DNA of 64,000 nucleotides from Leptonemataceae bacterium (GCA_965227295.1 OZ245742.1:5600001-5664000), one strand, 5' to 3'; counted from the stretch's first letter, positions 1 to 64,000 are shown. Notes: a model not told the origin generated them from the sequence alone. Program-made: numbers and translations.

Positions 1-922
1 CAATACTCAGACCCAGCTCTTCGGCCTTCGCACGTCTCATCATTAAGAAACCGCCGGCGCCGTCGGAACGCGCGCTGCTGTTGAAGATGGACACGGTGGG
101 ACCGTGGCTTTGCTCGAGAAACTTGCCGTACTGCGATTGGAAGTCTGCGAACTTCATGCCGGCGTTATCGAAGAGCAACATCGCGCGACCCATGCGATCG
201 GGGTTTTCGATGAGGCCCTTGCGCAACTCGATGGCTTCGTCGACGACGAGCGGCTCATCGTCTTTACGATCCACGGCCATGACGTAATCTTTGTAGCGCC
301 CTTCCTTGTGCGCATCGCTCATACGTTTGAAGCTTTCGTAAGCGACTTTATCGGTGGTCTCGCGTTTCAGCGCGAACTTCTGCGCCAGGATCTCCGCGGT
401 CACGGCCATGCCCACGCTCACGTCCCGATCGCCCAGGCCGTCTTCCAGGCTGTCACGAATCTCCACGCCCTCCGGAAGATTGTCCGGCAACACCTTCGCG
501 AGCTTCTCGACGGAGTTGGATTTCCCACTGGTGCGCGCGTTTTTTACAATGAAGGGAATGTGCGTCTGCGACTCCTGGCCGATCACCAGAAAGACGTCGC
601 CTTCGCCGAGCGCAATGCGCCGCGCGGCCTCGGCCGTCGCTTCCAGCGCCGAAACGCAGTTGTTGGAGGCGATCACGGCGGTGGCCTCGTGGGGCAGGCC
701 CATGCGTTCGCTGATCACCCGCGCCGGATTCAAATCTTGAGGCAGGGCCTCACCGACTACCACGCCGTCGATCTTGCTTTTGTCGAGCCCGGCCTTTTTT
801 AACACGGCTTCGCCGACCTTTTGCCCGAGTTCCACGGACGTGAATTCCGCGAGCCCTTTGCCGATCTGCGCGAACGGCGTGCGCTGCGGCGCTACGATTA
901 CAATGTCTTCTGTGAGTTTCAT
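1..922 (-). CDS. Thiolase (acetyl-CoA C-acyltransferase) family; C-terminus runs off the window edge
   Basis: Not in the ORF track; translated by hand from ATG at 922: MKLTEDIVIVAAARTPFAQIG...SNNCVSALEA (catalytic Cys region)...GMAVTAE...NSSARSDGAG, all thiolase motifs. Confidence 0.9.
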   Translation of the reverse strand, partial: MKLTEDIVIVAPQRTPFAQIGKGLAEFTSVELGQKVGEAVLKKAGLDKSKIDGVVVGEALPQDLNPARVISERMGLPHEATAVIASNNCVSALEATAEAARRIALGEGDVFLVIGQESQTHIPFIVKNARTSGKSNSVEKLAKVLPDNLPEGVEIRDSLEDGLGDRDVSVGMAVTAEILAQKFALKRETTDKVAYESFKRMSDAHKEGRYKDYVMAVDRKDDEPLVVDEAIELRKGLIENPDRMGRAMLLFDNAGMKFADFQSQYGKFLEQSHGPTVSIFNSSARSDGAGGFLMMRRAKAEELGLSI

Positions 923-1039
923 AACTTTTCCTTATGCCGGCACCAGCCGGTGCGTGCATATGCACGTATTTTTGAGACACTACAGAGTGTGTAGAGTTAC
1001 AGGGAAAATGCAGGGAAATTTGGGGCGGGAGTTATTTGG

Positions 1040-1150
1040 GGGGGAGCTCCGCTCCCCCTGGCTGCGAAGCGAATCGCCTGCGGCGACCGCGTCCGGGCTC
1101 GCGCTACGCGCGACCGGGCCACCCTCCGGGCAGCCCTGCCCGGCCGCTTT
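1040..1150. repeat. REP-like GC-rich multi-hairpin intergenic element
   Basis: Nested short palindromes; the 13-mer CGCGCTACGCGCG (1100-1112) recurs in reverse complement at 33554-33566. Confidence 0.4.
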
Positions 1151-1242
1151 CACTTCTCCGCCACCCCCTCGGTTTGCAGAAAGTATTCCGGCAGAGAATT
1201 GTAAAGCGTTGACTGGTTCTGTTAATTTTCGTATTTCCGGTT

Positions 1243-3279
1243 ATGCGTTTCGGTTTCGCGATTCTTTTCTGCGCGTTCACGGCCTGCGGCGCGCCGGAGT
1301 TCGGGGACATCGAGTCGGTGGCTTATCTAAGAGACGGTAACCGATCGTTAACGTTTGAAGAAGTCCGCGAGCTGGAATTTACGAAGTCGGAGACGCCTTC
1401 ACCGACGTTCGGATATACGGATGACGTGATCTGGCTGCGGGTGAAGCTGCGAGACGGACTGGAGATCGGAGACGATTATTATCTGAACATTGCCTATCCG
1501 CATCTGGACGACATTCGATTATTTCAGTGGGACCTCAGCAGATGGCAGGTCAAGAGCACGGGGGACCAGTTATCTTTTGCGACACGGGAAATCGACAATG
1601 CAAACTTTTATCTACGGCTGATTGCCCCTTCGAATAAGCCCATATATGTGCGTGTCGAAAGTAGCGGTCCGAAAATCGTGCCTCTATCACTTCAGTCCGG
1701 TAGTGAGATTCCCGGGCAGGCCATGCGACGCTCCATGATCCTTGGTGCGGTTTTCGGCCTGCTTGCCATCATTGCCCTGTACAATCTGACTCTCTATATT
1801 TCGGTGAGAGATCCGAATTTCCTTTACTACGCCCTCTACGTTTCCCTGCTAACGGGCGCCTTCTTTTGCTTCGAACGGTTTGATTACCAGTTTATCTGGC
1901 GGGAACCGTCCACGATTTCAAATAGATCTTTCGCGATACTCGGGACGGCCGCATACTTTTGGGCTACACGTTTCGCCCGCCGATATCTCGACACACAAAA
2001 CAATTCACCGCTATTTCATCACGTACTCGGTGGCCTTTCTTACGTTCACCTCGCAGGTATTGTCCTTTTTTTATTCTACGAAAACTACGGGCTCCTCGCG
2101 CGTACGGTGAACGCATTCATACTCATTACGCTGCTTGTGATTATTACCGTATCAGTTCTTCTGACCGTGCGCGGTTCACGATCGGCCCGCTTCTTCATAG
2201 TAGCCTGGCCGATATTTATTGCAGGCAGCATATTGGGACTTTTTCGCTTCGAAGGAAGTGTCCCGGACACCTTTTTCACTCAATACGGGGTCTATATCGG
2301 CGCGATCATCGAAGTCGTCCTCATCTCTTTCGGCCTGGGCGATCGCATCAACCAAATGCGTCTGCAAACCGAACGCGCCCAGCGTGAAAGCCTCGAACTT
2401 CAACAAACGCTAACTCAATCTTACGCGCGCTTTGTACCAGAACAACTGCTCACCAGACTCGGCAAATCCACCATCCTCGACGTCCGCCTCGGCGACGCCG
2501 TGGAACGCGAGATGACGATCCTGTTCTCCGACATCCGTTCCTTTACGGTAATCTCCGAAACCATGACACCGCGCGAGAACTTCGAGTTCATCAATTCATT
2601 TCTACAGAACACAGGCCCCGTTATCCGCGAACAGGGCGGCTACATAGACAAATACATCGGCGACAGCATCATGGCGCTCTTCCCGGAATCACCAGAGCAT
2701 GCCCTGCTGTCCGCCGTGCAAATGCGACGATTGCTGAGCGCTTACAATGTACGCCGCAAGCACAATGGCTTCCGCGAAATCCAGATCGGCATCGGTATTA
2801 ATACCGGGCCTGTTATGCTCGGCATCGTCGGGGAGGAACAACGCCTCGAAGGAACAGTAATTGCCGATGCGGTAAATCTCGCCGCGCGGCTGGAAGGCCT
2901 TTGCAAACGCTACGGCGCAACAATCCTCATAAGTGAACAGACTCTCTTTCGGCTCCCTGAACCCGAAAATTACCACTATCGCATCCTCGACTATGTTCGC
3001 GTCAAAGGCAAGTCAGACACTGTCACCGTCGTGGAAGTCTTCGACGGCGATCCTCCTGAACTCTTCGGGCAAAAGAACCAGTCTCGCGTTAGCTTCGAAC
3101 GTGCCGTAACGCTCTTCGGCACGGGAGACTTTACTTCCGCGCGCGCACGTTTCGAAGATGTCCTGCGCAATTCTCCCGACGACCCCGCCGCGGCAATCTA
3201 CGCCGCCCGCGCCGCCGAATACGAACGCCACGGACCGCCGCCGAACTGGCAGGGCATCACGGACCTGGACCAGAAATAG
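1243..3279 (+). CDS. 7TM-DISM sensor adenylate/guanylate cyclase (class III)
   Basis: Extracellular DISM-like domain (FGYTDDVIWLR), 7 TM segments, cyclase motifs ILFSDIRSFT, DKYIGDSIMA, GIGINTG, DAVNLAARLEG. Confidence 0.92.
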   Translation: MRFGFAILFCAFTACGAPEFGDIESVAYLRDGNRSLTFEEVRELEFTKSETPSPTFGYTDDVIWLRVKLRDGLEIGDDYYLNIAYPHLDDIRLFQWDLSRWQVKSTGDQLSFATREIDNANFYLRLIAPSNKPIYVRVESSGPKIVPLSLQSGSEIPGQAMRRSMILGAVFGLLAIIALYNLTLYISVRDPNFLYYALYVSLLTGAFFCFERFDYQFIWREPSTISNRSFAILGTAAYFWATRFARRYLDTQNNSPLFHHVLGGLSYVHLAGIVLFLFYENYGLLARTVNAFILITLLVIITVSVLLTVRGSRSARFFIVAWPIFIAGSILGLFRFEGSVPDTFFTQYGVYIGAIIEVVLISFGLGDRINQMRLQTERAQRESLELQQTLTQSYARFVPEQLLTRLGKSTILDVRLGDAVEREMTILFSDIRSFTVISETMTPRENFEFINSFLQNTGPVIREQGGYIDKYIGDSIMALFPESPEHALLSAVQMRRLLSAYNVRRKHNGFREIQIGIGINTGPVMLGIVGEEQRLEGTVIADAVNLAARLEGLCKRYGATILISEQTLFRLPEPENYHYRILDYVRVKGKSDTVTVVEVFDGDPPELFGQKNQSRVSFERAVTLFGTGDFTSARARFEDVLRNSPDDPAAAIYAARAAEYERHGPPPNWQGITDLDQK

Positions 3280-3453
3280 GGCCGCCGCCGAACTCGTGCA
3301 CAATCTTACGGAAACGCCCGGAAATCCTCCGCCCCACCCCGGGCGCGGCTGCCTTCATCGTTGACGCATGTCCCGGACGCGAATACTAAACTTCACTAAG
3401 TTTCTCCGCGCGCACATTACGTAACAATACTCACGGCGCGCCGCATTTTCTGC

Positions 3454-3894
3454 ATGCCGGACAAGACGCATCTCATCTTCCTCAGCTACGCCCGGGCGGA
3501 CGCGGAAAGCGCCGAACGCCTGCACGCGTTCTTCCTGAGCAATCGTTTCGCCGACAGGAACGTGCGGCCCTGGCTCGACAGGCACGATCTCTTACCCGGT
3601 GAACGCTGGGACCAGGCCATCCGCACGGCGCTCCAGGCCGCGGCGTTCGTCGTCATTATCGTCTCGCAGGCGTCCGTCGATAAACGCGGCTATTTTCGCA
3701 GAGAAGTGCGCGCGGCCCTGGATCGCGGCGATGAGTTCCTGGACCGGGACATCTTCCTGATTCCGGTACGCATCGACGATGTGCCGCTGCCGGACGACCT
3801 CGCTGACTTCCAGTGCGTCGACCTGCGTCGCGACGACTGGCAGAACCGCCTGACCGCCGCCGTCAGAGCCGGCCTGGATCGCCGTAACTTATAA
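3454..3894 (+). CDS. Stand-alone TIR-domain protein (TIR_2-like)
   Basis: IFLSYARAD, PWLDRHDLLPGERW, SVDKRGYFRRE (putative catalytic Glu), LIPVRIDDVPLP. Confidence 0.9.
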   Translation: MPDKTHLIFLSYARADAESAERLHAFFLSNRFADRNVRPWLDRHDLLPGERWDQAIRTALQAAAFVVIIVSQASVDKRGYFRREVRAALDRGDEFLDRDIFLIPVRIDDVPLPDDLADFQCVDLRRDDWQNRLTAAVRAGLDRRNL

Positions 3895-3906
3895 TGTTTT
3901 GCACCT

Positions 3907-6900
3907 ATGCCCGAGACTGCTGACAACCCGCGCGTGTATCTGTGTTATTCCCGGGAAGATTTTCCGGAAGTGGAACGCTGGTATCACGCCCTGGAATCCC
4001 AGGGATTTCAACCGTGGATGGAAGACCTCGACCTCGTTCCCGGCGAAGTTCGTAAGAGCGTCGTCGAGGACGCGGTGGCCACGGCGGACTTTTTTATCGT
4101 TTGCGTGAGTCGGCGCACTGGCGGCGAACGCGGACGGGTACAGCAAGAAATCAGCCAGGCCTTAGATACACTTCAATCATACTTAGAGAACGACATCTAC
4201 CTGATCCCGGCTTTGCTCGAAGAATGCGCCTTGCCCGAACGCCTGAAGGAGTTTCATCCGGTACGATTGTACCGTCCCGACGGCTTCGAGCGTTTGCTGC
4301 ATGCCTTGCGGACCGGGGTGGAACGGCGGAGGCGGGAACACCGGCAAGAACCGATGCTCGCGCCGCCTCCATCGAACGATCAAGATTCGGCCCCGCGCAT
4401 ACCGAGCGAAACCGATCTGTACCGGCTCCTCGGCCTGGCCTATCGCGGTTGGACCGAGGATCGTCCGGCAAGGACCGCGGCATGTATCCAGCAGGCGTTG
4501 TTGCTGCTCTTTCGTTTATGCTATCGCGATCACCACGGCGATGCGGCGGCGGCCTCGGTGGAAGGCGACGCCTTACTGGAATTCATTCGCACCCGCTTCG
4601 CGACGGAGGACCCGCGGTTACTGCGATTGGTGCAAAACATCGGCCGCGCGTGCCGGATGGCCGCCCACGATCTCGACGAAAACTCGGGCCGCAAACACGC
4701 GGGCAATCTTTTGACCGCGTTCACGGCGGCCTTCTTCTTCGTGCATCGCCGCATCCGCGGGCGTACGGACCCGGATCGCGAACAGCTCTTCCGTGCGTTC
4801 AGCCCGCCCGAGACGGACACTCCGGAAGACCACTTCGTTTTTCCGAAAGCTAAGTTTCATTTACCGACCGAGTCCCCGGATCGTTCCGGCGAGCCGGCGG
4901 AACGCCGAACCGTCGCCCTGCATCAGGCGGCCATCGACAATCCCGCCGCGCAGCAACTCAGTCCGCATCAGAAAGTACTCGTCAACGTCGCCTGCTTTCA
5001 GATGCGCAGCGGCCTGGAGATTCCGTTCATTCAAAGTGAGGTGCGCAACGAGGACGTGGAGATCGAATTTCTGACCGTACTCGCGAGTGTAACTGTCGTT
5101 GCTGCGAAGTTAGCGACTGCTCACACGGTCGTCTACATCGGCCCCGAACTTTCGGCCGATGCCTGGGGCCGCCGTTACCGGCTGACCACCAACGGCCGGG
5201 ATCAACTCGACGTCTTTGAAATCGCTCAGGAAGATCTTCCCGACGATCAATCCACGGCGCCGGAGAGCCGGGAGATCCTGCATCACGACATCGACGGCGA
5301 AACGTTTGCGAACTATCGTCACACGTGCAAAGAACGCACGGGTTTTTCCCAGAGCAACATCGTCCTGCTGAACGACGATCACGATCTGCTCCAGGCCCTG
5401 AGCTATCCCTTCGACGTCTGGCGTTTGTTCCTGCACCCGCGGCAACTTCAGGTTGTCGAACACCCGGCGCGTTTCCTGTTCGTGCAGGGCGGACCAGGCA
5501 CCGGTAAGACCGTGGTGCTCGCGCATCGTATGATGCGGATCGTAGAACGTCGAGAGCACGAGGGTGATGCGAACTTTAAGATTATCTTTCTATCATTTAC
5601 GGCTTCCGTTGCCGAAAACATGCGCCGCATGCTCGATAAACTCGGCGTGAACCTGGATCGCATCGTCATCGCGGACGTGCAGGCTTTCTTCGTGCGCAAG
5701 TCTCGCAAGGAACTCGTGCTCAACTGGGACCGCAGGCGCCGACAAATCATTCTGCACGAGGAGCTGCGATTTCCGGGGAAAAATGCGCCCGGGCAAGGAC
5801 GCCGCTACGTCGACTACATCGTTACGGACGTTTTCTTCGACGAGTTTCAGGACTTCCCCACGAAAGACGAGGACAACTACATCATCAAAATGATCCGCGC
5901 CGTAAAAGCGAGTCGCGCCACGCTCACCTGCACGTACGACGAACACCAGAGCATATATCACACCGAAACGGACTTAAAGTACTGGGACCGCCTGCTTGCG
6001 AACATCGAACACGTGCGTCTCGATTACTGTTATCGCATGGCGCGAGAAATATCCGAGATATCGAGCAAACATCGGCGCATCATGCTCGCTCACGCGCGGG
6101 ACATGCTCGCCCTCTCCGGCGGCGATCCGCCCGGCTACAGCGAACAACCGGCGCAACTCGCCTACGCCTTCACCGGCGGCACCGTGAGTCTCGTGCCCAC
6201 GGTGGGTCTGCGACAAATCACCGTGGCGAAGCGCATCGTAAGTACACTTCGCGAAGAGTTAGCGCGCGACACGGACAACCGCGCTCCGCGCCCCGTGCTG
6301 ACCGCGGGCACGTCGGACGTGGTGATCATTTTTTTTAATCCGGCCGATTACGGTCGCCAGTACGCCGGGAAGCTCAGCGAAGGCTGGTACGACAATCTCA
6401 AACGCGAGCTGAACGTGGAGATCTTCAATCCCTTCGCGGTCAAGGGCCTGGAGTTTCGTGCCGGGGTGGTCCTGTTTCCGCAGTACTGCTTCATGAAGTA
6501 CCGCCAGTACCTGCGCGACGGTGTGGATCTGCGCCGCCTCGACGAATTCTGCGCCGCGATCCTCGACTACCACGAACGGCACGTCCACGCGATTACGGAC
6601 GCGGGTTTTCGCAAGAGTACGGTGGATTACTTTCACGATTTGTTGTTTTTCTTAACTTCCCGGCCGTCACTCTCCCAGCGCCGCGAAGGCGAGGGTCTGC
6701 GCGAACTCACCGGGGTCTTACAGAACGCCGGCATCAGCGGCAACGATCTCGGCGTCGTCCACGAATTGTACCAACGCTATCTGTCGCATGAACTCAAGTC
6801 CTTGCTGGTGCGTTACGATCTTCCTTCCCGCGAATCGCCGACTGCCCCGCCGTTCGACCGGCCCATGTATCAAAAGCTGCGCGCACTCATCGCCGCGGAA

Positions 6901-7104
6901 ACCGCGAAAGTCCGCCGGCATACGCGGCTGCGACGTTCGAAACTGATCCACGGCGAGATCGATCGTTCGCTGCGGGACTTAAATGAATTTTATGTAGCAT
7001 TAACGCGCTTTCGCGAGCGAACGTTCCTGGTCTATGACCAAGAGTACGATCTGGCGCCCGTGATGCCCGGGGCCGAGGTGCTGGATGAGACGGAATTGCT
7101 GTAG
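3907..7104 (+). CDS. TIR-domain / UvrD-like superfamily 1 helicase fusion with probable HEPN(DUF4145)-like and RelE-like middle domains
   Basis: N-terminal TIR (VYLCYSRED, PWMEDLDLVPG, VQQE); SF1 motifs GGPGTGKT, FFDEFQD, DEHQSIY, LDYCYR, VKGLEF, YVALTR. Confidence 0.85.
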   Translation: MPETADNPRVYLCYSREDFPEVERWYHALESQGFQPWMEDLDLVPGEVRKSVVEDAVATADFFIVCVSRRTGGERGRVQQEISQALDTLQSYLENDIYLIPALLEECALPERLKEFHPVRLYRPDGFERLLHALRTGVERRRREHRQEPMLAPPPSNDQDSAPRIPSETDLYRLLGLAYRGWTEDRPARTAACIQQALLLLFRLCYRDHHGDAAAASVEGDALLEFIRTRFATEDPRLLRLVQNIGRACRMAAHDLDENSGRKHAGNLLTAFTAAFFFVHRRIRGRTDPDREQLFRAFSPPETDTPEDHFVFPKAKFHLPTESPDRSGEPAERRTVALHQAAIDNPAAQQLSPHQKVLVNVACFQMRSGLEIPFIQSEVRNEDVEIEFLTVLASVTVVAAKLATAHTVVYIGPELSADAWGRRYRLTTNGRDQLDVFEIAQEDLPDDQSTAPESREILHHDIDGETFANYRHTCKERTGFSQSNIVLLNDDHDLLQALSYPFDVWRLFLHPRQLQVVEHPARFLFVQGGPGTGKTVVLAHRMMRIVERREHEGDANFKIIFLSFTASVAENMRRMLDKLGVNLDRIVIADVQAFFVRKSRKELVLNWDRRRRQIILHEELRFPGKNAPGQGRRYVDYIVTDVFFDEFQDFPTKDEDNYIIKMIRAVKASRATLTCTYDEHQSIYHTETDLKYWDRLLANIEHVRLDYCYRMAREISEISSKHRRIMLAHARDMLALSGGDPPGYSEQPAQLAYAFTGGTVSLVPTVGLRQITVAKRIVSTLREELARDTDNRAPRPVLTAGTSDVVIIFFNPADYGRQYAGKLSEGWYDNLKRELNVEIFNPFAVKGLEFRAGVVLFPQYCFMKYRQYLRDGVDLRRLDEFCAAILDYHERHVHAITDAGFRKSTVDYFHDLLFFLTSRPSLSQRREGEGLRELTGVLQNAGISGNDLGVVHELYQRYLSHELKSLLVRYDLPSRESPTAPPFDRPMYQKLRALIAAETAKVRRHTRLRRSKLIHGEIDRSLRDLNEFYVALTRFRERTFLVYDQEYDLAPVMPGAEVLDETELL

Positions 7105-7258
7105 ATTGTCGACGGGCGCCGGCCTTCGTCGGTCAGAGCATAGACCGTCACCGCGGCGGCCCAGGATCTCAAGCGCAACGGCCAACTCTAAATTGGCATT
7201 TCCAATTTATTGCTTGTTTTTTCAAAGCAAGATATTATACCGGGCCTCCGGAGGAATC

Positions 7259-7762
7259 ATGCCAACATCCGAAACAACGACGACGCTTCTACAGGACAGC
7301 GAGGTCCTCTCCGCCCTGCCGGTGGAGCACCTGTGCGATTTCGACATCCGCTTTGAGCCGGTCCAACGCATCGACACCGCAGCGGGAACCAGGCTCAATT
7401 ACATCATTCGGGAGGGCATCGTGCGCGGGCCGCGCATCCAGGGTGAATTTCTCCCCGGCGGTGGGGACTGGCTCATCACCGGCACGGACGGAGTCTCACA
7501 CCTGGACGTACGCGCCACGCTGCGTACGAAGGACGACGCACTCATCTACCTCACAAATCGCGGCCGGGTCTCCATGTCCACGTCCATGCGCCGCCGCTAC
7601 TTAATGGGACAGCAACTGCCTTATTCCGCCATGTACGCGCGCTCGCATCCGCAATTCGAAACAGACGCCCCGGAATACGCTTTTCTGAACGCGGCGGTAT
7701 GCATCGCGTTCAACGAGGTCAGCCTGGACCGGGTGATCTATCGCATCTACATCGTGCAGTAG
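7259..7762 (+). CDS. DUF3237 family protein
   Basis: GPRIQGEFLPGGGDW, LDVRATLRTKDDALIY, PQFETDAPEYAFLN; GGAGG RBS before ATG 7259. Confidence 0.85.
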   Translation: MPTSETTTTLLQDSEVLSALPVEHLCDFDIRFEPVQRIDTAAGTRLNYIIREGIVRGPRIQGEFLPGGGDWLITGTDGVSHLDVRATLRTKDDALIYLTNRGRVSMSTSMRRRYLMGQQLPYSAMYARSHPQFETDAPEYAFLNAAVCIAFNEVSLDRVIYRIYIVQ

Positions 7763-7854
7763 GCCTATTCTCCATGGTGCATACCACACCTGAACATGAT
7801 GCAACGCTCCTGAAAAATACTGGCACCCTGTCGCATGTTCGCGGACAACAACAC

Positions 7855-9036
7855 ATGCAGGAAGTACTGCGACACGGCATTCTCTACGGCGGCATCTTTC
7901 TGTTCCTGGGCGGCTGGGGTCATCTCCTGCGCCCGGGCAAACTCATCACCAATCGCATGCTCGCTCTACTGAGCATCGCGGTAGCCGTCCAGTTTCTGTA
8001 CCTGTACTTCCTCATGCGGGAATGGCACTTCGAACCCGGCTACTGGAACTACGCTTACCTGCCGTTTGTTTTCGTCTGCGGCCCGGGCATGTACATCCTG
8101 TTTCGCGCCACGGTCGAAGACGGCTACCGACCGTCACGCCATGTATGGTTGTTCGCTCCCGCCGTGGTACTCGTCCCGTTTCTGCCGCTGAGCTACGACC
8201 TGGCCCCGCACTGGTACGAATCGGGACCCATCGACTACTATTTCGCCGGCGCGACCACGCCCCTCGACATCGTCACGCTCTTCGGATTCTACGCCAATCT
8301 TTTCTGTTACGTGGTGATCTTCGTGCACGCCGGCCCGGTCTTTCGCTGGCGCTCACTCTCCCAGGAACCGGCCGCGCGCATCTTGCTCGGTATCCTGGTC
8401 GGCAACTCCCTGCTCATGGGCGCGCTGGGCTGCGCTCATCTTCTGCGGCGCGCGGACGGCGTGATCTACGTGGCCTTCGGTACCTCGGTATTCGCGGCGG
8501 TAATCTCCGTGTTTTCTCAGAGCGCTCCGTACCTCTTTCAGGAACTGGGCATCGCCATCCGCAAGGCCTACAAGAACTCGCGCCTGGCCGGCGTGAACGT
8601 GGCGGCCCTGGAACAAGAACTGCGCCGCTTAATGGAAGAAGACAAACTCTTTCTGCACGAAGACTTGAGTCTGCAGGCTCTCGCCCACGAACTGGACGTA
8701 AAGCCCTACCAACTCTCCGAATTCTTAAACGCGCACCTCGAACAAAACTTCTCTCGTTTCGTGAACGGCTACCGCGTGGCAGAAGCCGCGCGCATGCTCC
8801 TCGAAGAAGAAGCCGCCAGCATCCTCTCGATCGCCTTTCGCGTGGGCTTCAATTCAAAGGCGACGTTTAACCAGGCCTTCAAAACCATCCACGGTCTATC
8901 GCCGCGCGAGTATCTCAAAAAAGAACGCGCTCACAAGAAGAATCGCCGACGGCGTACGAAGATCCAGGCCCTGGGCAAACGCGCCGCCCGCATGGCCGCG
9001 AAGGTCGTGCCCTCGAAACGCCGCAAAAAAGGCTGA
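7855..9036 (+). CDS. Membrane-anchored AraC family transcriptional regulator
   Basis: Multiple TM helices then C-terminal HTH (NFSRFVNGYRV, IAFRVGFNSKATFNQAFK); start chosen by alignment with the paralog at 10194. Confidence 0.88.
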   Translation: MQEVLRHGILYGGIFLFLGGWGHLLRPGKLITNRMLALLSIAVAVQFLYLYFLMREWHFEPGYWNYAYLPFVFVCGPGMYILFRATVEDGYRPSRHVWLFAPAVVLVPFLPLSYDLAPHWYESGPIDYYFAGATTPLDIVTLFGFYANLFCYVVIFVHAGPVFRWRSLSQEPAARILLGILVGNSLLMGALGCAHLLRRADGVIYVAFGTSVFAAVISVFSQSAPYLFQELGIAIRKAYKNSRLAGVNVAALEQELRRLMEEDKLFLHEDLSLQALAHELDVKPYQLSEFLNAHLEQNFSRFVNGYRVAEAARMLLEEEAASILSIAFRVGFNSKATFNQAFKTIHGLSPREYLKKERAHKKNRRRRTKIQALGKRAARMAAKVVPSKRRKKG

Positions 9037-10092
9037 GATCCGTACCGCGCGAAAACCGCAGCCCTGAGCTCCCTTTTCGTAAATCCCGCGAGCACGGCGG
9101 TGCACGACGTACCGGCCGGCAACGCGGGGCGATCGATCAGCCAGGCCGACATCGAAGCGGCCTTCGAAGCCGAAGACGACGGCAGTTTCACCTGGAATCC
9201 GGGCGTGGTCTTTCAGTCCGCGGACGGAACCACCATCACGGGCAACGTCTTTCAACCGAAGCATGTCGCGCCGGGCGAAACGCTGCCGGCGATCATCTTC
9301 GTAAATTCCTGGGCGGTCAACGAGTTCGAGTACATCGTACCCGCGGCGAAGTTTGCGAAGAAAGGTTACATCGTCTTCAGTTACAGTACGCGCGGCTTCG
9401 GTTTCTCCGGCGGACTCATCAACGTCGCCGGCCCCAAAGACATGCAGGATCTTTCCGCTGCCATCATATCTGAACCAGGGCACCCACGCTACGGCCGAGG
9501 CCGCGGGCATTCTGGGACTGCCTAACTTCATCTGGGACAACGCCAACGACTGGTTCGACTATCATCTCAAAGGCGTCGACACGGGCATCATGCAACGGCC
9601 GGCCGTAACCTTCGAAAAAAAGTTCGCCGACATCGGCGAGCGCGTGAGCTACGCCACCTGGCCGTCACCACAGGTTAGCGAGCGCACCTTTTACCTGAAA
9701 CCGCGCGGTCTGTTCAGCGGCGGCAAACTCCAGGACTCGCCCAACTCCAGCAGCCGTACGTCGCGCATCTACAGCGGTATCGATACGACCGCGAATACCG
9801 GTGTGCCGCTCATTTCGCCGATCCTGGAAGGTCATCTGAACGCGCCGGTGCTCACGCCGCTTTCCACGGTCAGCCGCAACCACGGCGTCGTCTACCAGTC
9901 CGATCTCCTGTGGAACGGCCTTAAGATGCGCGGAAAATCAGTTTACCGTGCACGGGTGGAATCGTCCCGGAAAGAGCTGCACCTGAACGTCTATCTCTAC
10001 GACGTGGACTGGTTCGGCACCGGCAAACTGATCACCCACGGCACCGGCACGATTCCAGCCAGCAGGGCACCCTCAAAATCGAAGTTGAATGA
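9037..10092 (+). pseudogene. Degraded CocE/NonD (peptidase S15-like) hydrolase
   Basis: Frame 1 gives PAIIFVNSW...YSTRGFGFSGG...KDMQDLSAAI; a frameshift near 9466 leads to YLNQGTHATAE...YLYDVDWFGTGKLITHG. No GxSxG nucleophile segment, no good start, second break near 10055. Confidence 0.75.
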
Positions 10093-10193
10093 TCTTACGA
10101 ACGTCCGGGCCTCCCCGCGCGGGAAGCCCGGGAAAACGGCGCAAACGCCGCTAAAAAAACTGGCGCCGTGTCGCATGTCCTCCGACCATCGCA

Positions 10194-11282
10194 TTGATGT
10201 TCGAGGTCGCGCGGCACGGCATTCTTTTCGGCTCCATCTTTCTCTTAATGGCGGGCGGCGGACACCTGCTCCGCCCCGGCAAACTCACAACCAATCGCAT
10301 CCTGACCCTGCTGAGCTGGGACGCTGCGGCCATGCTCCTGCTCATGTACCTGCAAATGAGCGGCGTGCGCTTCGAACCCGGTTTCTGGGACTACCTGTAC
10401 GTGCCGTTGATTTACGTCGGCGGACCGGCCATGTACGTCGTCTTCCGCGCCATGGTGGAAATCGACTACGACCTGCGCCGGGACCTCGGCGTATTCGTGC
10501 TCCCCGTGCTGTTGGTTCCGGCACTGCCTCTGAGCTATGTGATCGCCCCGCACTGGTACGAAACCGGCCCGGTGGAGTACTATCTCGAAGGCAGCGTGAG
10601 TCCGCCGGACATCGCCATCCTTGCCGGACTGATCCTGAACGCGTTCTACTACGTGGCCGCGTATTTCCGCACGCGGGAGATCTTCAGCCTGGAATCGTTG
10701 CGCCGCGATCCGGCGGCGCGCATTCTGCTGAGCATCCTGGTGGGCAGCCTCGTCTTCAACACGGCCATGGCCTACCTGCACGCCACGCGGAACACCGAAG
10801 GCATTGTCGTCACGGCCTTCAGTATTTCCGTCTTCGCGGCTATCACCTTTCTGACGACGCAGACCACGCCGCATCTGTTTCAGGAACTGGGCATCGCCCT
10901 GCGCAAGGCCTACAAGACCACCCGCCTCAGCGGTGTGGACGTGGACAACCTGGAGAAAGATCTGCGTCGGTTAATGGAAGATGACAAACTCTTTCTGAAC
11001 GAAGACTTGAGCGTGAACGACCTGGCCGCGGAGCTGGACATAAAGCCGTACCAGCTTTCGGAGTTCCTGAACGCGCACCTGGAACAAAACTTCGCGCGCT
11101 ACGTAAACGGTTACCGCGTAGAAGAAGCGGCCCGCCTGTTGCTGGAAGATGAGGCCGCATCCATTCTTTCCGTGGCCTTTCGGGTGGGCTTCAACTCCAA
11201 GGCCACGTTCAACCAGGCCTTCAAGGCCGTGAAGGGCCAGTCGCCGCGCGAGTTTCTGAAACAAGAACGCGCCGAATCATGA
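10194..11282 (+). CDS. Membrane-anchored AraC family regulator (paralog of 7855-9036)
   Basis: Collinear with the first copy; near-identical KPYQLSEFLNAHLEQNF and FRVGFNSKATFNQAFK. Confidence 0.88.
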   Translation: MMFEVARHGILFGSIFLLMAGGGHLLRPGKLTTNRILTLLSWDAAAMLLLMYLQMSGVRFEPGFWDYLYVPLIYVGGPAMYVVFRAMVEIDYDLRRDLGVFVLPVLLVPALPLSYVIAPHWYETGPVEYYLEGSVSPPDIAILAGLILNAFYYVAAYFRTREIFSLESLRRDPAARILLSILVGSLVFNTAMAYLHATRNTEGIVVTAFSISVFAAITFLTTQTTPHLFQELGIALRKAYKTTRLSGVDVDNLEKDLRRLMEDDKLFLNEDLSVNDLAAELDIKPYQLSEFLNAHLEQNFARYVNGYRVEEAARLLLEDEAASILSVAFRVGFNSKATFNQAFKAVKGQSPREFLKQERAES

Positions 11283-11311
11283 GGCAGGAGACAGTGTGAC
11301 GATGGCGGTGC

Positions 11312-11926
11312 TCAGTACTGCGCGCCAAACTTCTGCTCCGTGCGAGCTACGGCCGCGGCAAAGTCGTCTTCGGGGAGCAGCTTCGTCTCCACGGGAACGC
11401 CGTCTTCCAGAACACGGAGCACGCGCACGTCGCCGGCGCTCACGCTGTCCACTTCCAGTTCGGCCAGGCTGCCGTCGGCCCGCGGAGTGAAGAATCGGCC
11501 GGGCAGGTCTTTCTTCAGGACGATGTTCCGCACGAGTTCCGCTTCACCGCCGTCACCCTGAAAGATGCGCATTTCCAGGAGTTTGCCGAAGTCGCGGTAC
11601 ACAAAATCCACCCGGGCGCCGTCCACCCGCGCCGTACGCCGGAACTCACCGTTTTCGTCGAAGTCGTTCGCGCTGACCGGGTTCTCGCCGGTCCAGAATT
11701 CGACCGAATTCAGCACGAGCAAATCCGCCAGTATGAAGATCGCCCCGACGATGCCCAGGGGCCAGATGGCGAGGACGAAAAACACGATCCAGCTGACCCA
11801 TTTGTTGCCCAGGCTGCCGATCCATTGAAAGCCCTTTCCCGTCAGGGCAAACGACCCCACACAGCGCGGCAAAGTCGCGTAACCAAGGCAGGCGACCAGG
11901 AGACAGATCAGCAGACGTTTTCCCAT
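11312..11926 (-). CDS. DUF3332-like putative lipoprotein
   Basis: Signal peptide, CVGSFALT, ADLLVLNSVEFWTGENP. Confidence 0.7.
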   Translation of the reverse strand: MGKRLLICLLVACLGYATLPRCVGSFALTGKGFQWIGSLGNKWVSWIVFFVLAIWPLGIVGAIFILADLLVLNSVEFWTGENPVSANDFDENGEFRRTARVDGARVDFVYRDFGKLLEMRIFQGDGGEAELVRNIVLKKDLPGRFFTPRADGSLAELEVDSVSAGDVRVLRVLEDGVPVETKLLPEDDFAAAVARTEQKFGAQY

Positions 11927-12162
11927 CCAGAGAACTCCACGGCGGCATGTTCCGCCTCATTAATATAGAAGAATCGCGTCCGAAGATGTGTCCAGTACGA
12001 TTATGTCGTCTCCCGGATTTGTAAAAAAACCTCCCGTACGGGTAACTTTTTTACAAATTCTACTTGCGCTTCTGTGCGGCGCATAAAAGTATAGTGCAAC
12101 GCACAACAGCAGTGCGGGCGGCTCAGGCCGCAACATAGCACAACTTAAAAGGAAGGCACACA

Positions 12163-12519
12163 ATGAGCGCAATCGAAACCGGAGTACGCAACACCCTCAA
12201 CGCAGGCATCGGCCTGTTCCGCGCGGCGGAAGAGAACCTCGGCAAGCTGGGCGATCAAATCAAGACGGCCCAGGGCAGCCTGGAAACCCTCGACCTCAAC
12301 GCGGAAATTGAGAAAGTGAAAGCTCAAGTCGAAGGCTTCGACTTCAACACGCAAATCACGACCATCCAGAAGCAACTGGAAGACGGTTATGCCGACCTCG
12401 TCAGCAAAGGTGCTGCCGATCAGAGCGAGCTGGTTGTGAATCTGCGCGGCCTCCTCGACCAGGGCATTGCCCAGGTAAAAGAGATTCAGGCCCAGGTAGA
12501 TTCTTACCTGAAAAACTAA
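12163..12519 (+). CDS. Phasin-like helical protein
   Basis: LNAGIGLF...LVSKGAADQSELVVNLRGLLD; amphipathic helices; AAGGAAGG RBS. Confidence 0.65.
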   Translation: MSAIETGVRNTLNAGIGLFRAAEENLGKLGDQIKTAQGSLETLDLNAEIEKVKAQVEGFDFNTQITTIQKQLEDGYADLVSKGAADQSELVVNLRGLLDQGIAQVKEIQAQVDSYLKN

Positions 12520-12558
12520 GTCTTATCCTCCCCGATAAGCGAGTTCATACCGGCGATT

Positions 12559-12596
12559 GCGCCTCCTTCCGGGGGCGCGGCGCCGGGTAATTTTTG
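12559..12596 (+). terminator. Probable intrinsic terminator after the phasin-like gene
   Basis: GCGCCTCC-TTCC-GGGGGCGC hairpin with a T-run shortly after. Confidence 0.5.
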
Positions 12597-12632
12597 TACT
12601 TCCGCAAACCCGCGCCCGTCGGCCTACGAACT

Positions 12633-13523
12633 GGCTACGGCTTTGCGGGAGTTGTGGATTTTCGTTTTGTTAAGAATGTTGCGTTCGACCCGGACGCCGG
12701 TTGTGCGACTCAGCTACCGGAGCGATTCTTGCGGCGAAGACGCCGTTCCGGTGCGCCTTACCATGCTCCCCGGCATGAACTCCGTTCATCTGCTGGAACC
12801 AGCCGTACCCAAAAAAGTCTTAATGCAAACTGACCGCCACTTACACCACGATTCGGGGCGTCCGCGAGCTGTCCGAGCGTTTCCGGTAATCCAAGAGCTG
12901 CGGTTCGTTGCGTTTGCCGTGAAAAAAAGGGAGTAAGTCGCCAAACTTTGAAGGGGATCATTTGGCTACGGCTGAGCGGGAGTTGTGGAATTTCGTTTTG
13001 CTAACATCGTCCGCATCGACCCGGACGTTGGTTTGTGACTCAGCTATCGCGAACCACTGCAACGTTTCTTGCGATGAAGACGCCGTTCCGGTGCGCCTTA
13101 CCATGCTCCCCGGCATGAACTCCGTTCATCTGCTGGAACCAGCCGTACCCATACAAGGCTTAATGTACACTGGCCGCTACTTACACCACGATCCGGGGCG
13201 TGTTCGAACGACCAAAGGGTTTCCGGTAGTTCAAGAGCTGTGGCTCGCTGCGTTTGCCGTGAAAAAAAGGGAGTAAGTCGCCAAACTTTGAAGGGGATCA
13301 TTTGGCTACGGCTGAGCGGGAGTTGTGGAATTTCGTTTTGCTAACATCGTCCGCATCGACCCGGACGTTGGTTTGTGACTCAGCTATCGCGAACCACTGC
13401 AACGTTTCTTGCGATGAAGACGCCGTTCCGGTGCGCCTTACCACATTCCCCGGCATGACCTCCGTTCATCTGCTGGAACCAGCCGTTCCCGTAAATCCCA
13501 AACCAAACTGACCGCTACTTACT
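12633..13523 (+). repeat. Tandem array of a ~331-340-bp structured repeat (2 full units and 1 partial)
   Basis: Units start with GGCTACGGCT at 12633, 12964 and 13304 and share long identical blocks such as GAAGACGCCGTTCCGGTGCGCCTTACCA. Confidence 0.95.
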
Positions 13524-13589
13524 TCAAGGTTCGCGGCTGCGCTGTTTTTTCATCGCATGTTCAAAAAAAGAGTCGCCTCCGCCCACTAG

Positions 13590-13608
13590 TGTAATCATCT
13601 TGATTACA
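13590..13608. promoter_or_regulatory. Palindromic operator upstream of the YceI gene
   Basis: Perfect inverted repeat TGTAATCA-tct-TGATTACA, 43 bp before the ATG. Confidence 0.6.
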
Positions 13609-13651
13609 ATTACACCAAACCGGCACAGACCGGTACATCAAGAGGCAACAC

Positions 13652-14302
13652 ATGAATCTTTACAAATCCATGATCGCGACGTTCGTAATCGCCGGTTTCG
13701 TGGCCTGCGGCGGTGAGTCGAAAGACCAGGCTGCTCCCGTGAAGCTGGAAGACCCGGCCGATCTCAGCACGGCATCCGAGGTCTACACCCTGGAGTCCGG
13801 CGAGGTCGTCTGGACCGGCTCGAAGCTCTACGAAACCAGCTCACACAGCGGCACCGTCGCGGTAAAGTCCGCGAAACTCGGCCTGAACGACGGCGCCCCC
13901 GTCGCCGGCAGCTTCGCCATCGATATGACCACGATCAAGAACACCGATCTGGAAGATCCGGAACTGAACGCGAAACTCGTCGGCCACCTCAAGAACGACG
14001 ACTTCTTCGCCGTCGACAAATACCCCACCGCGAACTTCGAGATCGTTTCGGTCAGCGGCTCCGGCGATAGCTACACGGTCACCGGGAATCTTACCATCAA
14101 AGACACGACCCTGCCCGTCACCGCGCCGGCTACGTTTGCCGTAGACGGTGACACCGTCACCGGCACCGCCGACTTCACCCTGGATCGTACCGAGTTCGGC
14201 GTACGCTACGGTTCGGAAAAGGTCTTCACCGACCTGGCTCAGGACAAAGTCATCGACGACAAAATCAATCTGAAAGTGGACCTCAAGCTCAAGAAGGGCT
14301 GA
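13652..14302 (+). CDS. YceI family lipid/polyisoprenoid-binding lipoprotein
   Basis: Lipobox FVAC; VVWTGSK, HSGTV, LVGHLKNDDFFAVDKYPTANF, GNLTIKD, LDRTEFGVRYGS. Confidence 0.92.
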   Translation: MNLYKSMIATFVIAGFVACGGESKDQAAPVKLEDPADLSTASEVYTLESGEVVWTGSKLYETSSHSGTVAVKSAKLGLNDGAPVAGSFAIDMTTIKNTDLEDPELNAKLVGHLKNDDFFAVDKYPTANFEIVSVSGSGDSYTVTGNLTIKDTTLPVTAPATFAVDGDTVTGTADFTLDRTEFGVRYGSEKVFTDLAQDKVIDDKINLKVDLKLKKG

Positions 14303-14312
14303 TCTGATTGAA

Positions 14313-14357
14313 GCGCACTCCCCGGCGAGGTTGAAAATAACATACCGGGGAGTGTGT
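14313..14357 (+). terminator. Stem-loop after yceI-like gene
   Basis: CACTCCCCGG...CCGGGGAGTG 10-bp inverted repeat; no clear T-tail. Confidence 0.4.
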
Positions 14358-14488
14358 TGGCCTTAAACCACATCAGATCTTGTAAAAAAATGTTGGCAAA
14401 CATTTCCCATGTGACATAATATGCTCGGAGATTGGCTACGTCGACTGTCTCCGGGTTTTCATTGACAGAGCGGGCTTCCGGGTATTCT

Positions 14489-14743
14489 ATGCCTGCTGTT
14501 GAAAAACTGACCGATGAATTTACCATGAATCCCGAAGAAGAAACAATCCCTGAGCTAACCTATGACTATGAGTCAGTGCAAACCGGAATTGATTCAGTTC
14601 TGGATCTTGAGAAGAATGAGTCAGAACGTCACAACCCGTTCGACATTCTGAAAGCGACTCCAGGTCTTTCACAGCTCGTTGAAAGCGAAGCCAGGCTCCA
14701 ATCGCAGCTTCTCGGCAGCGCAGGGCCGGAACTAAATCGGTGA
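14489..14743 (+). CDS. Hypothetical acidic protein
   Basis: ORF in a low-GC patch; its stop overlaps the next start (GTGA); start uncertain. Confidence 0.45.
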   Translation: MPAVEKLTDEFTMNPEEETIPELTYDYESVQTGIDSVLDLEKNESERHNPFDILKATPGLSQLVESEARLQSQLLGSAGPELNR

Positions 14744-15129
14744 CATCGGAAGACGAACGCGCCTACCACGATGCGCGGACTGACCTCGACCGAGTCGTGG
14801 TGGAAGCAACCAAGTCCGCCCGGAATGCAATACAACGCATAGCGCACCTTAGAGCGCAAATACATCTAAAACTTATTCAGGAATGGATCAAACACTATAA
14901 CGGTGTTTTGATACCGAATATGCTGGATGCCCTCTATCTGCCCGAAACGAAATACCGCCTCGGGCAGGCTACACATAGCTACTACCAGTATGTTTTTTTG
15001 TATCGTCTCCTCAACGGATTGACGCCCTTCCGAATGTTCCTTGAGCCCGAGCATCGAAATATGCTACGTATCTTGAATACAATCGGTGATCGACTCAATG
15101 TTGGCAGCGATTGGGACCCGGCTCCTTAG
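14740..15129 (+). CDS. Hypothetical protein
   Basis: 129-aa ORF in AT-richer DNA, coupled to the upstream ORF. Confidence 0.5.
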   Translation: MTSEDERAYHDARTDLDRVVVEATKSARNAIQRIAHLRAQIHLKLIQEWIKHYNGVLIPNMLDALYLPETKYRLGQATHSYYQYVFLYRLLNGLTPFRMFLEPEHRNMLRILNTIGDRLNVGSDWDPAP

Positions 15130-15158
15130 CACATGGAGTCTGCCGAAGCCGTAACGCA

Positions 15159-16001
15159 ATGAGCCCGACCCTCAGCGCCACGATCATCACGTACAACGAA
15201 GAACGGCAGATCGCCCGCTGCATTGAGTCCGTCCACAATTGGTGCGACGAAGTATTGATCCTGGACTCCCACTCCACGGACCGCACCAGAGAAATCGCCG
15301 AAGCGTATCCCAAAGTCAAATTCCTGGCCCACGACTTCGACGGCCACGTACAACAAAAGAACCGCGCCATCGATCACGCGAGCGGCGAATGGATCTTTTC
15401 CCTGGACGCCGACGAGGAGGCCTCGCCCGAGCTGGCCGCGGCGGTGCGCGAATTCATTGCGAAGAACCCGCAGGCCCAGGGGGCACGCATTCGGCGAGTG
15501 ACCTGGCACCTGGGGCGTTTCGTACGTTACGGCGGCTGGACCCACGCGCGGCATCGCCTGGTGCGTAAGGGCGAAGGCCGCTGGGGCGGCGAGAACCCGC
15601 ACGACCAGGTCTATCTGCGCGGCCGGCCGCTGTGGAAACGCAACATGGGCCGCGTGTTAAAAGGCCACCTCATCCACTATTCGTTCCGCGATCTCTCGGA
15701 TCAGGTAAACACCATCAACAAGTTCTCAAGCATCGTTGCCTTCACCCGTTCCGAACGCGGCACGCGCGCCTCGTTGTTCAAGATGCTCGGCAAACCCTTT
15801 TCGAAATTCCTGGAACTCTATGTACTGAAGCTCGGTTTCCTCGACGGCATGCCCGGTTTCATCATCGCCGTTTCCAGTTCGTATGCCACGTTCTTACGCT
15901 GGGCAAAACTCTACGAACTGAAGCACACCGGCCTCGAACGTCCCTCTAACTTACGCGCGGACTACAGCGTCGACCGAGCTCCGTACCGGGGAGAGACCTG
16001 A
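15159..16001 (+). CDS. Glycosyltransferase family 2 (WaaE/KdtX-like LPS glucosyltransferase)
   Basis: IITYNEE, DSHSTDRT, WIFSLDADE, GFLDGMPGFIIA. Confidence 0.9.
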   Translation: MSPTLSATIITYNEERQIARCIESVHNWCDEVLILDSHSTDRTREIAEAYPKVKFLAHDFDGHVQQKNRAIDHASGEWIFSLDADEEASPELAAAVREFIAKNPQAQGARIRRVTWHLGRFVRYGGWTHARHRLVRKGEGRWGGENPHDQVYLRGRPLWKRNMGRVLKGHLIHYSFRDLSDQVNTINKFSSIVAFTRSERGTRASLFKMLGKPFSKFLELYVLKLGFLDGMPGFIIAVSSSYATFLRWAKLYELKHTGLERPSNLRADYSVDRAPYRGET

Positions 16002-16870
16002 TGGCATCTCCTGCGACCCCGGGCAAACGCGTGCCGGGCCTTTCCGGCGTCATCATCACGAAGAACGAGGCCGAACGCATTGCCGATTGCATCGACTCCC
16101 TCGCCGATCTCTGCGAGGAGATTCTGGTTCTGGACTCCGGTTCCACCGACGACACACGTACGATCTGCGCCCGGTACAACAACGTGCGTTTTGTGACGCG
16201 CAACTTCGACGGCTACGCCCGGCAAAAAAATCATGCCCTGGAAATTGCAAAGGGGCCCTGGCTCTTCTGCCTGGACGCGGACGAACGCATCACTCCGGAC
16301 CTCGCCGAAGCCGTGCGCATCTTTCTCGCGCGGGACGACGTTCGTAACGGCCATACATCCGTTGTGGGCGCGAAGTTCATCCGGCTCACGTACCACCTGG
16401 GCGCTTACATTCGTCACAGCGGCTGGAATCACTACCGCTATCGCCTGGTCAAACAGGGGGCCGTGGAATGGCGCGGGGTTTCGGGACTGCAACTGCACGA
16501 ACTTCTGTATCCCGTCGGCCGGGACTGGGATTCGCGGTCGGGCCTCGCCCTGGGCGGCGAGATCATCCATTACTCGAAGACCGATCTTTCGAACCAGGTG
16601 GACACGATCAACACTTACTCCTCCATCTACGCCTACCAGCGTTACAAACGCAAACCAAAGCAAAGTTACTTTTTTCGAATGTTAACAAAGCCGCCCGTGA
16701 AATTCCTGGAGATCTTCATTTTCAAGCGCGGTTTTCTGGACGGAAGCCGGGGCTTTCTCATTGCCGTGTCCAGCGCCTACAGCACGTTCTTACGCTGGGC
16801 CAAAATCTACGAGCTGCGCCGCACCGGACTCGCGCGACCTTCGAATCTTCCCGGGTACATCGAAGAATGA
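16001..16870 (+). CDS. Glycosyltransferase family 2 (tandem paralog)
   Basis: IITKNEA, DSGSTDDT, WLFCLDADE, GFLDGSRGFLIA; stop/start overlap. Confidence 0.9.
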   Translation: MASPATPGKRVPGLSGVIITKNEAERIADCIDSLADLCEEILVLDSGSTDDTRTICARYNNVRFVTRNFDGYARQKNHALEIAKGPWLFCLDADERITPDLAEAVRIFLARDDVRNGHTSVVGAKFIRLTYHLGAYIRHSGWNHYRYRLVKQGAVEWRGVSGLQLHELLYPVGRDWDSRSGLALGGEIIHYSKTDLSNQVDTINTYSSIYAYQRYKRKPKQSYFFRMLTKPPVKFLEIFIFKRGFLDGSRGFLIAVSSAYSTFLRWAKIYELRRTGLARPSNLPGYIEE

Positions 16871-17907
16871 CGCCTGTTCCGGAAAGCGTACTCGTCATAC
16901 GTTTCAGCGCCGTGGGGGACATCCTGCTTACGGCGCCGGCGCTGGAGGCATTGCGCGGCGCCTGGCCGGACTGCCGCATCATCTACGGCTGCAAAGAGAG
17001 CATGACCGAACTCATCGAGCACCATCCCTGCGTGGATGAGATCGTACCGTTGACGAAGACCGAGGGCGTGCACAGTTACGCGGCGAAGCTTGTCGCCGCG
17101 AAACCCCAGGCCGTCCTCGACCTGCACGATAAGATCCGCTCCCGTCTGCTGCGTTTTCACTTACGCGGGCGACAGCATGTGGTCTGGCGCAATCGTTCGC
17201 TCATCGAAGACCTGCTGGTAAACCTGCACTTAAAAAAGTACCGCGCCGATCGTCCCATCGCCGCGCGTTATCATGAAGCCGTGGAACGCCTGGTAGGTCG
17301 CACCCTTGCGCCGGGCTCTCTGCGTTTTTATCCCGGCGACGAAGCCCGCGCCCACGCCGTGGAAATCCTGGAGCGGGCCGGCGTGAATCGCAAGCGGCCC
17401 ATGATCGGTGTCGCTCCGGGCGCCGCCTGGCCGACCAAGCGTTGGACGCCCGAGGGCTTTCGCGAAATCGTCCGCCGCATTAGTGACGAAGGCTATCAAG
17501 TTCTGCTGAACGGCGGGCCGGCGGAGTGGCTCATCTCGCGCAAAATCGCCGAAGGCCTGGCCGGCGTCTTTGATTTCACCGGCGTGTCTCTCGGTGTGAT
17601 GGGCGGCGTCCTCGAACACTGCGCGGCCTTTCTCGCGAACGACAGCGGGGCCATGCACATGGCCCGTGGTCTCGGCGTGCCGACGCTGACGATCTTCGGC
17701 TCCACGGACCCCGGCATGTTTGAATGGAACGAGGCCCATCGCTTCGTGCGCGTCGACGGTCTCGGTTGTTCACCGTGTTCGTTTTACGGTCGATCGCGTT
17801 GTCCGCGGAGTCATCTGCGATGTTTAAACGACATTACCGCGGATATGGTGTGGGAGCAGTTGCAGTTGGTGTTGCGGCAGAAGGAACGCGTGTTCGTAAG
17901 TGGGTGA
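16867..17907 (+). CDS. Glycosyltransferase family 9 (LPS heptosyltransferase-like)
   Basis: IRFSAVGDILL, PGAAWPTKRW, NDSGAMHMA, IFGSTDP; ATGA overlap with upstream gene. Confidence 0.9.
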   Translation: MTPVPESVLVIRFSAVGDILLTAPALEALRGAWPDCRIIYGCKESMTELIEHHPCVDEIVPLTKTEGVHSYAAKLVAAKPQAVLDLHDKIRSRLLRFHLRGRQHVVWRNRSLIEDLLVNLHLKKYRADRPIAARYHEAVERLVGRTLAPGSLRFYPGDEARAHAVEILERAGVNRKRPMIGVAPGAAWPTKRWTPEGFREIVRRISDEGYQVLLNGGPAEWLISRKIAEGLAGVFDFTGVSLGVMGGVLEHCAAFLANDSGAMHMARGLGVPTLTIFGSTDPGMFEWNEAHRFVRVDGLGCSPCSFYGRSRCPRSHLRCLNDITADMVWEQLQLVLRQKERVFVSG

Positions 17908-18004
17908 TGAATCGTTTGCTTCGCGCCATGCTCCGCATACCTCACGCGAAGAATCTTCTTGATATTGTGCTTGCCCGCTTTCCGTGTGTCTGCCACTCTG
18001 CGGC

Positions 18005-18238
18005 ATGGCCGATGAAGAAATAGCCGCCCTCAATCAAATCACCGCGATCATCGACGAGAAGGCCGCGAAGTACAAAGACGAACGTCATCACATGCCGCGG
18101 GCCCGCGCGGTGGCCGAAAAAGAAGCACTGCTGAAACTCATCGACGACGGCCTGAGCCTGGCCCAGAACATTCAGCCGAAACCCATCAGCCTCATTGACG
18201 ACTTCAAACGATTGAGCCGCGAACTCGGCCGCATGTAA
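18005..18238 (+). CDS. Small helical hypothetical protein
   Basis: Host-like codon usage, fills the gap before purK. Confidence 0.65.
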   Translation: MADEEIAALNQITAIIDEKAAKYKDERHHMPRARAVAEKEALLKLIDDGLSLAQNIQPKPISLIDDFKRLSRELGRM

Positions 18239-18255
18239 TCACGAACGGGGCCGCC

Positions 18256-19473
18256 GTGAAAGCACCGGACGACATCATGCGCCAGCGCCACAACCACCGC
18301 ATCGGTGTTCTCGGCGGCGGCCAGCTCGGCCGCATGATGATCCCGCCGGCCCTGCGCCTCAACGTTCCCCTCGCCTTCCTCGATCCGGACCCGGACGCCC
18401 CCTGCCGCACGAGCAGCCCGTTCTTCGAGGTCGGAGATCTAAACGATGAAAACACCGTCTACGACTTCGGTTGCCGCCACGACATCGTAACCATCGAAAT
18501 CGAACACGTAAACACGAACGCCCTCCGGCGTCTCAGCGAGGACGGCGTAGTGGTCCGCCCGTCCGCGGATATCGTTAGCCTCGTACAGGATAAACTTACG
18601 CAAAAGATTTTTTACCGTGAACGCAATCTGCCCACGGCGGACTTCGTCGCCCTGAACAACGCGGCGGAAGTGCAAAACCAGCGCGATACGTTCTCCTTTC
18701 CGTGCATCCACAAGTTGCGCCGCGGCGGCTACGACGGCCGCGGCGTACAAAAGCTCGAGTCCGCGGACGATCCGGCGGCGGCGAACTTCGACGCACCGTC
18801 GTTCCTCGAACAGCTGATCCCCTTCGAAAAAGAAATCGCCGTGCAGGTCAGCCGCAACGCCGCCGGCAAAATCGCCGTCTATCCGCCGGTGGAGATGGAG
18901 TTCCATCCCGAAGCGAACCTGGTCGAACTCCTGTTCGCCCCGGCAGGTATTTCCGCGGGCTGCGCCAAACGCGCGACGGAACTCGCCCGCGACCTGGCCG
19001 AGGCGCTGCAACTCGAAGGGATCCTGGCCGTGGAGATGTTCGTCGTCGGCGACGCCGAAGACGTGCTCATCAACGAAATTGCACCGCGCCCGCACAACAG
19101 CGGCCATCATACCATCGAAGCGTGCGCCGTGTCGCAATTCGAACAACACCTGCGTGCAATCCTGAATCTGCCTCCCGGCGACACCGGCCTCCTGGTGCCC
19201 GCCGCGGCCATGGCGAATTTGCTCGGGGCCGCGGAACTCAAGCCTGCCGAAGAACGAGCGGGCCGCGGGCTCAGCGGCCCGGCAATCTACGACGGCCTGG
19301 AAAAAATCCTTGCGACCCGGTCTGCGTTCGTCCATCTCTACGGCAAGCCGCAAACACGGCCCATGCGCAAAATGGGGCACATCACGACGACGGCGGCGGA
19401 TGCGGACGCCGCCCGGGAACTTGCCCGCAACTGCCGGGCGGCCCTGCGCATCACCTCCGCGCCGAAATCATAA
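18256..19473 (+). CDS. purK: N5-carboxyaminoimidazole ribonucleotide synthase
   Basis: IGVLGGGQLGRM, GGYDGRG, NEIAPRPHNSGH, HLYGK..RPMRKMGH. Confidence 0.96.
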   Translation: MKAPDDIMRQRHNHRIGVLGGGQLGRMMIPPALRLNVPLAFLDPDPDAPCRTSSPFFEVGDLNDENTVYDFGCRHDIVTIEIEHVNTNALRRLSEDGVVVRPSADIVSLVQDKLTQKIFYRERNLPTADFVALNNAAEVQNQRDTFSFPCIHKLRRGGYDGRGVQKLESADDPAAANFDAPSFLEQLIPFEKEIAVQVSRNAAGKIAVYPPVEMEFHPEANLVELLFAPAGISAGCAKRATELARDLAEALQLEGILAVEMFVVGDAEDVLINEIAPRPHNSGHHTIEACAVSQFEQHLRAILNLPPGDTGLLVPAAAMANLLGAAELKPAEERAGRGLSGPAIYDGLEKILATRSAFVHLYGKPQTRPMRKMGHITTTAADADAARELARNCRAALRITSAPKS

Positions 19474-19506
19474 GCACATCTTGCTAATAGCTAACCAGAG
19501 ATTATT

Positions 19507-20007
19507 ATGAGCGAATCCATTCCCCGCGTGGGCATCATCATGGGCAGCAAGTCCGACCTTCCCGTCATGGCGGAGGCCGCGGCGCCGCTCAAGGACTTCG
19601 GCGTGCCGTACGAAATCACCGTGGTCTCGGCGCACCGTACCCCGGAGCGCATGTTCGAGTACGCGAAGAACGCGCGTTCGCGGGGCCTCGGCGTCATCAT
19701 CGCCGGGGCCGGCGGGGCCGCGCATCTGCCGGGCATGGTGGCCGCGCTCACCCCGTTGCCGGTCATCGGCGTGCCGGTAAAGTCTTCGAACTCCATCGAC
19801 GGCTGGGATTCGATTCTCTCCATTTTACAGATGCCCGGCGGCGTACCGGTGGCCACGGTGGCGCTGAACCAGGCGAAGAACGCCGGCCTGCTGGCCGCCC
19901 GCATCCTGGGCACCGCCGATCCGAAACTCCTGGACGAAACGGAAAAGTTCATGGAGGCCCAGCGTAAAAAAGTCGAAGCGCAGATCCAGGAATTGGAAAA
20001 CGGCTGA
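19507..20007 (+). CDS. purE: N5-CAIR mutase
   Basis: [36 protein letters not shown]. Confidence 0.98.
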
Positions 20008-20062
20008 GTCCGCCGCAAGATTCGGAAAGCGCCGGCGGCGGGAAATCGGCTATCATGCGCCC

Positions 20063-20926
20063 ATGAATACGATCATGTCCGTTCCTTCCGACAAAAACCG
20101 CACCGAGGCCGCCGTTCGCCAGGCCTTAGATTACATCGAATCAAACTTAGAAGAGAAACTCACCCTGGACGAACTGGCTTCCGAGGTCGGCCTGTCCCCG
20201 TATCATCTGCAGCGCAGCTTCAGGGCGAGCATGGGGCTCACGCCGAAGCAGTACATCGACAAAAAGCGCATGCAGAAGTTCAAGGAGCGCCTGCGGCAGG
20301 GCACCGAGGTCCTCGACGCCTCGCTGGACGCCGGCTTTGTTTCGTTGCGCGAGCCCTACGAAAAATCGACGCAACACCTGGGCATGACGCCGGGGCAGTA
20401 CCGCCGGGGCGGGCGGGGCGTGAGCATCAGCTACGCCCTGGCCGAGAGCACGTTGGGTTTGCTCTTACTCGCTTCGACCGGACGCGGCATTTGCGCCCTG
20501 TATCTCGGTGACGACGTGAAGGAACTGGAGCGCGAACTGCAACTGGAGTTTCCGGAGGCGTCCCTGTATCGCCGCGACGGCAAACTGGACGAACAGAGCG
20601 CGGCGGTCGTGGAGTACGTAAGCGGCCGGCGCCGGGAACCGCGGCTCAGTCTCGACATCATCGGCACGGAGTTTCAGCGTACGGTCTGGGAGGCTTTGCG
20701 CAAGATTCCTTACGGCGAAACCCGCAGTTACCAGGAAGTGGCGGACATGATCGGCAAACCCACGGCCACCCGCGCGGTGGCGAGCGCCTGCGCGAAAAAC
20801 AAGGTGTCGTTGTTGATTCCCTGTCACCGTGTGGTGCGTTCGGACGGGACGATCTCCGGCTATCGCTGGCAGCCGGATCGCAAACGTAAGTTACTGGCGA
20901 TGGAAGCAGAAGGGCCGGCAGAATAA
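20063..20926 (+). CDS. ada: Ada-like AraC-HTH / O6-methylguanine-DNA methyltransferase
   Basis: HTH (SPYHLQRSF..GLTPKQY) plus GTEFQRTVW, IPYGETRSY, IPCHRVV active site. Confidence 0.85.
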   Translation: MNTIMSVPSDKNRTEAAVRQALDYIESNLEEKLTLDELASEVGLSPYHLQRSFRASMGLTPKQYIDKKRMQKFKERLRQGTEVLDASLDAGFVSLREPYEKSTQHLGMTPGQYRRGGRGVSISYALAESTLGLLLLASTGRGICALYLGDDVKELERELQLEFPEASLYRRDGKLDEQSAAVVEYVSGRRREPRLSLDIIGTEFQRTVWEALRKIPYGETRSYQEVADMIGKPTATRAVASACAKNKVSLLIPCHRVVRSDGTISGYRWQPDRKRKLLAMEAEGPAE

Positions 20927-20994
20927 CGAAGGCGAAATCGCCGACCGGCTTTGGACTTGCGGCCGGCACCGCCGGACCTCAACCTGACACTTCT

Positions 20995-21609
20995 ATGTAC
21001 AAAGGCGAAAAGATCAACAGCATCTCCCACCTGGTCGGGGCCTCGCTGGCTCTCGTCGGGATGGTCCTCCTGATCGTCTTCGCGTCCCTGACCGGCGACC
21101 CCTGGAAGATCGGCAGCGCCATTGTGTACGGCCTGTCGTTATTTTTGATGTTCTTGTTTTCGACTCTGTATCACTCGTTTCGCGGCACGGCCAAAGTCGT
21201 CTTCCAGCGCCTGGATCACGTCGGCATCTATTTGCTGATTGCCGGAACCTATACTCCCTATTGTCTGCTGGTGTTGCGCGAGAGCGCCGGCTTTCGCGTG
21301 TTGATCGCGGTGTGGTCTATCGCGGCCTTCGGTATCGCGTTCAAGAGCGTCTTCGGTCCGCGCTTTAATCTGGTGTCCACGCTGCTCTACGTTGCCTGCG
21401 GCTGGACGATCGTCATCGACTTTTCTGCGCTCCTCGAAAACTTCGGCGGCGCCGGTTTCTACTGGTTGCTGTCGGGAGGTCTACTGTACACCGTGGGAGC
21501 ATTCTTTTTTCTGAACGACTCCATTCGCCGCAATCATGAGATCTGGCACTTCTTCGTGCTCGCCGCGGCGGCCTGCCACTTCGTGTCGGTATTCTTTTTC
21601 GTGCTGTAA
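20995..21609 (+). CDS. Hemolysin III / PAQR family membrane protein
   Basis: EKINSISHLVG, STLYHS, LDHVGIYLLIAGTYTP, HEIWHFFV. Confidence 0.93.
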   Translation: MYKGEKINSISHLVGASLALVGMVLLIVFASLTGDPWKIGSAIVYGLSLFLMFLFSTLYHSFRGTAKVVFQRLDHVGIYLLIAGTYTPYCLLVLRESAGFRVLIAVWSIAAFGIAFKSVFGPRFNLVSTLLYVACGWTIVIDFSALLENFGGAGFYWLLSGGLLYTVGAFFFLNDSIRRNHEIWHFFVLAAAACHFVSVFFFVL

Positions 21610-21631
21610 CGCGCCGCCGAAAGACCGCCGA

Positions 21632-22147
21632 TCAAAATTTCCAGCGAGTGCTCAGATAATCGAGGTAGGCGTGCAAGGCCTGCCGCGCGGCGGGACCGCG
21701 GGCGGTGATTTCGATGCGTGGAGCATCCGGATCTTTGACGACGGTATACTCGAACGCGTCCTTGTTCTGTTGCATGCCCGCGACCTCGTCGCTTCCCACC
21801 ATGCCGGGCAGGTTGACCATGGCAAACTGTCCGCGTTCAAAACGGGACACAAGAATTTCCAGGTCCGTAATGTAACGATCGATGGCGGCGTCGAAGTCGG
21901 CTTCGGTACTGCCTTCTACATTGTAGATAATGGTACCGCCCGTGGCTTCTTTCTGAAAGACGCGGGTGTGCTGCAGTCCTTCGTCGCGTTCTTGCATCAT
22001 GCGATGCAGCTCGGGGACATAGGCGTAGAAGGCAATGGCCAGCACCAGGGTAACGCCGGTCGCTATAACCGCGTACCAGAGTTCTTTGAGAGCCCGTTCC
22101 CGCGGTACGTTTCGTTCGGAAACGGTGGATGCTGCATCTTTCGCCAT
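21632..22147 (-). CDS. Hypothetical single-TM protein
   Basis: One hydrophobic helix, protein-like composition. Confidence 0.65.
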   Translation of the reverse strand: MAKDAASTVSERNVPRERALKELWYAVIATGVTLVLAIAFYAYVPELHRMMQERDEGLQHTRVFQKEATGGTIIYNVEGSTEADFDAAIDRYITDLEILVSRFERGQFAMVNLPGMVGSDEVAGMQQNKDAFEYTVVKDPDAPRIEITARGPAARQALHAYLDYLSTRWKF

Positions 22148-22183
22148 GGTTCTACTATGGGTGTCTTTTGGACGCCCGTGTCA

Positions 22184-23368
22184 TCATTTTTTTCCGCAGA
22201 GTCGTCGGAAGAGCCCGTGGTTCCGCCCCAGGTCCGCCGCGCGTTCGGCCGGCAGCGGCGGCACTTCAGCCTGTTCGTACCGCGGATAAAACTCTTCCAG
22301 GCGCGCACAGGCTTCGGCTCCGCCGCCGGCCTCGGCATCGATGATCGCGCGCAGGTAAGCCAGGCGTCGCTCCCAGTAGTCATCGCACTTCGCCCCGCAA
22401 CGCTGAAGAAACTCTCGCGGCCCGCCGCCTTCGACAACATCCCGCAGCGACGCCGGAAAGATCAGGGCGAAGAGCACGGGCACGAGGGCTTCGCGCACGC
22501 GGTCTTGCGGCAGGCCTGGCATGATGGGACGATCGCCGCAGGCCGTCCCGGGTCCCTCCGTTAAGTACGCGTTCCAACTAACATATGCGCCGGTGCCTTC
22601 GATGGCGCTGCGTCCCGGCGTCGACACCAGACGCCGCCCAATGAGAAACGGCGAGGCTGCGCGTTCCACGGCGTGGGGCGGGTGACGCAGGTCGTCGGCG
22701 TACACCAGGGCATTGGTGATGACGAGATCGTAGCGGACCTGGGCGCCGAGATACGCGCGCCAGACGGCGTCCGAGGCGGGGAGGCGATCATCCAGGCAAC
22801 GGCCGGCACCGGAGCCTGCCGGTACGGACTCGTGCAACCTCGTAAGATCTTTCAGGCGACGTTCGCGTTCCACGGCGGACATGCCGTCGGCCTGCATCTT
22901 GCGATCGTTGGCGTTGCGGCTGATCTCTCCGGACGTAAGCAGGAGCACCGGTCCGTCCTCTGCCAGGCGCGCCGTAACGAAGTCTTCGTCTTTCGCGCGC
23001 TGCAGCCCGCGTTCCATTAAGAAAACCGCGTTCATCGGCTGATCGATGATGAAGCGCAACTCAAGCCCGGGCAACATCTCCGCCAGGTTACGACTCGCGT
23101 TCTGCAAGATCGGCTCCACATCGGCCACGCTCAGCTCCGGAAAGACCGAATCGTTGAGCACGCCCGCGTTGATCGTCCACAGGAGCGGAGCTTCGCCCTG
23201 TACTTGTGCCGGGCCGCGACTCAGGCCGCGCCCGGACAACTGATACGGTTGTCGAAATTCCGCCAGGCGATCACAGGACAGCCCCGGTATTGTTCCAAGG
23301 AGGATCCCCGCTACGATTGCAGCTTTCAATGTACGCAGGACGGACCAGGAACCCATGTACGGAAGCAC
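22184..23368 (-). CDS. Hypothetical putative lipoprotein
   Basis: Signal-like N-terminus ending GLSC; long ORF in tandem with 21632-22147. Confidence 0.65.
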   Translation of the reverse strand: MLPYMGSWSVLRTLKAAIVAGILLGTIPGLSCDRLAEFRQPYQLSGRGLSRGPAQVQGEAPLLWTINAGVLNDSVFPELSVADVEPILQNASRNLAEMLPGLELRFIIDQPMNAVFLMERGLQRAKDEDFVTARLAEDGPVLLLTSGEISRNANDRKMQADGMSAVERERRLKDLTRLHESVPAGSGAGRCLDDRLPASDAVWRAYLGAQVRYDLVITNALVYADDLRHPPHAVERAASPFLIGRRLVSTPGRSAIEGTGAYVSWNAYLTEGPGTACGDRPIMPGLPQDRVREALVPVLFALIFPASLRDVVEGGGPREFLQRCGAKCDDYWERRLAYLRAIIDAEAGGGAEACARLEEFYPRYEQAEVPPLPAERAADLGRNHGLFRRLCGKK

Positions 23369-23402
23369 GCCGCAGACGCGTCCGCAGGTAAAGCAAAAGA
23401 CC

Positions 23403-23603
23403 TCAGCCCTTTACCGGCCCCGAATGCCCCGCTCTGTAATGATCAATGACCTTTATGACCCGCTGAAAGGAATGCATGAGGCACCCCTTACACATATCGT
23501 TTTGATAAAGCTTATCCACGAGAGTCCCACAAGAACTACACCGCTTCGCCAGCTCCGTGTTCGACTCACCACCATCCGCTTGCGCGACCTCTGCCATACA
23601 CAT
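23403..23603 (-). CDS. Small CxxC...CxxC (zinc-binding-like) protein
   Basis: CSSC-x13-CKGC followed by an amphipathic helix. Confidence 0.6.
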   Translation of the reverse strand: MCMAEVAQADGGESNTELAKRCSSCGTLVDKLYQNDMCKGCLMHSFQRVIKVIDHYRAGHSGPVKG

Positions 23604-24350
23604 CCCGAGTTCCTTTTCTCTTTGTTTATCATCATGTTCGGCGCAGAAGAGTTTTCAGTAAGAAATTTGTATATATTACTTAAATTCGCTCCGGCTACGG
23701 CGCTCAGCGCCCGGCTTTCACTCATCTGCCACCGTGTACTTAAACACCGTGATTGCTTCTGTTTCCCGCAGTCCGGTATTGTATCTCTTTTTTCGAAAAA
23801 CTCAATCCAAAAAAACCTGACGTTCTGTTTTTCGTCAAAAAACGCCACTAACTTCCATAAATCGCAAGTTAGCAGCAAAACTCCCCGACCTTAACCGCCG
23901 ACCGGCCAAATAAAGACCGGCCGGAGCCGGCCGTTCGGGCCGCCTCCGAAAACTTTTGCGTTCAGAGCGGCCTTTCCTTTAGTAGAAACCACCGCAAAAC
24001 ACGCCCGTTCTTTCCGGAGTTCGCCGTTATCCCCACCCCCGTGGGGCCGTGTGGACTTCGGCGTGAATAAAAACTCACCGTGACCGTCGTTCTCGCAACG
24101 CGGACGCGACCGAGGAGAGAGCGATGGAAATGAAAACGGGGCCTTCGGTCAAAACAAAAACAGTGAAATCGGCCGCGGCTTCCGAAAAAATTATTCACCG
24201 CGTATCCATAGACTTGTCCGCACACTGTTGCTTACAATTGAGGCATTGATATACCGTCGTACAAGAAAGACCGCGTTCTCGCCCGGATGTTTTTACGATA
24301 CCGCGCCTTTTTTTCGTTTCAATCGAACGCCGAAAAAAAATCCTGCCTTT

Positions 24351-25463
24351 ATGACGTTGAAACGCACGCCGCTGTTTGAGCTGCACCAGAGCCTCGGCGC
24401 TCGCATGGTGCCGTTCGCCGGCTGGGAAATGCCGGTGCAGTACTCTTCGATCATCGAAGAACACAAAGCAGTGCGGGAAAACGCGGGTATTTTCGACGTT
24501 TCTCACATGGGTGAGATCATTGTAACCGGTGACGACGCCCTTGCTTTTCTGGAAAAGCTTACCTGCAACCGCCTTGCATCCATAGTAGACGGTCAGGTCC
24601 AGTACAACGCGGTGCTCAACGAACAGGGCGGGCTTGTCGACGACGTCACCATCTATCGCATATCTTCGACGGAGTTCTTCGTATGCAGCAATGCTTCGAA
24701 CTACGAGGCCGTAGACGCCCACTTTCGTAAGTATCAATCGAATGATGTTACCATCACCAACGAAAGCGAGGACTGGCATCAGATCGCCTTACAGGGACCG
24801 AACGCGGAATCTCTTCTAAAGAAAGTCACCGGCGTGGATCCTTCCGAGATCCACTACTTTCGCTTCAAAGATTACGAGCAGGACGATCACCTTTTGAGGA
24901 TCAGCCGAACCGGTTATACCGGCGAGGACGGCTTTGAAATCTACAGCGACGTTGCCGCCGGTGTAAAACTGTGGGAAGAACTCATGGGCACCGAAGAAGT
25001 CGTGCCGGTCGGTCTCGGCGCGCGGGATACACTGCGCCTGGAAGCCATGTATCCACTCTATGGCCACGAGTTGAATGAAAAACTCACGCCGGTGGAAAGC
25101 GGCATCGGCTGGATCGTCAAAGAGAAGGATGAGCCGTACCTCGGATACGAGCGCATCATGGATCACAAGAAGAACGGGGCGCCCGGTCGCGTGGTCCCCC
25201 TGGTGCTGGAAGAGGCCGGCGTCCCCCGGGACGAGTATCCCGTCCTCGATGCCGGCGGCGAGAAGGAACTCGGCCGCATCCTGTCCGGCACGCATTCACC
25301 GATCCTCGGCAAAGGCATTGGTACGGCTTATCTCCCCATCGCAGCGACGGAAGAGGGCACGGAGCTGCTCGTGGAAATCCGCAAACGCCGACCGCGCGCA
25401 CGCGTCGTCAAGGGTCCGTTTGTCCAGGGCACGGCCGGTCGCAATCGCTACAAGAAGGCCTGA
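24351..25463 (+). CDS. gcvT: Glycine cleavage system aminomethyltransferase T
   Basis: LKRTPL, FAGWEMPVQY, FDVSHMGE, RTGYTGEDGFE, GLGARDTLRLEA. Confidence 0.97.
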   Translation: MTLKRTPLFELHQSLGARMVPFAGWEMPVQYSSIIEEHKAVRENAGIFDVSHMGEIIVTGDDALAFLEKLTCNRLASIVDGQVQYNAVLNEQGGLVDDVTIYRISSTEFFVCSNASNYEAVDAHFRKYQSNDVTITNESEDWHQIALQGPNAESLLKKVTGVDPSEIHYFRFKDYEQDDHLLRISRTGYTGEDGFEIYSDVAAGVKLWEELMGTEEVVPVGLGARDTLRLEAMYPLYGHELNEKLTPVESGIGWIVKEKDEPYLGYERIMDHKKNGAPGRVVPLVLEEAGVPRDEYPVLDAGGEKELGRILSGTHSPILGKGIGTAYLPIAATEEGTELLVEIRKRRPRARVVKGPFVQGTAGRNRYKKA

Positions 25464-25544
25464 GAACCGAATCCGGGTGACACAACGCTTTACAGGAGAG
25501 CTGCGCCCGCAATTTTAGTCGGAAATCGCACGAGTAAACGCATT

Positions 25545-25934
25545 ATGTCATCCAACGTACCCGACGGCTACTATTACACACAGAAACACGAATGGGCTAA
25601 GAAAGAGGGCGACCTCCTGCTCATCGGCATCAGCGACTACGCGCAGGACTCCCTGGGGGACATCGTCTACGTGGACGCGCCCGAAGCGGGGACCGAGCTG
25701 GGTGCCGGCGACTCTTTCGGCAGCATCGAGTCCGTGAAGGCGGTAGAGGATCTCTACTCCCCGGTCAGCGGCACGGTCGCAGAGAGCAATCCGGCCCTCC
25801 AGGACGCCCCGGAATCGATTAACAAAGATCCTTACAGTAGCTGGATCATTAAAATCAAAGACTTTGACGCCTCCGGCCTCGACGACCTCATGGACGCCGC
25901 CGCCTATGGAGACTACCTCGGCTCGCTGGACTGA
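25545..25934 (+). CDS. gcvH: Glycine cleavage system H protein
   Basis: HEW, GISDYAQDSLGDIVYV, IESVKA (lipoyl Lys). Confidence 0.97.
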   Translation: MSSNVPDGYYYTQKHEWAKKEGDLLLIGISDYAQDSLGDIVYVDAPEAGTELGAGDSFGSIESVKAVEDLYSPVSGTVAESNPALQDAPESINKDPYSSWIIKIKDFDASGLDDLMDAAAYGDYLGSLD

Positions 25935-26059
25935 GTTCCGCCTGCCGGAGAAAACGGCGAAATTCTGTGAATTGTTTCGTCTAACGCTGAAGAACGGCCT
26001 CCGGCAGACCGATTTAACTTTACAAAACGGAGAAGCCCTCTTTTTTGATCAGGTAGCTT

Positions 26060-26341
26060 ATGCAATGGGAAAAGATTTTACGCGACTCGGTGAAAGACGG
26101 CATCATCCGTGAGTTGCATCTGCGTCACGTTCCGTCTCTCAAGACGGCAGAGAACTGGAACGATGTCAAAGAAATCGGCCTGATCGATCATCGCACCAAG
26201 TACGCCCACTACAAGGGCATCCTCGTGAAGTACGGCGACCGAATCTTCTACGTCTCCGAAGAGCGCATGCAGGCCCTGGCTCCCTATCGCCAGTGGAAGA
26301 CCAAGAATCGCATCAAGGTCACCGACGCGGAAAAGAAGTAA
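26060..26341 (+). CDS. Small basic hypothetical protein
   Basis: Strong host-like codon usage, ATG with upstream AGGTAG. Confidence 0.7.
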   Translation: MQWEKILRDSVKDGIIRELHLRHVPSLKTAENWNDVKEIGLIDHRTKYAHYKGILVKYGDRIFYVSEERMQALAPYRQWKTKNRIKVTDAEKK

Positions 26342-26453
26342 TCCCACGCGCGGGCGTCGGCAGCTTTCTTTCTTACATTAACGCCATAAGCAGCGACGTA
26401 ACCGGAGTCATCCGTTTGCGTCTCAATACCCACTTTCTTCACCGAGGTCGGCG

Positions 26454-27962
26454 ATGAGCCACATTCGATTCAAAGCCCCTGAATATCAGGCCGACGGATC
26501 CTTCGTCGAAACGCAGTACGAGTACGAAGGCGACGAACAATCCGGCTGGGTCATCCGCCGCAACGACGAGGAGTTCGATCGCCTGGGCCCCGGTTACACG
26601 CCGGTAGACTCGCTCTACTGCGGCGTTTGCTCCACCGACCTGGCCCGGCGATTCCTGCCGTACCCCCTGCCCCAGATCATCGGACACGAGGTCGTGGGTA
26701 TGAAGGACGGCAAGCCGGTCGTCGTGGAAATCAATGCGTCGCACCTGGCCCGCGGCATCGCCGATCAAGACGATCCCTACAACAGCACCATGCATACGCA
26801 CGACCCGCGTCGCATTACCCTGGGCATCGATCGTTTGCCCGGTGGTTTTGCACCGGTGTTACTGGCTCCGGTCGATGCGGTCATTCCGGTACCGGACAAC
26901 GTGCATCCGTTGGTGGCGTCGCTCACGGAACCCTTTGCCGCGGCATTGCAGGGCGTCGAAGCCACGCATCCGCGCCCGGGTGATCGTGTGGCGGTACTCG
27001 GACCGCGTCGCCTGGGTTCGCTGATCATCGCGGCCCTGGCCGGCTTTCGCAAGAAGACCGGCATCGACTTTGAAATCATCGGCGTGGCGCGCCACGATCA
27101 TCTCCTGGAACTCTGCAAGGAACTCGGCGCGGACACCGTCGTAAACAACGCGAAGGTTTCCGCCGAAGAACTGAACGGCGCCTTCGACATCGTCTTCGAT
27201 ACCACGGGCAAACCGCCGGGTTTCGCGGCGGCCCTGGCCATGACCAGGCGCGTGTTGCATCTGAAATCGACGAACGGCCAGGAGGTGATGGGCCTCGCCC
27301 ATCTTACGGACATGGTCGTCGACGAGATCGCGCTGTTGCCGTACACCACCGGAAACCTGGACTACACCTGGCCGACGGAGCAAGATCCGCGGCGCAACCT
27401 GAACGTCTACGTGGCGCCGGGTGTCGGCGACGACGTCGTAAACGAGGCAAGCACGGCTTCGCAAGAATCCGGCCGGGAGCGTAACTTCCATCGCCTGGAG
27501 GTTAGTGAGGCGGAAGCGAAGATCGGCAGCGCCGTGGAAGAGAGCGAACGCAAGCACGTCTGGAAGACGGAGTATCCGCCCGCGTCCCCGTTTCCGCGCT
27601 TCGATCTGGCCCTGGCGTCGAACCTCGGCGAGGTGGACCGCATCGTGCGGCCGACGCCCGGCAAAGAGTTTTCGATTTTGCGCGCCCGCGGGGCGGTTTT
27701 GCTCACGAAACCGGCGAACGGCAGCTACGACTCGGAACTACATCGCGCGGTGGTGGAGCGCGGTATCGAAATTCATACGTCCCGCTGCGGCGACTTCGTG
27801 CGCGCCCTGGACATTCTCAAAGACAACCCGCAGATCACCGCGGCGCTGGAAAAGCATTTGATCACGCATCGTTTCCCGCTGGGAGAGATCGAGGCGGCCT
27901 TCACGACGGCGGCGGATTCGGAGAAGAGCGTAAAGGTGATTGTGGAGACGGGGAAGAAGTAA
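26454..27962 (+). CDS. Zinc-dependent medium-chain dehydrogenase family, atypical and extended
   Basis: CGVCSTD, IIGHEVVG, EPFAAA, FDIVFDTTG, LITHRFPL, VKVIV. Confidence 0.8.
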   Translation: MSHIRFKAPEYQADGSFVETQYEYEGDEQSGWVIRRNDEEFDRLGPGYTPVDSLYCGVCSTDLARRFLPYPLPQIIGHEVVGMKDGKPVVVEINASHLARGIADQDDPYNSTMHTHDPRRITLGIDRLPGGFAPVLLAPVDAVIPVPDNVHPLVASLTEPFAAALQGVEATHPRPGDRVAVLGPRRLGSLIIAALAGFRKKTGIDFEIIGVARHDHLLELCKELGADTVVNNAKVSAEELNGAFDIVFDTTGKPPGFAAALAMTRRVLHLKSTNGQEVMGLAHLTDMVVDEIALLPYTTGNLDYTWPTEQDPRRNLNVYVAPGVGDDVVNEASTASQESGRERNFHRLEVSEAEAKIGSAVEESERKHVWKTEYPPASPFPRFDLALASNLGEVDRIVRPTPGKEFSILRARGAVLLTKPANGSYDSELHRAVVERGIEIHTSRCGDFVRALDILKDNPQITAALEKHLITHRFPLGEIEAAFTTAADSEKSVKVIVETGKK

Positions 27963-27970
27963 GATTTTTT

Positions 27971-28139
27971 ACTCCGAGGACCGAGGTACCGAGTATTTTT
28001 GGGAGCGGCCTCGTAGTGTGAAAGCAAGCAGGTAATGATATCGATTTTCTTACAGGCTTAAGACAGCTTGCTTAGCCTGCCCGCGTGGAGAGTGATCCCA
28101 TCTCCATCGTCTTCTCCTCGGTACCTCGGTCCTCGGAGT
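27971..28139. repeat. MITE/REPIN-like element with perfect 23-bp terminal inverted repeats
   Basis: ACTCCGAGGACCGAGGTACCGAG (27971-27993) is the exact reverse complement of 28117-28139. Confidence 0.8.
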
Positions 28140-28144
28140 CAACC

Positions 28145-28831
28145 CTACTCTTTGACCCGGTAACCAATGCCGCGGACCGTTTCGATCAGCTTGCCCTGCT
28201 CGCCGAGTTTTTGTCGCAGGCCGACGATGAGTACGTCCACCGATCTTGCGGTAACGGGAGTCTCCTGGCCGTGGATGGCCTCGACGATTTGATTGCGGGT
28301 GAAAACCCAGCCCGGCCGGCGGCAAAAGAGATGCATGATGCGAAACTCACTGCGGGTGAGATTCAGCAACTCGTCCTTATAGCGCACTTCCACCCGGCGC
28401 GGATCGATGGTAAACTCGTCGTACTGGACGACGGAGTCCTCGTCCTCGGGCTGCTCCTGACGCCGTCGCAGCACGGCCCGGACGCGCGCGAGGAGAACGC
28501 GGGAACTGAACGGCTTCGTGACATAGTCGTCTCCGCCGAGTTCCAGGCCGGTGACGATGTCCGCCTCGTCGTCTCGCGATGACAGCATGAGCAGGCCGAC
28601 GCCGTTCATCGAAGAGTCGTTCTTCAGTTTTTTGCAGATTTCCAGGCCGTCCATGTCCGGCAGAATGAGATCCAGGATGAGCAGGTCGGGCCGCTCGTTT
28701 TTCAGGAGATCCAGGGCCTCTTTGCCCGTGGTGGCGGGGCGGATGTCGTAGCCGTTTTTCTGCAGGTTTTCAGTTACGAGCCGGATGATATCGGGATCGT
28801 CGTCTACGATGATAATTTTCTCTTTCGCCAT
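28145..28831 (-). CDS. OmpR/PhoB family response regulator
   Basis: IIVDDD, LILDLILPDMDG, GGDDYVTKPFS, LTRSEF, IETVRGIGY. Confidence 0.93.
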   Translation of the reverse strand: MAKEKIIIVDDDPDIIRLVTENLQKNGYDIRPATTGKEALDLLKNERPDLLILDLILPDMDGLEICKKLKNDSSMNGVGLLMLSSRDDEADIVTGLELGGDDYVTKPFSSRVLLARVRAVLRRRQEQPEDEDSVVQYDEFTIDPRRVEVRYKDELLNLTRSEFRIMHLFCRRPGWVFTRNQIVEAIHGQETPVTARSVDVLIVGLRQKLGEQGKLIETVRGIGYRVKE

Positions 28832-29081
28832 CCGCCGGTATGCCGTGAACGCGAGATCGAAAACTCGCGCAGATTGTTCGATATTTGGTGGCGGGGGGGC
28901 ATTTGCCAATCAAAAATCCTCGGCCGCGCTCATCCCTACCGCGACTGGAAATTGGTTGCTGGCAGCCCGTCCGGCAAAATGCTTGCGGCAGCCCGCGCCG
29001 ACCCTGCAACTTTTTTCTATAATGAGTACATGAGCGCGGACGCGCTGCGCCTCCGGTCGGAGGCTACGAGGATTGACTATC

Positions 29082-31016
29082 ATGAGCGTTCAAACGGCCA
29101 TCAATTTGAAAAAATCGGACGGTTCGGTCGTAACCATCGAAACCGAAGACGGCGACGTTCGAGCGACTCACTTCGCGAAGAAAATCAAGAAAGACCTGAA
29201 CGGCGCGCCGGTTGTGGCACGGATCAACGGCAAGTTGCGCGATTTGAGCACGCCCCTGTCCGACGGCGACACGGTCGAAATCTTCACATTCCACGACGAC
29301 GCCGGCCGGCATACGTTCTGGCACTCGTCAGCGCACATCCTCGCCCAGGCCGTTAAACGCCTGTACCCGGACGCGAAGCCGACGATCGGCCCGGCCATCG
29401 ACGAGGGTTTCTTCTACGATTTCGCCGACCTGCACGTGTCCGAGGAAGATTTTCCGAAGATCGAAGCCGAGATTCAGAAAATCATCAAAGAACGCATTAC
29501 GCCGGAACGGGTGGAGTTCACCGACGAAAAAGAAGCCCGCAAGGCCTTCGGGGACAATCCGTACAAGTCCGAGATCATCGGCGCGAAAGAGGAAACGCTC
29601 TCGGCCTACCGCCAGGGAGACTTCATCGACCTCTGCACGGGGCCGCACATTCCCAACACGCAAATCGTACAGGGATTTAAGTTACTCAAGACGTCGGGGG
29701 CCTACTGGCGCGGCGACGCGAACAACGATCAGCTCACGCGCATCTACGGCATATCTTTCCCTGACAAGAAGCTACTGAAAGAATATTTGCATCGCGTAGA
29801 AGAGGCGAAGAAACGCGACCACCGCGTGGTGGGCCGCAAGCTGGATCTTTTTTCATTCCAGGAAGTGGCGCCGGGCATGCCGTTCTTTCATCCGAAGGGC
29901 ATGGCGGTGCGCGACGAACTCATTCGCCTGCTGAACGAACAGCACCGGGACGACGGTTACATTGAAATCAAAACGCCGGTGATGCTCGGCCAGGAACTCT
30001 GGGAGACCTCCGGTCACTGGGACTACTACCGTGAGAACATGTACACGTCCGAGGTGGAGGAACGCCAGTTCGCCATCAAACCCATGAACTGCCCGGGCTG
30101 CATGTTGTTCTACAAGAACGCCCAGTACAGCTATCGTCAGTTTCCGCTGCGCGTCGCCGAGATCGGCCACGTGCATCGTCACGAAATGTCCGGCGCGCTG
30201 TCGGGATTGTTCCGCGTGAGATCGTTTCACCAGGATGACGCGCACATCTTCATGGAGCCGTCGCAGATCAAGAGCGAGATCCAGGGCGTGCTGCGTCTGG
30301 CCGAGCGGGTCTATGCCTCGTTCGGACTGGAGTATCACTTAGAACTTTCCACGCGGCCGGAAAAGAGCATCGGCACGGACGAACAGTGGCAGGCGGCGGA
30401 GACGGCTCTCGAAGAGGCGCTGAAAGAAGGCGGCTACGAATTCAAACTGAACCCGGGCGACGGCGCGTTCTACGGACCGAAGATCGACATCCACATTAAG
30501 GATGCCATCGGCCGGACCTGGCAGTGCGGCACGATCCAGCTGGACATGTTCTTACCGGAGCGCTTCGATCTGCTCTACGACGCGAAGGACGGCCAGAAGT
30601 ACCGGCCCATCATGGTTCACCGCGCCATATACGGCAGCATCGAGCGTTTTATGGGCATCATCATCGAGCACTACGCCGGGCGCTTCCCGCTGTGGCTCTC
30701 GCCCGTGCAGATTCAGTTCTTAAGCGTCGCCGATCGCCACGCCGACCGCGTGCACGAATTGCACAAACAATTCCTGAACGCAGGTTTGCGTTCGGCCGTG
30801 GACATCAGCGGCGAGGGCGTACCGAAAAAAGTACGCAACGCGCAGGTCGCCCAGGCGAACTACATCGCGGTCATCGGCGATCAGGAAATCGAAAGCGGCA
30901 AACTCACGATCCGCACGCGCGCCGGGGACGTCCTGGAAGAACGCGACATCGACGACGTCATCGCGACTATGAAACGCGAGTACGACGAACGATCGTCCGA
31001 GGCGTTGCTGAAGTAG
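29082..31016 (+). CDS. thrS: Threonine--tRNA ligase
   Basis: TGS domain, HSSAHILAQA, DLCTGPH, KRDHR, KPMNCPG, GAFYGPKID, WQCGTIQLD. Confidence 0.98.
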   Translation: MSVQTAINLKKSDGSVVTIETEDGDVRATHFAKKIKKDLNGAPVVARINGKLRDLSTPLSDGDTVEIFTFHDDAGRHTFWHSSAHILAQAVKRLYPDAKPTIGPAIDEGFFYDFADLHVSEEDFPKIEAEIQKIIKERITPERVEFTDEKEARKAFGDNPYKSEIIGAKEETLSAYRQGDFIDLCTGPHIPNTQIVQGFKLLKTSGAYWRGDANNDQLTRIYGISFPDKKLLKEYLHRVEEAKKRDHRVVGRKLDLFSFQEVAPGMPFFHPKGMAVRDELIRLLNEQHRDDGYIEIKTPVMLGQELWETSGHWDYYRENMYTSEVEERQFAIKPMNCPGCMLFYKNAQYSYRQFPLRVAEIGHVHRHEMSGALSGLFRVRSFHQDDAHIFMEPSQIKSEIQGVLRLAERVYASFGLEYHLELSTRPEKSIGTDEQWQAAETALEEALKEGGYEFKLNPGDGAFYGPKIDIHIKDAIGRTWQCGTIQLDMFLPERFDLLYDAKDGQKYRPIMVHRAIYGSIERFMGIIIEHYAGRFPLWLSPVQIQFLSVADRHADRVHELHKQFLNAGLRSAVDISGEGVPKKVRNAQVAQANYIAVIGDQEIESGKLTIRTRAGDVLEERDIDDVIATMKREYDERSSEALLK

Positions 31017-31181
31017 GAAGAATTGACTCCGAGGGCCGAGGGGTCTCGGCGTAACGGACCTCCGGGATGCCGGTAGTGGAAGCCGCGCGATGATTTCAAA
31101 AAAGAGTATGCCGCGCGTGCGCCGGACTTGCTGTTGCCCTGAAACAGGGGCGGTGCCCGGGGCACCCCCGACCGGTGTTGT

Positions 31182-32624
31182 ATGCCACGTAACGTTCGCG
31201 GCCTGCGGGCCTATCTTCTCTGCGTGCTCACGGCTTCCGTAAGTTGTTTGCGCCCGGACTGCGCGTCATCCGACGCTTTCTGTCGCCCGGAAGCCTGGCT
31301 TACGTATCTCCTGGTTCCTCTAAGCCTGGCCCTGGATCCCAATCTGTTGCCGATCACTCCATTCCAGCCGACCAACGGCCGGGTGCAATCGTTTCAAAAG
31401 ATCAGCAGCCTGGCGGGCGGATTCACCGGCTCCCTGGACGACGGTGACCGCTTCGGTGCTTCGACGGCGGCCCCCGGCGATTTCGACGGCGACGGCATCC
31501 AGGACGTGGCCGTGGGCAGCTATTTCGACGATGACGGCGGACTCAACCGCGGCGCAGTGTACATCCTCTTCCTGAACGCCGACGGCACCGTGAAAGGCCG
31601 GCAAAAGATCAGCAACACGGCGGGGAACTTTACGGCGCCCCTCCCGGACAACGGTTTGTTCGGCGGTTCCGTCACCTTTCTGAACGACATGGACGGCGAC
31701 GGCGTGGCCGAAGTCGCCGTCGGAGCGCCGGAGGACAACGACGGTGGAGCCGCCCGCGGCGCGGTGTACATCCTGTTCTTGAACGCGAACGGCACGGTGA
31801 AATCATATCAAAAAATCAGCGATACCCAGAGCAACTTCCTCGGCACGCTGCAGGACTTCGATCGCTTCGGTTCCGCGCTGGCTTCGCCCGGTGATCTGGA
31901 CGGCGACGGCGTGCCGGACATCGTCACCAGCGTGCCCTTCGACGACGACGGCGGTTCCGCGCGCGGGGCTCTACAGGTCCTGTTTCTGAACGCGAACGGC
32001 AGCGTGAAGGCGGAACAAAAGATCAGCGATCTCGCCGGCAACTTCACCGGCACGTTGCTGGACAATAATCAGTTCGGCACCGCCGTCGCCGCGCCCGGGG
32101 ACATAGACGGCGACGGCGTCATGGATCTGATCAGCGGCGCGTTTCAGGATGCCGACGGCGGCACCGGCCGCGGCGCCGTGTGGGTCTTGTTCATGAACGC
32201 GAACGGCACCGTGAAATCGCAGCAAAAGATCAGCAGTCTGGCCGGGAACTTCACCGGCGTGCTGGACAACGGCACGCGCTTCGGCATCGAGGTAGCGGGC
32301 AACGGCGACCTGGACGGGGACGGCGTGCCGGACATCGTGGTCGGCGCGGACGGGGACGACGACGGCGGCACGTTTCGCGGCGCGACGTGGACGCTTTTCT
32401 TGAACTCTAACGGCACGGTAAAATCGTATCAAAAGATCAGCTCCACGATCGGTGGATTCGCCGGCCCGCTGGTCGACGGCGATCAGTTCGGAAAGTCCGC
32501 GGCGGTATTGCGAGACTTCAACGGCGACTTCGTACCGGACCTGGTGGTCGGCGCGGACCTTGACGCCGACGGCGGTCCCGGCCGCGGGGCGATCTGGATC
32601 TTATTCCTGGAAGCCGCACTATGA
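31182..32624 (+). CDS. FG-GAP / integrin-alpha-like beta-propeller repeat lipoprotein
   Basis: Six repeats of FG....GDxDGDGxxD...G...D.GG..RGA..ILF; signal ending SVSC. Confidence 0.88.
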   Translation: MPRNVRGLRAYLLCVLTASVSCLRPDCASSDAFCRPEAWLTYLLVPLSLALDPNLLPITPFQPTNGRVQSFQKISSLAGGFTGSLDDGDRFGASTAAPGDFDGDGIQDVAVGSYFDDDGGLNRGAVYILFLNADGTVKGRQKISNTAGNFTAPLPDNGLFGGSVTFLNDMDGDGVAEVAVGAPEDNDGGAARGAVYILFLNANGTVKSYQKISDTQSNFLGTLQDFDRFGSALASPGDLDGDGVPDIVTSVPFDDDGGSARGALQVLFLNANGSVKAEQKISDLAGNFTGTLLDNNQFGTAVAAPGDIDGDGVMDLISGAFQDADGGTGRGAVWVLFMNANGTVKSQQKISSLAGNFTGVLDNGTRFGIEVAGNGDLDGDGVPDIVVGADGDDDGGTFRGATWTLFLNSNGTVKSYQKISSTIGGFAGPLVDGDQFGKSAAVLRDFNGDFVPDLVVGADLDADGGPGRGAIWILFLEAAL

Positions 32625-33451
32625 TTTCGATTTTTCGTAACGATCTATTCAAAGACCGCATTGCCCTTGTGACCGGGGGCGGTTCCGGCATCGGCCTGCG
32701 CATTGCAAAAGAACTCGTGAGCCTCGGCGCGAAGGTCTGGATCACCGGCCGCGATGAAGCGAAACTCGAACGCGCCGCGGAAACGCTGATTGCCGGCGGC
32801 GCGGCGGAAGCCCGGGTCCGCTTGTGCACCATGAACATCCGCGACCACGACAGCGTGGACAACGGCATCGACACGATCGTCCGGGAAGATCAAAAAATAG
32901 ATCTATTGATTAACAACGCCGGCGGTCAGTTCCCCGCGCCGGCCGAGAAGATTTCGCCGAAGGGCTGGAAGGCCGTCATCGAAACGAATCTCACCGGTAC
33001 GTTTCACGTTGCGCAGTCCGTCTTCGCGGTATCGATGAAGGAAAACGGCGGCGCGATTGTGAACGTGATCATGGAGATGTGGCAGGGTTTTCCGTTGATG
33101 GCCCACAGCGGCGCCGCCCGGGCCGGCGTGGACAATCTTACAAAAAGCCTCGCCGCGGAATGGGGGCCGTTCGGTGTGCGCGTGAACGCCGTGGCCCCTG
33201 GAGTGATTGAATCGAGCGGCCTCGATACCTATGACCCCGAGTTTCGCCAGAAAGTCTTTGCCATGCGCATGTTCAACACCACTTCGCGGCTCGGCACGGA
33301 GGCCGAGGTGGCCGCGGGTACGATCTTTCTGCTCAGCGACGGCGCTTCGTTCATTACCGGCGAAACGTTGCGCATTGACGGAGGGGGTTCGTTGTATCGT
33401 CCGTTTCACCCGCCCGTGGAACACGACAAACTTCCGCCGTTTGACAGTTAA
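32621..33451 (+). CDS. SDR oxidoreductase (trans-2-enoyl-/2,4-dienoyl-CoA reductase-like)
   Basis: TGGGSGIG, NNAGGQF, HSGAARAGV, VNAVAPG. Confidence 0.9.
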   Translation: MISIFRNDLFKDRIALVTGGGSGIGLRIAKELVSLGAKVWITGRDEAKLERAAETLIAGGAAEARVRLCTMNIRDHDSVDNGIDTIVREDQKIDLLINNAGGQFPAPAEKISPKGWKAVIETNLTGTFHVAQSVFAVSMKENGGAIVNVIMEMWQGFPLMAHSGAARAGVDNLTKSLAAEWGPFGVRVNAVAPGVIESSGLDTYDPEFRQKVFAMRMFNTTSRLGTEAEVAAGTIFLLSDGASFITGETLRIDGGGSLYRPFHPPVEHDKLPPFDS

Positions 33452-33469
33452 GCGTGTTATGCTTGCTTC

Positions 33470-33577
33470 GCGTGAGGGATCGGAAGGGTCGCGAAGCGAG
33501 TCTTTGCGCAGCAAAGACCGAAGCCGAAGGCGAAGCCCTGGAGAGCCCGCCCCCGCGCGTAGCGCGGGGGCACGCCC
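33470..33577. repeat. REP-like multi-hairpin intergenic element
   Basis: Hairpins GTCTTTGC/GCAAAGAC and CCCCCGCGC-GTA-GCGCGGGGG; core shared with 1100-1112. Confidence 0.55.
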
Positions 33578-33633
33578 AAAAAAAGACTTCGCAATCACCA
33601 CAGTTCTCCGCATTTGACTCCTGAGTCGTTTTC

Positions 33634-34443
33634 ATGCTTTCCGTTAACATCAACAAGGTCGCCACGCTTCGAAACACCCGCCCGCTCGATTTCCCGAACG
33701 TAGTGCGCAGTGCCGTGGCGTCGCTCGACGCCGGCGCTTACGGTGTCACGGTTCATCCGCGCCCCGATGAACGCCACATCCGCCCCGGCGACGTGCGGGA
33801 CCTGGCGCGATTGTTTCAAGACGCGAAATACAAACACGCCGAGTTCAACATCGAAGGCAATCCCCTGGACGATTCCGGGATGTTCCTGGCACTCGTACAC
33901 GAGGTGTCACCGCATCAATGCACGCTGGTTCCCGATTTGCCGGACCAGGCGACGTCGGACCACGGCTGGAATCTAACTTCTGACGGCGATAAGTTAAAGC
34001 CGATCATCGCGCGCCTGAACGAGCGCGGAATACGCGTGAGCCTCTTTATGGACGCGGACAATATCGACGGCCTGCGCCTCGTCCCGGAAACCGGCGCCGC
34101 GCGCATCGAACTCTACACCGAACCTTACGCGGCAGCCTTTGCCGAAGCCTTCGCCACGCAAGACGGCCTGACCGCCGCGGTAATCGACGCAGGCAAACGC
34201 GCGGAGTTCGAACGCGTGCTGCGAAGCTTCTCCAAAGCGGCGCGCCTCGCCGGCGAACTCGGCCTGGGCATCAACGCCGGCCACGATCTGAATCTGGAGA
34301 ACCTGGGGCCGTTCTTAGAGAACGTACCGAACGTGCTCGAAGTCAGCATCGGCCACGCGCTCATTGCCGAGGCGGTGTTCCGGGGATTGAAGGCGACCGT
34401 GCATGCTTATCTTGACGTGATCGCGAACGTGAAGAAAGAATGA
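33634..34443 (+). CDS. pdxJ: Pyridoxine 5'-phosphate synthase
   Basis: LSVNINKVATLRN, TVHPRPDERHIR, NIEGNP, NAGHDL, EVSIGHALI. Confidence 0.96.
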   Translation: MLSVNINKVATLRNTRPLDFPNVVRSAVASLDAGAYGVTVHPRPDERHIRPGDVRDLARLFQDAKYKHAEFNIEGNPLDDSGMFLALVHEVSPHQCTLVPDLPDQATSDHGWNLTSDGDKLKPIIARLNERGIRVSLFMDADNIDGLRLVPETGAARIELYTEPYAAAFAEAFATQDGLTAAVIDAGKRAEFERVLRSFSKAARLAGELGLGINAGHDLNLENLGPFLENVPNVLEVSIGHALIAEAVFRGLKATVHAYLDVIANVKKE

Positions 34444-34444
34444 A

Positions 34445-34579
34445 ACTCCGAGGATCGAGGGACCGAGGTTTTTGGAAGAAGGCGAATCATTGAAAAGATT
34501 AAGAAGCCTTTCATAACCTGCACGCGCGCAAACTATACTCGCCTCCACCTTCTTCCCTCGGAACCTCGCTCCTCGGAGT
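34445..34579. repeat. Second element with ACTCCGAGG-type terminal inverted repeats
   Basis: 34445-34468 versus 34556-34579: 21 of 24 positions complementary. Confidence 0.75.
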
Positions 34580-34601
34580 AGACACAACAGGACACCCTCG
34601 C

Positions 34602-35072
34602 ATGCCCAAACCCGTTACCCCTCTCGCCGCCGCCGACGCGATCATTGAGATCGGCGATAAAATCGTGCTCATTGAACGCGGAAACGAACCGCCGGGGTTC
34701 GCGATTCCGGGCGGCTTCATGGACCTCGGCGAAAGCGCCGAGCAGGCCGCGGCGCGCGAAGCGAAAGAGGAGACCGGGCTGGATGTGGAGCTCGTGGATT
34801 TACTCTATGTGTACTCGGATCCGCGCCGGGACCCGCGCAGCCCCGTGATCACCTGCACGTTCATTACACGCGCCGAGGGCGAACCCCGCGGCATGGACGA
34901 CGCAAAGCGCGCCATGCTCGTGGACGCCTTCGATCTTCCCGCGGACATCGCGAACAACCTCGCCTTCGATCACGCCTGGATCCTCGACGACTACCGGCAC
35001 TTCAAACGTACCGGCGAACGTCCCTCGCCGCGATTGATCCTGGACCGCCTGCAACGCCCGCTGAATTCTTAA
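34602..35072 (+). CDS. NUDIX hydrolase
   Basis: Nudix box GGFMDLGESAEQAAAREAKEETG; YSDPRRDPR; LAFDH. Confidence 0.93.
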   Translation: MPKPVTPLAAADAIIEIGDKIVLIERGNEPPGFAIPGGFMDLGESAEQAAAREAKEETGLDVELVDLLYVYSDPRRDPRSPVITCTFITRAEGEPRGMDDAKRAMLVDAFDLPADIANNLAFDHAWILDDYRHFKRTGERPSPRLILDRLQRPLNS

Positions 35073-35115
35073 AGATCGCGCGGCTTTTTTACATTTCGTT
35101 ATTCGATGTTTCGAC

Positions 35116-36183
35116 TCAACCGATGTTCCGAAAAAAGAAACCGAACGTCGCCGCCAGTCGGAACGCCTCGGGAATCATGCCGAGCTTCAGCCCGGAGTCG
35201 CCGTGGGAAATCAAATGCGTGAGGCACAACCGGTTCGCGACGCCGAGTTGATTCAGGCGTTCGTGCAACAGCTCCGACTCCGACGGGGGAATGACGTCGT
35301 CCTCACGGCCATGGACCAGGGCCACCGGAGCCATGCCGGCGACGAGTTTCTCCGCGCACTCCATCTCGGCGATCCATTCCTCCAGGGCCGGGTGCACCGA
35401 AATCTTGTTCTCCCAGAGCTCCACACGATAGTCGGCGTCGTTCCGCAAACGATCAAACAGCGCGCGGTCCTTCGGCTTGAGCGCATGGTAGGCGGCGGGC
35501 AATTCCTGTTCCTCCGGCGCCCGGCGCAGGCCGTTATCAAGAATTGCGACTTTTAGAGCATCTTTGACGGCTTTGTTTTTCCCCGCGCCGTACTCGGCGA
35601 AGTTCCACAGTGCAATCAACTTGCCGTACTCGTCCAGCTCCGTGGAACGAAAGAAGTGATCGAAGATGGTGCGCACGTTCGCGTAGGCGCCGATGGTAAC
35701 CACCGAAGAGATTTGTTCGCGGATGCCGTCCAGGGCGGCCGCACGGAGACAGACCGACCCCGAGAACGACGGCCCGAGCAACGCGATCCTCCCGTCCGGA
35801 CAGAGCTCGCGGTCCCGCAGGGCGGCGTGCACGACGTCCCCGCAATCCTGCCAGGTTCCGGGGTGAATCTCCTGATTCGAAATCGCCGGGAAGTGCGGGG
35901 CGAGACACGTAAAACCCACTTCCGCCAGGGCCCGGGCCAGGTTGATGATGCGCTGGTCCCGATTGCCGCGGATGGTCATGCCGTGGACGATGAGAATCGT
36001 ACCCAGGCGCGGCGACGGCGAACCGGCCCGGCGATAGAGATCGGCTTCGTACACGGTGTCGCGCGACCGGCCCTGGCCGTAGACCCGCGGTACGGTGAAG
36101 CGGATGGGACTGACGGTGGAATTCGGAAAACGCTCGAAGTTGAGCTTCAGCATGAAGGACAGCGCGGTTCCGAATCTTTGCAT
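35116..36183 (-). CDS. Alpha/beta hydrolase family protein (start uncertain)
   Basis: VHGMT, GPSFSG nucleophile elbow, LVHGREDDVIP, ISH. Confidence 0.8.
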   Translation of the reverse strand: MQRFGTALSFMLKLNFERFPNSTVSPIRFTVPRVYGQGRSRDTVYEADLYRRAGSPSPRLGTILIVHGMTIRGNRDQRIINLARALAEVGFTCLAPHFPAISNQEIHPGTWQDCGDVVHAALRDRELCPDGRIALLGPSFSGSVCLRAAALDGIREQISSVVTIGAYANVRTIFDHFFRSTELDEYGKLIALWNFAEYGAGKNKAVKDALKVAILDNGLRRAPEEQELPAAYHALKPKDRALFDRLRNDADYRVELWENKISVHPALEEWIAEMECAEKLVAGMAPVALVHGREDDVIPPSESELLHERLNQLGVANRLCLTHLISHGDSGLKLGMIPEAFRLAATFGFFFRNIG

Positions 36184-36301
36184 CGTGTGATGGTTTTCCG
36201 GTCCTGCGGACGAGGCGGCAACCAATTTACGCTCTTGACATCGTCGCCGCGCCGCACGCTCATCTTACTACGGCGTCTTCCCGTGCCGCCGCACGCAGCG
36301 C

Positions 36302-37339
36302 ATGAACAAACTCGAACGCATCGCCACGCTCTATCTTACGTTTCTCAGCAACCCCGGCGGCCTTTCGTTTGCAAAAATCCGTGAACACCTGCCCGGCGCC
36401 TACGGCAGCGGCAACGACGATGACCGCGAGGCCGCCCGGCGCAAGTTCGAACGGGACAAAGACGAACTCCGCGGCCTCGGCCTGGAACTGCGTTACTACG
36501 CCGTGAACGATACGTTGCCCGACGGCAGCCGTTCCAGGGAAGCCGTCTACGTGGCCGCGGAAGAGATGCAACAGCTTCCGGAGCTGAACCTCACCGAAGA
36601 CGAAGTACGCATGCTGGCCTCTCTGTTGCTCGGCGCAATTTCCGATCCCGACGCACAGCGGTCGCGCCGGCGCGAGCTGCTGCGTTCGGCCGCGTTCAAG
36701 TTATTGTATGGTTATCCGGCCCTGGCCCAGTCCGTTGCCGAAGCTCCGCCTGCAAACGACGCCGACATTTCCGAAGATGCCCAGGACAACACGGACCGCC
36801 TGGCACGAATCCACGAGGCCCTCTCCCGGCGACGGTTGCTTACGATCGAATACACCGATAAGACCGGCCGCACGGAGAGCCGGAACGTCGCGGGCCGCGG
36901 CCTCATCTCGCATCGCGGTCGCTGGTCTCTCGTTGCGTACTGCCGGCGCGCCCGGGACATTCGCATGTTCTACGTCGATCGCATCGCGTCGCTGAACATG
37001 AGCGATGAAGGCTACGCCCCCGATCCTTCGTTCGACATTCAACGATACTCGCTGCATCCCCTCGCGATCTACGTCGAACCCGCGCGCCCGGTCCGCCTGG
37101 AGATCGCGGAAGATCGCGAAGAGGCGTTCCTGGATTTCTTGAACGGCGTGCCGGAGTCGCTGCACGTCCGCCGGGAAGACGAGCGGATGTACTTCCAGAC
37201 CACGAATCCCACGGCGCTCTTCTCCTGGATGCTGCGCCATCCCGGCGTCGTTACGAAACTCGGTCCGCCGGAACTACGAGAACGCCTGGCCGCGCACCGG
37301 GAAACGATCCGGCGGCGCTACGCCGCTCTGCAAACATAA
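36302..37339 (+). CDS. WYL-domain transcriptional regulator, PafB-like
   Basis: RRKFERDKDELRGLG N-terminal signature; WSLVAYCRRARDIRMFYVDRI WYL domain. Confidence 0.88.
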   Translation: MNKLERIATLYLTFLSNPGGLSFAKIREHLPGAYGSGNDDDREAARRKFERDKDELRGLGLELRYYAVNDTLPDGSRSREAVYVAAEEMQQLPELNLTEDEVRMLASLLLGAISDPDAQRSRRRELLRSAAFKLLYGYPALAQSVAEAPPANDADISEDAQDNTDRLARIHEALSRRRLLTIEYTDKTGRTESRNVAGRGLISHRGRWSLVAYCRRARDIRMFYVDRIASLNMSDEGYAPDPSFDIQRYSLHPLAIYVEPARPVRLEIAEDREEAFLDFLNGVPESLHVRREDERMYFQTTNPTALFSWMLRHPGVVTKLGPPELRERLAAHRETIRRRYAALQT

Positions 37340-37353
37340 TCTCACTGTAATTT

Positions 37354-38352
37354 ATGCCTGAGAACAAAGACGTCAGCAAAGCCGGCCGGGACCTGCGCAA
37401 GATCTTTTCGCTGGTACCGCTCATCCATCGCAACCAGGGTATCTCCCTGGAACGCCTGCGTGAGCTGTCGGGCTACGCCGATCGCAAGAGTCTGCGCGCG
37501 GCCCTTGAACGTTTGATGATGTTCGGGGTCCCGCCGTTTTCGCCGTCGGACTTTATTACCGTCTACATCAACGAAGAAGACTGCGTGTTCCTGGATTTTC
37601 CCCTGGGACTGGAACGTCCCCTGGCGTTGACACCGGGAGAGTGGTCCGCCGTCCAGGAGGTGCTCACCGAAGAACTGCAATTCCGCCGTGCCGGCGATCC
37701 CGCCGACGACCGGCTGCGCGAGTTGCTCGCCCGGGTCGCCGTGATTCCGGTGGAGATGGACCCGGCGGATATCTTTCGCAGCAAGCGCGCGTTAGTCGAA
37801 GAGGCCATGGCCGACTCGCTGCAACTGGAGTTTCGCTATCGTACCTTAAGCTCGCGCGAACCGGAGATCCGTCGCCTGGATCCCTGGGCCCTGTTTCAGC
37901 ACAACGGGGCCAACTATCTCATCGGCTACTGCCATACCCGAACGGCGCCGCGTTTCTTTCACCTGGAACGCATGGATCAGATCGAACTCCTGGACGCCCC
38001 GCAATCGCAGCCGCCGCCGGATAATCTACGTGAACTCATGCAGCGTTCGCCCATCTTTCAGAGCGAGCCGGTCGGTTTCTCGGTGGAGCTGGCCTTCGCC
38101 CCGGGCATGCGCGCCGCCCTGGAGCGGGAGTTTAAAATTTTTAACATAATGCCGCTAAATGTTAGCGAAAGCGCGGATTCCGACGAGGAGTTCGCCGGCT
38201 GGCTGCGCGCGACGTGCAAGGTTCCGGAGAGCCTGTGGTTCCGCGCAAGCCTGCGCGGCCTGGGCGCGAACGTGGTGATCCTGTCACCGGAACATCTGCG
38301 GGATTCGTTTTTACAAGAGCTGGATGAGTTTGAGATGCCGGGGGAGTTGTGA
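37354..38352 (+). CDS. WYL-domain transcriptional regulator, PafC-like
   Basis: LMMFGVPPFSPSDFI, RPLALTPGE, RRLDPW, YLIGYCH..PRFFHLERM, VILSPEHLR. Confidence 0.88.
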   Translation: MPENKDVSKAGRDLRKIFSLVPLIHRNQGISLERLRELSGYADRKSLRAALERLMMFGVPPFSPSDFITVYINEEDCVFLDFPLGLERPLALTPGEWSAVQEVLTEELQFRRAGDPADDRLRELLARVAVIPVEMDPADIFRSKRALVEEAMADSLQLEFRYRTLSSREPEIRRLDPWALFQHNGANYLIGYCHTRTAPRFFHLERMDQIELLDAPQSQPPPDNLRELMQRSPIFQSEPVGFSVELAFAPGMRAALEREFKIFNIMPLNVSESADSDEEFAGWLRATCKVPESLWFRASLRGLGANVVILSPEHLRDSFLQELDEFEMPGEL

Positions 38353-38496
38353 GCCCGCTCACATAGTCCAGGCCGGCGCCGATCGGCGGCAGGAAAAGAG
38401 TTGCCCGGCCATAAGGTTCTCGTAGAATCCCCTTAACAGGCTGCCTGCCCTCCGCCGGGATTACCTTTATTTCTTTATGAAATAGAGCCACAGTAT

Positions 38497-39708
38497 ATGC
38501 TATACGTTTCCATCGTCATCGCCCTGGTATTCGGCGCAACGATCGTCTTTCATCTGGCGTATCTCCGGGCGGCCGTACGCAACGTACTCCGCCGTCAACG
38601 GGCCTACACCCCGGCGCCGCTCATACGTGAAAACCTGGACGGCCCGGTGCACGTCTTCCTGCCCATCCGCCGGCCGGATGCCCGGTCCCGGCGAACCATC
38701 GAAGCCCTGCTCCAACAAACGTTGCGCCCGGATCGCATCGTCGTCATTGTCGAGGCGGGCCCCGACGCCCGGGTCGCCTGGCTCCAGGAACTCTGTCGTT
38801 CTCACGAACGACTCAGTCTCATTGTCGCGACCCAGGCGGAACACTGCGGCCAGAAAAATCGGAACCTGCTTACGGGTATCGCCGCGTATCCGGACGCGCG
38901 GTACTACGCCTTCTGCGACGCGGACACACAGCCGGGCCCGTACTGGCTCGCCGACCACTTAGCGCGTTTACTGCGTGACCCCGCGCTGGACCTCGTAAGT
39001 ACGCATCAGTGGGTCCGCCGCCAACCGGGAACCGGAAACTTCTACTATACTTCGCTCCACGCTATGATGATCGCCCTGGGTTCGCATCCCACCCTGAAGC
39101 GCTCCGGGGTCTGGGGCGGTTCGTTCGTCATTCGTGCGGAACGCTGGCGGGACGAGCGGGTTCCGGAGCTGTGGTCGGCGGCGGTCTCCACGGATGTCGT
39201 GCTGCAGCACCTCATCAATCGCGGGCGGTTGCGCACGCACTACGCCCCGGAACTCGTCGTGGACGGAGAATCGCCAGGGCTTTCCTTTTTCGCGACGGCA
39301 GGCTGGTTCGTCCGGCAAATGACCTGCGTAAAACTCTACACGCCGGAAGTCTGGCTTCCATTAACTTTTGTTCACATGATTCTAACCGTGGCATACCTCG
39401 CTCTGCCCGCGGCCCCGCTGCTGCATCTTCTTGTTCCGGCGGCGGCCGGGCCGGTCTACGCCGCCGCGATTCCCGGCCTCGTGCACCTGGTGTGCATTCC
39501 GTTGATTCGCCGGGTACGCCGTAGCGGCAGCGAGTCGTACCTGGCCTGGTTGCCGCGCTGTTACCTGCCCATCATGATGGGCGGAATCATCTTTACGATT
39601 ACGGCGTTCACGTACTCGGTTCGCTGGGGCGGTCGCACGTATCGCATGAAACCCGGCGGCGACGTCATCGAAATCAAATTTACCGAAACCCGACAGGAGG
39701 CCGCCTGA
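38497..39708 (+). CDS. Membrane glycosyltransferase family 2 (ceramide glucosyltransferase/HpnI-like)
   Basis: N-terminal TM, QKNRNL, FCDAD, WGGS, RQ motif, C-terminal TMs, VRWGGRTY. Confidence 0.8.
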   Translation: MLYVSIVIALVFGATIVFHLAYLRAAVRNVLRRQRAYTPAPLIRENLDGPVHVFLPIRRPDARSRRTIEALLQQTLRPDRIVVIVEAGPDARVAWLQELCRSHERLSLIVATQAEHCGQKNRNLLTGIAAYPDARYYAFCDADTQPGPYWLADHLARLLRDPALDLVSTHQWVRRQPGTGNFYYTSLHAMMIALGSHPTLKRSGVWGGSFVIRAERWRDERVPELWSAAVSTDVVLQHLINRGRLRTHYAPELVVDGESPGLSFFATAGWFVRQMTCVKLYTPEVWLPLTFVHMILTVAYLALPAAPLLHLLVPAAAGPVYAAAIPGLVHLVCIPLIRRVRRSGSESYLAWLPRCYLPIMMGGIIFTITAFTYSVRWGGRTYRMKPGGDVIEIKFTETRQEAA

Positions 39709-39711
39709 GCC

Positions 39712-40605
39712 ATGAGCAACGATCTTACCGTAAACCCCGTGCCGGACCGTAAAGGTTACGTCGTATTCTTTATTCTGATTTTCTTTCTCATGGCTTACGC
39801 CTCGTTCCTGACCTGGGACGTGGTCACCCGGGGACACGGCAGCCTGTACACGGTCGTCCTGAAGTACGGTTCGATTCTGCTCACGTTCCTGCTCACGCTC
39901 ATGATCGGCAAAGACGATCACGACGTTCGCGATCGCACGCTGCTGCAACTGGCGTTTCTGTTCTCGGCCACCGGCGATTTCTTTTTGATCATCATGACCT
40001 GGTTCTTTTCGGCCCAGAGCGGCACCTGGTTTCTGTGCGGCATGGCCGCGTTTTTCTGCACGCAGATCATGCTGATCATTCGCCACAGCCGCGACTTCGT
40101 ATGGAACCGCATCGAGATCATCTCGGCGATCATCATCTACGGTTTCGTCGCGAGCATCATGATCAGCCTGCTGCCGTACATCGAAACGTCGCTGATCCTG
40201 CCGATCCTGATCTACGCCGTGGCGCTGACCACGAGTCTCTGGATGGGCATCGGCACTTTGTGGCGCCCGTACTATCGCATGACCATCGCCGTGATGATCG
40301 CCATCGGCGTGAGTTGTTTTTTTATGTGCGACCTGAACGTCGTGCTCGGCGAGATTTTCACACCGGACGCGCAGCAGATCATCCGGGAGAAGTTCGGCCT
40401 GGACCTGGTCCTCCCGCATACGATCCCGGACGTGGACATCCAGGTCCGCAAACCCCTGGCGTTGCCCGAGGGACTGGTCGCGCTCTTCGGCATCATCATG
40501 TGGGTCTTTTACTTACCGGCACAGGTGCTGCTTTCGACGAGCGGATACAAGTTGAAGTTCCTGCGCAGCATCGTCCCGGCCCTGCCGCCCTCGCCGCCGC
40601 GGTGA
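39712..40605 (+). CDS. YhhN / lysoplasmalogenase-like membrane protein
   Basis: FSATGDFFL, GMAAFFCTQ, FFMCD, WVFYLPAQVLL; multi-TM. Confidence 0.7.
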   Translation: MSNDLTVNPVPDRKGYVVFFILIFFLMAYASFLTWDVVTRGHGSLYTVVLKYGSILLTFLLTLMIGKDDHDVRDRTLLQLAFLFSATGDFFLIIMTWFFSAQSGTWFLCGMAAFFCTQIMLIIRHSRDFVWNRIEIISAIIIYGFVASIMISLLPYIETSLILPILIYAVALTTSLWMGIGTLWRPYYRMTIAVMIAIGVSCFFMCDLNVVLGEIFTPDAQQIIREKFGLDLVLPHTIPDVDIQVRKPLALPEGLVALFGIIMWVFYLPAQVLLSTSGYKLKFLRSIVPALPPSPPR

Positions 40606-40609
40606 AACT

Positions 40610-40890
40610 GTAGTTCAAGAGCTGCAGTTCGCGGCGTTGGCCGTGAAAAACGTAAGTTAAGTTGAGAGATGATTAAGGGAATAGTTTTGCTACGGCTCTT
40701 CGGAGTTGCGGATTTTCGTTTTGCAGGCGAACGATGACTTCGGCCCGGACGCGGATTAGCAACTCAGCTTCGGGAAGAGTAACTCCAATTCGTTCCGGGT
40801 CGAAGTAAAACAATCGCCACCCGACAACCTATCCACATCTCCCGCCAGTCGTACCCATAAAATTATTCCTACAAACTCCCGGCCACTCAC
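40610..40890 (+). repeat. Diverged dispersed copy of the 12.6-13.5 kb structured repeat
   Basis: Shares TAGTTCAAGAGCTG, GCCGTGAAAAA, GTAAGT, GCTACGGCT, GAGTTG.GGATTTTCGTTTTG, CCCGGACG, ACTCAGCT, CGTACCCATA in the same order as across a tandem junction. Confidence 0.85.
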
Positions 40891-40894
40891 CCTT

Positions 40895-42295
40895 CTATTC
40901 GGGGCGTGCTCGAACTACGGCAGCGGCGGTGGTTTCATCTACGATAAAGCGGTGTTTCCCCGATGCAAGCACGGAGTGCTTGAGCACGCTCCCGGGCACG
41001 TCGTAACCGAGAACGCGGCGCAGGGCCTGTTGCACGTACACCACGGCGTCGCCGGCCTTTGCGTTGGCGTTACGAAACTGCAACGTGAAGCGCAGGCCGG
41101 CCTCACTTCTAATAAACTGACCGCGCAGAATTTGATTATCGAAGACCTTGTTCGCTTCTTGCAGCAGATCACGAAGCAACGATGCGAAAATCTTGTGGCC
41201 GCGCACATCGGTGACGAAGTCTTCCGCGCGCCCGTCGATACGCCGGATCTTCTTACCGGAAATGCCGCAGCGACAATGTTCAAAAACCACCTCGCCCCGA
41301 TCTCCCGTATCGTAACGGATTAACGGCAGATCGTAAGCGAGTAGCGTCGTCACGAGCATGTGACCGTACTCGCTCTGTTCGAGGAGAATCCGATCCTCCA
41401 GGACGTGCAGGCCGTTCCGCTCGGAGCACTCCACCGCGATCGTCGCCAGCTCGGACGAGCCGTACGATTGAAAGACCACGGTACCGAAGCCTTCTTCCAA
41501 CAACGCACGCACATCCTCGGACAGCACCTCACCGGTTACGTGAATGTGATGCGGCGAATGGAGAATCTTGCGATTCTTGCGCCTGGCGTAACCGACGAGT
41601 TCGGCCAGATACGCCGGCATGCCGTGGATGCTGTCCGGTCGCGCGTGTTCGATGGTACGCAGGATCGACTCGGCACTGTGATCGTCCAGGCGCTGAAATA
41701 GAATGAAGAACATGCCGCCCGGCCTTAGAATGCGTTCAATGCCGTCGAAGCGATAGTGCATATCCGCCTGGCCGAGATACAGAAAGCTGTCCCCGGGACG
41801 CCAGCCGAAGAAACGCTCCACCGCCACCTGCTGGCGCAGACGACGCTCCACCTCGGCCCGCGTCACCCAGAACGGCACCGGATCCCCGCTGGTCCCGCCG
41901 CTGGCGAAACGAAACCGAAAGCCGCCCCGGAGCACGACCCGCAGGCGCGTTAACATCGAGGTCTTAATTGTTAGTTCCGGTAAATTATGAGCATCCCCGG
42001 GCACCAGCTCCGGCCCGTGCTGTTTGAGGCCGTGGCGATCCAGGGGACGGACCTCCGCGGCGAAACGTTCCAGGAGATCCGCGTCGCCCTGCAACAGAGT
42101 ATCGAAGCGGCCGCGATACAAAGGAACGCGCTCGTTGCAGGCTTCCAGTAATCGACGCAGTCGCTGCCGGACGTCCGAATTTTCGCCGGAGCCTTCCGGA
42201 AACAACCGGTCGGAAAGCACCCGGCGGATCAACAGGCGCAGGAGCAACCCCAGCCAGAGTTTGCGCAACCATCGTCGCATCAACGAGAAGCTCAC
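40895..42295 (-). CDS. Phenylacetate-CoA ligase / CapK-like ANL-superfamily protein
   Basis: SGGTSGDP, TGEVL, YGSSE, PLIRYDTGD, GRAED, SGKHRFI. Confidence 0.85.
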   Translation of the reverse strand: MSFSLMRRWLRKLWLGLLLRLLIRRVLSDRLFPEGSGENSDVRQRLRRLLEACNERVPLYRGRFDTLLQGDADLLERFAAEVRPLDRHGLKQHGPELVPGDAHNLPELTIKTSMLTRLRVVLRGGFRFRFASGGTSGDPVPFWVTRAEVERRLRQQVAVERFFGWRPGDSFLYLGQADMHYRFDGIERILRPGGMFFILFQRLDDHSAESILRTIEHARPDSIHGMPAYLAELVGYARRKNRKILHSPHHIHVTGEVLSEDVRALLEEGFGTVVFQSYGSSELATIAVECSERNGLHVLEDRILLEQSEYGHMLVTTLLAYDLPLIRYDTGDRGEVVFEHCRCGISGKKIRRIDGRAEDFVTDVRGHKIFASLLRDLLQEANKVFDNQILRGQFIRSEAGLRFTLQFRNANAKAGDAVVYVQQALRRVLGYDVPGSVLKHSVLASGKHRFIVDETTAAAVVRARPE

Positions 42296-43359
42296 GCCGA
42301 AACGACGGCCGGCCCGCGCCGACGACCGAAGCCGATCACCTCACGCACGATCTCCCAGGGATGCTGCGTATAGTACGAACTCGTGTAGCGGCAGTTGGCC
42401 AGGCAGTCCTTCTCGCAATCGCCGAGTTTTTCGTCGCGCATCTGCATGAGCTGTTTGTGATCGAAACGATCCAGCTCGAAGATCGTAAACTCTTCCGAGG
42501 ACGGCGCGAGACCGCAGAACCGCACGGCCCCGTCCACGTCCACGGCGATGCTGTCTTTGCCGGCGAAGCACTTCCAGTCTAAAGTGCCGCGCACAAACTT
42601 CTTAATATCGTGAAAGTACTGCACGGGTTCGATGATGTTGTAGCCCGACGCCCGCATCTCCGCCACCTCGTCCAGCACGTCGAAGAGGCGCTGCTGTTCT
42701 TCGTCGCTGTGAAAGAACAACGCCTCGTCCTGCTTCGCGTCCGGCGCCAGATCGCGAATGATGAATCCCATGGACGTCGGCACGTCGAACTCCGCCATGG
42801 CGCGCAATGTGTCGGTAACCTGATCGATGTTCTTGTTACTGATGACCAGGTTCGCCGTCGTTTCCATGCCGTAACGTTCCCGGGCGTCCAGGAGCGTGCG
42901 CATCACGCCTTTTTCACGATTTACGGTTTTCTTCGAAGCGCGGGTGTCGGTGAGCGAATCCACGGAGAGATTGACGAAGTCCAGGCCGGCCTCGGCCAGT
43001 TCGTTGACGTACTCCGGCGTAAGGCGCAGGCCGTTCGTTGAAAGATGTGTGACCATGCGCCGCTCGTGCGCGTAGCGAATCAAACGCACCAGGTCCTCGC
43101 GCAACGTCGGCTCGCCGCCGAAGAACGCGAGCAGGCGAACCCCCAGGGCGTGCAGCTTGTCGATGATGGCCCGCAACTCTTCCTCGCTGCGATCGTTGCT
43201 TTCCTGTTTCACGACGAAGCAGTACTGACAGCGCATGTTGCACAGCCGGGTGACATAGAGATGCGTCCACAGCGGCGCCGGTTTGAACAGGGTACGCGCA
43301 TAGGCCGGTAACATGATGCTTAAGGTACGCAGGGCTCTCTTTTTGCTACGGAATCGCAT
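42292..43359 (-). CDS. Radical SAM protein with C-terminal Cys-rich (SPASM/twitch-like) region
   Basis: CNMRCQYC, FGGEPTL, STNG, CFAG...DGAVRFC...CEKDCLANC. Confidence 0.92.
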   Translation of the reverse strand: MRFRSKKRALRTLSIMLPAYARTLFKPAPLWTHLYVTRLCNMRCQYCFVVKQESNDRSEEELRAIIDKLHALGVRLLAFFGGEPTLREDLVRLIRYAHERRMVTHLSTNGLRLTPEYVNELAEAGLDFVNLSVDSLTDTRASKKTVNREKGVMRTLLDARERYGMETTANLVISNKNIDQVTDTLRAMAEFDVPTSMGFIIRDLAPDAKQDEALFFHSDEEQQRLFDVLDEVAEMRASGYNIIEPVQYFHDIKKFVRGTLDWKCFAGKDSIAVDVDGAVRFCGLAPSSEEFTIFELDRFDHKQLMQMRDEKLGDCEKDCLANCRYTSSYYTQHPWEIVREVIGFGRRRGPAVVSA

Positions 43360-43435
43360 GAATCATTAAACCTCAGTCGGGAGAAGCTAAGGCATTAGTG
43401 AGATTTTGCAAGAATAAAAACGGGAAAAAAGAAAC

Positions 43436-44329
43436 TCAGCCCGGCCGCCGCCAGAAAACGGCATGCTCGTCGATCCAGTGCATCTCCGTCGTAATTTCGG
43501 AGCGATCTCGAAAGTCGTCCACCGCGCGGCGGCAACCGTCGAGGGAACCGTAGTCGTCGACGACGACAAAGCCGCCGGGACTCACTCGCTCGTAGGCGTG
43601 GGTCAGGACGGCCAGGGTCGCTTCGTAGTAGTCCACGTCCAGGCGTAGGAGCGCCAGGTTTTCGATGGGCGCAGCGGGCATGCTTTCGTGGACCAGGCCG
43701 GGTAAAAAACGCAAACGTTCGTCGAAGAGGCCGAAGCGTCGCGCGTTCTCTTCGATGGCGGCCATGGACGTCATCTCGGTGAGCTCCTCGACGAGCTCCG
43801 GATAACGCGAAAGAAAAATTATGAAGTTCATCAGATCGCCCTCGATGACCTCGGGCACGGGAAACACGCCGCGTTTCAACACAAAGCGCGTAAAACGTTC
43901 CGGCGCGAGCCAGGCGAAGTACGAGGCCGCGCGCCCGAAGAGTTTCAACAACGCATTCAATCGCACCGGCCCGCCGAACAAATCCGCGAGCCACACCGTA
44001 CGATCTTCGAGACCGTACTGTCGCAGCACGGCCTTGAGAAAGATCCCGACCCCGCCGCGCCACACGCCGGTTTCGAGGAAGTCCCCGGGAATGCCTTCGT
44101 CACGAATCACGGCGACGCAATCTTCCAGGCTTTCCAGGCGTTTCCAGCCGACCATGGTGAGACCCCGGCGCGGCACGTCGAGACCCAACGTCCGCCGCCG
44201 ATGATCGTACGGGGCGTGGCGCACGTAACGGCCGTGACCGTCTCGCGCCCAGATCGTATCTTCTTCAAAGAGGGAACCGGTCAGGATCTGCTTGAGCAGA
44301 TGCAGATACGGATCTAAACTTACACGCAT
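43436..44329 (-). CDS. TylF/MycF family O-methyltransferase
   Basis: TMVGWKRL, IPGDFLETGVWRGG, LRLDVDYYE, VSPGGFVVVDDYG. Confidence 0.92.
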   Translation of the reverse strand: MRVSLDPYLHLLKQILTGSLFEEDTIWARDGHGRYVRHAPYDHRRRTLGLDVPRRGLTMVGWKRLESLEDCVAVIRDEGIPGDFLETGVWRGGVGIFLKAVLRQYGLEDRTVWLADLFGGPVRLNALLKLFGRAASYFAWLAPERFTRFVLKRGVFPVPEVIEGDLMNFIIFLSRYPELVEELTEMTSMAAIEENARRFGLFDERLRFLPGLVHESMPAAPIENLALLRLDVDYYEATLAVLTHAYERVSPGGFVVVDDYGSLDGCRRAVDDFRDRSEITTEMHWIDEHAVFWRRPG

Positions 44330-44330
44330 A

Positions 44331-47300
44331 TCATTCTACGTCGATTACGACGATGGCGATGTCGTCACCGATGCTCGCGGTACCGCCGCACCATTCAATG
44401 ACGTCCGCGAGCAAACGATCCGTGAAGTCCGCGGCGGAGAGGTTCGCGTGTTCGAGCATCTTTTCCTGGATGCGCTCTTCACCGAACTCTTCGAAGTTCG
44501 CAGCGGCGGCCTCGGTCACCCCGTCGGTGTACAGAACGATGCGATCCCCCGGCGCCAGGTCCAATTCCTGGACGGCAAAACGCGGGCCGGGCAGAATCCC
44601 CAGGGGCACGCCCTTCGGACGCACGACCTCGATGGTCTTCGAAGACGCGCGACGCAAGAACATGGGCGGGTGACCGGCGTTCGCGGTCCAGAGCTTGCGC
44701 AGCTTCGTATCGATCTTAACGTGACAGGCCGTAACAAAACTGCTGCCGGCCTGGCCGGAGAACGCGCGATTCAAATTCGCCAGAAACTCCCCGGGGTCGG
44801 GCTGGCGCTGACGCTCGAAGGCGAACGCCAGGTGCACGGCGGATACCAGCAAGGCCGCGGGGATGCCGTGGCCGGCGACGTCCGCGACCAGGACTTCGAA
44901 CAGCGTACCGTCCGTGTGAAAGTCATAGTAATCCCCGCCGACGCTTTCCATGGCCTGGTACAGGGCCCCCACTTTAAGACCCGGTACGATCGGCGCCGAA
45001 CGCGGAATCAATGACTGCTGGATTTGTCGGGCCTTTTCCAGGTCGCCTTCGATGGCGGCGAGATGTGACTGCGTTTGGGCCGCACGTTTGAGTTCCAGCA
45101 TGTTCGCCACACGCGCGCTGAGCTCCCGCGCATCGAAGGGTTTCACCAGATAATCATTCGCCCCGCTCTCGAGGCCCGTCACGATATCGATCACGCGGTT
45201 CTTCGCCGTAAGCATGATGATGGGCAGCTCCGACGGAGACGACTTCTCGCGAATGAATCGGCAGACCTCGTAACCGGACAGCCCCGGCATCATCACGTCG
45301 AGTAAGATGACGTCGAGTTCGTGTTGCTCGACTTTCTCAAGAGCGGCACGGCCGCTGTCCGCCTCGATTACCTGTAGCGACAGCATGCGCAGTTGATTGC
45401 GCAACACACGACGGTTGATGGAGTCGTCGTCCACCACCAACACTGAGTACGGTGTACCGTTGGACGCCGGTATCTCCACGGGAGCATCATTCTCGACGGT
45501 GCCCGAATCAATGAGATCCTCGATGAGATGCGCCCGCCGCTGCACCTCGGTCCAGGCCGGGGCTTCGGCTTCGCCGTGACTCACGGGCAACGTAAAATAA
45601 ACGGTGGTCCCGCGGCCGGGCGACGACTTCATTCGAATCTCGCCGCCGTGCAGTTCCACCAGCTGTTTGCTGATGGACAGGCCGAGGCCGGTACCCCCGT
45701 ACTCCCTGGAGATGGCGCCGTCGCCCTGGGTAAACGAATCAAAGACCAGGGCCTGGCGATCTTCGGGGATGCCGATGCCGGTATCTTCCACACTGATTTC
45801 TACAAAGCCCGGGGCGGTCCCATCATCCTGCGCATCCACCACGCGGGCACTCACCGTCACCGCCCCCGCTTTCGTAAACTTAATCGCGTTGCCGATTAAG
45901 TTATGAAGCACTTGTTCCAGGCGATCCTCGTCGGCGTCCACCGGCGGCACCGGCTCGTCGTCGTGACGCAGTTCGATGGGACGATCGCCGATGATATGCT
46001 GCGAGAGCGCCAGCACCACGCCGATGACCGCATGCACGTCCACCGCCTTGCGGCGCAGGATCAGATCGTCGTGACGAATGCGCGAGAAGTCGAGCAGGTC
46101 GTTGACTAGATTCGAAAGCCGCCGACCGCTGGAGGCGATCAACTGTAGATTCTCCGTGGCCTCGTGCTTTAACTCACCGGCCGCGCCCTGTATCAACGAA
46201 TCGGCGAGGCCGATGATTCCGTTCAACGGCGTCCGCAGTTCGTGCGAGGTGTTCGCCAGGAACTGGTCTTTGAGTTGGTCGAGGCGCGAGAGGCGCTCGT
46301 TCTGTCGGGTGATTTCCTGATTCAGACGATCCTGATCCGCCGACAATCGCTCCACTTCATTGTGTGCGTTTACGAAGTGATCGATCTGCACCAGCGTAAG
46401 GCCGCCGAGCATCGTGGGAATGGCGAGGGGTGCAAGGAACATCCACGGCAGTTGAAAGACCGCGACGATGACGTCGTTCAAAGTCATGGCGCTCACCAGG
46501 GCAACGACGAGAATCAACAACACGCTCACCGTTTCGACGCGTTCGCGGCGCGCGTTGATGACCCAGATCATGTGCAGGGCCTGGAAACCCACGATGCCCG
46601 GCAGAAATCCCACGCGCACGGCGGCGAAACTTTCGCGATCCATGGCGGTGCAGTGCGCGAGCACCGCCACGAGGACGAAGCCGAGAGCGAAACGCGTCGG
46701 CCAGACGGAGTGTCGTTCCAGAAAGTCGCGAAAGAACAGCGTCGTAAAACCGTAGAAGATGTACAGCGCGCTCCAGTCGATCTTCTGAAACCACAGCGCG
46801 TTAAAGAACGGCATGTCCGAAAGAAAGGGCAGACCCCAGGCGAAGTTGTTGATGCTGTAAATAAAAAAGAAGACCAGCGCCAGGGAGTAGTGCAGATAAA
46901 AGACGACCCGACGTCGCTTCAGGTACATCAGCAGGAAGATGAACGCCGCGGCCAGCGCGAACAGCGCCGTGATCATGTGCAGCGTCATGTGCTGCATGGT
47001 CGCGAGGCCGGCCAGGTGTTCCATCGCCCGGCGCGGACCGATGAACGGCACGTCTTCCAGGCCCGGCGAGGCGTAGCCGGGATAGATGACGAGCAACAGT
47101 TCGTTGCCCGCATCCTTAAGCAAGGGCCGCGACGCCGGATACACCCGCGGAATGTTCCAGGGGTCCGTGGGCTCCGGCGGAAAACGCCCGGTCTCCCCGA
47201 TGAGGCGGCCGTTGAGATACGTACGGTCGCAGGCGTTGACCCGGCCCAGGTAGAACGAAAGAATCGGCTCCGTCAGAAATTCGGGCGGCAGGTCAAATTT

Positions 47301-47633
47301 TGTACGCAGAACAACGTAGGTCGAACGATCGGGAAGCAGCGGCCCGAGGGCGGCATAGGGTTGCGGCAGCGACTCGAACGCCAATCCCCGAATGTCGGCC
47401 AGGTTGTCGGGCTCCCGGGTGAGAGCGTACTCCCACGGTCCGTCCAGCGGCCGTCCCTCCTCGGGAGCCGGCTCACTGCAACCGGACAGGAAGAGAATCA
47501 CCAGGACAAGCACCCCGGCGTGGAGACGGTCCCAGGAAAACAGTGCTACCGCGTGTCTCCGGTCTGTGGGGATGAGGTCGATGCCGAATCGGAGCATGAA
47601 CTGGCCGCTGCTGACGAAACCGGAATCTGCCAA
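44331..47633 (-). CDS. Hybrid sensor: extracellular jelly-roll + 7TM + histidine kinase + receiver + PP2C/SpoIIE phosphatase
   Basis: ANTSHELRTPLNG, NLIGNAIKFT, DTGIG, GGTGLGL, LDVMMPG, VGGDYYD, ADVAGHG, LYTDG, DDI; start uncertain. Confidence 0.92.
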   Translation of the reverse strand: MADSGFVSSGQFMLRFGIDLIPTDRRHAVALFSWDRLHAGVLVLVILFLSGCSEPAPEEGRPLDGPWEYALTREPDNLADIRGLAFESLPQPYAALGPLLPDRSTYVVLRTKFDLPPEFLTEPILSFYLGRVNACDRTYLNGRLIGETGRFPPEPTDPWNIPRVYPASRPLLKDAGNELLLVIYPGYASPGLEDVPFIGPRRAMEHLAGLATMQHMTLHMITALFALAAAFIFLLMYLKRRRVVFYLHYSLALVFFFIYSINNFAWGLPFLSDMPFFNALWFQKIDWSALYIFYGFTTLFFRDFLERHSVWPTRFALGFVLVAVLAHCTAMDRESFAAVRVGFLPGIVGFQALHMIWVINARRERVETVSVLLILVVALVSAMTLNDVIVAVFQLPWMFLAPLAIPTMLGGLTLVQIDHFVNAHNEVERLSADQDRLNQEITRQNERLSRLDQLKDQFLANTSHELRTPLNGIIGLADSLIQGAAGELKHEATENLQLIASSGRRLSNLVNDLLDFSRIRHDDLILRRKAVDVHAVIGVVLALSQHIIGDRPIELRHDDEPVPPVDADEDRLEQVLHNLIGNAIKFTKAGAVTVSARVVDAQDDGTAPGFVEISVEDTGIGIPEDRQALVFDSFTQGDGAISREYGGTGLGLSISKQLVELHGGEIRMKSSPGRGTTVYFTLPVSHGEAEAPAWTEVQRRAHLIEDLIDSGTVENDAPVEIPASNGTPYSVLVVDDDSINRRVLRNQLRMLSLQVIEADSGRAALEKVEQHELDVILLDVMMPGLSGYEVCRFIREKSSPSELPIIMLTAKNRVIDIVTGLESGANDYLVKPFDARELSARVANMLELKRAAQTQSHLAAIEGDLEKARQIQQSLIPRSAPIVPGLKVGALYQAMESVGGDYYDFHTDGTLFEVLVADVAGHGIPAALLVSAVHLAFAFERQRQPDPGEFLANLNRAFSGQAGSSFVTACHVKIDTKLRKLWTANAGHPPMFLRRASSKTIEVVRPKGVPLGILPGPRFAVQELDLAPGDRIVLYTDGVTEAAAANFEEFGEERIQEKMLEHANLSAADFTDRLLADVIEWCGGTASIGDDIAIVVIDVE

Positions 47634-48227
47634 CCGTTTGTTCGACGGTCAAGAGTATTTCCGGATTGCCGCACCGTATCTCCGCGCGAAACCGGGGCAG
47701 GACATGCGTCGCCTCAAGAATCATACGGCATTTTCGGCGACCGTCGCCGCCGGCATGCTGGTGCTTTCGTCGGCGGCCCGGTCGGCGCCTCCGCCTACCG
47801 GAACGGAAACAGCATCGCCCGGCTGCTCAACTTCGCCGAAGCAAATCAACCACGGTGTGGTCGAGAAACATCCGGAGAAACTTGCTGCATTCTATCATTT
47901 TCTGACAGATCAGAGTTGTTGATTGAGAAGGACCGTGCGACTTGCCTGGCACAGAGCGCGGGGACACCGTGCCCGCCGCGTTCTGAATACACGGTGATTT
48001 GCCCGCAACCGGCGCTTTTCCCGGTTGTCAGGGCGTATCTGCCTAAAAAACTGGCATTATCTCCGGATTTTACCGACATTTTGTGACGCGGTGCCATGGC
48101 CCGCGCCTGCCCCGACGCCGATCACTCGTTCCCTGAAACGATTCCCGGCCGTTTTCTTCTATACTAACAGTACGGCCGGAACCAATGATACGGCCGACGG
48201 CATTCTTTCCGGACCCGAGGATTTTCT

Positions 48228-51962
<3,735 letters not shown>

Positions 51963-51969
51963 AGACACA

Positions 51970-52013
51970 CCTGCCCGCCCCCTGTGGGTGGACTCCTCTT
52001 CGGGGGTGGGCGG
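51970..52013 (+). terminator. Stem-loop after metH
   Basis: CTGCCCGCCCCC...GGGGGTGGGCGG inverted repeat. Confidence 0.45.
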
Positions 52014-52146
52014 AATTCAGGCTATCTTCTCAGGCGACGGCGCGCCAGAAGCGGCGAATCATATTCTAAAAAAGATGCGCTGTCCAGCCGAAAAATGTCA
52101 CACCCCTGTGTCATACTAAGCTGGGAAAACCTGCATCAACCCGCCC

Positions 52147-52824
52147 ATGCTTGCATCACACCGGCACAAGAATCTGCTCATTCTACACGGAATGTTCGGC
52201 CTTTACGCGCCGATCGTACTGGTTCTCTTCCCGGCCCCCGGTCACGGCGACATCATTTTGTTCGGGACCTGGACCGTCTTGCATGGGTTCCTTCTGGCGA
52301 CGCTCTACTGGCCGTTTCGCCGACGCTTCCCGGGAATTTGCGCCGTGCTTGCGGCCGTGTGTGCGATGGTCTTCGTGCCCGCAACCCTGCCGATCGTGAA
52401 CGCCATCTTTTCAATCAATGCGGCGATCCTGGCCGCTTATATCTTCACTGCCATCTATCTCTTTCGCGCGGACGTCGGACTCCTGCGGGGCGCGTTGGTT
52501 GTGTTCGTCGGAGTGATGGTAGTCGGTCCGACCCTTGCGGTAAGCTATACTCGCTGGCAAAACCGTTTGCGGTACCATCTTACCGAAACCTGCGCCCGCG
52601 AGCAGTTAGCGGAACTGCGGGGCCTCTATCCCCGGGGGACTCGCATGTCATTGATTCAGAAACAGGAAACGAACACGCGAATCTTTCGCGACGGAGGTCC
52701 GGAGATGCTCATCATCCCTCGCGCTGGAGCCTGCCCGAAAAGCGGGCGGCCCTACTGCGGTTTTCATGCAACGCTCTGGCGCAAGCGACTGGTAAGGATT
52801 GAGGATGGGGCTCCCTGCCACTGA
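52147..52824 (+). CDS. Hypothetical membrane protein
   Basis: About 5 hydrophobic segments and a short Cys-containing tail. Confidence 0.6.
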   Translation: MLASHRHKNLLILHGMFGLYAPIVLVLFPAPGHGDIILFGTWTVLHGFLLATLYWPFRRRFPGICAVLAAVCAMVFVPATLPIVNAIFSINAAILAAYIFTAIYLFRADVGLLRGALVVFVGVMVVGPTLAVSYTRWQNRLRYHLTETCAREQLAELRGLYPRGTRMSLIQKQETNTRIFRDGGPEMLIIPRAGACPKSGRPYCGFHATLWRKRLVRIEDGAPCH

Positions 52825-52850
52825 AGGACAGACGGCGCGGGGCAAGTGAG

Positions 52851-52880
52851 AAAAACCGGCGGACCACACGGCCCGCCGGT
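52851..52880 (-). terminator. Intrinsic terminator of the RRM gene
   Basis: Minus strand reads ACCGGCGGGCCGTGTGGTCCGCCGGTTTTT, 9 bp after the stop. Confidence 0.75.
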
Positions 52881-52888
52881 CGTGCAAA

Positions 52889-53143
52889 TCAGTAACGATT
52901 CGCTTTCGGACGTGCTTCGTTGACCACGAGATTGCGGCCGTTGAAATCGGTGTCGGCCAGAGCGTCGATTGCCGCCAGGGCCTCATTTTTGTTCGGCATT
53001 TCCACGAAGCCGAAACCACGGGAACGGCCGGTTTCACGGTCGCTGATGATTTTCGCGGACTTCACTTCACCGTGAGCGCGAAAGAGCTCTTCGAGTGCAC
53101 CTTCGTCGGTGGTGAAGGGCAGGTTACCTACATACAGATTCAT
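52889..53143 (-). CDS. RNA recognition motif (RRM) RNA-binding protein
   Basis: RNP2 LYVGNL, RNP1 RGFGFVEM, VNEARP. Confidence 0.96.
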   Translation of the reverse strand: MNLYVGNLPFTTDEGALEELFRAHGEVKSAKIISDRETGRSRGFGFVEMPNKNEALAAIDALADTDFNGRNLVVNEARPKANRY

Positions 53144-53379
53144 TCTAATCTTCCAAATACAGTGATTCGCAATGTCTTCTACGAACGATGTTGGAACGGG
53201 GGACAGGAACGGGGAAAAAGGAAGGCTGGGTCAAACTCAGACGTCCGGGGTTCTGCTACCGGGATGATACCGCCATCGGCGCGGAAGTCAAAAAGATGCG
53301 TGAGGACAGAGGACCCCGGGAGCCGTGGAATGGCAAGCGAAAATATTCAGTGGAATGAAGCCGGCTCATCGCCTTCGTG

Positions 53380-54384
53380 CTATACAAGTTCTCGTCCGCG
53401 TAACCATGTTTCCGTCCGCCGAAAGCCCTCGTCCAGGCTCACGGCCGGCTTGTAGCCCAGCAATCGCCGCGCTTTTTCAATGGAATACGGATGCGGCCGC
53501 CGAATGAAATCCACGCCCGCCGGCAGCGCCAGGTGCTTCCGGCCTAACAGCGATTCAACGGCATTTACCGCGCGGATGGCGTTCTTGATCAAAAACGCCG
53601 GCACGCGGCGGGGCTTGCCGACACCGGCCAGGTCGGCCAGACGATCGTAAAACTCGCCCCAGGTCGTTTCGCAGCCGTCGGTGACATTGAAGGCCTCACC
53701 GAACGCGCGCTCCGGTTTGTCGAACATGGCCAGGAAGATCGCGTCGATGAGATTGTCGATGTAAACGTGATTGATGGTGCCGTTCCCGCCGTCCACCAGC
53801 GAAAACAGGCCGCTCCGCATGAGCTCCAGCGGACGCACGATCCAGGGCTCGGAGCCGGGGCCGTAGACGTCGCCGGGGCGAATGATGATCACGCCGAACT
53901 TCTCGGGTTCGTTCAATTTCAGCACGGCGGCTTCGCTTTCGATCTTCGTCGTACAGTACGGATTGTCTTCACCCCGGAACGGCCCGTCCTCGGTGATGTA
54001 CTTCGGAAAATCGAAGCCGTAGACCATCACACTGGAAAGATGCGTGAAGATCTTTGCGCCGGCGTTGCGGGCCGAGGTTGCCGCACGAACGGCACCTTCC
54101 ACGTTCACCCGGCGAAACAAATCGAAGTCGGTCCCCTCGCTGACGATCGCCGCCGTATGCAAAACGCAGTCGGCCCCGCGCATGGTATCGTTCAGCAGTG
54201 CATCGTTGAAAAGATCGCCGACGAGAACCTCGGCGCCGACGGCCTCCGCGCGCTTTGCGTTTTCGCGGTTCAGCTCCAGACCGCGCACGTGATAGCCGCG
54301 TTCCAGGGCCCGCTCCGTTGCGCGCAGGCCGATGAAGCCGCCCACCCCGGTTATCGCAAGAGTCTGTTTCTTTTTCCTGGCCAT
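53380..54384 (-). CDS. NAD-dependent epimerase/dehydratase (3-beta-HSD-like extended SDR)
   Basis: TGVGGFIG, HTAA, YCTTK, IRPGDVYGPG. Confidence 0.9.
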   Translation of the reverse strand: MARKKKQTLAITGVGGFIGLRATERALERGYHVRGLELNRENAKRAEAVGAEVLVGDLFNDALLNDTMRGADCVLHTAAIVSEGTDFDLFRRVNVEGAVRAATSARNAGAKIFTHLSSVMVYGFDFPKYITEDGPFRGEDNPYCTTKIESEAAVLKLNEPEKFGVIIIRPGDVYGPGSEPWIVRPLELMRSGLFSLVDGGNGTINHVYIDNLIDAIFLAMFDKPERAFGEAFNVTDGCETTWGEFYDRLADLAGVGKPRRVPAFLIKNAIRAVNAVESLLGRKHLALPAGVDFIRRPHPYSIEKARRLLGYKPAVSLDEGFRRTETWLRGRELV

Positions 54385-54410
54385 AGCTCAGTCACCACCG
54401 CGAGCGCAAA

Positions 54411-55583
54411 CTATACCGCAAGATAACGTTGCGTGAGCGCAACCCAGTAGGCGGCTCCGGTGCTCAAGATCTCGTCGTTGAAATCGAAGCGCGGATGGTG
54501 CAGTCCCGGCCGATCGCCGGCGCCGAGCTTCACGTAACAGCCCGGCCTGGCTTCGAGCATGAACGCAAAGTCCTCGCTGCCCATGCTCGGCGGATAATCG
54601 CGCACCAGGCGTTCTTCGCCGAAAGCCGCCGCCACCGTCTCCGCGGCGAACCGCGCTTCCTCCGCGCTGTTGATCGTCGGCGGATACACTCGACGGTAAA
54701 CGATCTCCGCGCTGGCCCCGGCCGCCGCGCAAGTTCCACTCACAATGCGCCGCAGCTCCGCCTCGGTCCGCTCGCGGACTGCCGGTTGCAGGGTACGCAC
54801 CGTGCCCTTAAGACTAACTTCACCTGGAATAACATTAAACGCCGTACCGCCGTGCACCTGGGTCACCGAAACCACCGCCGATTCCAGCGGATCGCCGCGG
54901 CTCACGATCGTTTGCAGCGCGTTGATCAACTGCGCGGCGACGACTACGGGGTCGACCGTTTGATGCGGCATGGCCGCGTGACCGCCGCGGCCGGTAATCG
55001 TAATTTCGAAGTTATCGTACGCGGCCATCACCGGCCCCGGCTGTACGGCGATCGTGCCGGCTTCGAGCCCCGGCCAGTTATGCAGGCCGAAGACCGCGTC
55101 CACGGGAAAACGATCGAACAATCCGTCTTCGACCATGGCGCGCCCGCCGGCCAGGCCTTCCTCCGCCGGCTGAAAAATGAAGCGCACGCTTCCGCTCCAG
55201 CCGTCTCGATGCTTTGCCAGATGATGGGCCGCGCCGAGCAGCATGGCCGTGTGTCCGTCGTGACCGCAGGCGTGCATCACGCCGTCGTGCTTCGAACGAT
55301 GCGCGAACGTGTTCTCTTCCTGCAACGGCAACGCGTCCAGGTCCGCGCGCAGTCCGATCGCCCGTTTGCCGTCGCCGTTGCGCAGAGTACCGACCACGCC
55401 CGTGCCGCCGATGCCGGTGACGATCTCCATGTCCGGCGACGCTTCGGCGAGACGCCGGGCTACGACGTCCGCCGTGCGTTGTTCTTCAAAGGCCAGCTCC
55501 GGGTACGCGTGGATGTCCCGACGCCAGGCTTGCATGGACTCGTTGAGATCGTTATCGATTACGGACTGAGGAACCATTTGCAT
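54411..55583 (-). CDS. M20 amidohydrolase (hippurate hydrolase-like)
   Basis: HAYPELAFEE, LRADLDALP, MHACGHDGH, FQPAEEG, GSEDF. Confidence 0.93.
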   Translation of the reverse strand: MQMVPQSVIDNDLNESMQAWRRDIHAYPELAFEEQRTADVVARRLAEASPDMEIVTGIGGTGVVGTLRNGDGKRAIGLRADLDALPLQEENTFAHRSKHDGVMHACGHDGHTAMLLGAAHHLAKHRDGWSGSVRFIFQPAEEGLAGGRAMVEDGLFDRFPVDAVFGLHNWPGLEAGTIAVQPGPVMAAYDNFEITITGRGGHAAMPHQTVDPVVVAAQLINALQTIVSRGDPLESAVVSVTQVHGGTAFNVIPGEVSLKGTVRTLQPAVRERTEAELRRIVSGTCAAAGASAEIVYRRVYPPTINSAEEARFAAETVAAAFGEERLVRDYPPSMGSEDFAFMLEARPGCYVKLGAGDRPGLHHPRFDFNDEILSTGAAYWVALTQRYLAV

Positions 55584-55676
55584 TAACTAAATATGAAGTA
55601 ATGTTTGCCTGGGCGCCTCGCCGCTGAAGTAGCGACGCGCCTTGCGCGTCGCCGCGCTTCCGCACGGGGCAGCCGG

Positions 55677-56513
55677 CTAAATTCGCTGATTCAACCAATC
55701 ATACATATCCGCGTACACCTTCTCGCGGTCCACCTCGTTGATGATCTCGTGGAACATGCCTTCGTACGGAACCCACTGCTTGTCCTCGGAACTCGCGCCC
55801 TCATAGAAGCGTCGCGATGCTGCCGGGTTGACGATCTTATCGTCCATGCCCTGCATCACCAAAAGCGGCAGTCGCACTTCGCCGGCACGCTCCAACGCTA
55901 TCTTCTGATTCTTCAACGTTTCGGAAAACCAGCGCGCGGTACCCGTCGTGAAAACCATGGGATCGTCGGCGTACTTACGGACCTGTTCCGCATCGTGGCT
56001 GATGTGCTCCGGCGGAATGTTCGTGGGAAAGGACAGCCCCGGCAAAATCGCCGAGAGAAACTTCACGATGCCCACCAGAATCGGCGAAACGGGCGAACCC
56101 ACTTCCAGGAACGGCCCGCTGAACACGGCCGCGCGAAAGTCGTAGTCCTTGCCTTCTTCCTGAAGAAAGCGCGCGGCGATAAGGCCGCCGTTGGAATGCG
56201 AGCCCAGAATCACCGGCACGTCCGGGAAATTCTTACGCGCCCAGTTGACAAGCACCCGTGCGTCGTCGAGGAAACGGGCGAAGGATTTCGTATGCCCGCG
56301 TTTGCCCTGGGACTCCCCGTGTCCCCGAAGATCGATGGCCGCGACGGCGATGCCTTTCGCCGCCATCCATTCGCCGAAGTGTTTGTAGCGCGCCCGGTGT
56401 TCGGCGAAGCCGTGAAGCCAGGGCATGACCGCCCGGACCTTTGAGTCCGACCACGCCGTGCCTTCGAGCCCCGTCCCGTCGGCTGAGATTAAGTGAAAAT
56501 GCTCTTCCTGCAT
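55677..56513 (-). CDS. Lysophospholipase / monoacylglycerol lipase-like alpha/beta hydrolase
   Basis: HGFAEH, DLRGHGES, SHSNGG, QGMDDKIV, FHEIINE. Confidence 0.9.
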   Translation of the reverse strand: MQEEHFHLISADGTGLEGTAWSDSKVRAVMPWLHGFAEHRARYKHFGEWMAAKGIAVAAIDLRGHGESQGKRGHTKSFARFLDDARVLVNWARKNFPDVPVILGSHSNGGLIAARFLQEEGKDYDFRAAVFSGPFLEVGSPVSPILVGIVKFLSAILPGLSFPTNIPPEHISHDAEQVRKYADDPMVFTTGTARWFSETLKNQKIALERAGEVRLPLLVMQGMDDKIVNPAASRRFYEGASSEDKQWVPYEGMFHEIINEVDREKVYADMYDWLNQRI

Positions 56514-56609
56514 CCTTCTCGATGAACGGCCGACCGATGCCGGGCAACTAAAAAAAATCCTCTGATTCCTGCTGGCGCCGCAACGCCGCCTGCATGATCC
56601 TGTCGTTCC

Positions 56610-57785
56610 ATGAAAGTCGCCGTAGTCCACGACTGGCTCACCGGTATGCGCGGAGGCGAAGCGGTACTGGAGGCCGTGCTCGAACTCTTCCCGGACGCCG
56701 ATCTCTACACCCTCCTTCACAATCGCGGCAGCGTCAGCGCCAGGATCGAAGACCGGCGTGTCATTACATCGTTCGTGGATCGCCTGCCGTTCAAGGCGAC
56801 GAAGTACCGCTGGTATTTGCCGCTCTTTCCCACGGCCATCGAACTCTTCGATTTCCACGGCTACGACCTCATCGTATCAAGCTCCCACTGCGTCGCCCGC
56901 GGCGTGTTGCCTCCCCCCGGGGTCCCGCATCTCTGTTACTTTCACAGTCCCATGCGCTACGTCTGGGATATGTACCACGACTACTTTCCCGCGAAGGGCC
57001 TGGCCAATCGTTTCGTAATTCCTTTCTTCGCCAACTACCTGCGCATGTGGGATTCGGCGGCGCGGGATCGCGTGGACACCCACGTCTGCAACAGCGCCTT
57101 TGTCGCCGAACGCATCCGGCGCTACTACGGCCGCGAAGCGGTGGTGATCCCGCCGCCCTGTCTCAACGAAACGGAAGCGAAGTCCATCACACTACCGCCT
57201 CCGAACACACGCGAGGATTTCTATCTCGTGGTGAGCGCCTTCGTTCCGTACAAACGCATCGACCTGGCCGTTGCGGCCTGCCTGAATGAAGGACGCCGCC
57301 TCGTCGTGGTCGGCAAAGGGCCCGAGGAAAAACGCCTGCGTCGCCTGGCCGGTGAGAGTGATCTCATCGACTTTCGCGGCGGTGTCACCCGTTCCGAAAT
57401 CGAAGACCTGTATGCGCGCGCGAACGCCCTGCTCTTTCCCGGCGAGGAAGACTTCGGCATCGTTCCCGTAGAGGCTCAGGCCCGCGGCTGTCCGGTAATC
57501 GCTTACGAATCGGGCGGGGCGCTGGAAACGGTGATCGCCGGGAAGACCGGCGTTTTCTTCGACGAACAAAGCGCGGAGGCTCTCGGCACGGCGATGCGCC
57601 GGCATGAGGATCAACGCTCGAAGTACCGGCCCGCGGATTTTCGGCGCAACGCGGCCGCTTTTACAAAAGAAAGCTTTCAACGAAAGATGCGCGCGGAAAT
57701 CGACGCCCTGCTGAAAGAGTACGCGGCTCGCAAGGGCCGTCGATCGGCCCCACGCGGTGTCAAAGGTAGCGGAAAGGCCCGGTAA
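56610..57785 (+). CDS. Glycosyltransferase family 4
   Basis: VHDWLTGMRGGE, YFHSPMRYVWD, EEDFGIVPVEAQA. Confidence 0.93.
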   Translation: MKVAVVHDWLTGMRGGEAVLEAVLELFPDADLYTLLHNRGSVSARIEDRRVITSFVDRLPFKATKYRWYLPLFPTAIELFDFHGYDLIVSSSHCVARGVLPPPGVPHLCYFHSPMRYVWDMYHDYFPAKGLANRFVIPFFANYLRMWDSAARDRVDTHVCNSAFVAERIRRYYGREAVVIPPPCLNETEAKSITLPPPNTREDFYLVVSAFVPYKRIDLAVAACLNEGRRLVVVGKGPEEKRLRRLAGESDLIDFRGGVTRSEIEDLYARANALLFPGEEDFGIVPVEAQARGCPVIAYESGGALETVIAGKTGVFFDEQSAEALGTAMRRHEDQRSKYRPADFRRNAAAFTKESFQRKMRAEIDALLKEYAARKGRRSAPRGVKGSGKAR

Positions 57786-57832
57786 AAACTATTGATTCGC
57801 AAGGCGCACACCGACACAGTATCCGCATTCCG

Positions 57833-58876
57833 ATGAAAATCATCTATCTCACCGACATTCACGACGCATTGAAGGAACTCAAGGTCCTCCTCAAGACCAC
57901 CGAGGCGGACCTCTACCTTCTGTCGGGAGATATTCTCTACAAAGCCTTTTACGACGACGATAAAGTCTATGAATTCGTCTGCCTCCAGGAGGACTTCTGG
58001 AACCTGGCGGAGAAAATCGGCAAAAAGAAGATCGCCCCCTTCGACCTCGCGGCGGATATCCTCCGTTTTCCCGATCGCTACAACGGCAACGCGGAACTTC
58101 AGGAGAAGGCCACCGAGTACCGACAGCTTTTCGAGAAAGCCGCCAAGAACATGAAGGAAAAATACGCCACGATCGAGGATCTCATTGAAAAGTTTTCCAA
58201 CGCCGAGAGTGTGATGCTGCCGGGAAACTACGACATCGATCTACGCTACACCGCCCTGCGGGATCGCGACATGCATCAGAAAAGCCGCAACATGCGCGGC
58301 CTGAAGTTCTCCGGTTACGGCGGCGCCCCCATCGCCACGTCGGGCATTCCGGAAAAGCTGTCCGTGGTCTATCACGAGTCCACGAAGGACGGCCGGCTTT
58401 ATTCGGAGCCCGAGGATTTCTTCGAGGAGCAGCAACCGGACGTCCTCTTACTGCACAATCCCTGCTACGGTTTCTTTGATCGTGTCCCGAGCGTCGGCCA
58501 CGTCGGTTCCCAGGGCATCCGTTCCTTTCTGGACCGCCACGACCCGAAGCTCGTACTGTCCGGCCACGTACACGAGGACTACGGCGTGGCGTTGCGCCAG
58601 GGCACGGTCTACTGCAATCCGTCGAACTTCGGCGGGGTGGACTCCCCCTACGGCTGGCAGGCCGGTGGAGCCTACGCCGAGATCTACTTCGAGAATTCCG
58701 CGGTGAACCAGGTGAACATTATGCGACTGGTGGAAGATCAGCACGTCAAACTCATGGAAGTTCGTCGCGACAGCGAAAACAAACTTGTGGGACATAAACT
58801 CTCCGAAAACCAGGGGCACGCTCACATCGATCTGAACGCCATTGTCCGCGACGCCGCCGGCACCGTCGTATCATGA
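57833..58876 (+). CDS. Calcineurin-like metallophosphoesterase
   Basis: TDIH, SGD, PGNYD, LLHNP, SGHVHE. Confidence 0.9.
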   Translation: MKIIYLTDIHDALKELKVLLKTTEADLYLLSGDILYKAFYDDDKVYEFVCLQEDFWNLAEKIGKKKIAPFDLAADILRFPDRYNGNAELQEKATEYRQLFEKAAKNMKEKYATIEDLIEKFSNAESVMLPGNYDIDLRYTALRDRDMHQKSRNMRGLKFSGYGGAPIATSGIPEKLSVVYHESTKDGRLYSEPEDFFEEQQPDVLLLHNPCYGFFDRVPSVGHVGSQGIRSFLDRHDPKLVLSGHVHEDYGVALRQGTVYCNPSNFGGVDSPYGWQAGGAYAEIYFENSAVNQVNIMRLVEDQHVKLMEVRRDSENKLVGHKLSENQGHAHIDLNAIVRDAAGTVVS

Positions 58877-59556
58877 GACCGCCTTTCGCCGACCACCCGC
58901 TCATTCGCGAATTCAACGAGCTGAAGCGCTGGTTCCGCAAACATGAGACCAGCGTATCCCGGTCACGCCTGAAAGAGTTCCGTTCGTACGTGCGCAAGAT
59001 CCAGGCCGCGGGTACCGACGTCGCCTTCGACTTCGTGGGTTCTCTGAACTTCGGCCAATCCCTGGATACCTCCGACGCCGACGTCGTCATCTACGTACGC
59101 TGTCCCGAAAAATGCACGAAACGCTGTCCGGACGGCTGTGATACGCGCGCGAACGTGAAAGCGGAGATGCTATCCATACTGAAGTACGACGTCCAGGTCA
59201 TTGACAGCATTAATCTTACGTCGTTGGACCGGGCCCTGGAACGCGGCAAACCGGCGAATCTCCTGCTGCGCTTCGCCTTCTATCGCTCCATTTGCCGGCT
59301 GGTGAACGCTCAATTGATGCGACCATATCACAGCCGCCTGCTGGCCAATCGCGAACTGCTTTCGACCATGCAGCCGCAGCTCGCCGAACTCTTTGACGGT
59401 CTGTGCGCCACGTCCGGCCACCAATTGTCCTTTCGCAAGTACCAGGAACGGTTGGGCGAAACCGGCATCCGTCTCCCCGGCGTCCTGCGCGCTATTTTGC
59501 GCCGGCACCAGGAAGAAGGGAACCTGTATCCGCTGGAAGGAGCATCCTCAGATTAG
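58873..59556 (+). CDS. Pol-beta-superfamily nucleotidyltransferase-like protein
   Basis: VGSLNFGQSLDTSDADVV fits hGS-x(n)-DxD; later QVIDS; ATGA overlap with upstream gene. Confidence 0.65.
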   Translation: MRPPFADHPLIREFNELKRWFRKHETSVSRSRLKEFRSYVRKIQAAGTDVAFDFVGSLNFGQSLDTSDADVVIYVRCPEKCTKRCPDGCDTRANVKAEMLSILKYDVQVIDSINLTSLDRALERGKPANLLLRFAFYRSICRLVNAQLMRPYHSRLLANRELLSTMQPQLAELFDGLCATSGHQLSFRKYQERLGETGIRLPGVLRAILRRHQEEGNLYPLEGASSD

Positions 59557-59586
59557 AGGATCCCCTCGTCGACGGACGGCTGTTTC

Positions 59587-60045
59587 TTAGCCGCTGCGGC
59601 GACGACGAGTTTCCGGCGGGGCCACTCTCGTGAGGATCGGCTCCGACTTGCTTTCGTACCCCAGTTCTACGCTGCGACGGAGAATGCGAAAGTACCACCA
59701 GAGCAATTCCATGAGACTGTCCTTGCCCAGTTCCCGGTAGAGATCCTCCGCCGCGGACTTGAGGTCCGGATGGAGGAACATGTTGTGGATGGGACTTTCG
59801 TCCGAGTACTCGTCCGAGCGAATGAGATCGCAGGGATCCACCTCGTAATACTTTGCACAGGCGAACAGCGTGCGCAAAGGAATCTCGACCTTTCCCCGTT
59901 CCATTCGAGAGAGGTAACTGGCATCCAACTTAACGCCGTACCGCTCCCGAATGATCTTCGCGACGGACATGGATTCTCCGCGAGCTTCTCTTAACCTGCG
60001 AAGTCTTTCACCTACGCGACTTGTGTCTATTCCCGAATTCATCAT
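59587..60045 (-). CDS. Xre-family HTH regulator
   Basis: VGERLRRLREARGES...SYLSRMERGK.EIPLRTL. Confidence 0.85.
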   Translation of the reverse strand: MMNSGIDTSRVGERLRRLREARGESMSVAKIIRERYGVKLDASYLSRMERGKVEIPLRTLFACAKYYEVDPCDLIRSDEYSDESPIHNMFLHPDLKSAAEDLYRELGKDSLMELLWWYFRILRRSVELGYESKSEPILTRVAPPETRRRRSG

Positions 60046-60285
60046 GATTATACTCTGAACATTAATGCAGAATGGCCTCAACTATATTCCTGTGTAGTAG
60101 GCCTTTCTGAAGGGTCTCGCACTTAAAAAAGTTAAACATTGTAAAATTATTACACTGACTGTCATTAATTTTTGAATATGCTGAAACAAGCTTTGCATCC
60201 AGCCTATCAAACCGTACCATGAGACGAAATCCATTTCTTCTCGTTCAAACAAAAAATTCTAGCAACTTTAGAAATAACCTTAAGC

Positions 60286-60696
60286 TTATTGCCCCGCGGG
60301 TGCGGAGTCATCGCCGAGGTCGAGGGTACGATTTACGAAGCGAAAGTACATCCACAAAAGCTCAATGAGATGATCTTTGCCCAACCGCTCGTGTAGAGAT
60401 TGCAACACAGCCTTGACATCCGGCTGCAAAAATAGATACTGCGCCGGATCCGGGTCCGAAAAGTCCTCAAGATAAACGAGATCTCGAGGGTCCGCGTCGT
60501 AATAACGCGCGAGAGCGAATAACGTGCGCAGAGGAATCTCCGCTTTGCCGCGCTCCATGCGCGAAAGATAGCTTGGATCAAGCTTAACTCCGTAGCGTTC
60601 TCGTATTGTCTTCGCCACGGACATGCTTTCTCCGCGAGCTTCTCTTAAACGACGCAGGCGTTCTCCCACGCGCGCCGTATCGTCCGGACCGTTCAT
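60286..60696 (-). CDS. Xre-family HTH regulator (paralog)
   Basis: N-terminal HTH nearly identical to 59587-60045. Confidence 0.85.
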   Translation of the reverse strand: MNGPDDTARVGERLRRLREARGESMSVAKTIRERYGVKLDPSYLSRMERGKAEIPLRTLFALARYYDADPRDLVYLEDFSDPDPAQYLFLQPDVKAVLQSLHERLGKDHLIELLWMYFRFVNRTLDLGDDSAPAGQ

Positions 60697-60760
60697 GGCT
60701 GAAAGAATGAGCAGCCCCGGACTTCACTCAACTAAATTTTTGTTTAGTATATCATTTTCT

Positions 60761-60769
60761 TGTGGATAA
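60761..60769 (-). promoter_or_regulatory. Single perfect DnaA-box-like sequence
   Basis: TGTGGATAA = reverse complement of TTATCCACA, in AT-rich DNA upstream of the HTH gene. Confidence 0.3.
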
Positions 60770-60917
60770 CTGCTATTCTTGAATCTCCCGCGTAATAATA
60801 TTACCGACCCCAGGGAAGGCCCCTGAACAATTTGACATACTTACCGCCGCCGTCTCCGAACAGCCGACCCGCATCGCACAAATTGATGAGGTCCGATTAA
60901 AATGTGACAGACCCGTT

Positions 60918-62219
60918 TCAGGCATTCGCGTCCTCGCTCCGGCCTTCCGTCCGTCCGCGCATCCAGCGCATCAAGAGGACATCCAGACCCCAAACGCTCA
61001 AACCCAACACCGTCGCCGTCACCAGGGACTCCACCGGCAACCAGATGAACAGCCCGCCGATGAGACCGAGAAAGCAGCCGAGATATTGAATATATTGAAG
61101 CTGATCAGACGTCGAACGCCACAGCAGTTGCTCCAGGCGGACCTCGTCGAAGCGCTGGAGATTTTCGATGATCACATTCTGGACATTCACCTGGTTCACG
61201 AGAAAGACCACGGCGCCCAGTGCGTACTCCTCGATCACTCCGCTCTGTTCTTCAATGGCGCCCGGAATGCTGCGTAAGAATTCAGCGAGTTTCTCCTCGT
61301 GGCGGTCCATGCGGAACGTGAGGTTTTCTATGATCTCTTCCAGGCGGCCGGAAATCTCCTGTTCGCCGGCCACGGCCTTGTAGAGGCGCAGCAGCCCGCC
61401 CTCGACAAAGCCGACGTTCTCGAAGTCCAGGCCGCGGACGAAATCTCGCGCTCGCTGCTGAAACTCCGGCGATTTCAGGAACTGATTCACGTAGTGCTGC
61501 CCCAGCTCCACGATATCGGCGCGGAATTCGTCGCTGACCACCAGGGCGCGCAGGGAACTCGTCACCTTCTCCCGGTGTTTGGCGATCAGCCCGCTGCGGC
61601 GGATTTGATCGAGGATGAGTTCCGAGTTGATGATCTCCTTCGAGATCTGCACGCCCAGGCGGTAGACAATGCGGTCCTTCCGCGAGGGGATGAGCCCCTG
61701 GCCAAGCAACGGTCGCTTTTCGCGCGGGTAAAAGAGCATCTTAATTGCGAGCCAGTTCGTGAAAAAACCCACCAGGCCGGTGACGGTGATCATGCGCAGC
61801 ATGCCTTCCAGATTCACGGCCTCCGAACGCCACGGAAGCACCAGGCTGCCGTCGAAATCCCAGAACAACGAACCGGCAAAACCCGCGGCGCATACATACG
61901 GCAGGAGCCGCAGCAAGAGCAGTACGAACGAAAAGCGATCCTCGCCGGGAGGCGGCGGCAGGGGCTCCGGTTCCGGCGGCGGAGCCAGGCGGGTGCCCCA
62001 TTTCTGCACGAACTGGATCAGGCGTTCGCCGGTGAGCGGGGCCCCCCCGGGATATCCGCCCGGAGGATACTTCGGTCCGGCCTCCTGATCGGCCGCGGAA
62101 TCACCGGCAGTCCCGCTCTCGTTCGCCGGGTTTTCCTTCGCCGCAGGATCGTGCTCCGGCGCCGACGCATCGGTCGACTCCGGATCGGGCTGGGGCTGCT
62201 GCTCGGACTGATTCATCAT
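60918..62219 (-). CDS. DUF445 family membrane protein
   Basis: GLVGFFTNWLAIKMLFYP, QGLIPSRK, LQYIQYLGCFLGLIGG. Confidence 0.88.
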   Translation of the reverse strand: MMNQSEQQPQPDPESTDASAPEHDPAAKENPANESGTAGDSAADQEAGPKYPPGGYPGGAPLTGERLIQFVQKWGTRLAPPPEPEPLPPPPGEDRFSFVLLLLRLLPYVCAAGFAGSLFWDFDGSLVLPWRSEAVNLEGMLRMITVTGLVGFFTNWLAIKMLFYPREKRPLLGQGLIPSRKDRIVYRLGVQISKEIINSELILDQIRRSGLIAKHREKVTSSLRALVVSDEFRADIVELGQHYVNQFLKSPEFQQRARDFVRGLDFENVGFVEGGLLRLYKAVAGEQEISGRLEEIIENLTFRMDRHEEKLAEFLRSIPGAIEEQSGVIEEYALGAVVFLVNQVNVQNVIIENLQRFDEVRLEQLLWRSTSDQLQYIQYLGCFLGLIGGLFIWLPVESLVTATVLGLSVWGLDVLLMRWMRGRTEGRSEDANA

Positions 62220-62270
62220 GGTTTCATGTAATGTATCGTGATCTTCATATCGCAAAGATCACACTTAGTC

Positions 62271-63851
62271 TCACAGAATAAAACGGCTCAAGTCCGTATC
62301 CTGTACAATATCTTTCAAACGTTCCTGCACGAAAGCGCGGTTGACGGAAATGCGGCGTTGATCGTCGGGCAGATCCGGTGCTTCGAAGCTGACATCTTCC
62401 AGCAGGCGTTCCATAAGGGTATGCAGTCGCCGCGCGCCGATGTTCTCGGTCTCTTCGTTGACCTTGTATGCGAAGTTGGCCAGTTCGTCCACGCCGTCAT
62501 CGGTGAAGTCCAGCTCCACATCGTCCACAGCCAACAACGCCTTCGACTGGCGAACCAGGGAGTTCTTCGGTCCGGTGAGGATTTGCCGGAACTCGGCCTC
62601 GGTAAGTTTTTCCAGTTCCACGCGAATCGGAAAACGTCCCTGAAGTTCGGGGATCAGATCCGACGGCTTCGAGGTATGAAAGGCGCCCGCCGCAATAAAC
62701 AACACATGATCGGTTTTGATGGGACCGTGGCGCGTGTTCACCGTGGCCCCTTCCACGATGGGCAACAGGTCGCGCTGCACGCCCTCGCGCGAGACGTCCG
62801 GCCCGCTGGAACCGCCCCCCATGGATCCGCGCCCGGCGATCTTGTCGAGTTCGTCGATGAATACGATGCCCATTTGTTCGGCGCGACGCAGGGCTTCGGT
62901 CTGCACCTTGTCCGGATCCACCAGGCGTTCCAGTTCTTCTTCGAGCAGAATCTTGCGCGCATCCTCCACCGAAACCCGCCGACGCTTCTGGCGCTTCGGC
63001 ATAAGATCGCCGAGCATGTTCTGCACCTGCATGTCGAGGTCTTCCATGTTCGGCCCGCCGGCCATGACCTGCACGAGCGGCGACGATTGGGACTGGGTCT
63101 GGATTTCCACTTCGCGTTCTTCCAGTTCGCCGCGGTCCAGCTTTCCGCCGAGGAGATCCCGGGCCTTCGAACGACGCTCGGCCTCCGGCGAATCTTCCGA
63201 CTCCGCCTCCGCGGATGCGTCCGGCTCGCTTGCGGCTTCGCTCACCGGCGGCGTGTTGCCCTGCAATGCCGCCTGCACCTGCTCTCCGATCGAAGAGAGA
63301 TCCATGGATCCCGGAAAGAAGGCCGCATTTCCGCCGCCGCTCGCGACCGCGTTTGCGTTGCCGCCGCTCGAACTCGACGGTAACAGCAAATCAAGTAAAC
63401 GTTCGCGCACATTACGCTTAGCCTGATCTTCGACTTTTTTACGGAACTCTTTACGGACGAGGTTGATCGATGTCGCCACCAGGTCGCGAATCATGGATTC
63501 CACATCGCGACCGACGTAGCCGACCTCGGTGTACTTCGTGGCCTCCACTTTTACGAAGGGCGCGCCTGTGAGCCGGGAAAGTCGCCGGGCGATTTCGGTC
63601 TTCCCGCAGCCGGTGGGACCGATCATGATAATGTTCTTCGGATAGATTTCGTCGCGGATGTCTTCGGCCACCAGGCGCCGACGTACGCGATTGCGCACCG
63701 CCAGGGCCACGGCTTTCTTCGCATCCTTCTGCCCGACGATGTAACGATCCAGTTCGCTGACCACCTGGCGCGGCGTCATCTCGTCGATGTCGATGCGCTC
63801 GCTGTCTTCGTCGGGAGGCGGGGCGTTTTGCAATTCGGAAGATGTACTCAT
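62271..63851 (-). CDS. hslU: ATP-dependent protease ATPase subunit HslU
   Basis: [49 protein letters not shown]. Confidence 0.98.
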
Positions 63852-63879
63852 GTTGTTTGAAAATCGGTAACGGCCGTGT

Positions 63880-64000
63880 TCAGCCCAGTTCATCCACGAC
63901 CAGGTTTGTGTTCGTGAATACGCAGATTTCACCGGCGATGGTGAGCGCCTTTTCGACGATCTCCCGCGCGGAGAGCTCGGTGTGCGCGAGCAGCGCCCGG
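63880..64000 (-). CDS. hslV: ATP-dependent protease subunit HslV, C-terminal part only
   Basis: Hand translation [39 protein letters not shown]; directly upstream of hslU. Confidence 0.93.

Follow-up and report, generated by a model that had tools for sequence, protein, structure and literature searches.

Two adjacent genes of a Leptonemataceae bacterium encode a small stand-alone TIR protein (the solo TIR, P0001) and a large protein (P0002) in which a TIR domain is fused to helical, RelE-fold and SF1 helicase parts. Both lie in the window, that is, the whole stretch of 64,000 nucleotides that was analysed. As our best explanation, to which we give slightly less than even chances, the pair may constitute a helicase-triggered two-gene TIR NADase module of the conflict type (anti-phage or anti-plasmid, acting by abortive infection). 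The original prediction had proposed an undescribed anti-phage system. Its domain parsing, the pairing of the two genes, the lack of a matching model and the kinship to effector TIRs stood up to the analysis, but the expected island context and a repeated association of the genes did not.

Gene pair and TIR domains

The solo TIR gene (146 aa) occupies positions 3454–3894 on the plus strand. By the ORF coordinates, a 12-bp spacer (3895–3906, plus strand) separates it from the gene for P0002 (1065 aa; 3907–7104, plus strand), whose TIR, helical, RelE-fold and SF1 helicase parts were delineated from the ORF call, Pfam, a family alignment and a structural model. The two co-oriented reading frames 12 bp apart, as originally described, are real. 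An operon is implied by this short spacer, which is also 12 bp long at one related locus (L001) and 38 bp at another (L002). The 174-bp intergenic region upstream of the pair (3280–3453, plus strand), between the cyclase stop at 3279 and the ATG at 3454, is the presumed promoter region. A scan of positions 3100–7800 for the sigma-70 consensus gave 0 promoter-like sites, so the promoter of the pair was not located, and the accompanying terminator search gave five sites against a shuffle mean of 4.6, i.e. no excess. The GC content is 0.598 for the cassette and 0.593 for the window. Pfam identifies a thiolase, a 7TMR-DISM adenylate cyclase, DUF3237 and AraC proteins as neighbours, in agreement with the predicted metabolic and signalling surroundings.

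Pfam TIR_2 (PF13676; cut-off 28 bits) matches residues 8–131 of the solo TIR (E 6.7e-24, 85.2 bits) and the N-terminal TIR domain of P0002 (aa 8–145; 3928–4341, plus strand; E 2.9e-18, 66.9 bits), and the two domains are 34% identical over 134 residues (E 4e-23). Homologous N-terminal TIR domains with a putative catalytic Glu, one in GYFRRE and the other in GRVQQE, had been predicted and were found. In a profile search against PDB sequences, Glu84 of the solo TIR (codon 3703–3705, plus strand) and Glu81 of the fused TIR (codon 4147–4149, plus strand) align with E77 of the SPARTA TIR-APAZ protein (8ifk, 8u7b, 8z92), the number of the latter being counted off the printed alignment. The mutation E77A abolishes the NADase activity of SPARTA, according to PMC9097488. 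The putative catalytic Glu is invariant in 4/4 solo TIRs and present in five of the six TIR-bearing full-length family members, the sixth, P0034, having Gln instead. In the Leptospirales-type clade it is retained in the solo and fused TIRs alike. The Gln of P0034 counts against reading the family as an NADase module. The absence of an aromatic residue at the fourth position ahead of the Glu (a WxxxE pattern) could suggest that the fused TIR is impaired, but we dropped this idea because the SPARTA TIR has no such residue either.

Among solved TIRs, the PDB profile search placed TIR-STING (E 1.9e-8) and SPARTA TIR-APAZ (E ~1e-6) nearest. By these sequence comparisons the fused TIR falls within the TIR_2 branch that also contains the NAD-hydrolysing effector TIRs of SPARTA and TIR-STING. 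Six of 13 scanned TIR relatives carry EAD7, EAD8, nSTAND1, CHAT, FGE-sulfatase or DUF4062 domains; such domains are typical of NTP-dependent conflict systems, as described in PMC7159879. We constructed a FastTree phylogeny of 45 TIR domains, including 35 outside TIRs taken from 145 TIR-only representatives. All four solo TIRs group together (support 0.984), as do all six fused TIRs (0.98), and the 35 outside TIRs fall between the two groups. On this phylogeny the solo and fused TIRs are two old lineages kept together, the small protein being a second, phylogenetically distinct TIR co-inherited with the large one. A predicted complex of the fused TIR (aa 1–150) with the solo TIR scored 0.27 (mark 0.32), which speaks neither for nor against binding.

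Helicase motor and middle region of the large protein

The pre-helicase segment (LNDDHDL..ALSYP.D.WRLFLHP.Q) and the UvrD-like SF1 motor were assigned to positions 5362–7056 (plus strand) by Pfam, Foldseek and alignment. Every motif quoted in the original prediction of a full UvrD/Rep set was found: GGPGTGKT at residues 528–535, with the Walker A Lys534 encoded at 5506–5508 (plus strand), DEFQD at 645–649, DEHQSIY at 678–684, YCYR at 707–710, KGLEF at 846–850 and YVALTR at 1029–1034. Motifs Q, I, Ia, II, III, IV, V and VI are present and invariant in 7/7 aligned family members. Pfam matches on the motor are UvrD-helicase (E 3e-12) and AAA_19 (E 2e-8), and Foldseek places UvrD, PcrA and Rep on top (E down to 2.7e-7). 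By these motifs and matches, the SF1 ATPase/translocase core of the large protein is intact. The C-terminal domain UvrD_C or UvrD_C_2 was sought with Pfam, and no UvrD_C match was obtained in the seven members. The full-length AF2 model (pLDDT 60.6, pTM 0.33), of low confidence at the accessory insertions and the C-terminal helicase region, was used solely to place domain boundaries and to match the motor to UvrD.

A closely related architecture is that of a family of helicases of about 700 aa with a RelE-like N-domain and a UvrD helicase, of which 27 members were aligned (e.g. P0192, P0027 and P0206). Some of its members are named RelE by JGI, and the family has no name in PADLOC or NCBIfam either. 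The hhalign alignment with P0002 runs continuously from the RelE-like N-domain through L.DD.DL..W.(V/L)FLHP.Q to motif V, the whole alignment having a probability of 99.9 and an E-value of 4e-32. In contrast to P0002, the ~700-aa proteins have no TIR, helical domain or insertion between motifs V and VI, and they have Pfam UvrD_C matches, residues R60, R66 and H84 and a full insertion of 1B size, which is much shorter in P0002. Motif spacing reveals that motifs V and VI of P0002 are separated by a family-specific insertion of ~160 aa (6487–6960, plus strand), predicted to be helical, whereas the same gap in the ~700-aa relatives is about 40 residues.

The region between the TIR and the motor consists of two domains in an AF2 model of aa 160–445 (pLDDT 83, pTM 0.82). 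Neither Pfam nor, with the region as a profile, PDB sequences gave anything relevant at E<=10, and ESM Atlas gave no usable match to aa 160–500. The first domain (aa ~167–285; 4405–4761, plus strand) has six helices in the model and a conserved HDLDE..RK..GNL patch, and is possibly DUF4145/HEPN-like. The original term "HEPN-like" is favoured by a language-model lead only, DUF4145 clusters having come second and third in an ESM Atlas search (score 0.89), but is unsupported by Pfam (no HEPN or DUF4145 match at E<=10), PDB sequences and the top 50 Foldseek matches. The HEPN RNase motif Rx4-6H is not conserved across the seven aligned members; it is complete (R247-x6-H254) in the window protein alone, the His occurring in 6/7 members and the Arg in 1/7.

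The second domain (aa ~337–440; 4915–5226, plus strand) probably has a RelE/ParE-type alpha/beta fold by Foldseek and hhalign. Its top Foldseek matches in the PDB are mostly RelE, YafQ, YoeB, HigB and BrnT toxins, with TM-scores on the target of 0.53–0.71 and probabilities of at most 0.97, but with E-values of 0.18–1 and none <=0.001. Residues R60, R66 and H84, near-invariant in the ~700-aa family, correspond in the hhalign alignment to T390, T396 and E414 of P0002, and the only polar residues of the domain invariant in the seven members are H339, W420 and T428. Hence "RelE-like" has support at the fold and profile levels, but the putative RNase residues are gone, and the domain is probably catalytically dead.

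Distribution and genomic context

Two large protein searches, in collections of billions, returned only six other proteins that match P0002 beyond the TIR; the family is very rare. In P0035 the helical, RelE-fold and helicase parts occur with no TIR, which marks the TIR as a removable module. A search started from P0035 gave no closer kin of this protein. The solo TIR and helicase genes are paired in all three loci with visible context (the window, L001 and L002), and a second TIR ORF was seen at none of 19 other TIR loci. The solo-TIR orthologues, located directly upstream of the helicase gene, are 52% (L001) and 51% (L002) identical to that of the window. A further solo-TIR relative, P0182 (81% identical), was the only protein found by a word-index search with the solo TIR; this search missed the L001 and L002 orthologues and therefore says little about the frequency of solo TIRs.

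Between L001 and L002, the solo TIRs are 89% and the large proteins 77% identical, and the dN/dS ratios of the two genes (0.08 and 0.10) indicate purifying selection. Between the window and L001, identity is highest in the motor and TIR (59–67%) and lowest in the helical domain, the RelE-fold domain and the V–VI insertion (38–43%, with 43% for the insertion). The divergence of the cassette (47–52%) and its dN/dS are like those of flanking housekeeping genes. Downstream of all three loci, genes for GT2 (74% identity), GT9 (51%) and PurK (53%) follow in the same order; a 175-aa ORF (68% identity) among the common downstream genes was seen in L002 only. Since the loci are syntenic and share these genes, they represent one vertical lineage and a single inherited event, and the conserved gene order identifies the cassette as a stable, vertically inherited resident of a core region, not mobile cargo. 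The co-occurrence of the two genes in other genomes is thus confirmed as a pair in 3/3 loci, but it reflects one inherited event and no repeated association.

Around the cassette, Pfam recognised no genes of defence systems, integrases, transposases or phages, either in the 64 kb of the window or up to 10 kb away in L001 and L002. The suggested enrichment in defence islands was therefore not observed (0/3 loci with defence or mobile-element neighbours by Pfam). Family members were found neither in 72,556 plasmids (0 at >=80% coverage) nor in 50,697 phages. The vertical lineage, the lack of defence or mobile neighbours and the housekeeping-like divergence and dN/dS weaken the defence reading. 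The window-like GC content and the absence from the plasmid and phage collections also count against it.

Neither PADLOC 2.0 (2023) nor NCBIfam 20.0 (2026) contains a full-length model for the large protein, in line with the expectation that P0002 would give no full-system PADLOC call. We found no TIR–UvrD system or TIR–helicase architecture described in the literature, apart from one table line of 2013: Table 1 of PMC3710099 catalogues fusions of DUF4145/HEPN with "UvrD helicase" and with "TIR and ATPase". Because of this line, the domain combination cannot be called entirely new. The statement that the pair is no named system stands insofar as no model or described architecture matches it, but has to be qualified by the related fusions in that table. 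The DUF4145 (HEPN) fusions catalogued by Anantharaman et al. 2013 are a possible parallel for the helical domain with its DUF4145 lead; the differences are that no DUF4145 HMM matches here and that Rx4-6H is not conserved.

Known systems and alternative explanations

The predicted module would resemble SPARTA in combining a nucleic-acid-recognising partner with a TIR NADase active on oligomerisation; the SPARTA TIR-APAZ protein (E ~1e-6) also ranks with the nearest TIRs of solved structure, and its catalytic Glu aligns. It differs in having an SF1 helicase as the would-be sensor and a free-standing second TIR. Pfam found no Argonaute or APAZ match in P0001, P0002 or the scanned neighbour ORFs, and the PADLOC Aga_TIR models cover the TIR part only. 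The UvrD-like SF1 motor is shared with Gabija GajB, PADLOC RTasHel and NERD+UvrD proteins. The PADLOC GajB and RTasHel models match the Walker A end of P0002 (E ~1e-10 to 1e-11), and a GajB structure is among the Foldseek matches (8sm3_B, E 7e-4). However, the GajB and RTasHel matches span only ~85 residues (~509–595 for GajB), GajB has no N-terminal TIR, helical and RelE-fold modules or V–VI insertion, and Pfam detected no GajA (OLD/TOPRIM; ATPase–TOPRIM) among the scanned neighbouring ORFs. NTP-dependent conflict systems (Kaur et al. 2020, PMC7159879) likewise combine an NTPase with an N-terminal effector and place the same domain on two proteins, and the same TIR_2 branch is elsewhere fused to EAD7, EAD8, nSTAND1, CHAT and FGE-sulfatase. 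Their NTPase cores in that paper are instead STAND, MoxR-vWA and GTPases; the term "UvrD" does not occur in it, and SF1 helicases appear there only as PIN-linked effectors.

We suggest that the motor and the faster-evolving helical, RelE-fold and V–VI insertion modules would recognise an abnormal nucleic-acid or nucleoprotein substrate. Once bound to it, the molecules would cluster so that their TIRs meet and form composite active sites, as in other oligomerisation-activated TIRs, and the resulting hydrolysis of NAD+ would stop the growth of the infected cell. The solo TIR could be an amplifier that joins or extends the TIR assembly, or it could keep the fused TIR capped until activation, and the evidence fits both.

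A lineage-specific housekeeping or stress helicase, acting for example on stalled transcription, translation or replication complexes, could explain many of the same features, with the TIRs as homotypic scaffolds or a regulated NAD-linked signal and no anti-phage role. The conserved chromosomal neighbourhood in three genomes, the housekeeping-like divergence and dN/dS, the lack of defence or mobile neighbours (Pfam, three loci), the absence of the family from the plasmid and phage collections and the loss of the TIR Glu in P0034 all agree with it, as does the RelE-fold and helicase unit, common to the broad chromosomal ~700-aa family, which has no assigned role. We nevertheless consider it rather unlikely: a core function is hardly expected to leave just six other proteins in collections of billions, neither TIR has lost the catalytic Glu in the Leptospirales-type clade, and the TIR subfamily is elsewhere embedded in conflict-system architectures. 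If true, bacterial TIRs that look catalytic would here serve an unusual, non-immune purpose.

Two further readings concern the relation between the TIRs. In plants, the paired TIR receptors RPS4/RRS1 provide a precedent in which one TIR restrains the other in a heterodimer until a cue. A toxin/antitoxin-like pair, in which one TIR would be a dangerous constitutive NADase blocked by the other through a TIR–TIR heterodimer until the helicase releases it on cue, fits the tight linkage with a small first gene, the distinct, co-inherited TIR lineages and the higher conservation of the solo TIR (89% vs 77% between L001 and L002). Such a pair appears improbable to us, as the heterodimer is putative only, the context is unlike that of a mobile addiction module and, with the Glu kept in both TIRs, neither is an obvious dead regulator. 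Still less credible is a Thoeris-like arrangement, in which a cyclic ADPR-type signal produced by the solo TIR would switch on the large protein, the effector. A small TIR protein encoded beside a larger, effector-like one recalls the ThsB/ThsA layout, and there are weak ThsB matches (ThsB_TIR 18.4 bits, below the cut-off of 21.2; PADLOC ThsB E 9e-5). However, NCBIfam Thoeris type III ThcB4 reaches 24 bits against a cut-off of 220, no SIR2, SLOG, Macro or ThsA-type effector was found in P0002 or its neighbours, and Pfam, PADLOC and NCBIfam revealed no known signal-sensing domain (SLOG, Macro, SAVED, STING or CARF) in P0002. Moreover, the large protein has its own TIR, and the nearest solved TIRs are NAD-depleting effector TIRs and not ThsB.

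Known triggers of TIR NADases are, among others, Argonaute, STING, SAVED, STAND and retron reverse transcriptases. If the pair is an active defence module, the SF1 helicase would be added to these triggers, and the pair would offer a tractable bacterial model of two different TIR proteins that cooperate or restrain each other. It would also show that modules of this kind can lie away from defence islands and so escape discovery pipelines that rely on islands. In a more specific version, which we put forward tentatively and regard as unlikely on present evidence, an SF1 translocase would read a nucleic-acid cue and control a hetero-oligomeric NADase of two TIR lineages, one carried by the motor and the other free-standing, fixed as a core-genome pair in a Leptospirales-like lineage and not as mobile cargo of an island. 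Such a helicase-driven TIR immune switch would be the first example of its kind and a bacterial counterpart of paired TIR receptors.

The gene pair and its chromosomal neighbourhood

The cassette comprises two genes on the plus strand, one encoding a solo TIR protein of 146 aa (P0001, 3454–3894) and the other a TIR-helicase fusion of 1065 aa (P0002, 3907–7104). The two co-oriented genes 12 bp apart described in the original prediction were confirmed, and all motifs that it quoted were found in the two proteins. Its description of the surroundings as metabolic and signalling genes also holds. According to Pfam, a thiolase and a 7TMR-DISM adenylate cyclase lie upstream of the cassette, and DUF3237, AraC regulators, YceI, glycosyltransferases and PurK lie downstream, with glycine-cleavage genes, ThrRS, PdxJ and MetH farther in the same direction. 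The genes around the cassette are ordinary chromosome; GC content is 0.598 in the cassette and 0.593 on average in the window.

The next ORF (7085–7762, 225 aa as listed) matches DUF3237 only from residue 80, and an AT-rich stretch is located just upstream of position 7259. Judging from the sequence, its true start is probably the ATG at 7259 (MPTSETTT...), which leaves a gap of 154 bp after the helicase gene and hence places the DUF3237 gene outside the cassette. This gene is missing from L001 and L002, the two other loci with a full-length cassette. The AraC-family genes at 7699–9036 and ~10272–11294 are paralogues with 58.7% mutual identity. The second overlaps a longer ORF (9353–10984) with only a weak PepX_C match, so gene calls are ambiguous across 9.3–11.3 kb.

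A 7TMR-DISM receptor gene adjoins the cassette in all three genomes (1243–3279 in the window, 13763–16936 in L001, 13855–17034 in L002). It encodes a cyclase upstream of the cassette in the window, and a sigma-54 activator downstream on the opposite strand in L001 and L002; the common 7TM part shows 27–28% identity. This recurrence probably reflects family expansion rather than linkage. Elsewhere in the window, adjacent genes for WYL-domain regulators (36302–38352; HTH_PafC, WYL, WCX) have the appearance of a PafBC-type pair, and the minus strand at 44331–47633 encodes a hybrid histidine kinase of 1100 aa with a receiver and a SpoIIE/PP2C phosphatase domain.

Domain architecture and TIR lineages

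Pfam TIR_2 matches the N-termini of both proteins well over its cut-off (E = 6.7e-24 for P0001 and 2.9e-18 for P0002), and the two TIR domains are 34% identical over 134 aligned residues (E = 4e-23). The solved structures nearest to a profile built from solo and fused TIRs are the metazoan TIR-STING fusion (E = 1.9e-8) and several SPARTA TIR-APAZ chains (E about 1e-6). Glu77 of TIR-APAZ, numbered by counting along the printed alignment, stands opposite E84 of the solo TIR and E81 of the fusion; according to Koopal et al. (PMC9097488), the E77A substitution abolishes SPARTA NADase activity. The putative catalytic Glu is present in all four solo TIRs and in five of the six TIR-bearing full-length fusions, the exception being the distant family member P0034 with Gln in its place.

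A FastTree phylogeny of 45 TIR domains sampled 4 solo TIRs, 6 fused ones and 35 of 145 TIR-only representatives. Solo and fused TIRs each fall into a group of their own (support 0.984 and 0.98, respectively), and the outside TIRs are placed between the two groups. By this topology the pair represents two distinct old lineages retained together and is no recent tandem duplicate. Domains of the EAD7, EAD8, nSTAND1, CHAT, FGE-sulfatase or DUF4062 types were found in 6 of 13 outside TIR proteins scanned; such domains make up the vocabulary of the NTP-dependent conflict systems treated by Kaur et al. (PMC7159879). Another protein, P0036 (1778 aa), has an unusual layout of three TIR_2 domains, a weak Swt1-like HEPN match, a receiver, a LuxR-type HTH and two S1 RNA-binding domains.

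Beyond the TIR, Pfam recognizes only the N-terminal half of a UvrD-type helicase in P0002. All seven family members aligned share the helicase motifs GGPGTGKT, DEFQDFP, D..Q.IY, YCYR, KGLEF and FYVA.TRFR without change; the Walker A Lys of P0002 is K534. The AlphaFold2 model of the full-length protein is mediocre (pLDDT 60.6, pTM 0.33), yet among PDB structures it still resembles UvrD, PcrA and Rep most closely (E-values down to 2.7e-7). Residues 160–445 modelled alone give a confident structure (pLDDT 83, pTM 0.82), in which a six-helix domain packs on an alpha/beta domain. The Foldseek hits of the latter are mostly RelE, YafQ, YoeB, HigB and BrnT toxins (TM on target 0.53–0.71, none at E<=0.001). 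Independent support for a RelE fold comes from A6, an alignment of 27 UvrD-like helicases about 700 aa long; JGI names some of them 'RelE'. The profile-profile alignment of P0002 with A6 (probability 99.9, E = 4e-32) continues without a break from the A6 N-terminal domain to motif V and includes an L.DD.DL..W..FLHP.Q segment common to both. Where A6 has near-invariant R60, R66 and H84, P0002 has T390, T396 and E414. Any RNase activity of this domain has probably been lost in the P0002 family.

The helicases of A6 (e.g. P0192, P0027 and P0206) form a broad family whose RelE-like N-terminal domain keeps the near-invariant Arg, Arg and His, together with a conserved W.(V/L)FLHP.Q segment. Only generic UvrD models of PADLOC and NCBIfam match them, and the role of the family appears to be undescribed.

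The helical domain, residues 167–285, received no assignment from Pfam, the PDB-sequence search or Foldseek. A language-model search ranked DUF4145 clusters second and third (score 0.89, rated by the tool as a lead only), and the Rx4-6H motif occurs in one of seven family members. Thus, of the two labels originally attached to the middle of the protein, 'RelE-like' has reasonable fold-level support from Foldseek and the A6 alignment, and 'HEPN-like' goes no further than a lead. The P0002 family also has a helical insertion of its own, ~160 aa long, which lies between motifs V and VI. Between the window and L001, identity is highest in the TIR and motor (59–67%) and lowest in the helical and RelE-fold domains and the V–VI insertion (38–43%).

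Distribution, inheritance and selection

The family is rare. Among 5.8 billion clusters, a word-indexed search returned four full-length relatives (47–48% identity) and one fragment. Exhaustive phmmer against 1.84 billion representatives gave 11,555 matches; among the best 150, which are dominated by TIR matches and below which weaker helicase-only relatives may rank, four extend beyond the TIR (P0002 itself, P0009, P0034 and P0035). The TIR is absent from P0035 (910 aa), which consists of the helical domain, the RelE fold and the helicase; this marks the TIR as a modular addition. Further members of the family are P0007, P0009 and P0034, with P0182 as a relative of the solo TIR. In 185,579 species genomes, two of 21 confirmed loci are full-length, L001 ('bacterium') and L002 ('Leptospirales bacterium'), and the other 19 are TIR-only. 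The family was found in none of 72,556 plasmids at >=80% coverage and in none of 50,697 phages.

The solo TIR ORF precedes the fusion gene by 12 bp in L001 and 38 bp in L002. Two TIR ORFs, detected by the TIR HMM, occur at all three family loci that the count covers (window, L001 and L002) and at none of 19 further TIR loci, among them short contigs. Co-occurrence of the two genes in other genomes is thus borne out, but the three loci share their downstream gene order and are not independent: GT2 (74% identity), GT9 (51%), PurK (53%) and a 175-aa ORF (68%, orthologue in L002 only) follow in the same order in the window and L001 and/or L002.

Cassette identity across the loci is 47–52%. Between L001 and L002, the solo TIR has a dN/dS of 0.08 and the fusion one of 0.10; the two flanking genes give 0.10 and 0.15. 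These values are approximate since dS is close to saturation. As for a defence-island setting, Pfam gave no sign of one at any of the three loci, with no defence-type or mobile-element domains in 31 flanking ORFs of L001 and L002 or across the window. Given this synteny, divergence, selection and neighbourhood, the pair has long resided in a core region, where it is inherited vertically and maintained by selection; it lacks the signature of islands or mobility that typifies defence systems. Such maintenance speaks for a function of the pair and for a link between its genes.

Relation to known systems and possible function

No PADLOC 2.0.0 model spans P0002 past the TIR or about 85 helicase residues, in agreement with the expected absence of a full-system call, and no NCBIfam 20.0 model comes near its cut-off. 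The cassette belongs to none of Gabija, Thoeris and SPARTA, as a defining partner or domain of each is missing. A full-text literature search for TIR fusions with UvrD or helicases, covering main texts, found no description of this architecture, and a term look-up in a 2025 preprint devoted to the systematic discovery of TIR systems gave zero occurrences of 'helicase'.

We tentatively favour a helicase-coupled TIR NADase module, given that the SF1 motor is intact, that both TIRs are of the effector type and keep the catalytic Glu, that the operonic pairing is conserved and that both genes are under purifying selection. The motor and the variable modules would recognize a foreign or aberrant nucleic-acid substrate, P0002 molecules would then cluster, and the fused and solo TIRs could build an active NADase, so that NAD+ drops and growth stops; the solo TIR may act in this assembly as an amplifier or a restraint. 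A lineage-specific housekeeping or stress helicase with TIRs as scaffolds is a less probable explanation of the same pair, and we consider a toxin/antitoxin-like pair of TIRs rather improbable. Thoeris-like signalling is very unlikely, disfavoured by the finding of no known signal-sensing domain in P0002.

A helicase-coupled TIR NADase module would be of an already known kind, an NTPase sensor with a TIR effector. The closest precedent, a likeness by description, stands in a table of Anantharaman et al. 2013 (PMC3710099), one line of which lists DUF4145/HEPN fused to 'UvrD helicase' and to 'TIR and ATPase'; the 'TIR and ATPase' protein cited there is from Thiorhodococcus drewsii. What appears to be new in the cassette is the pairing of two TIRs and its location in a stable core genome.
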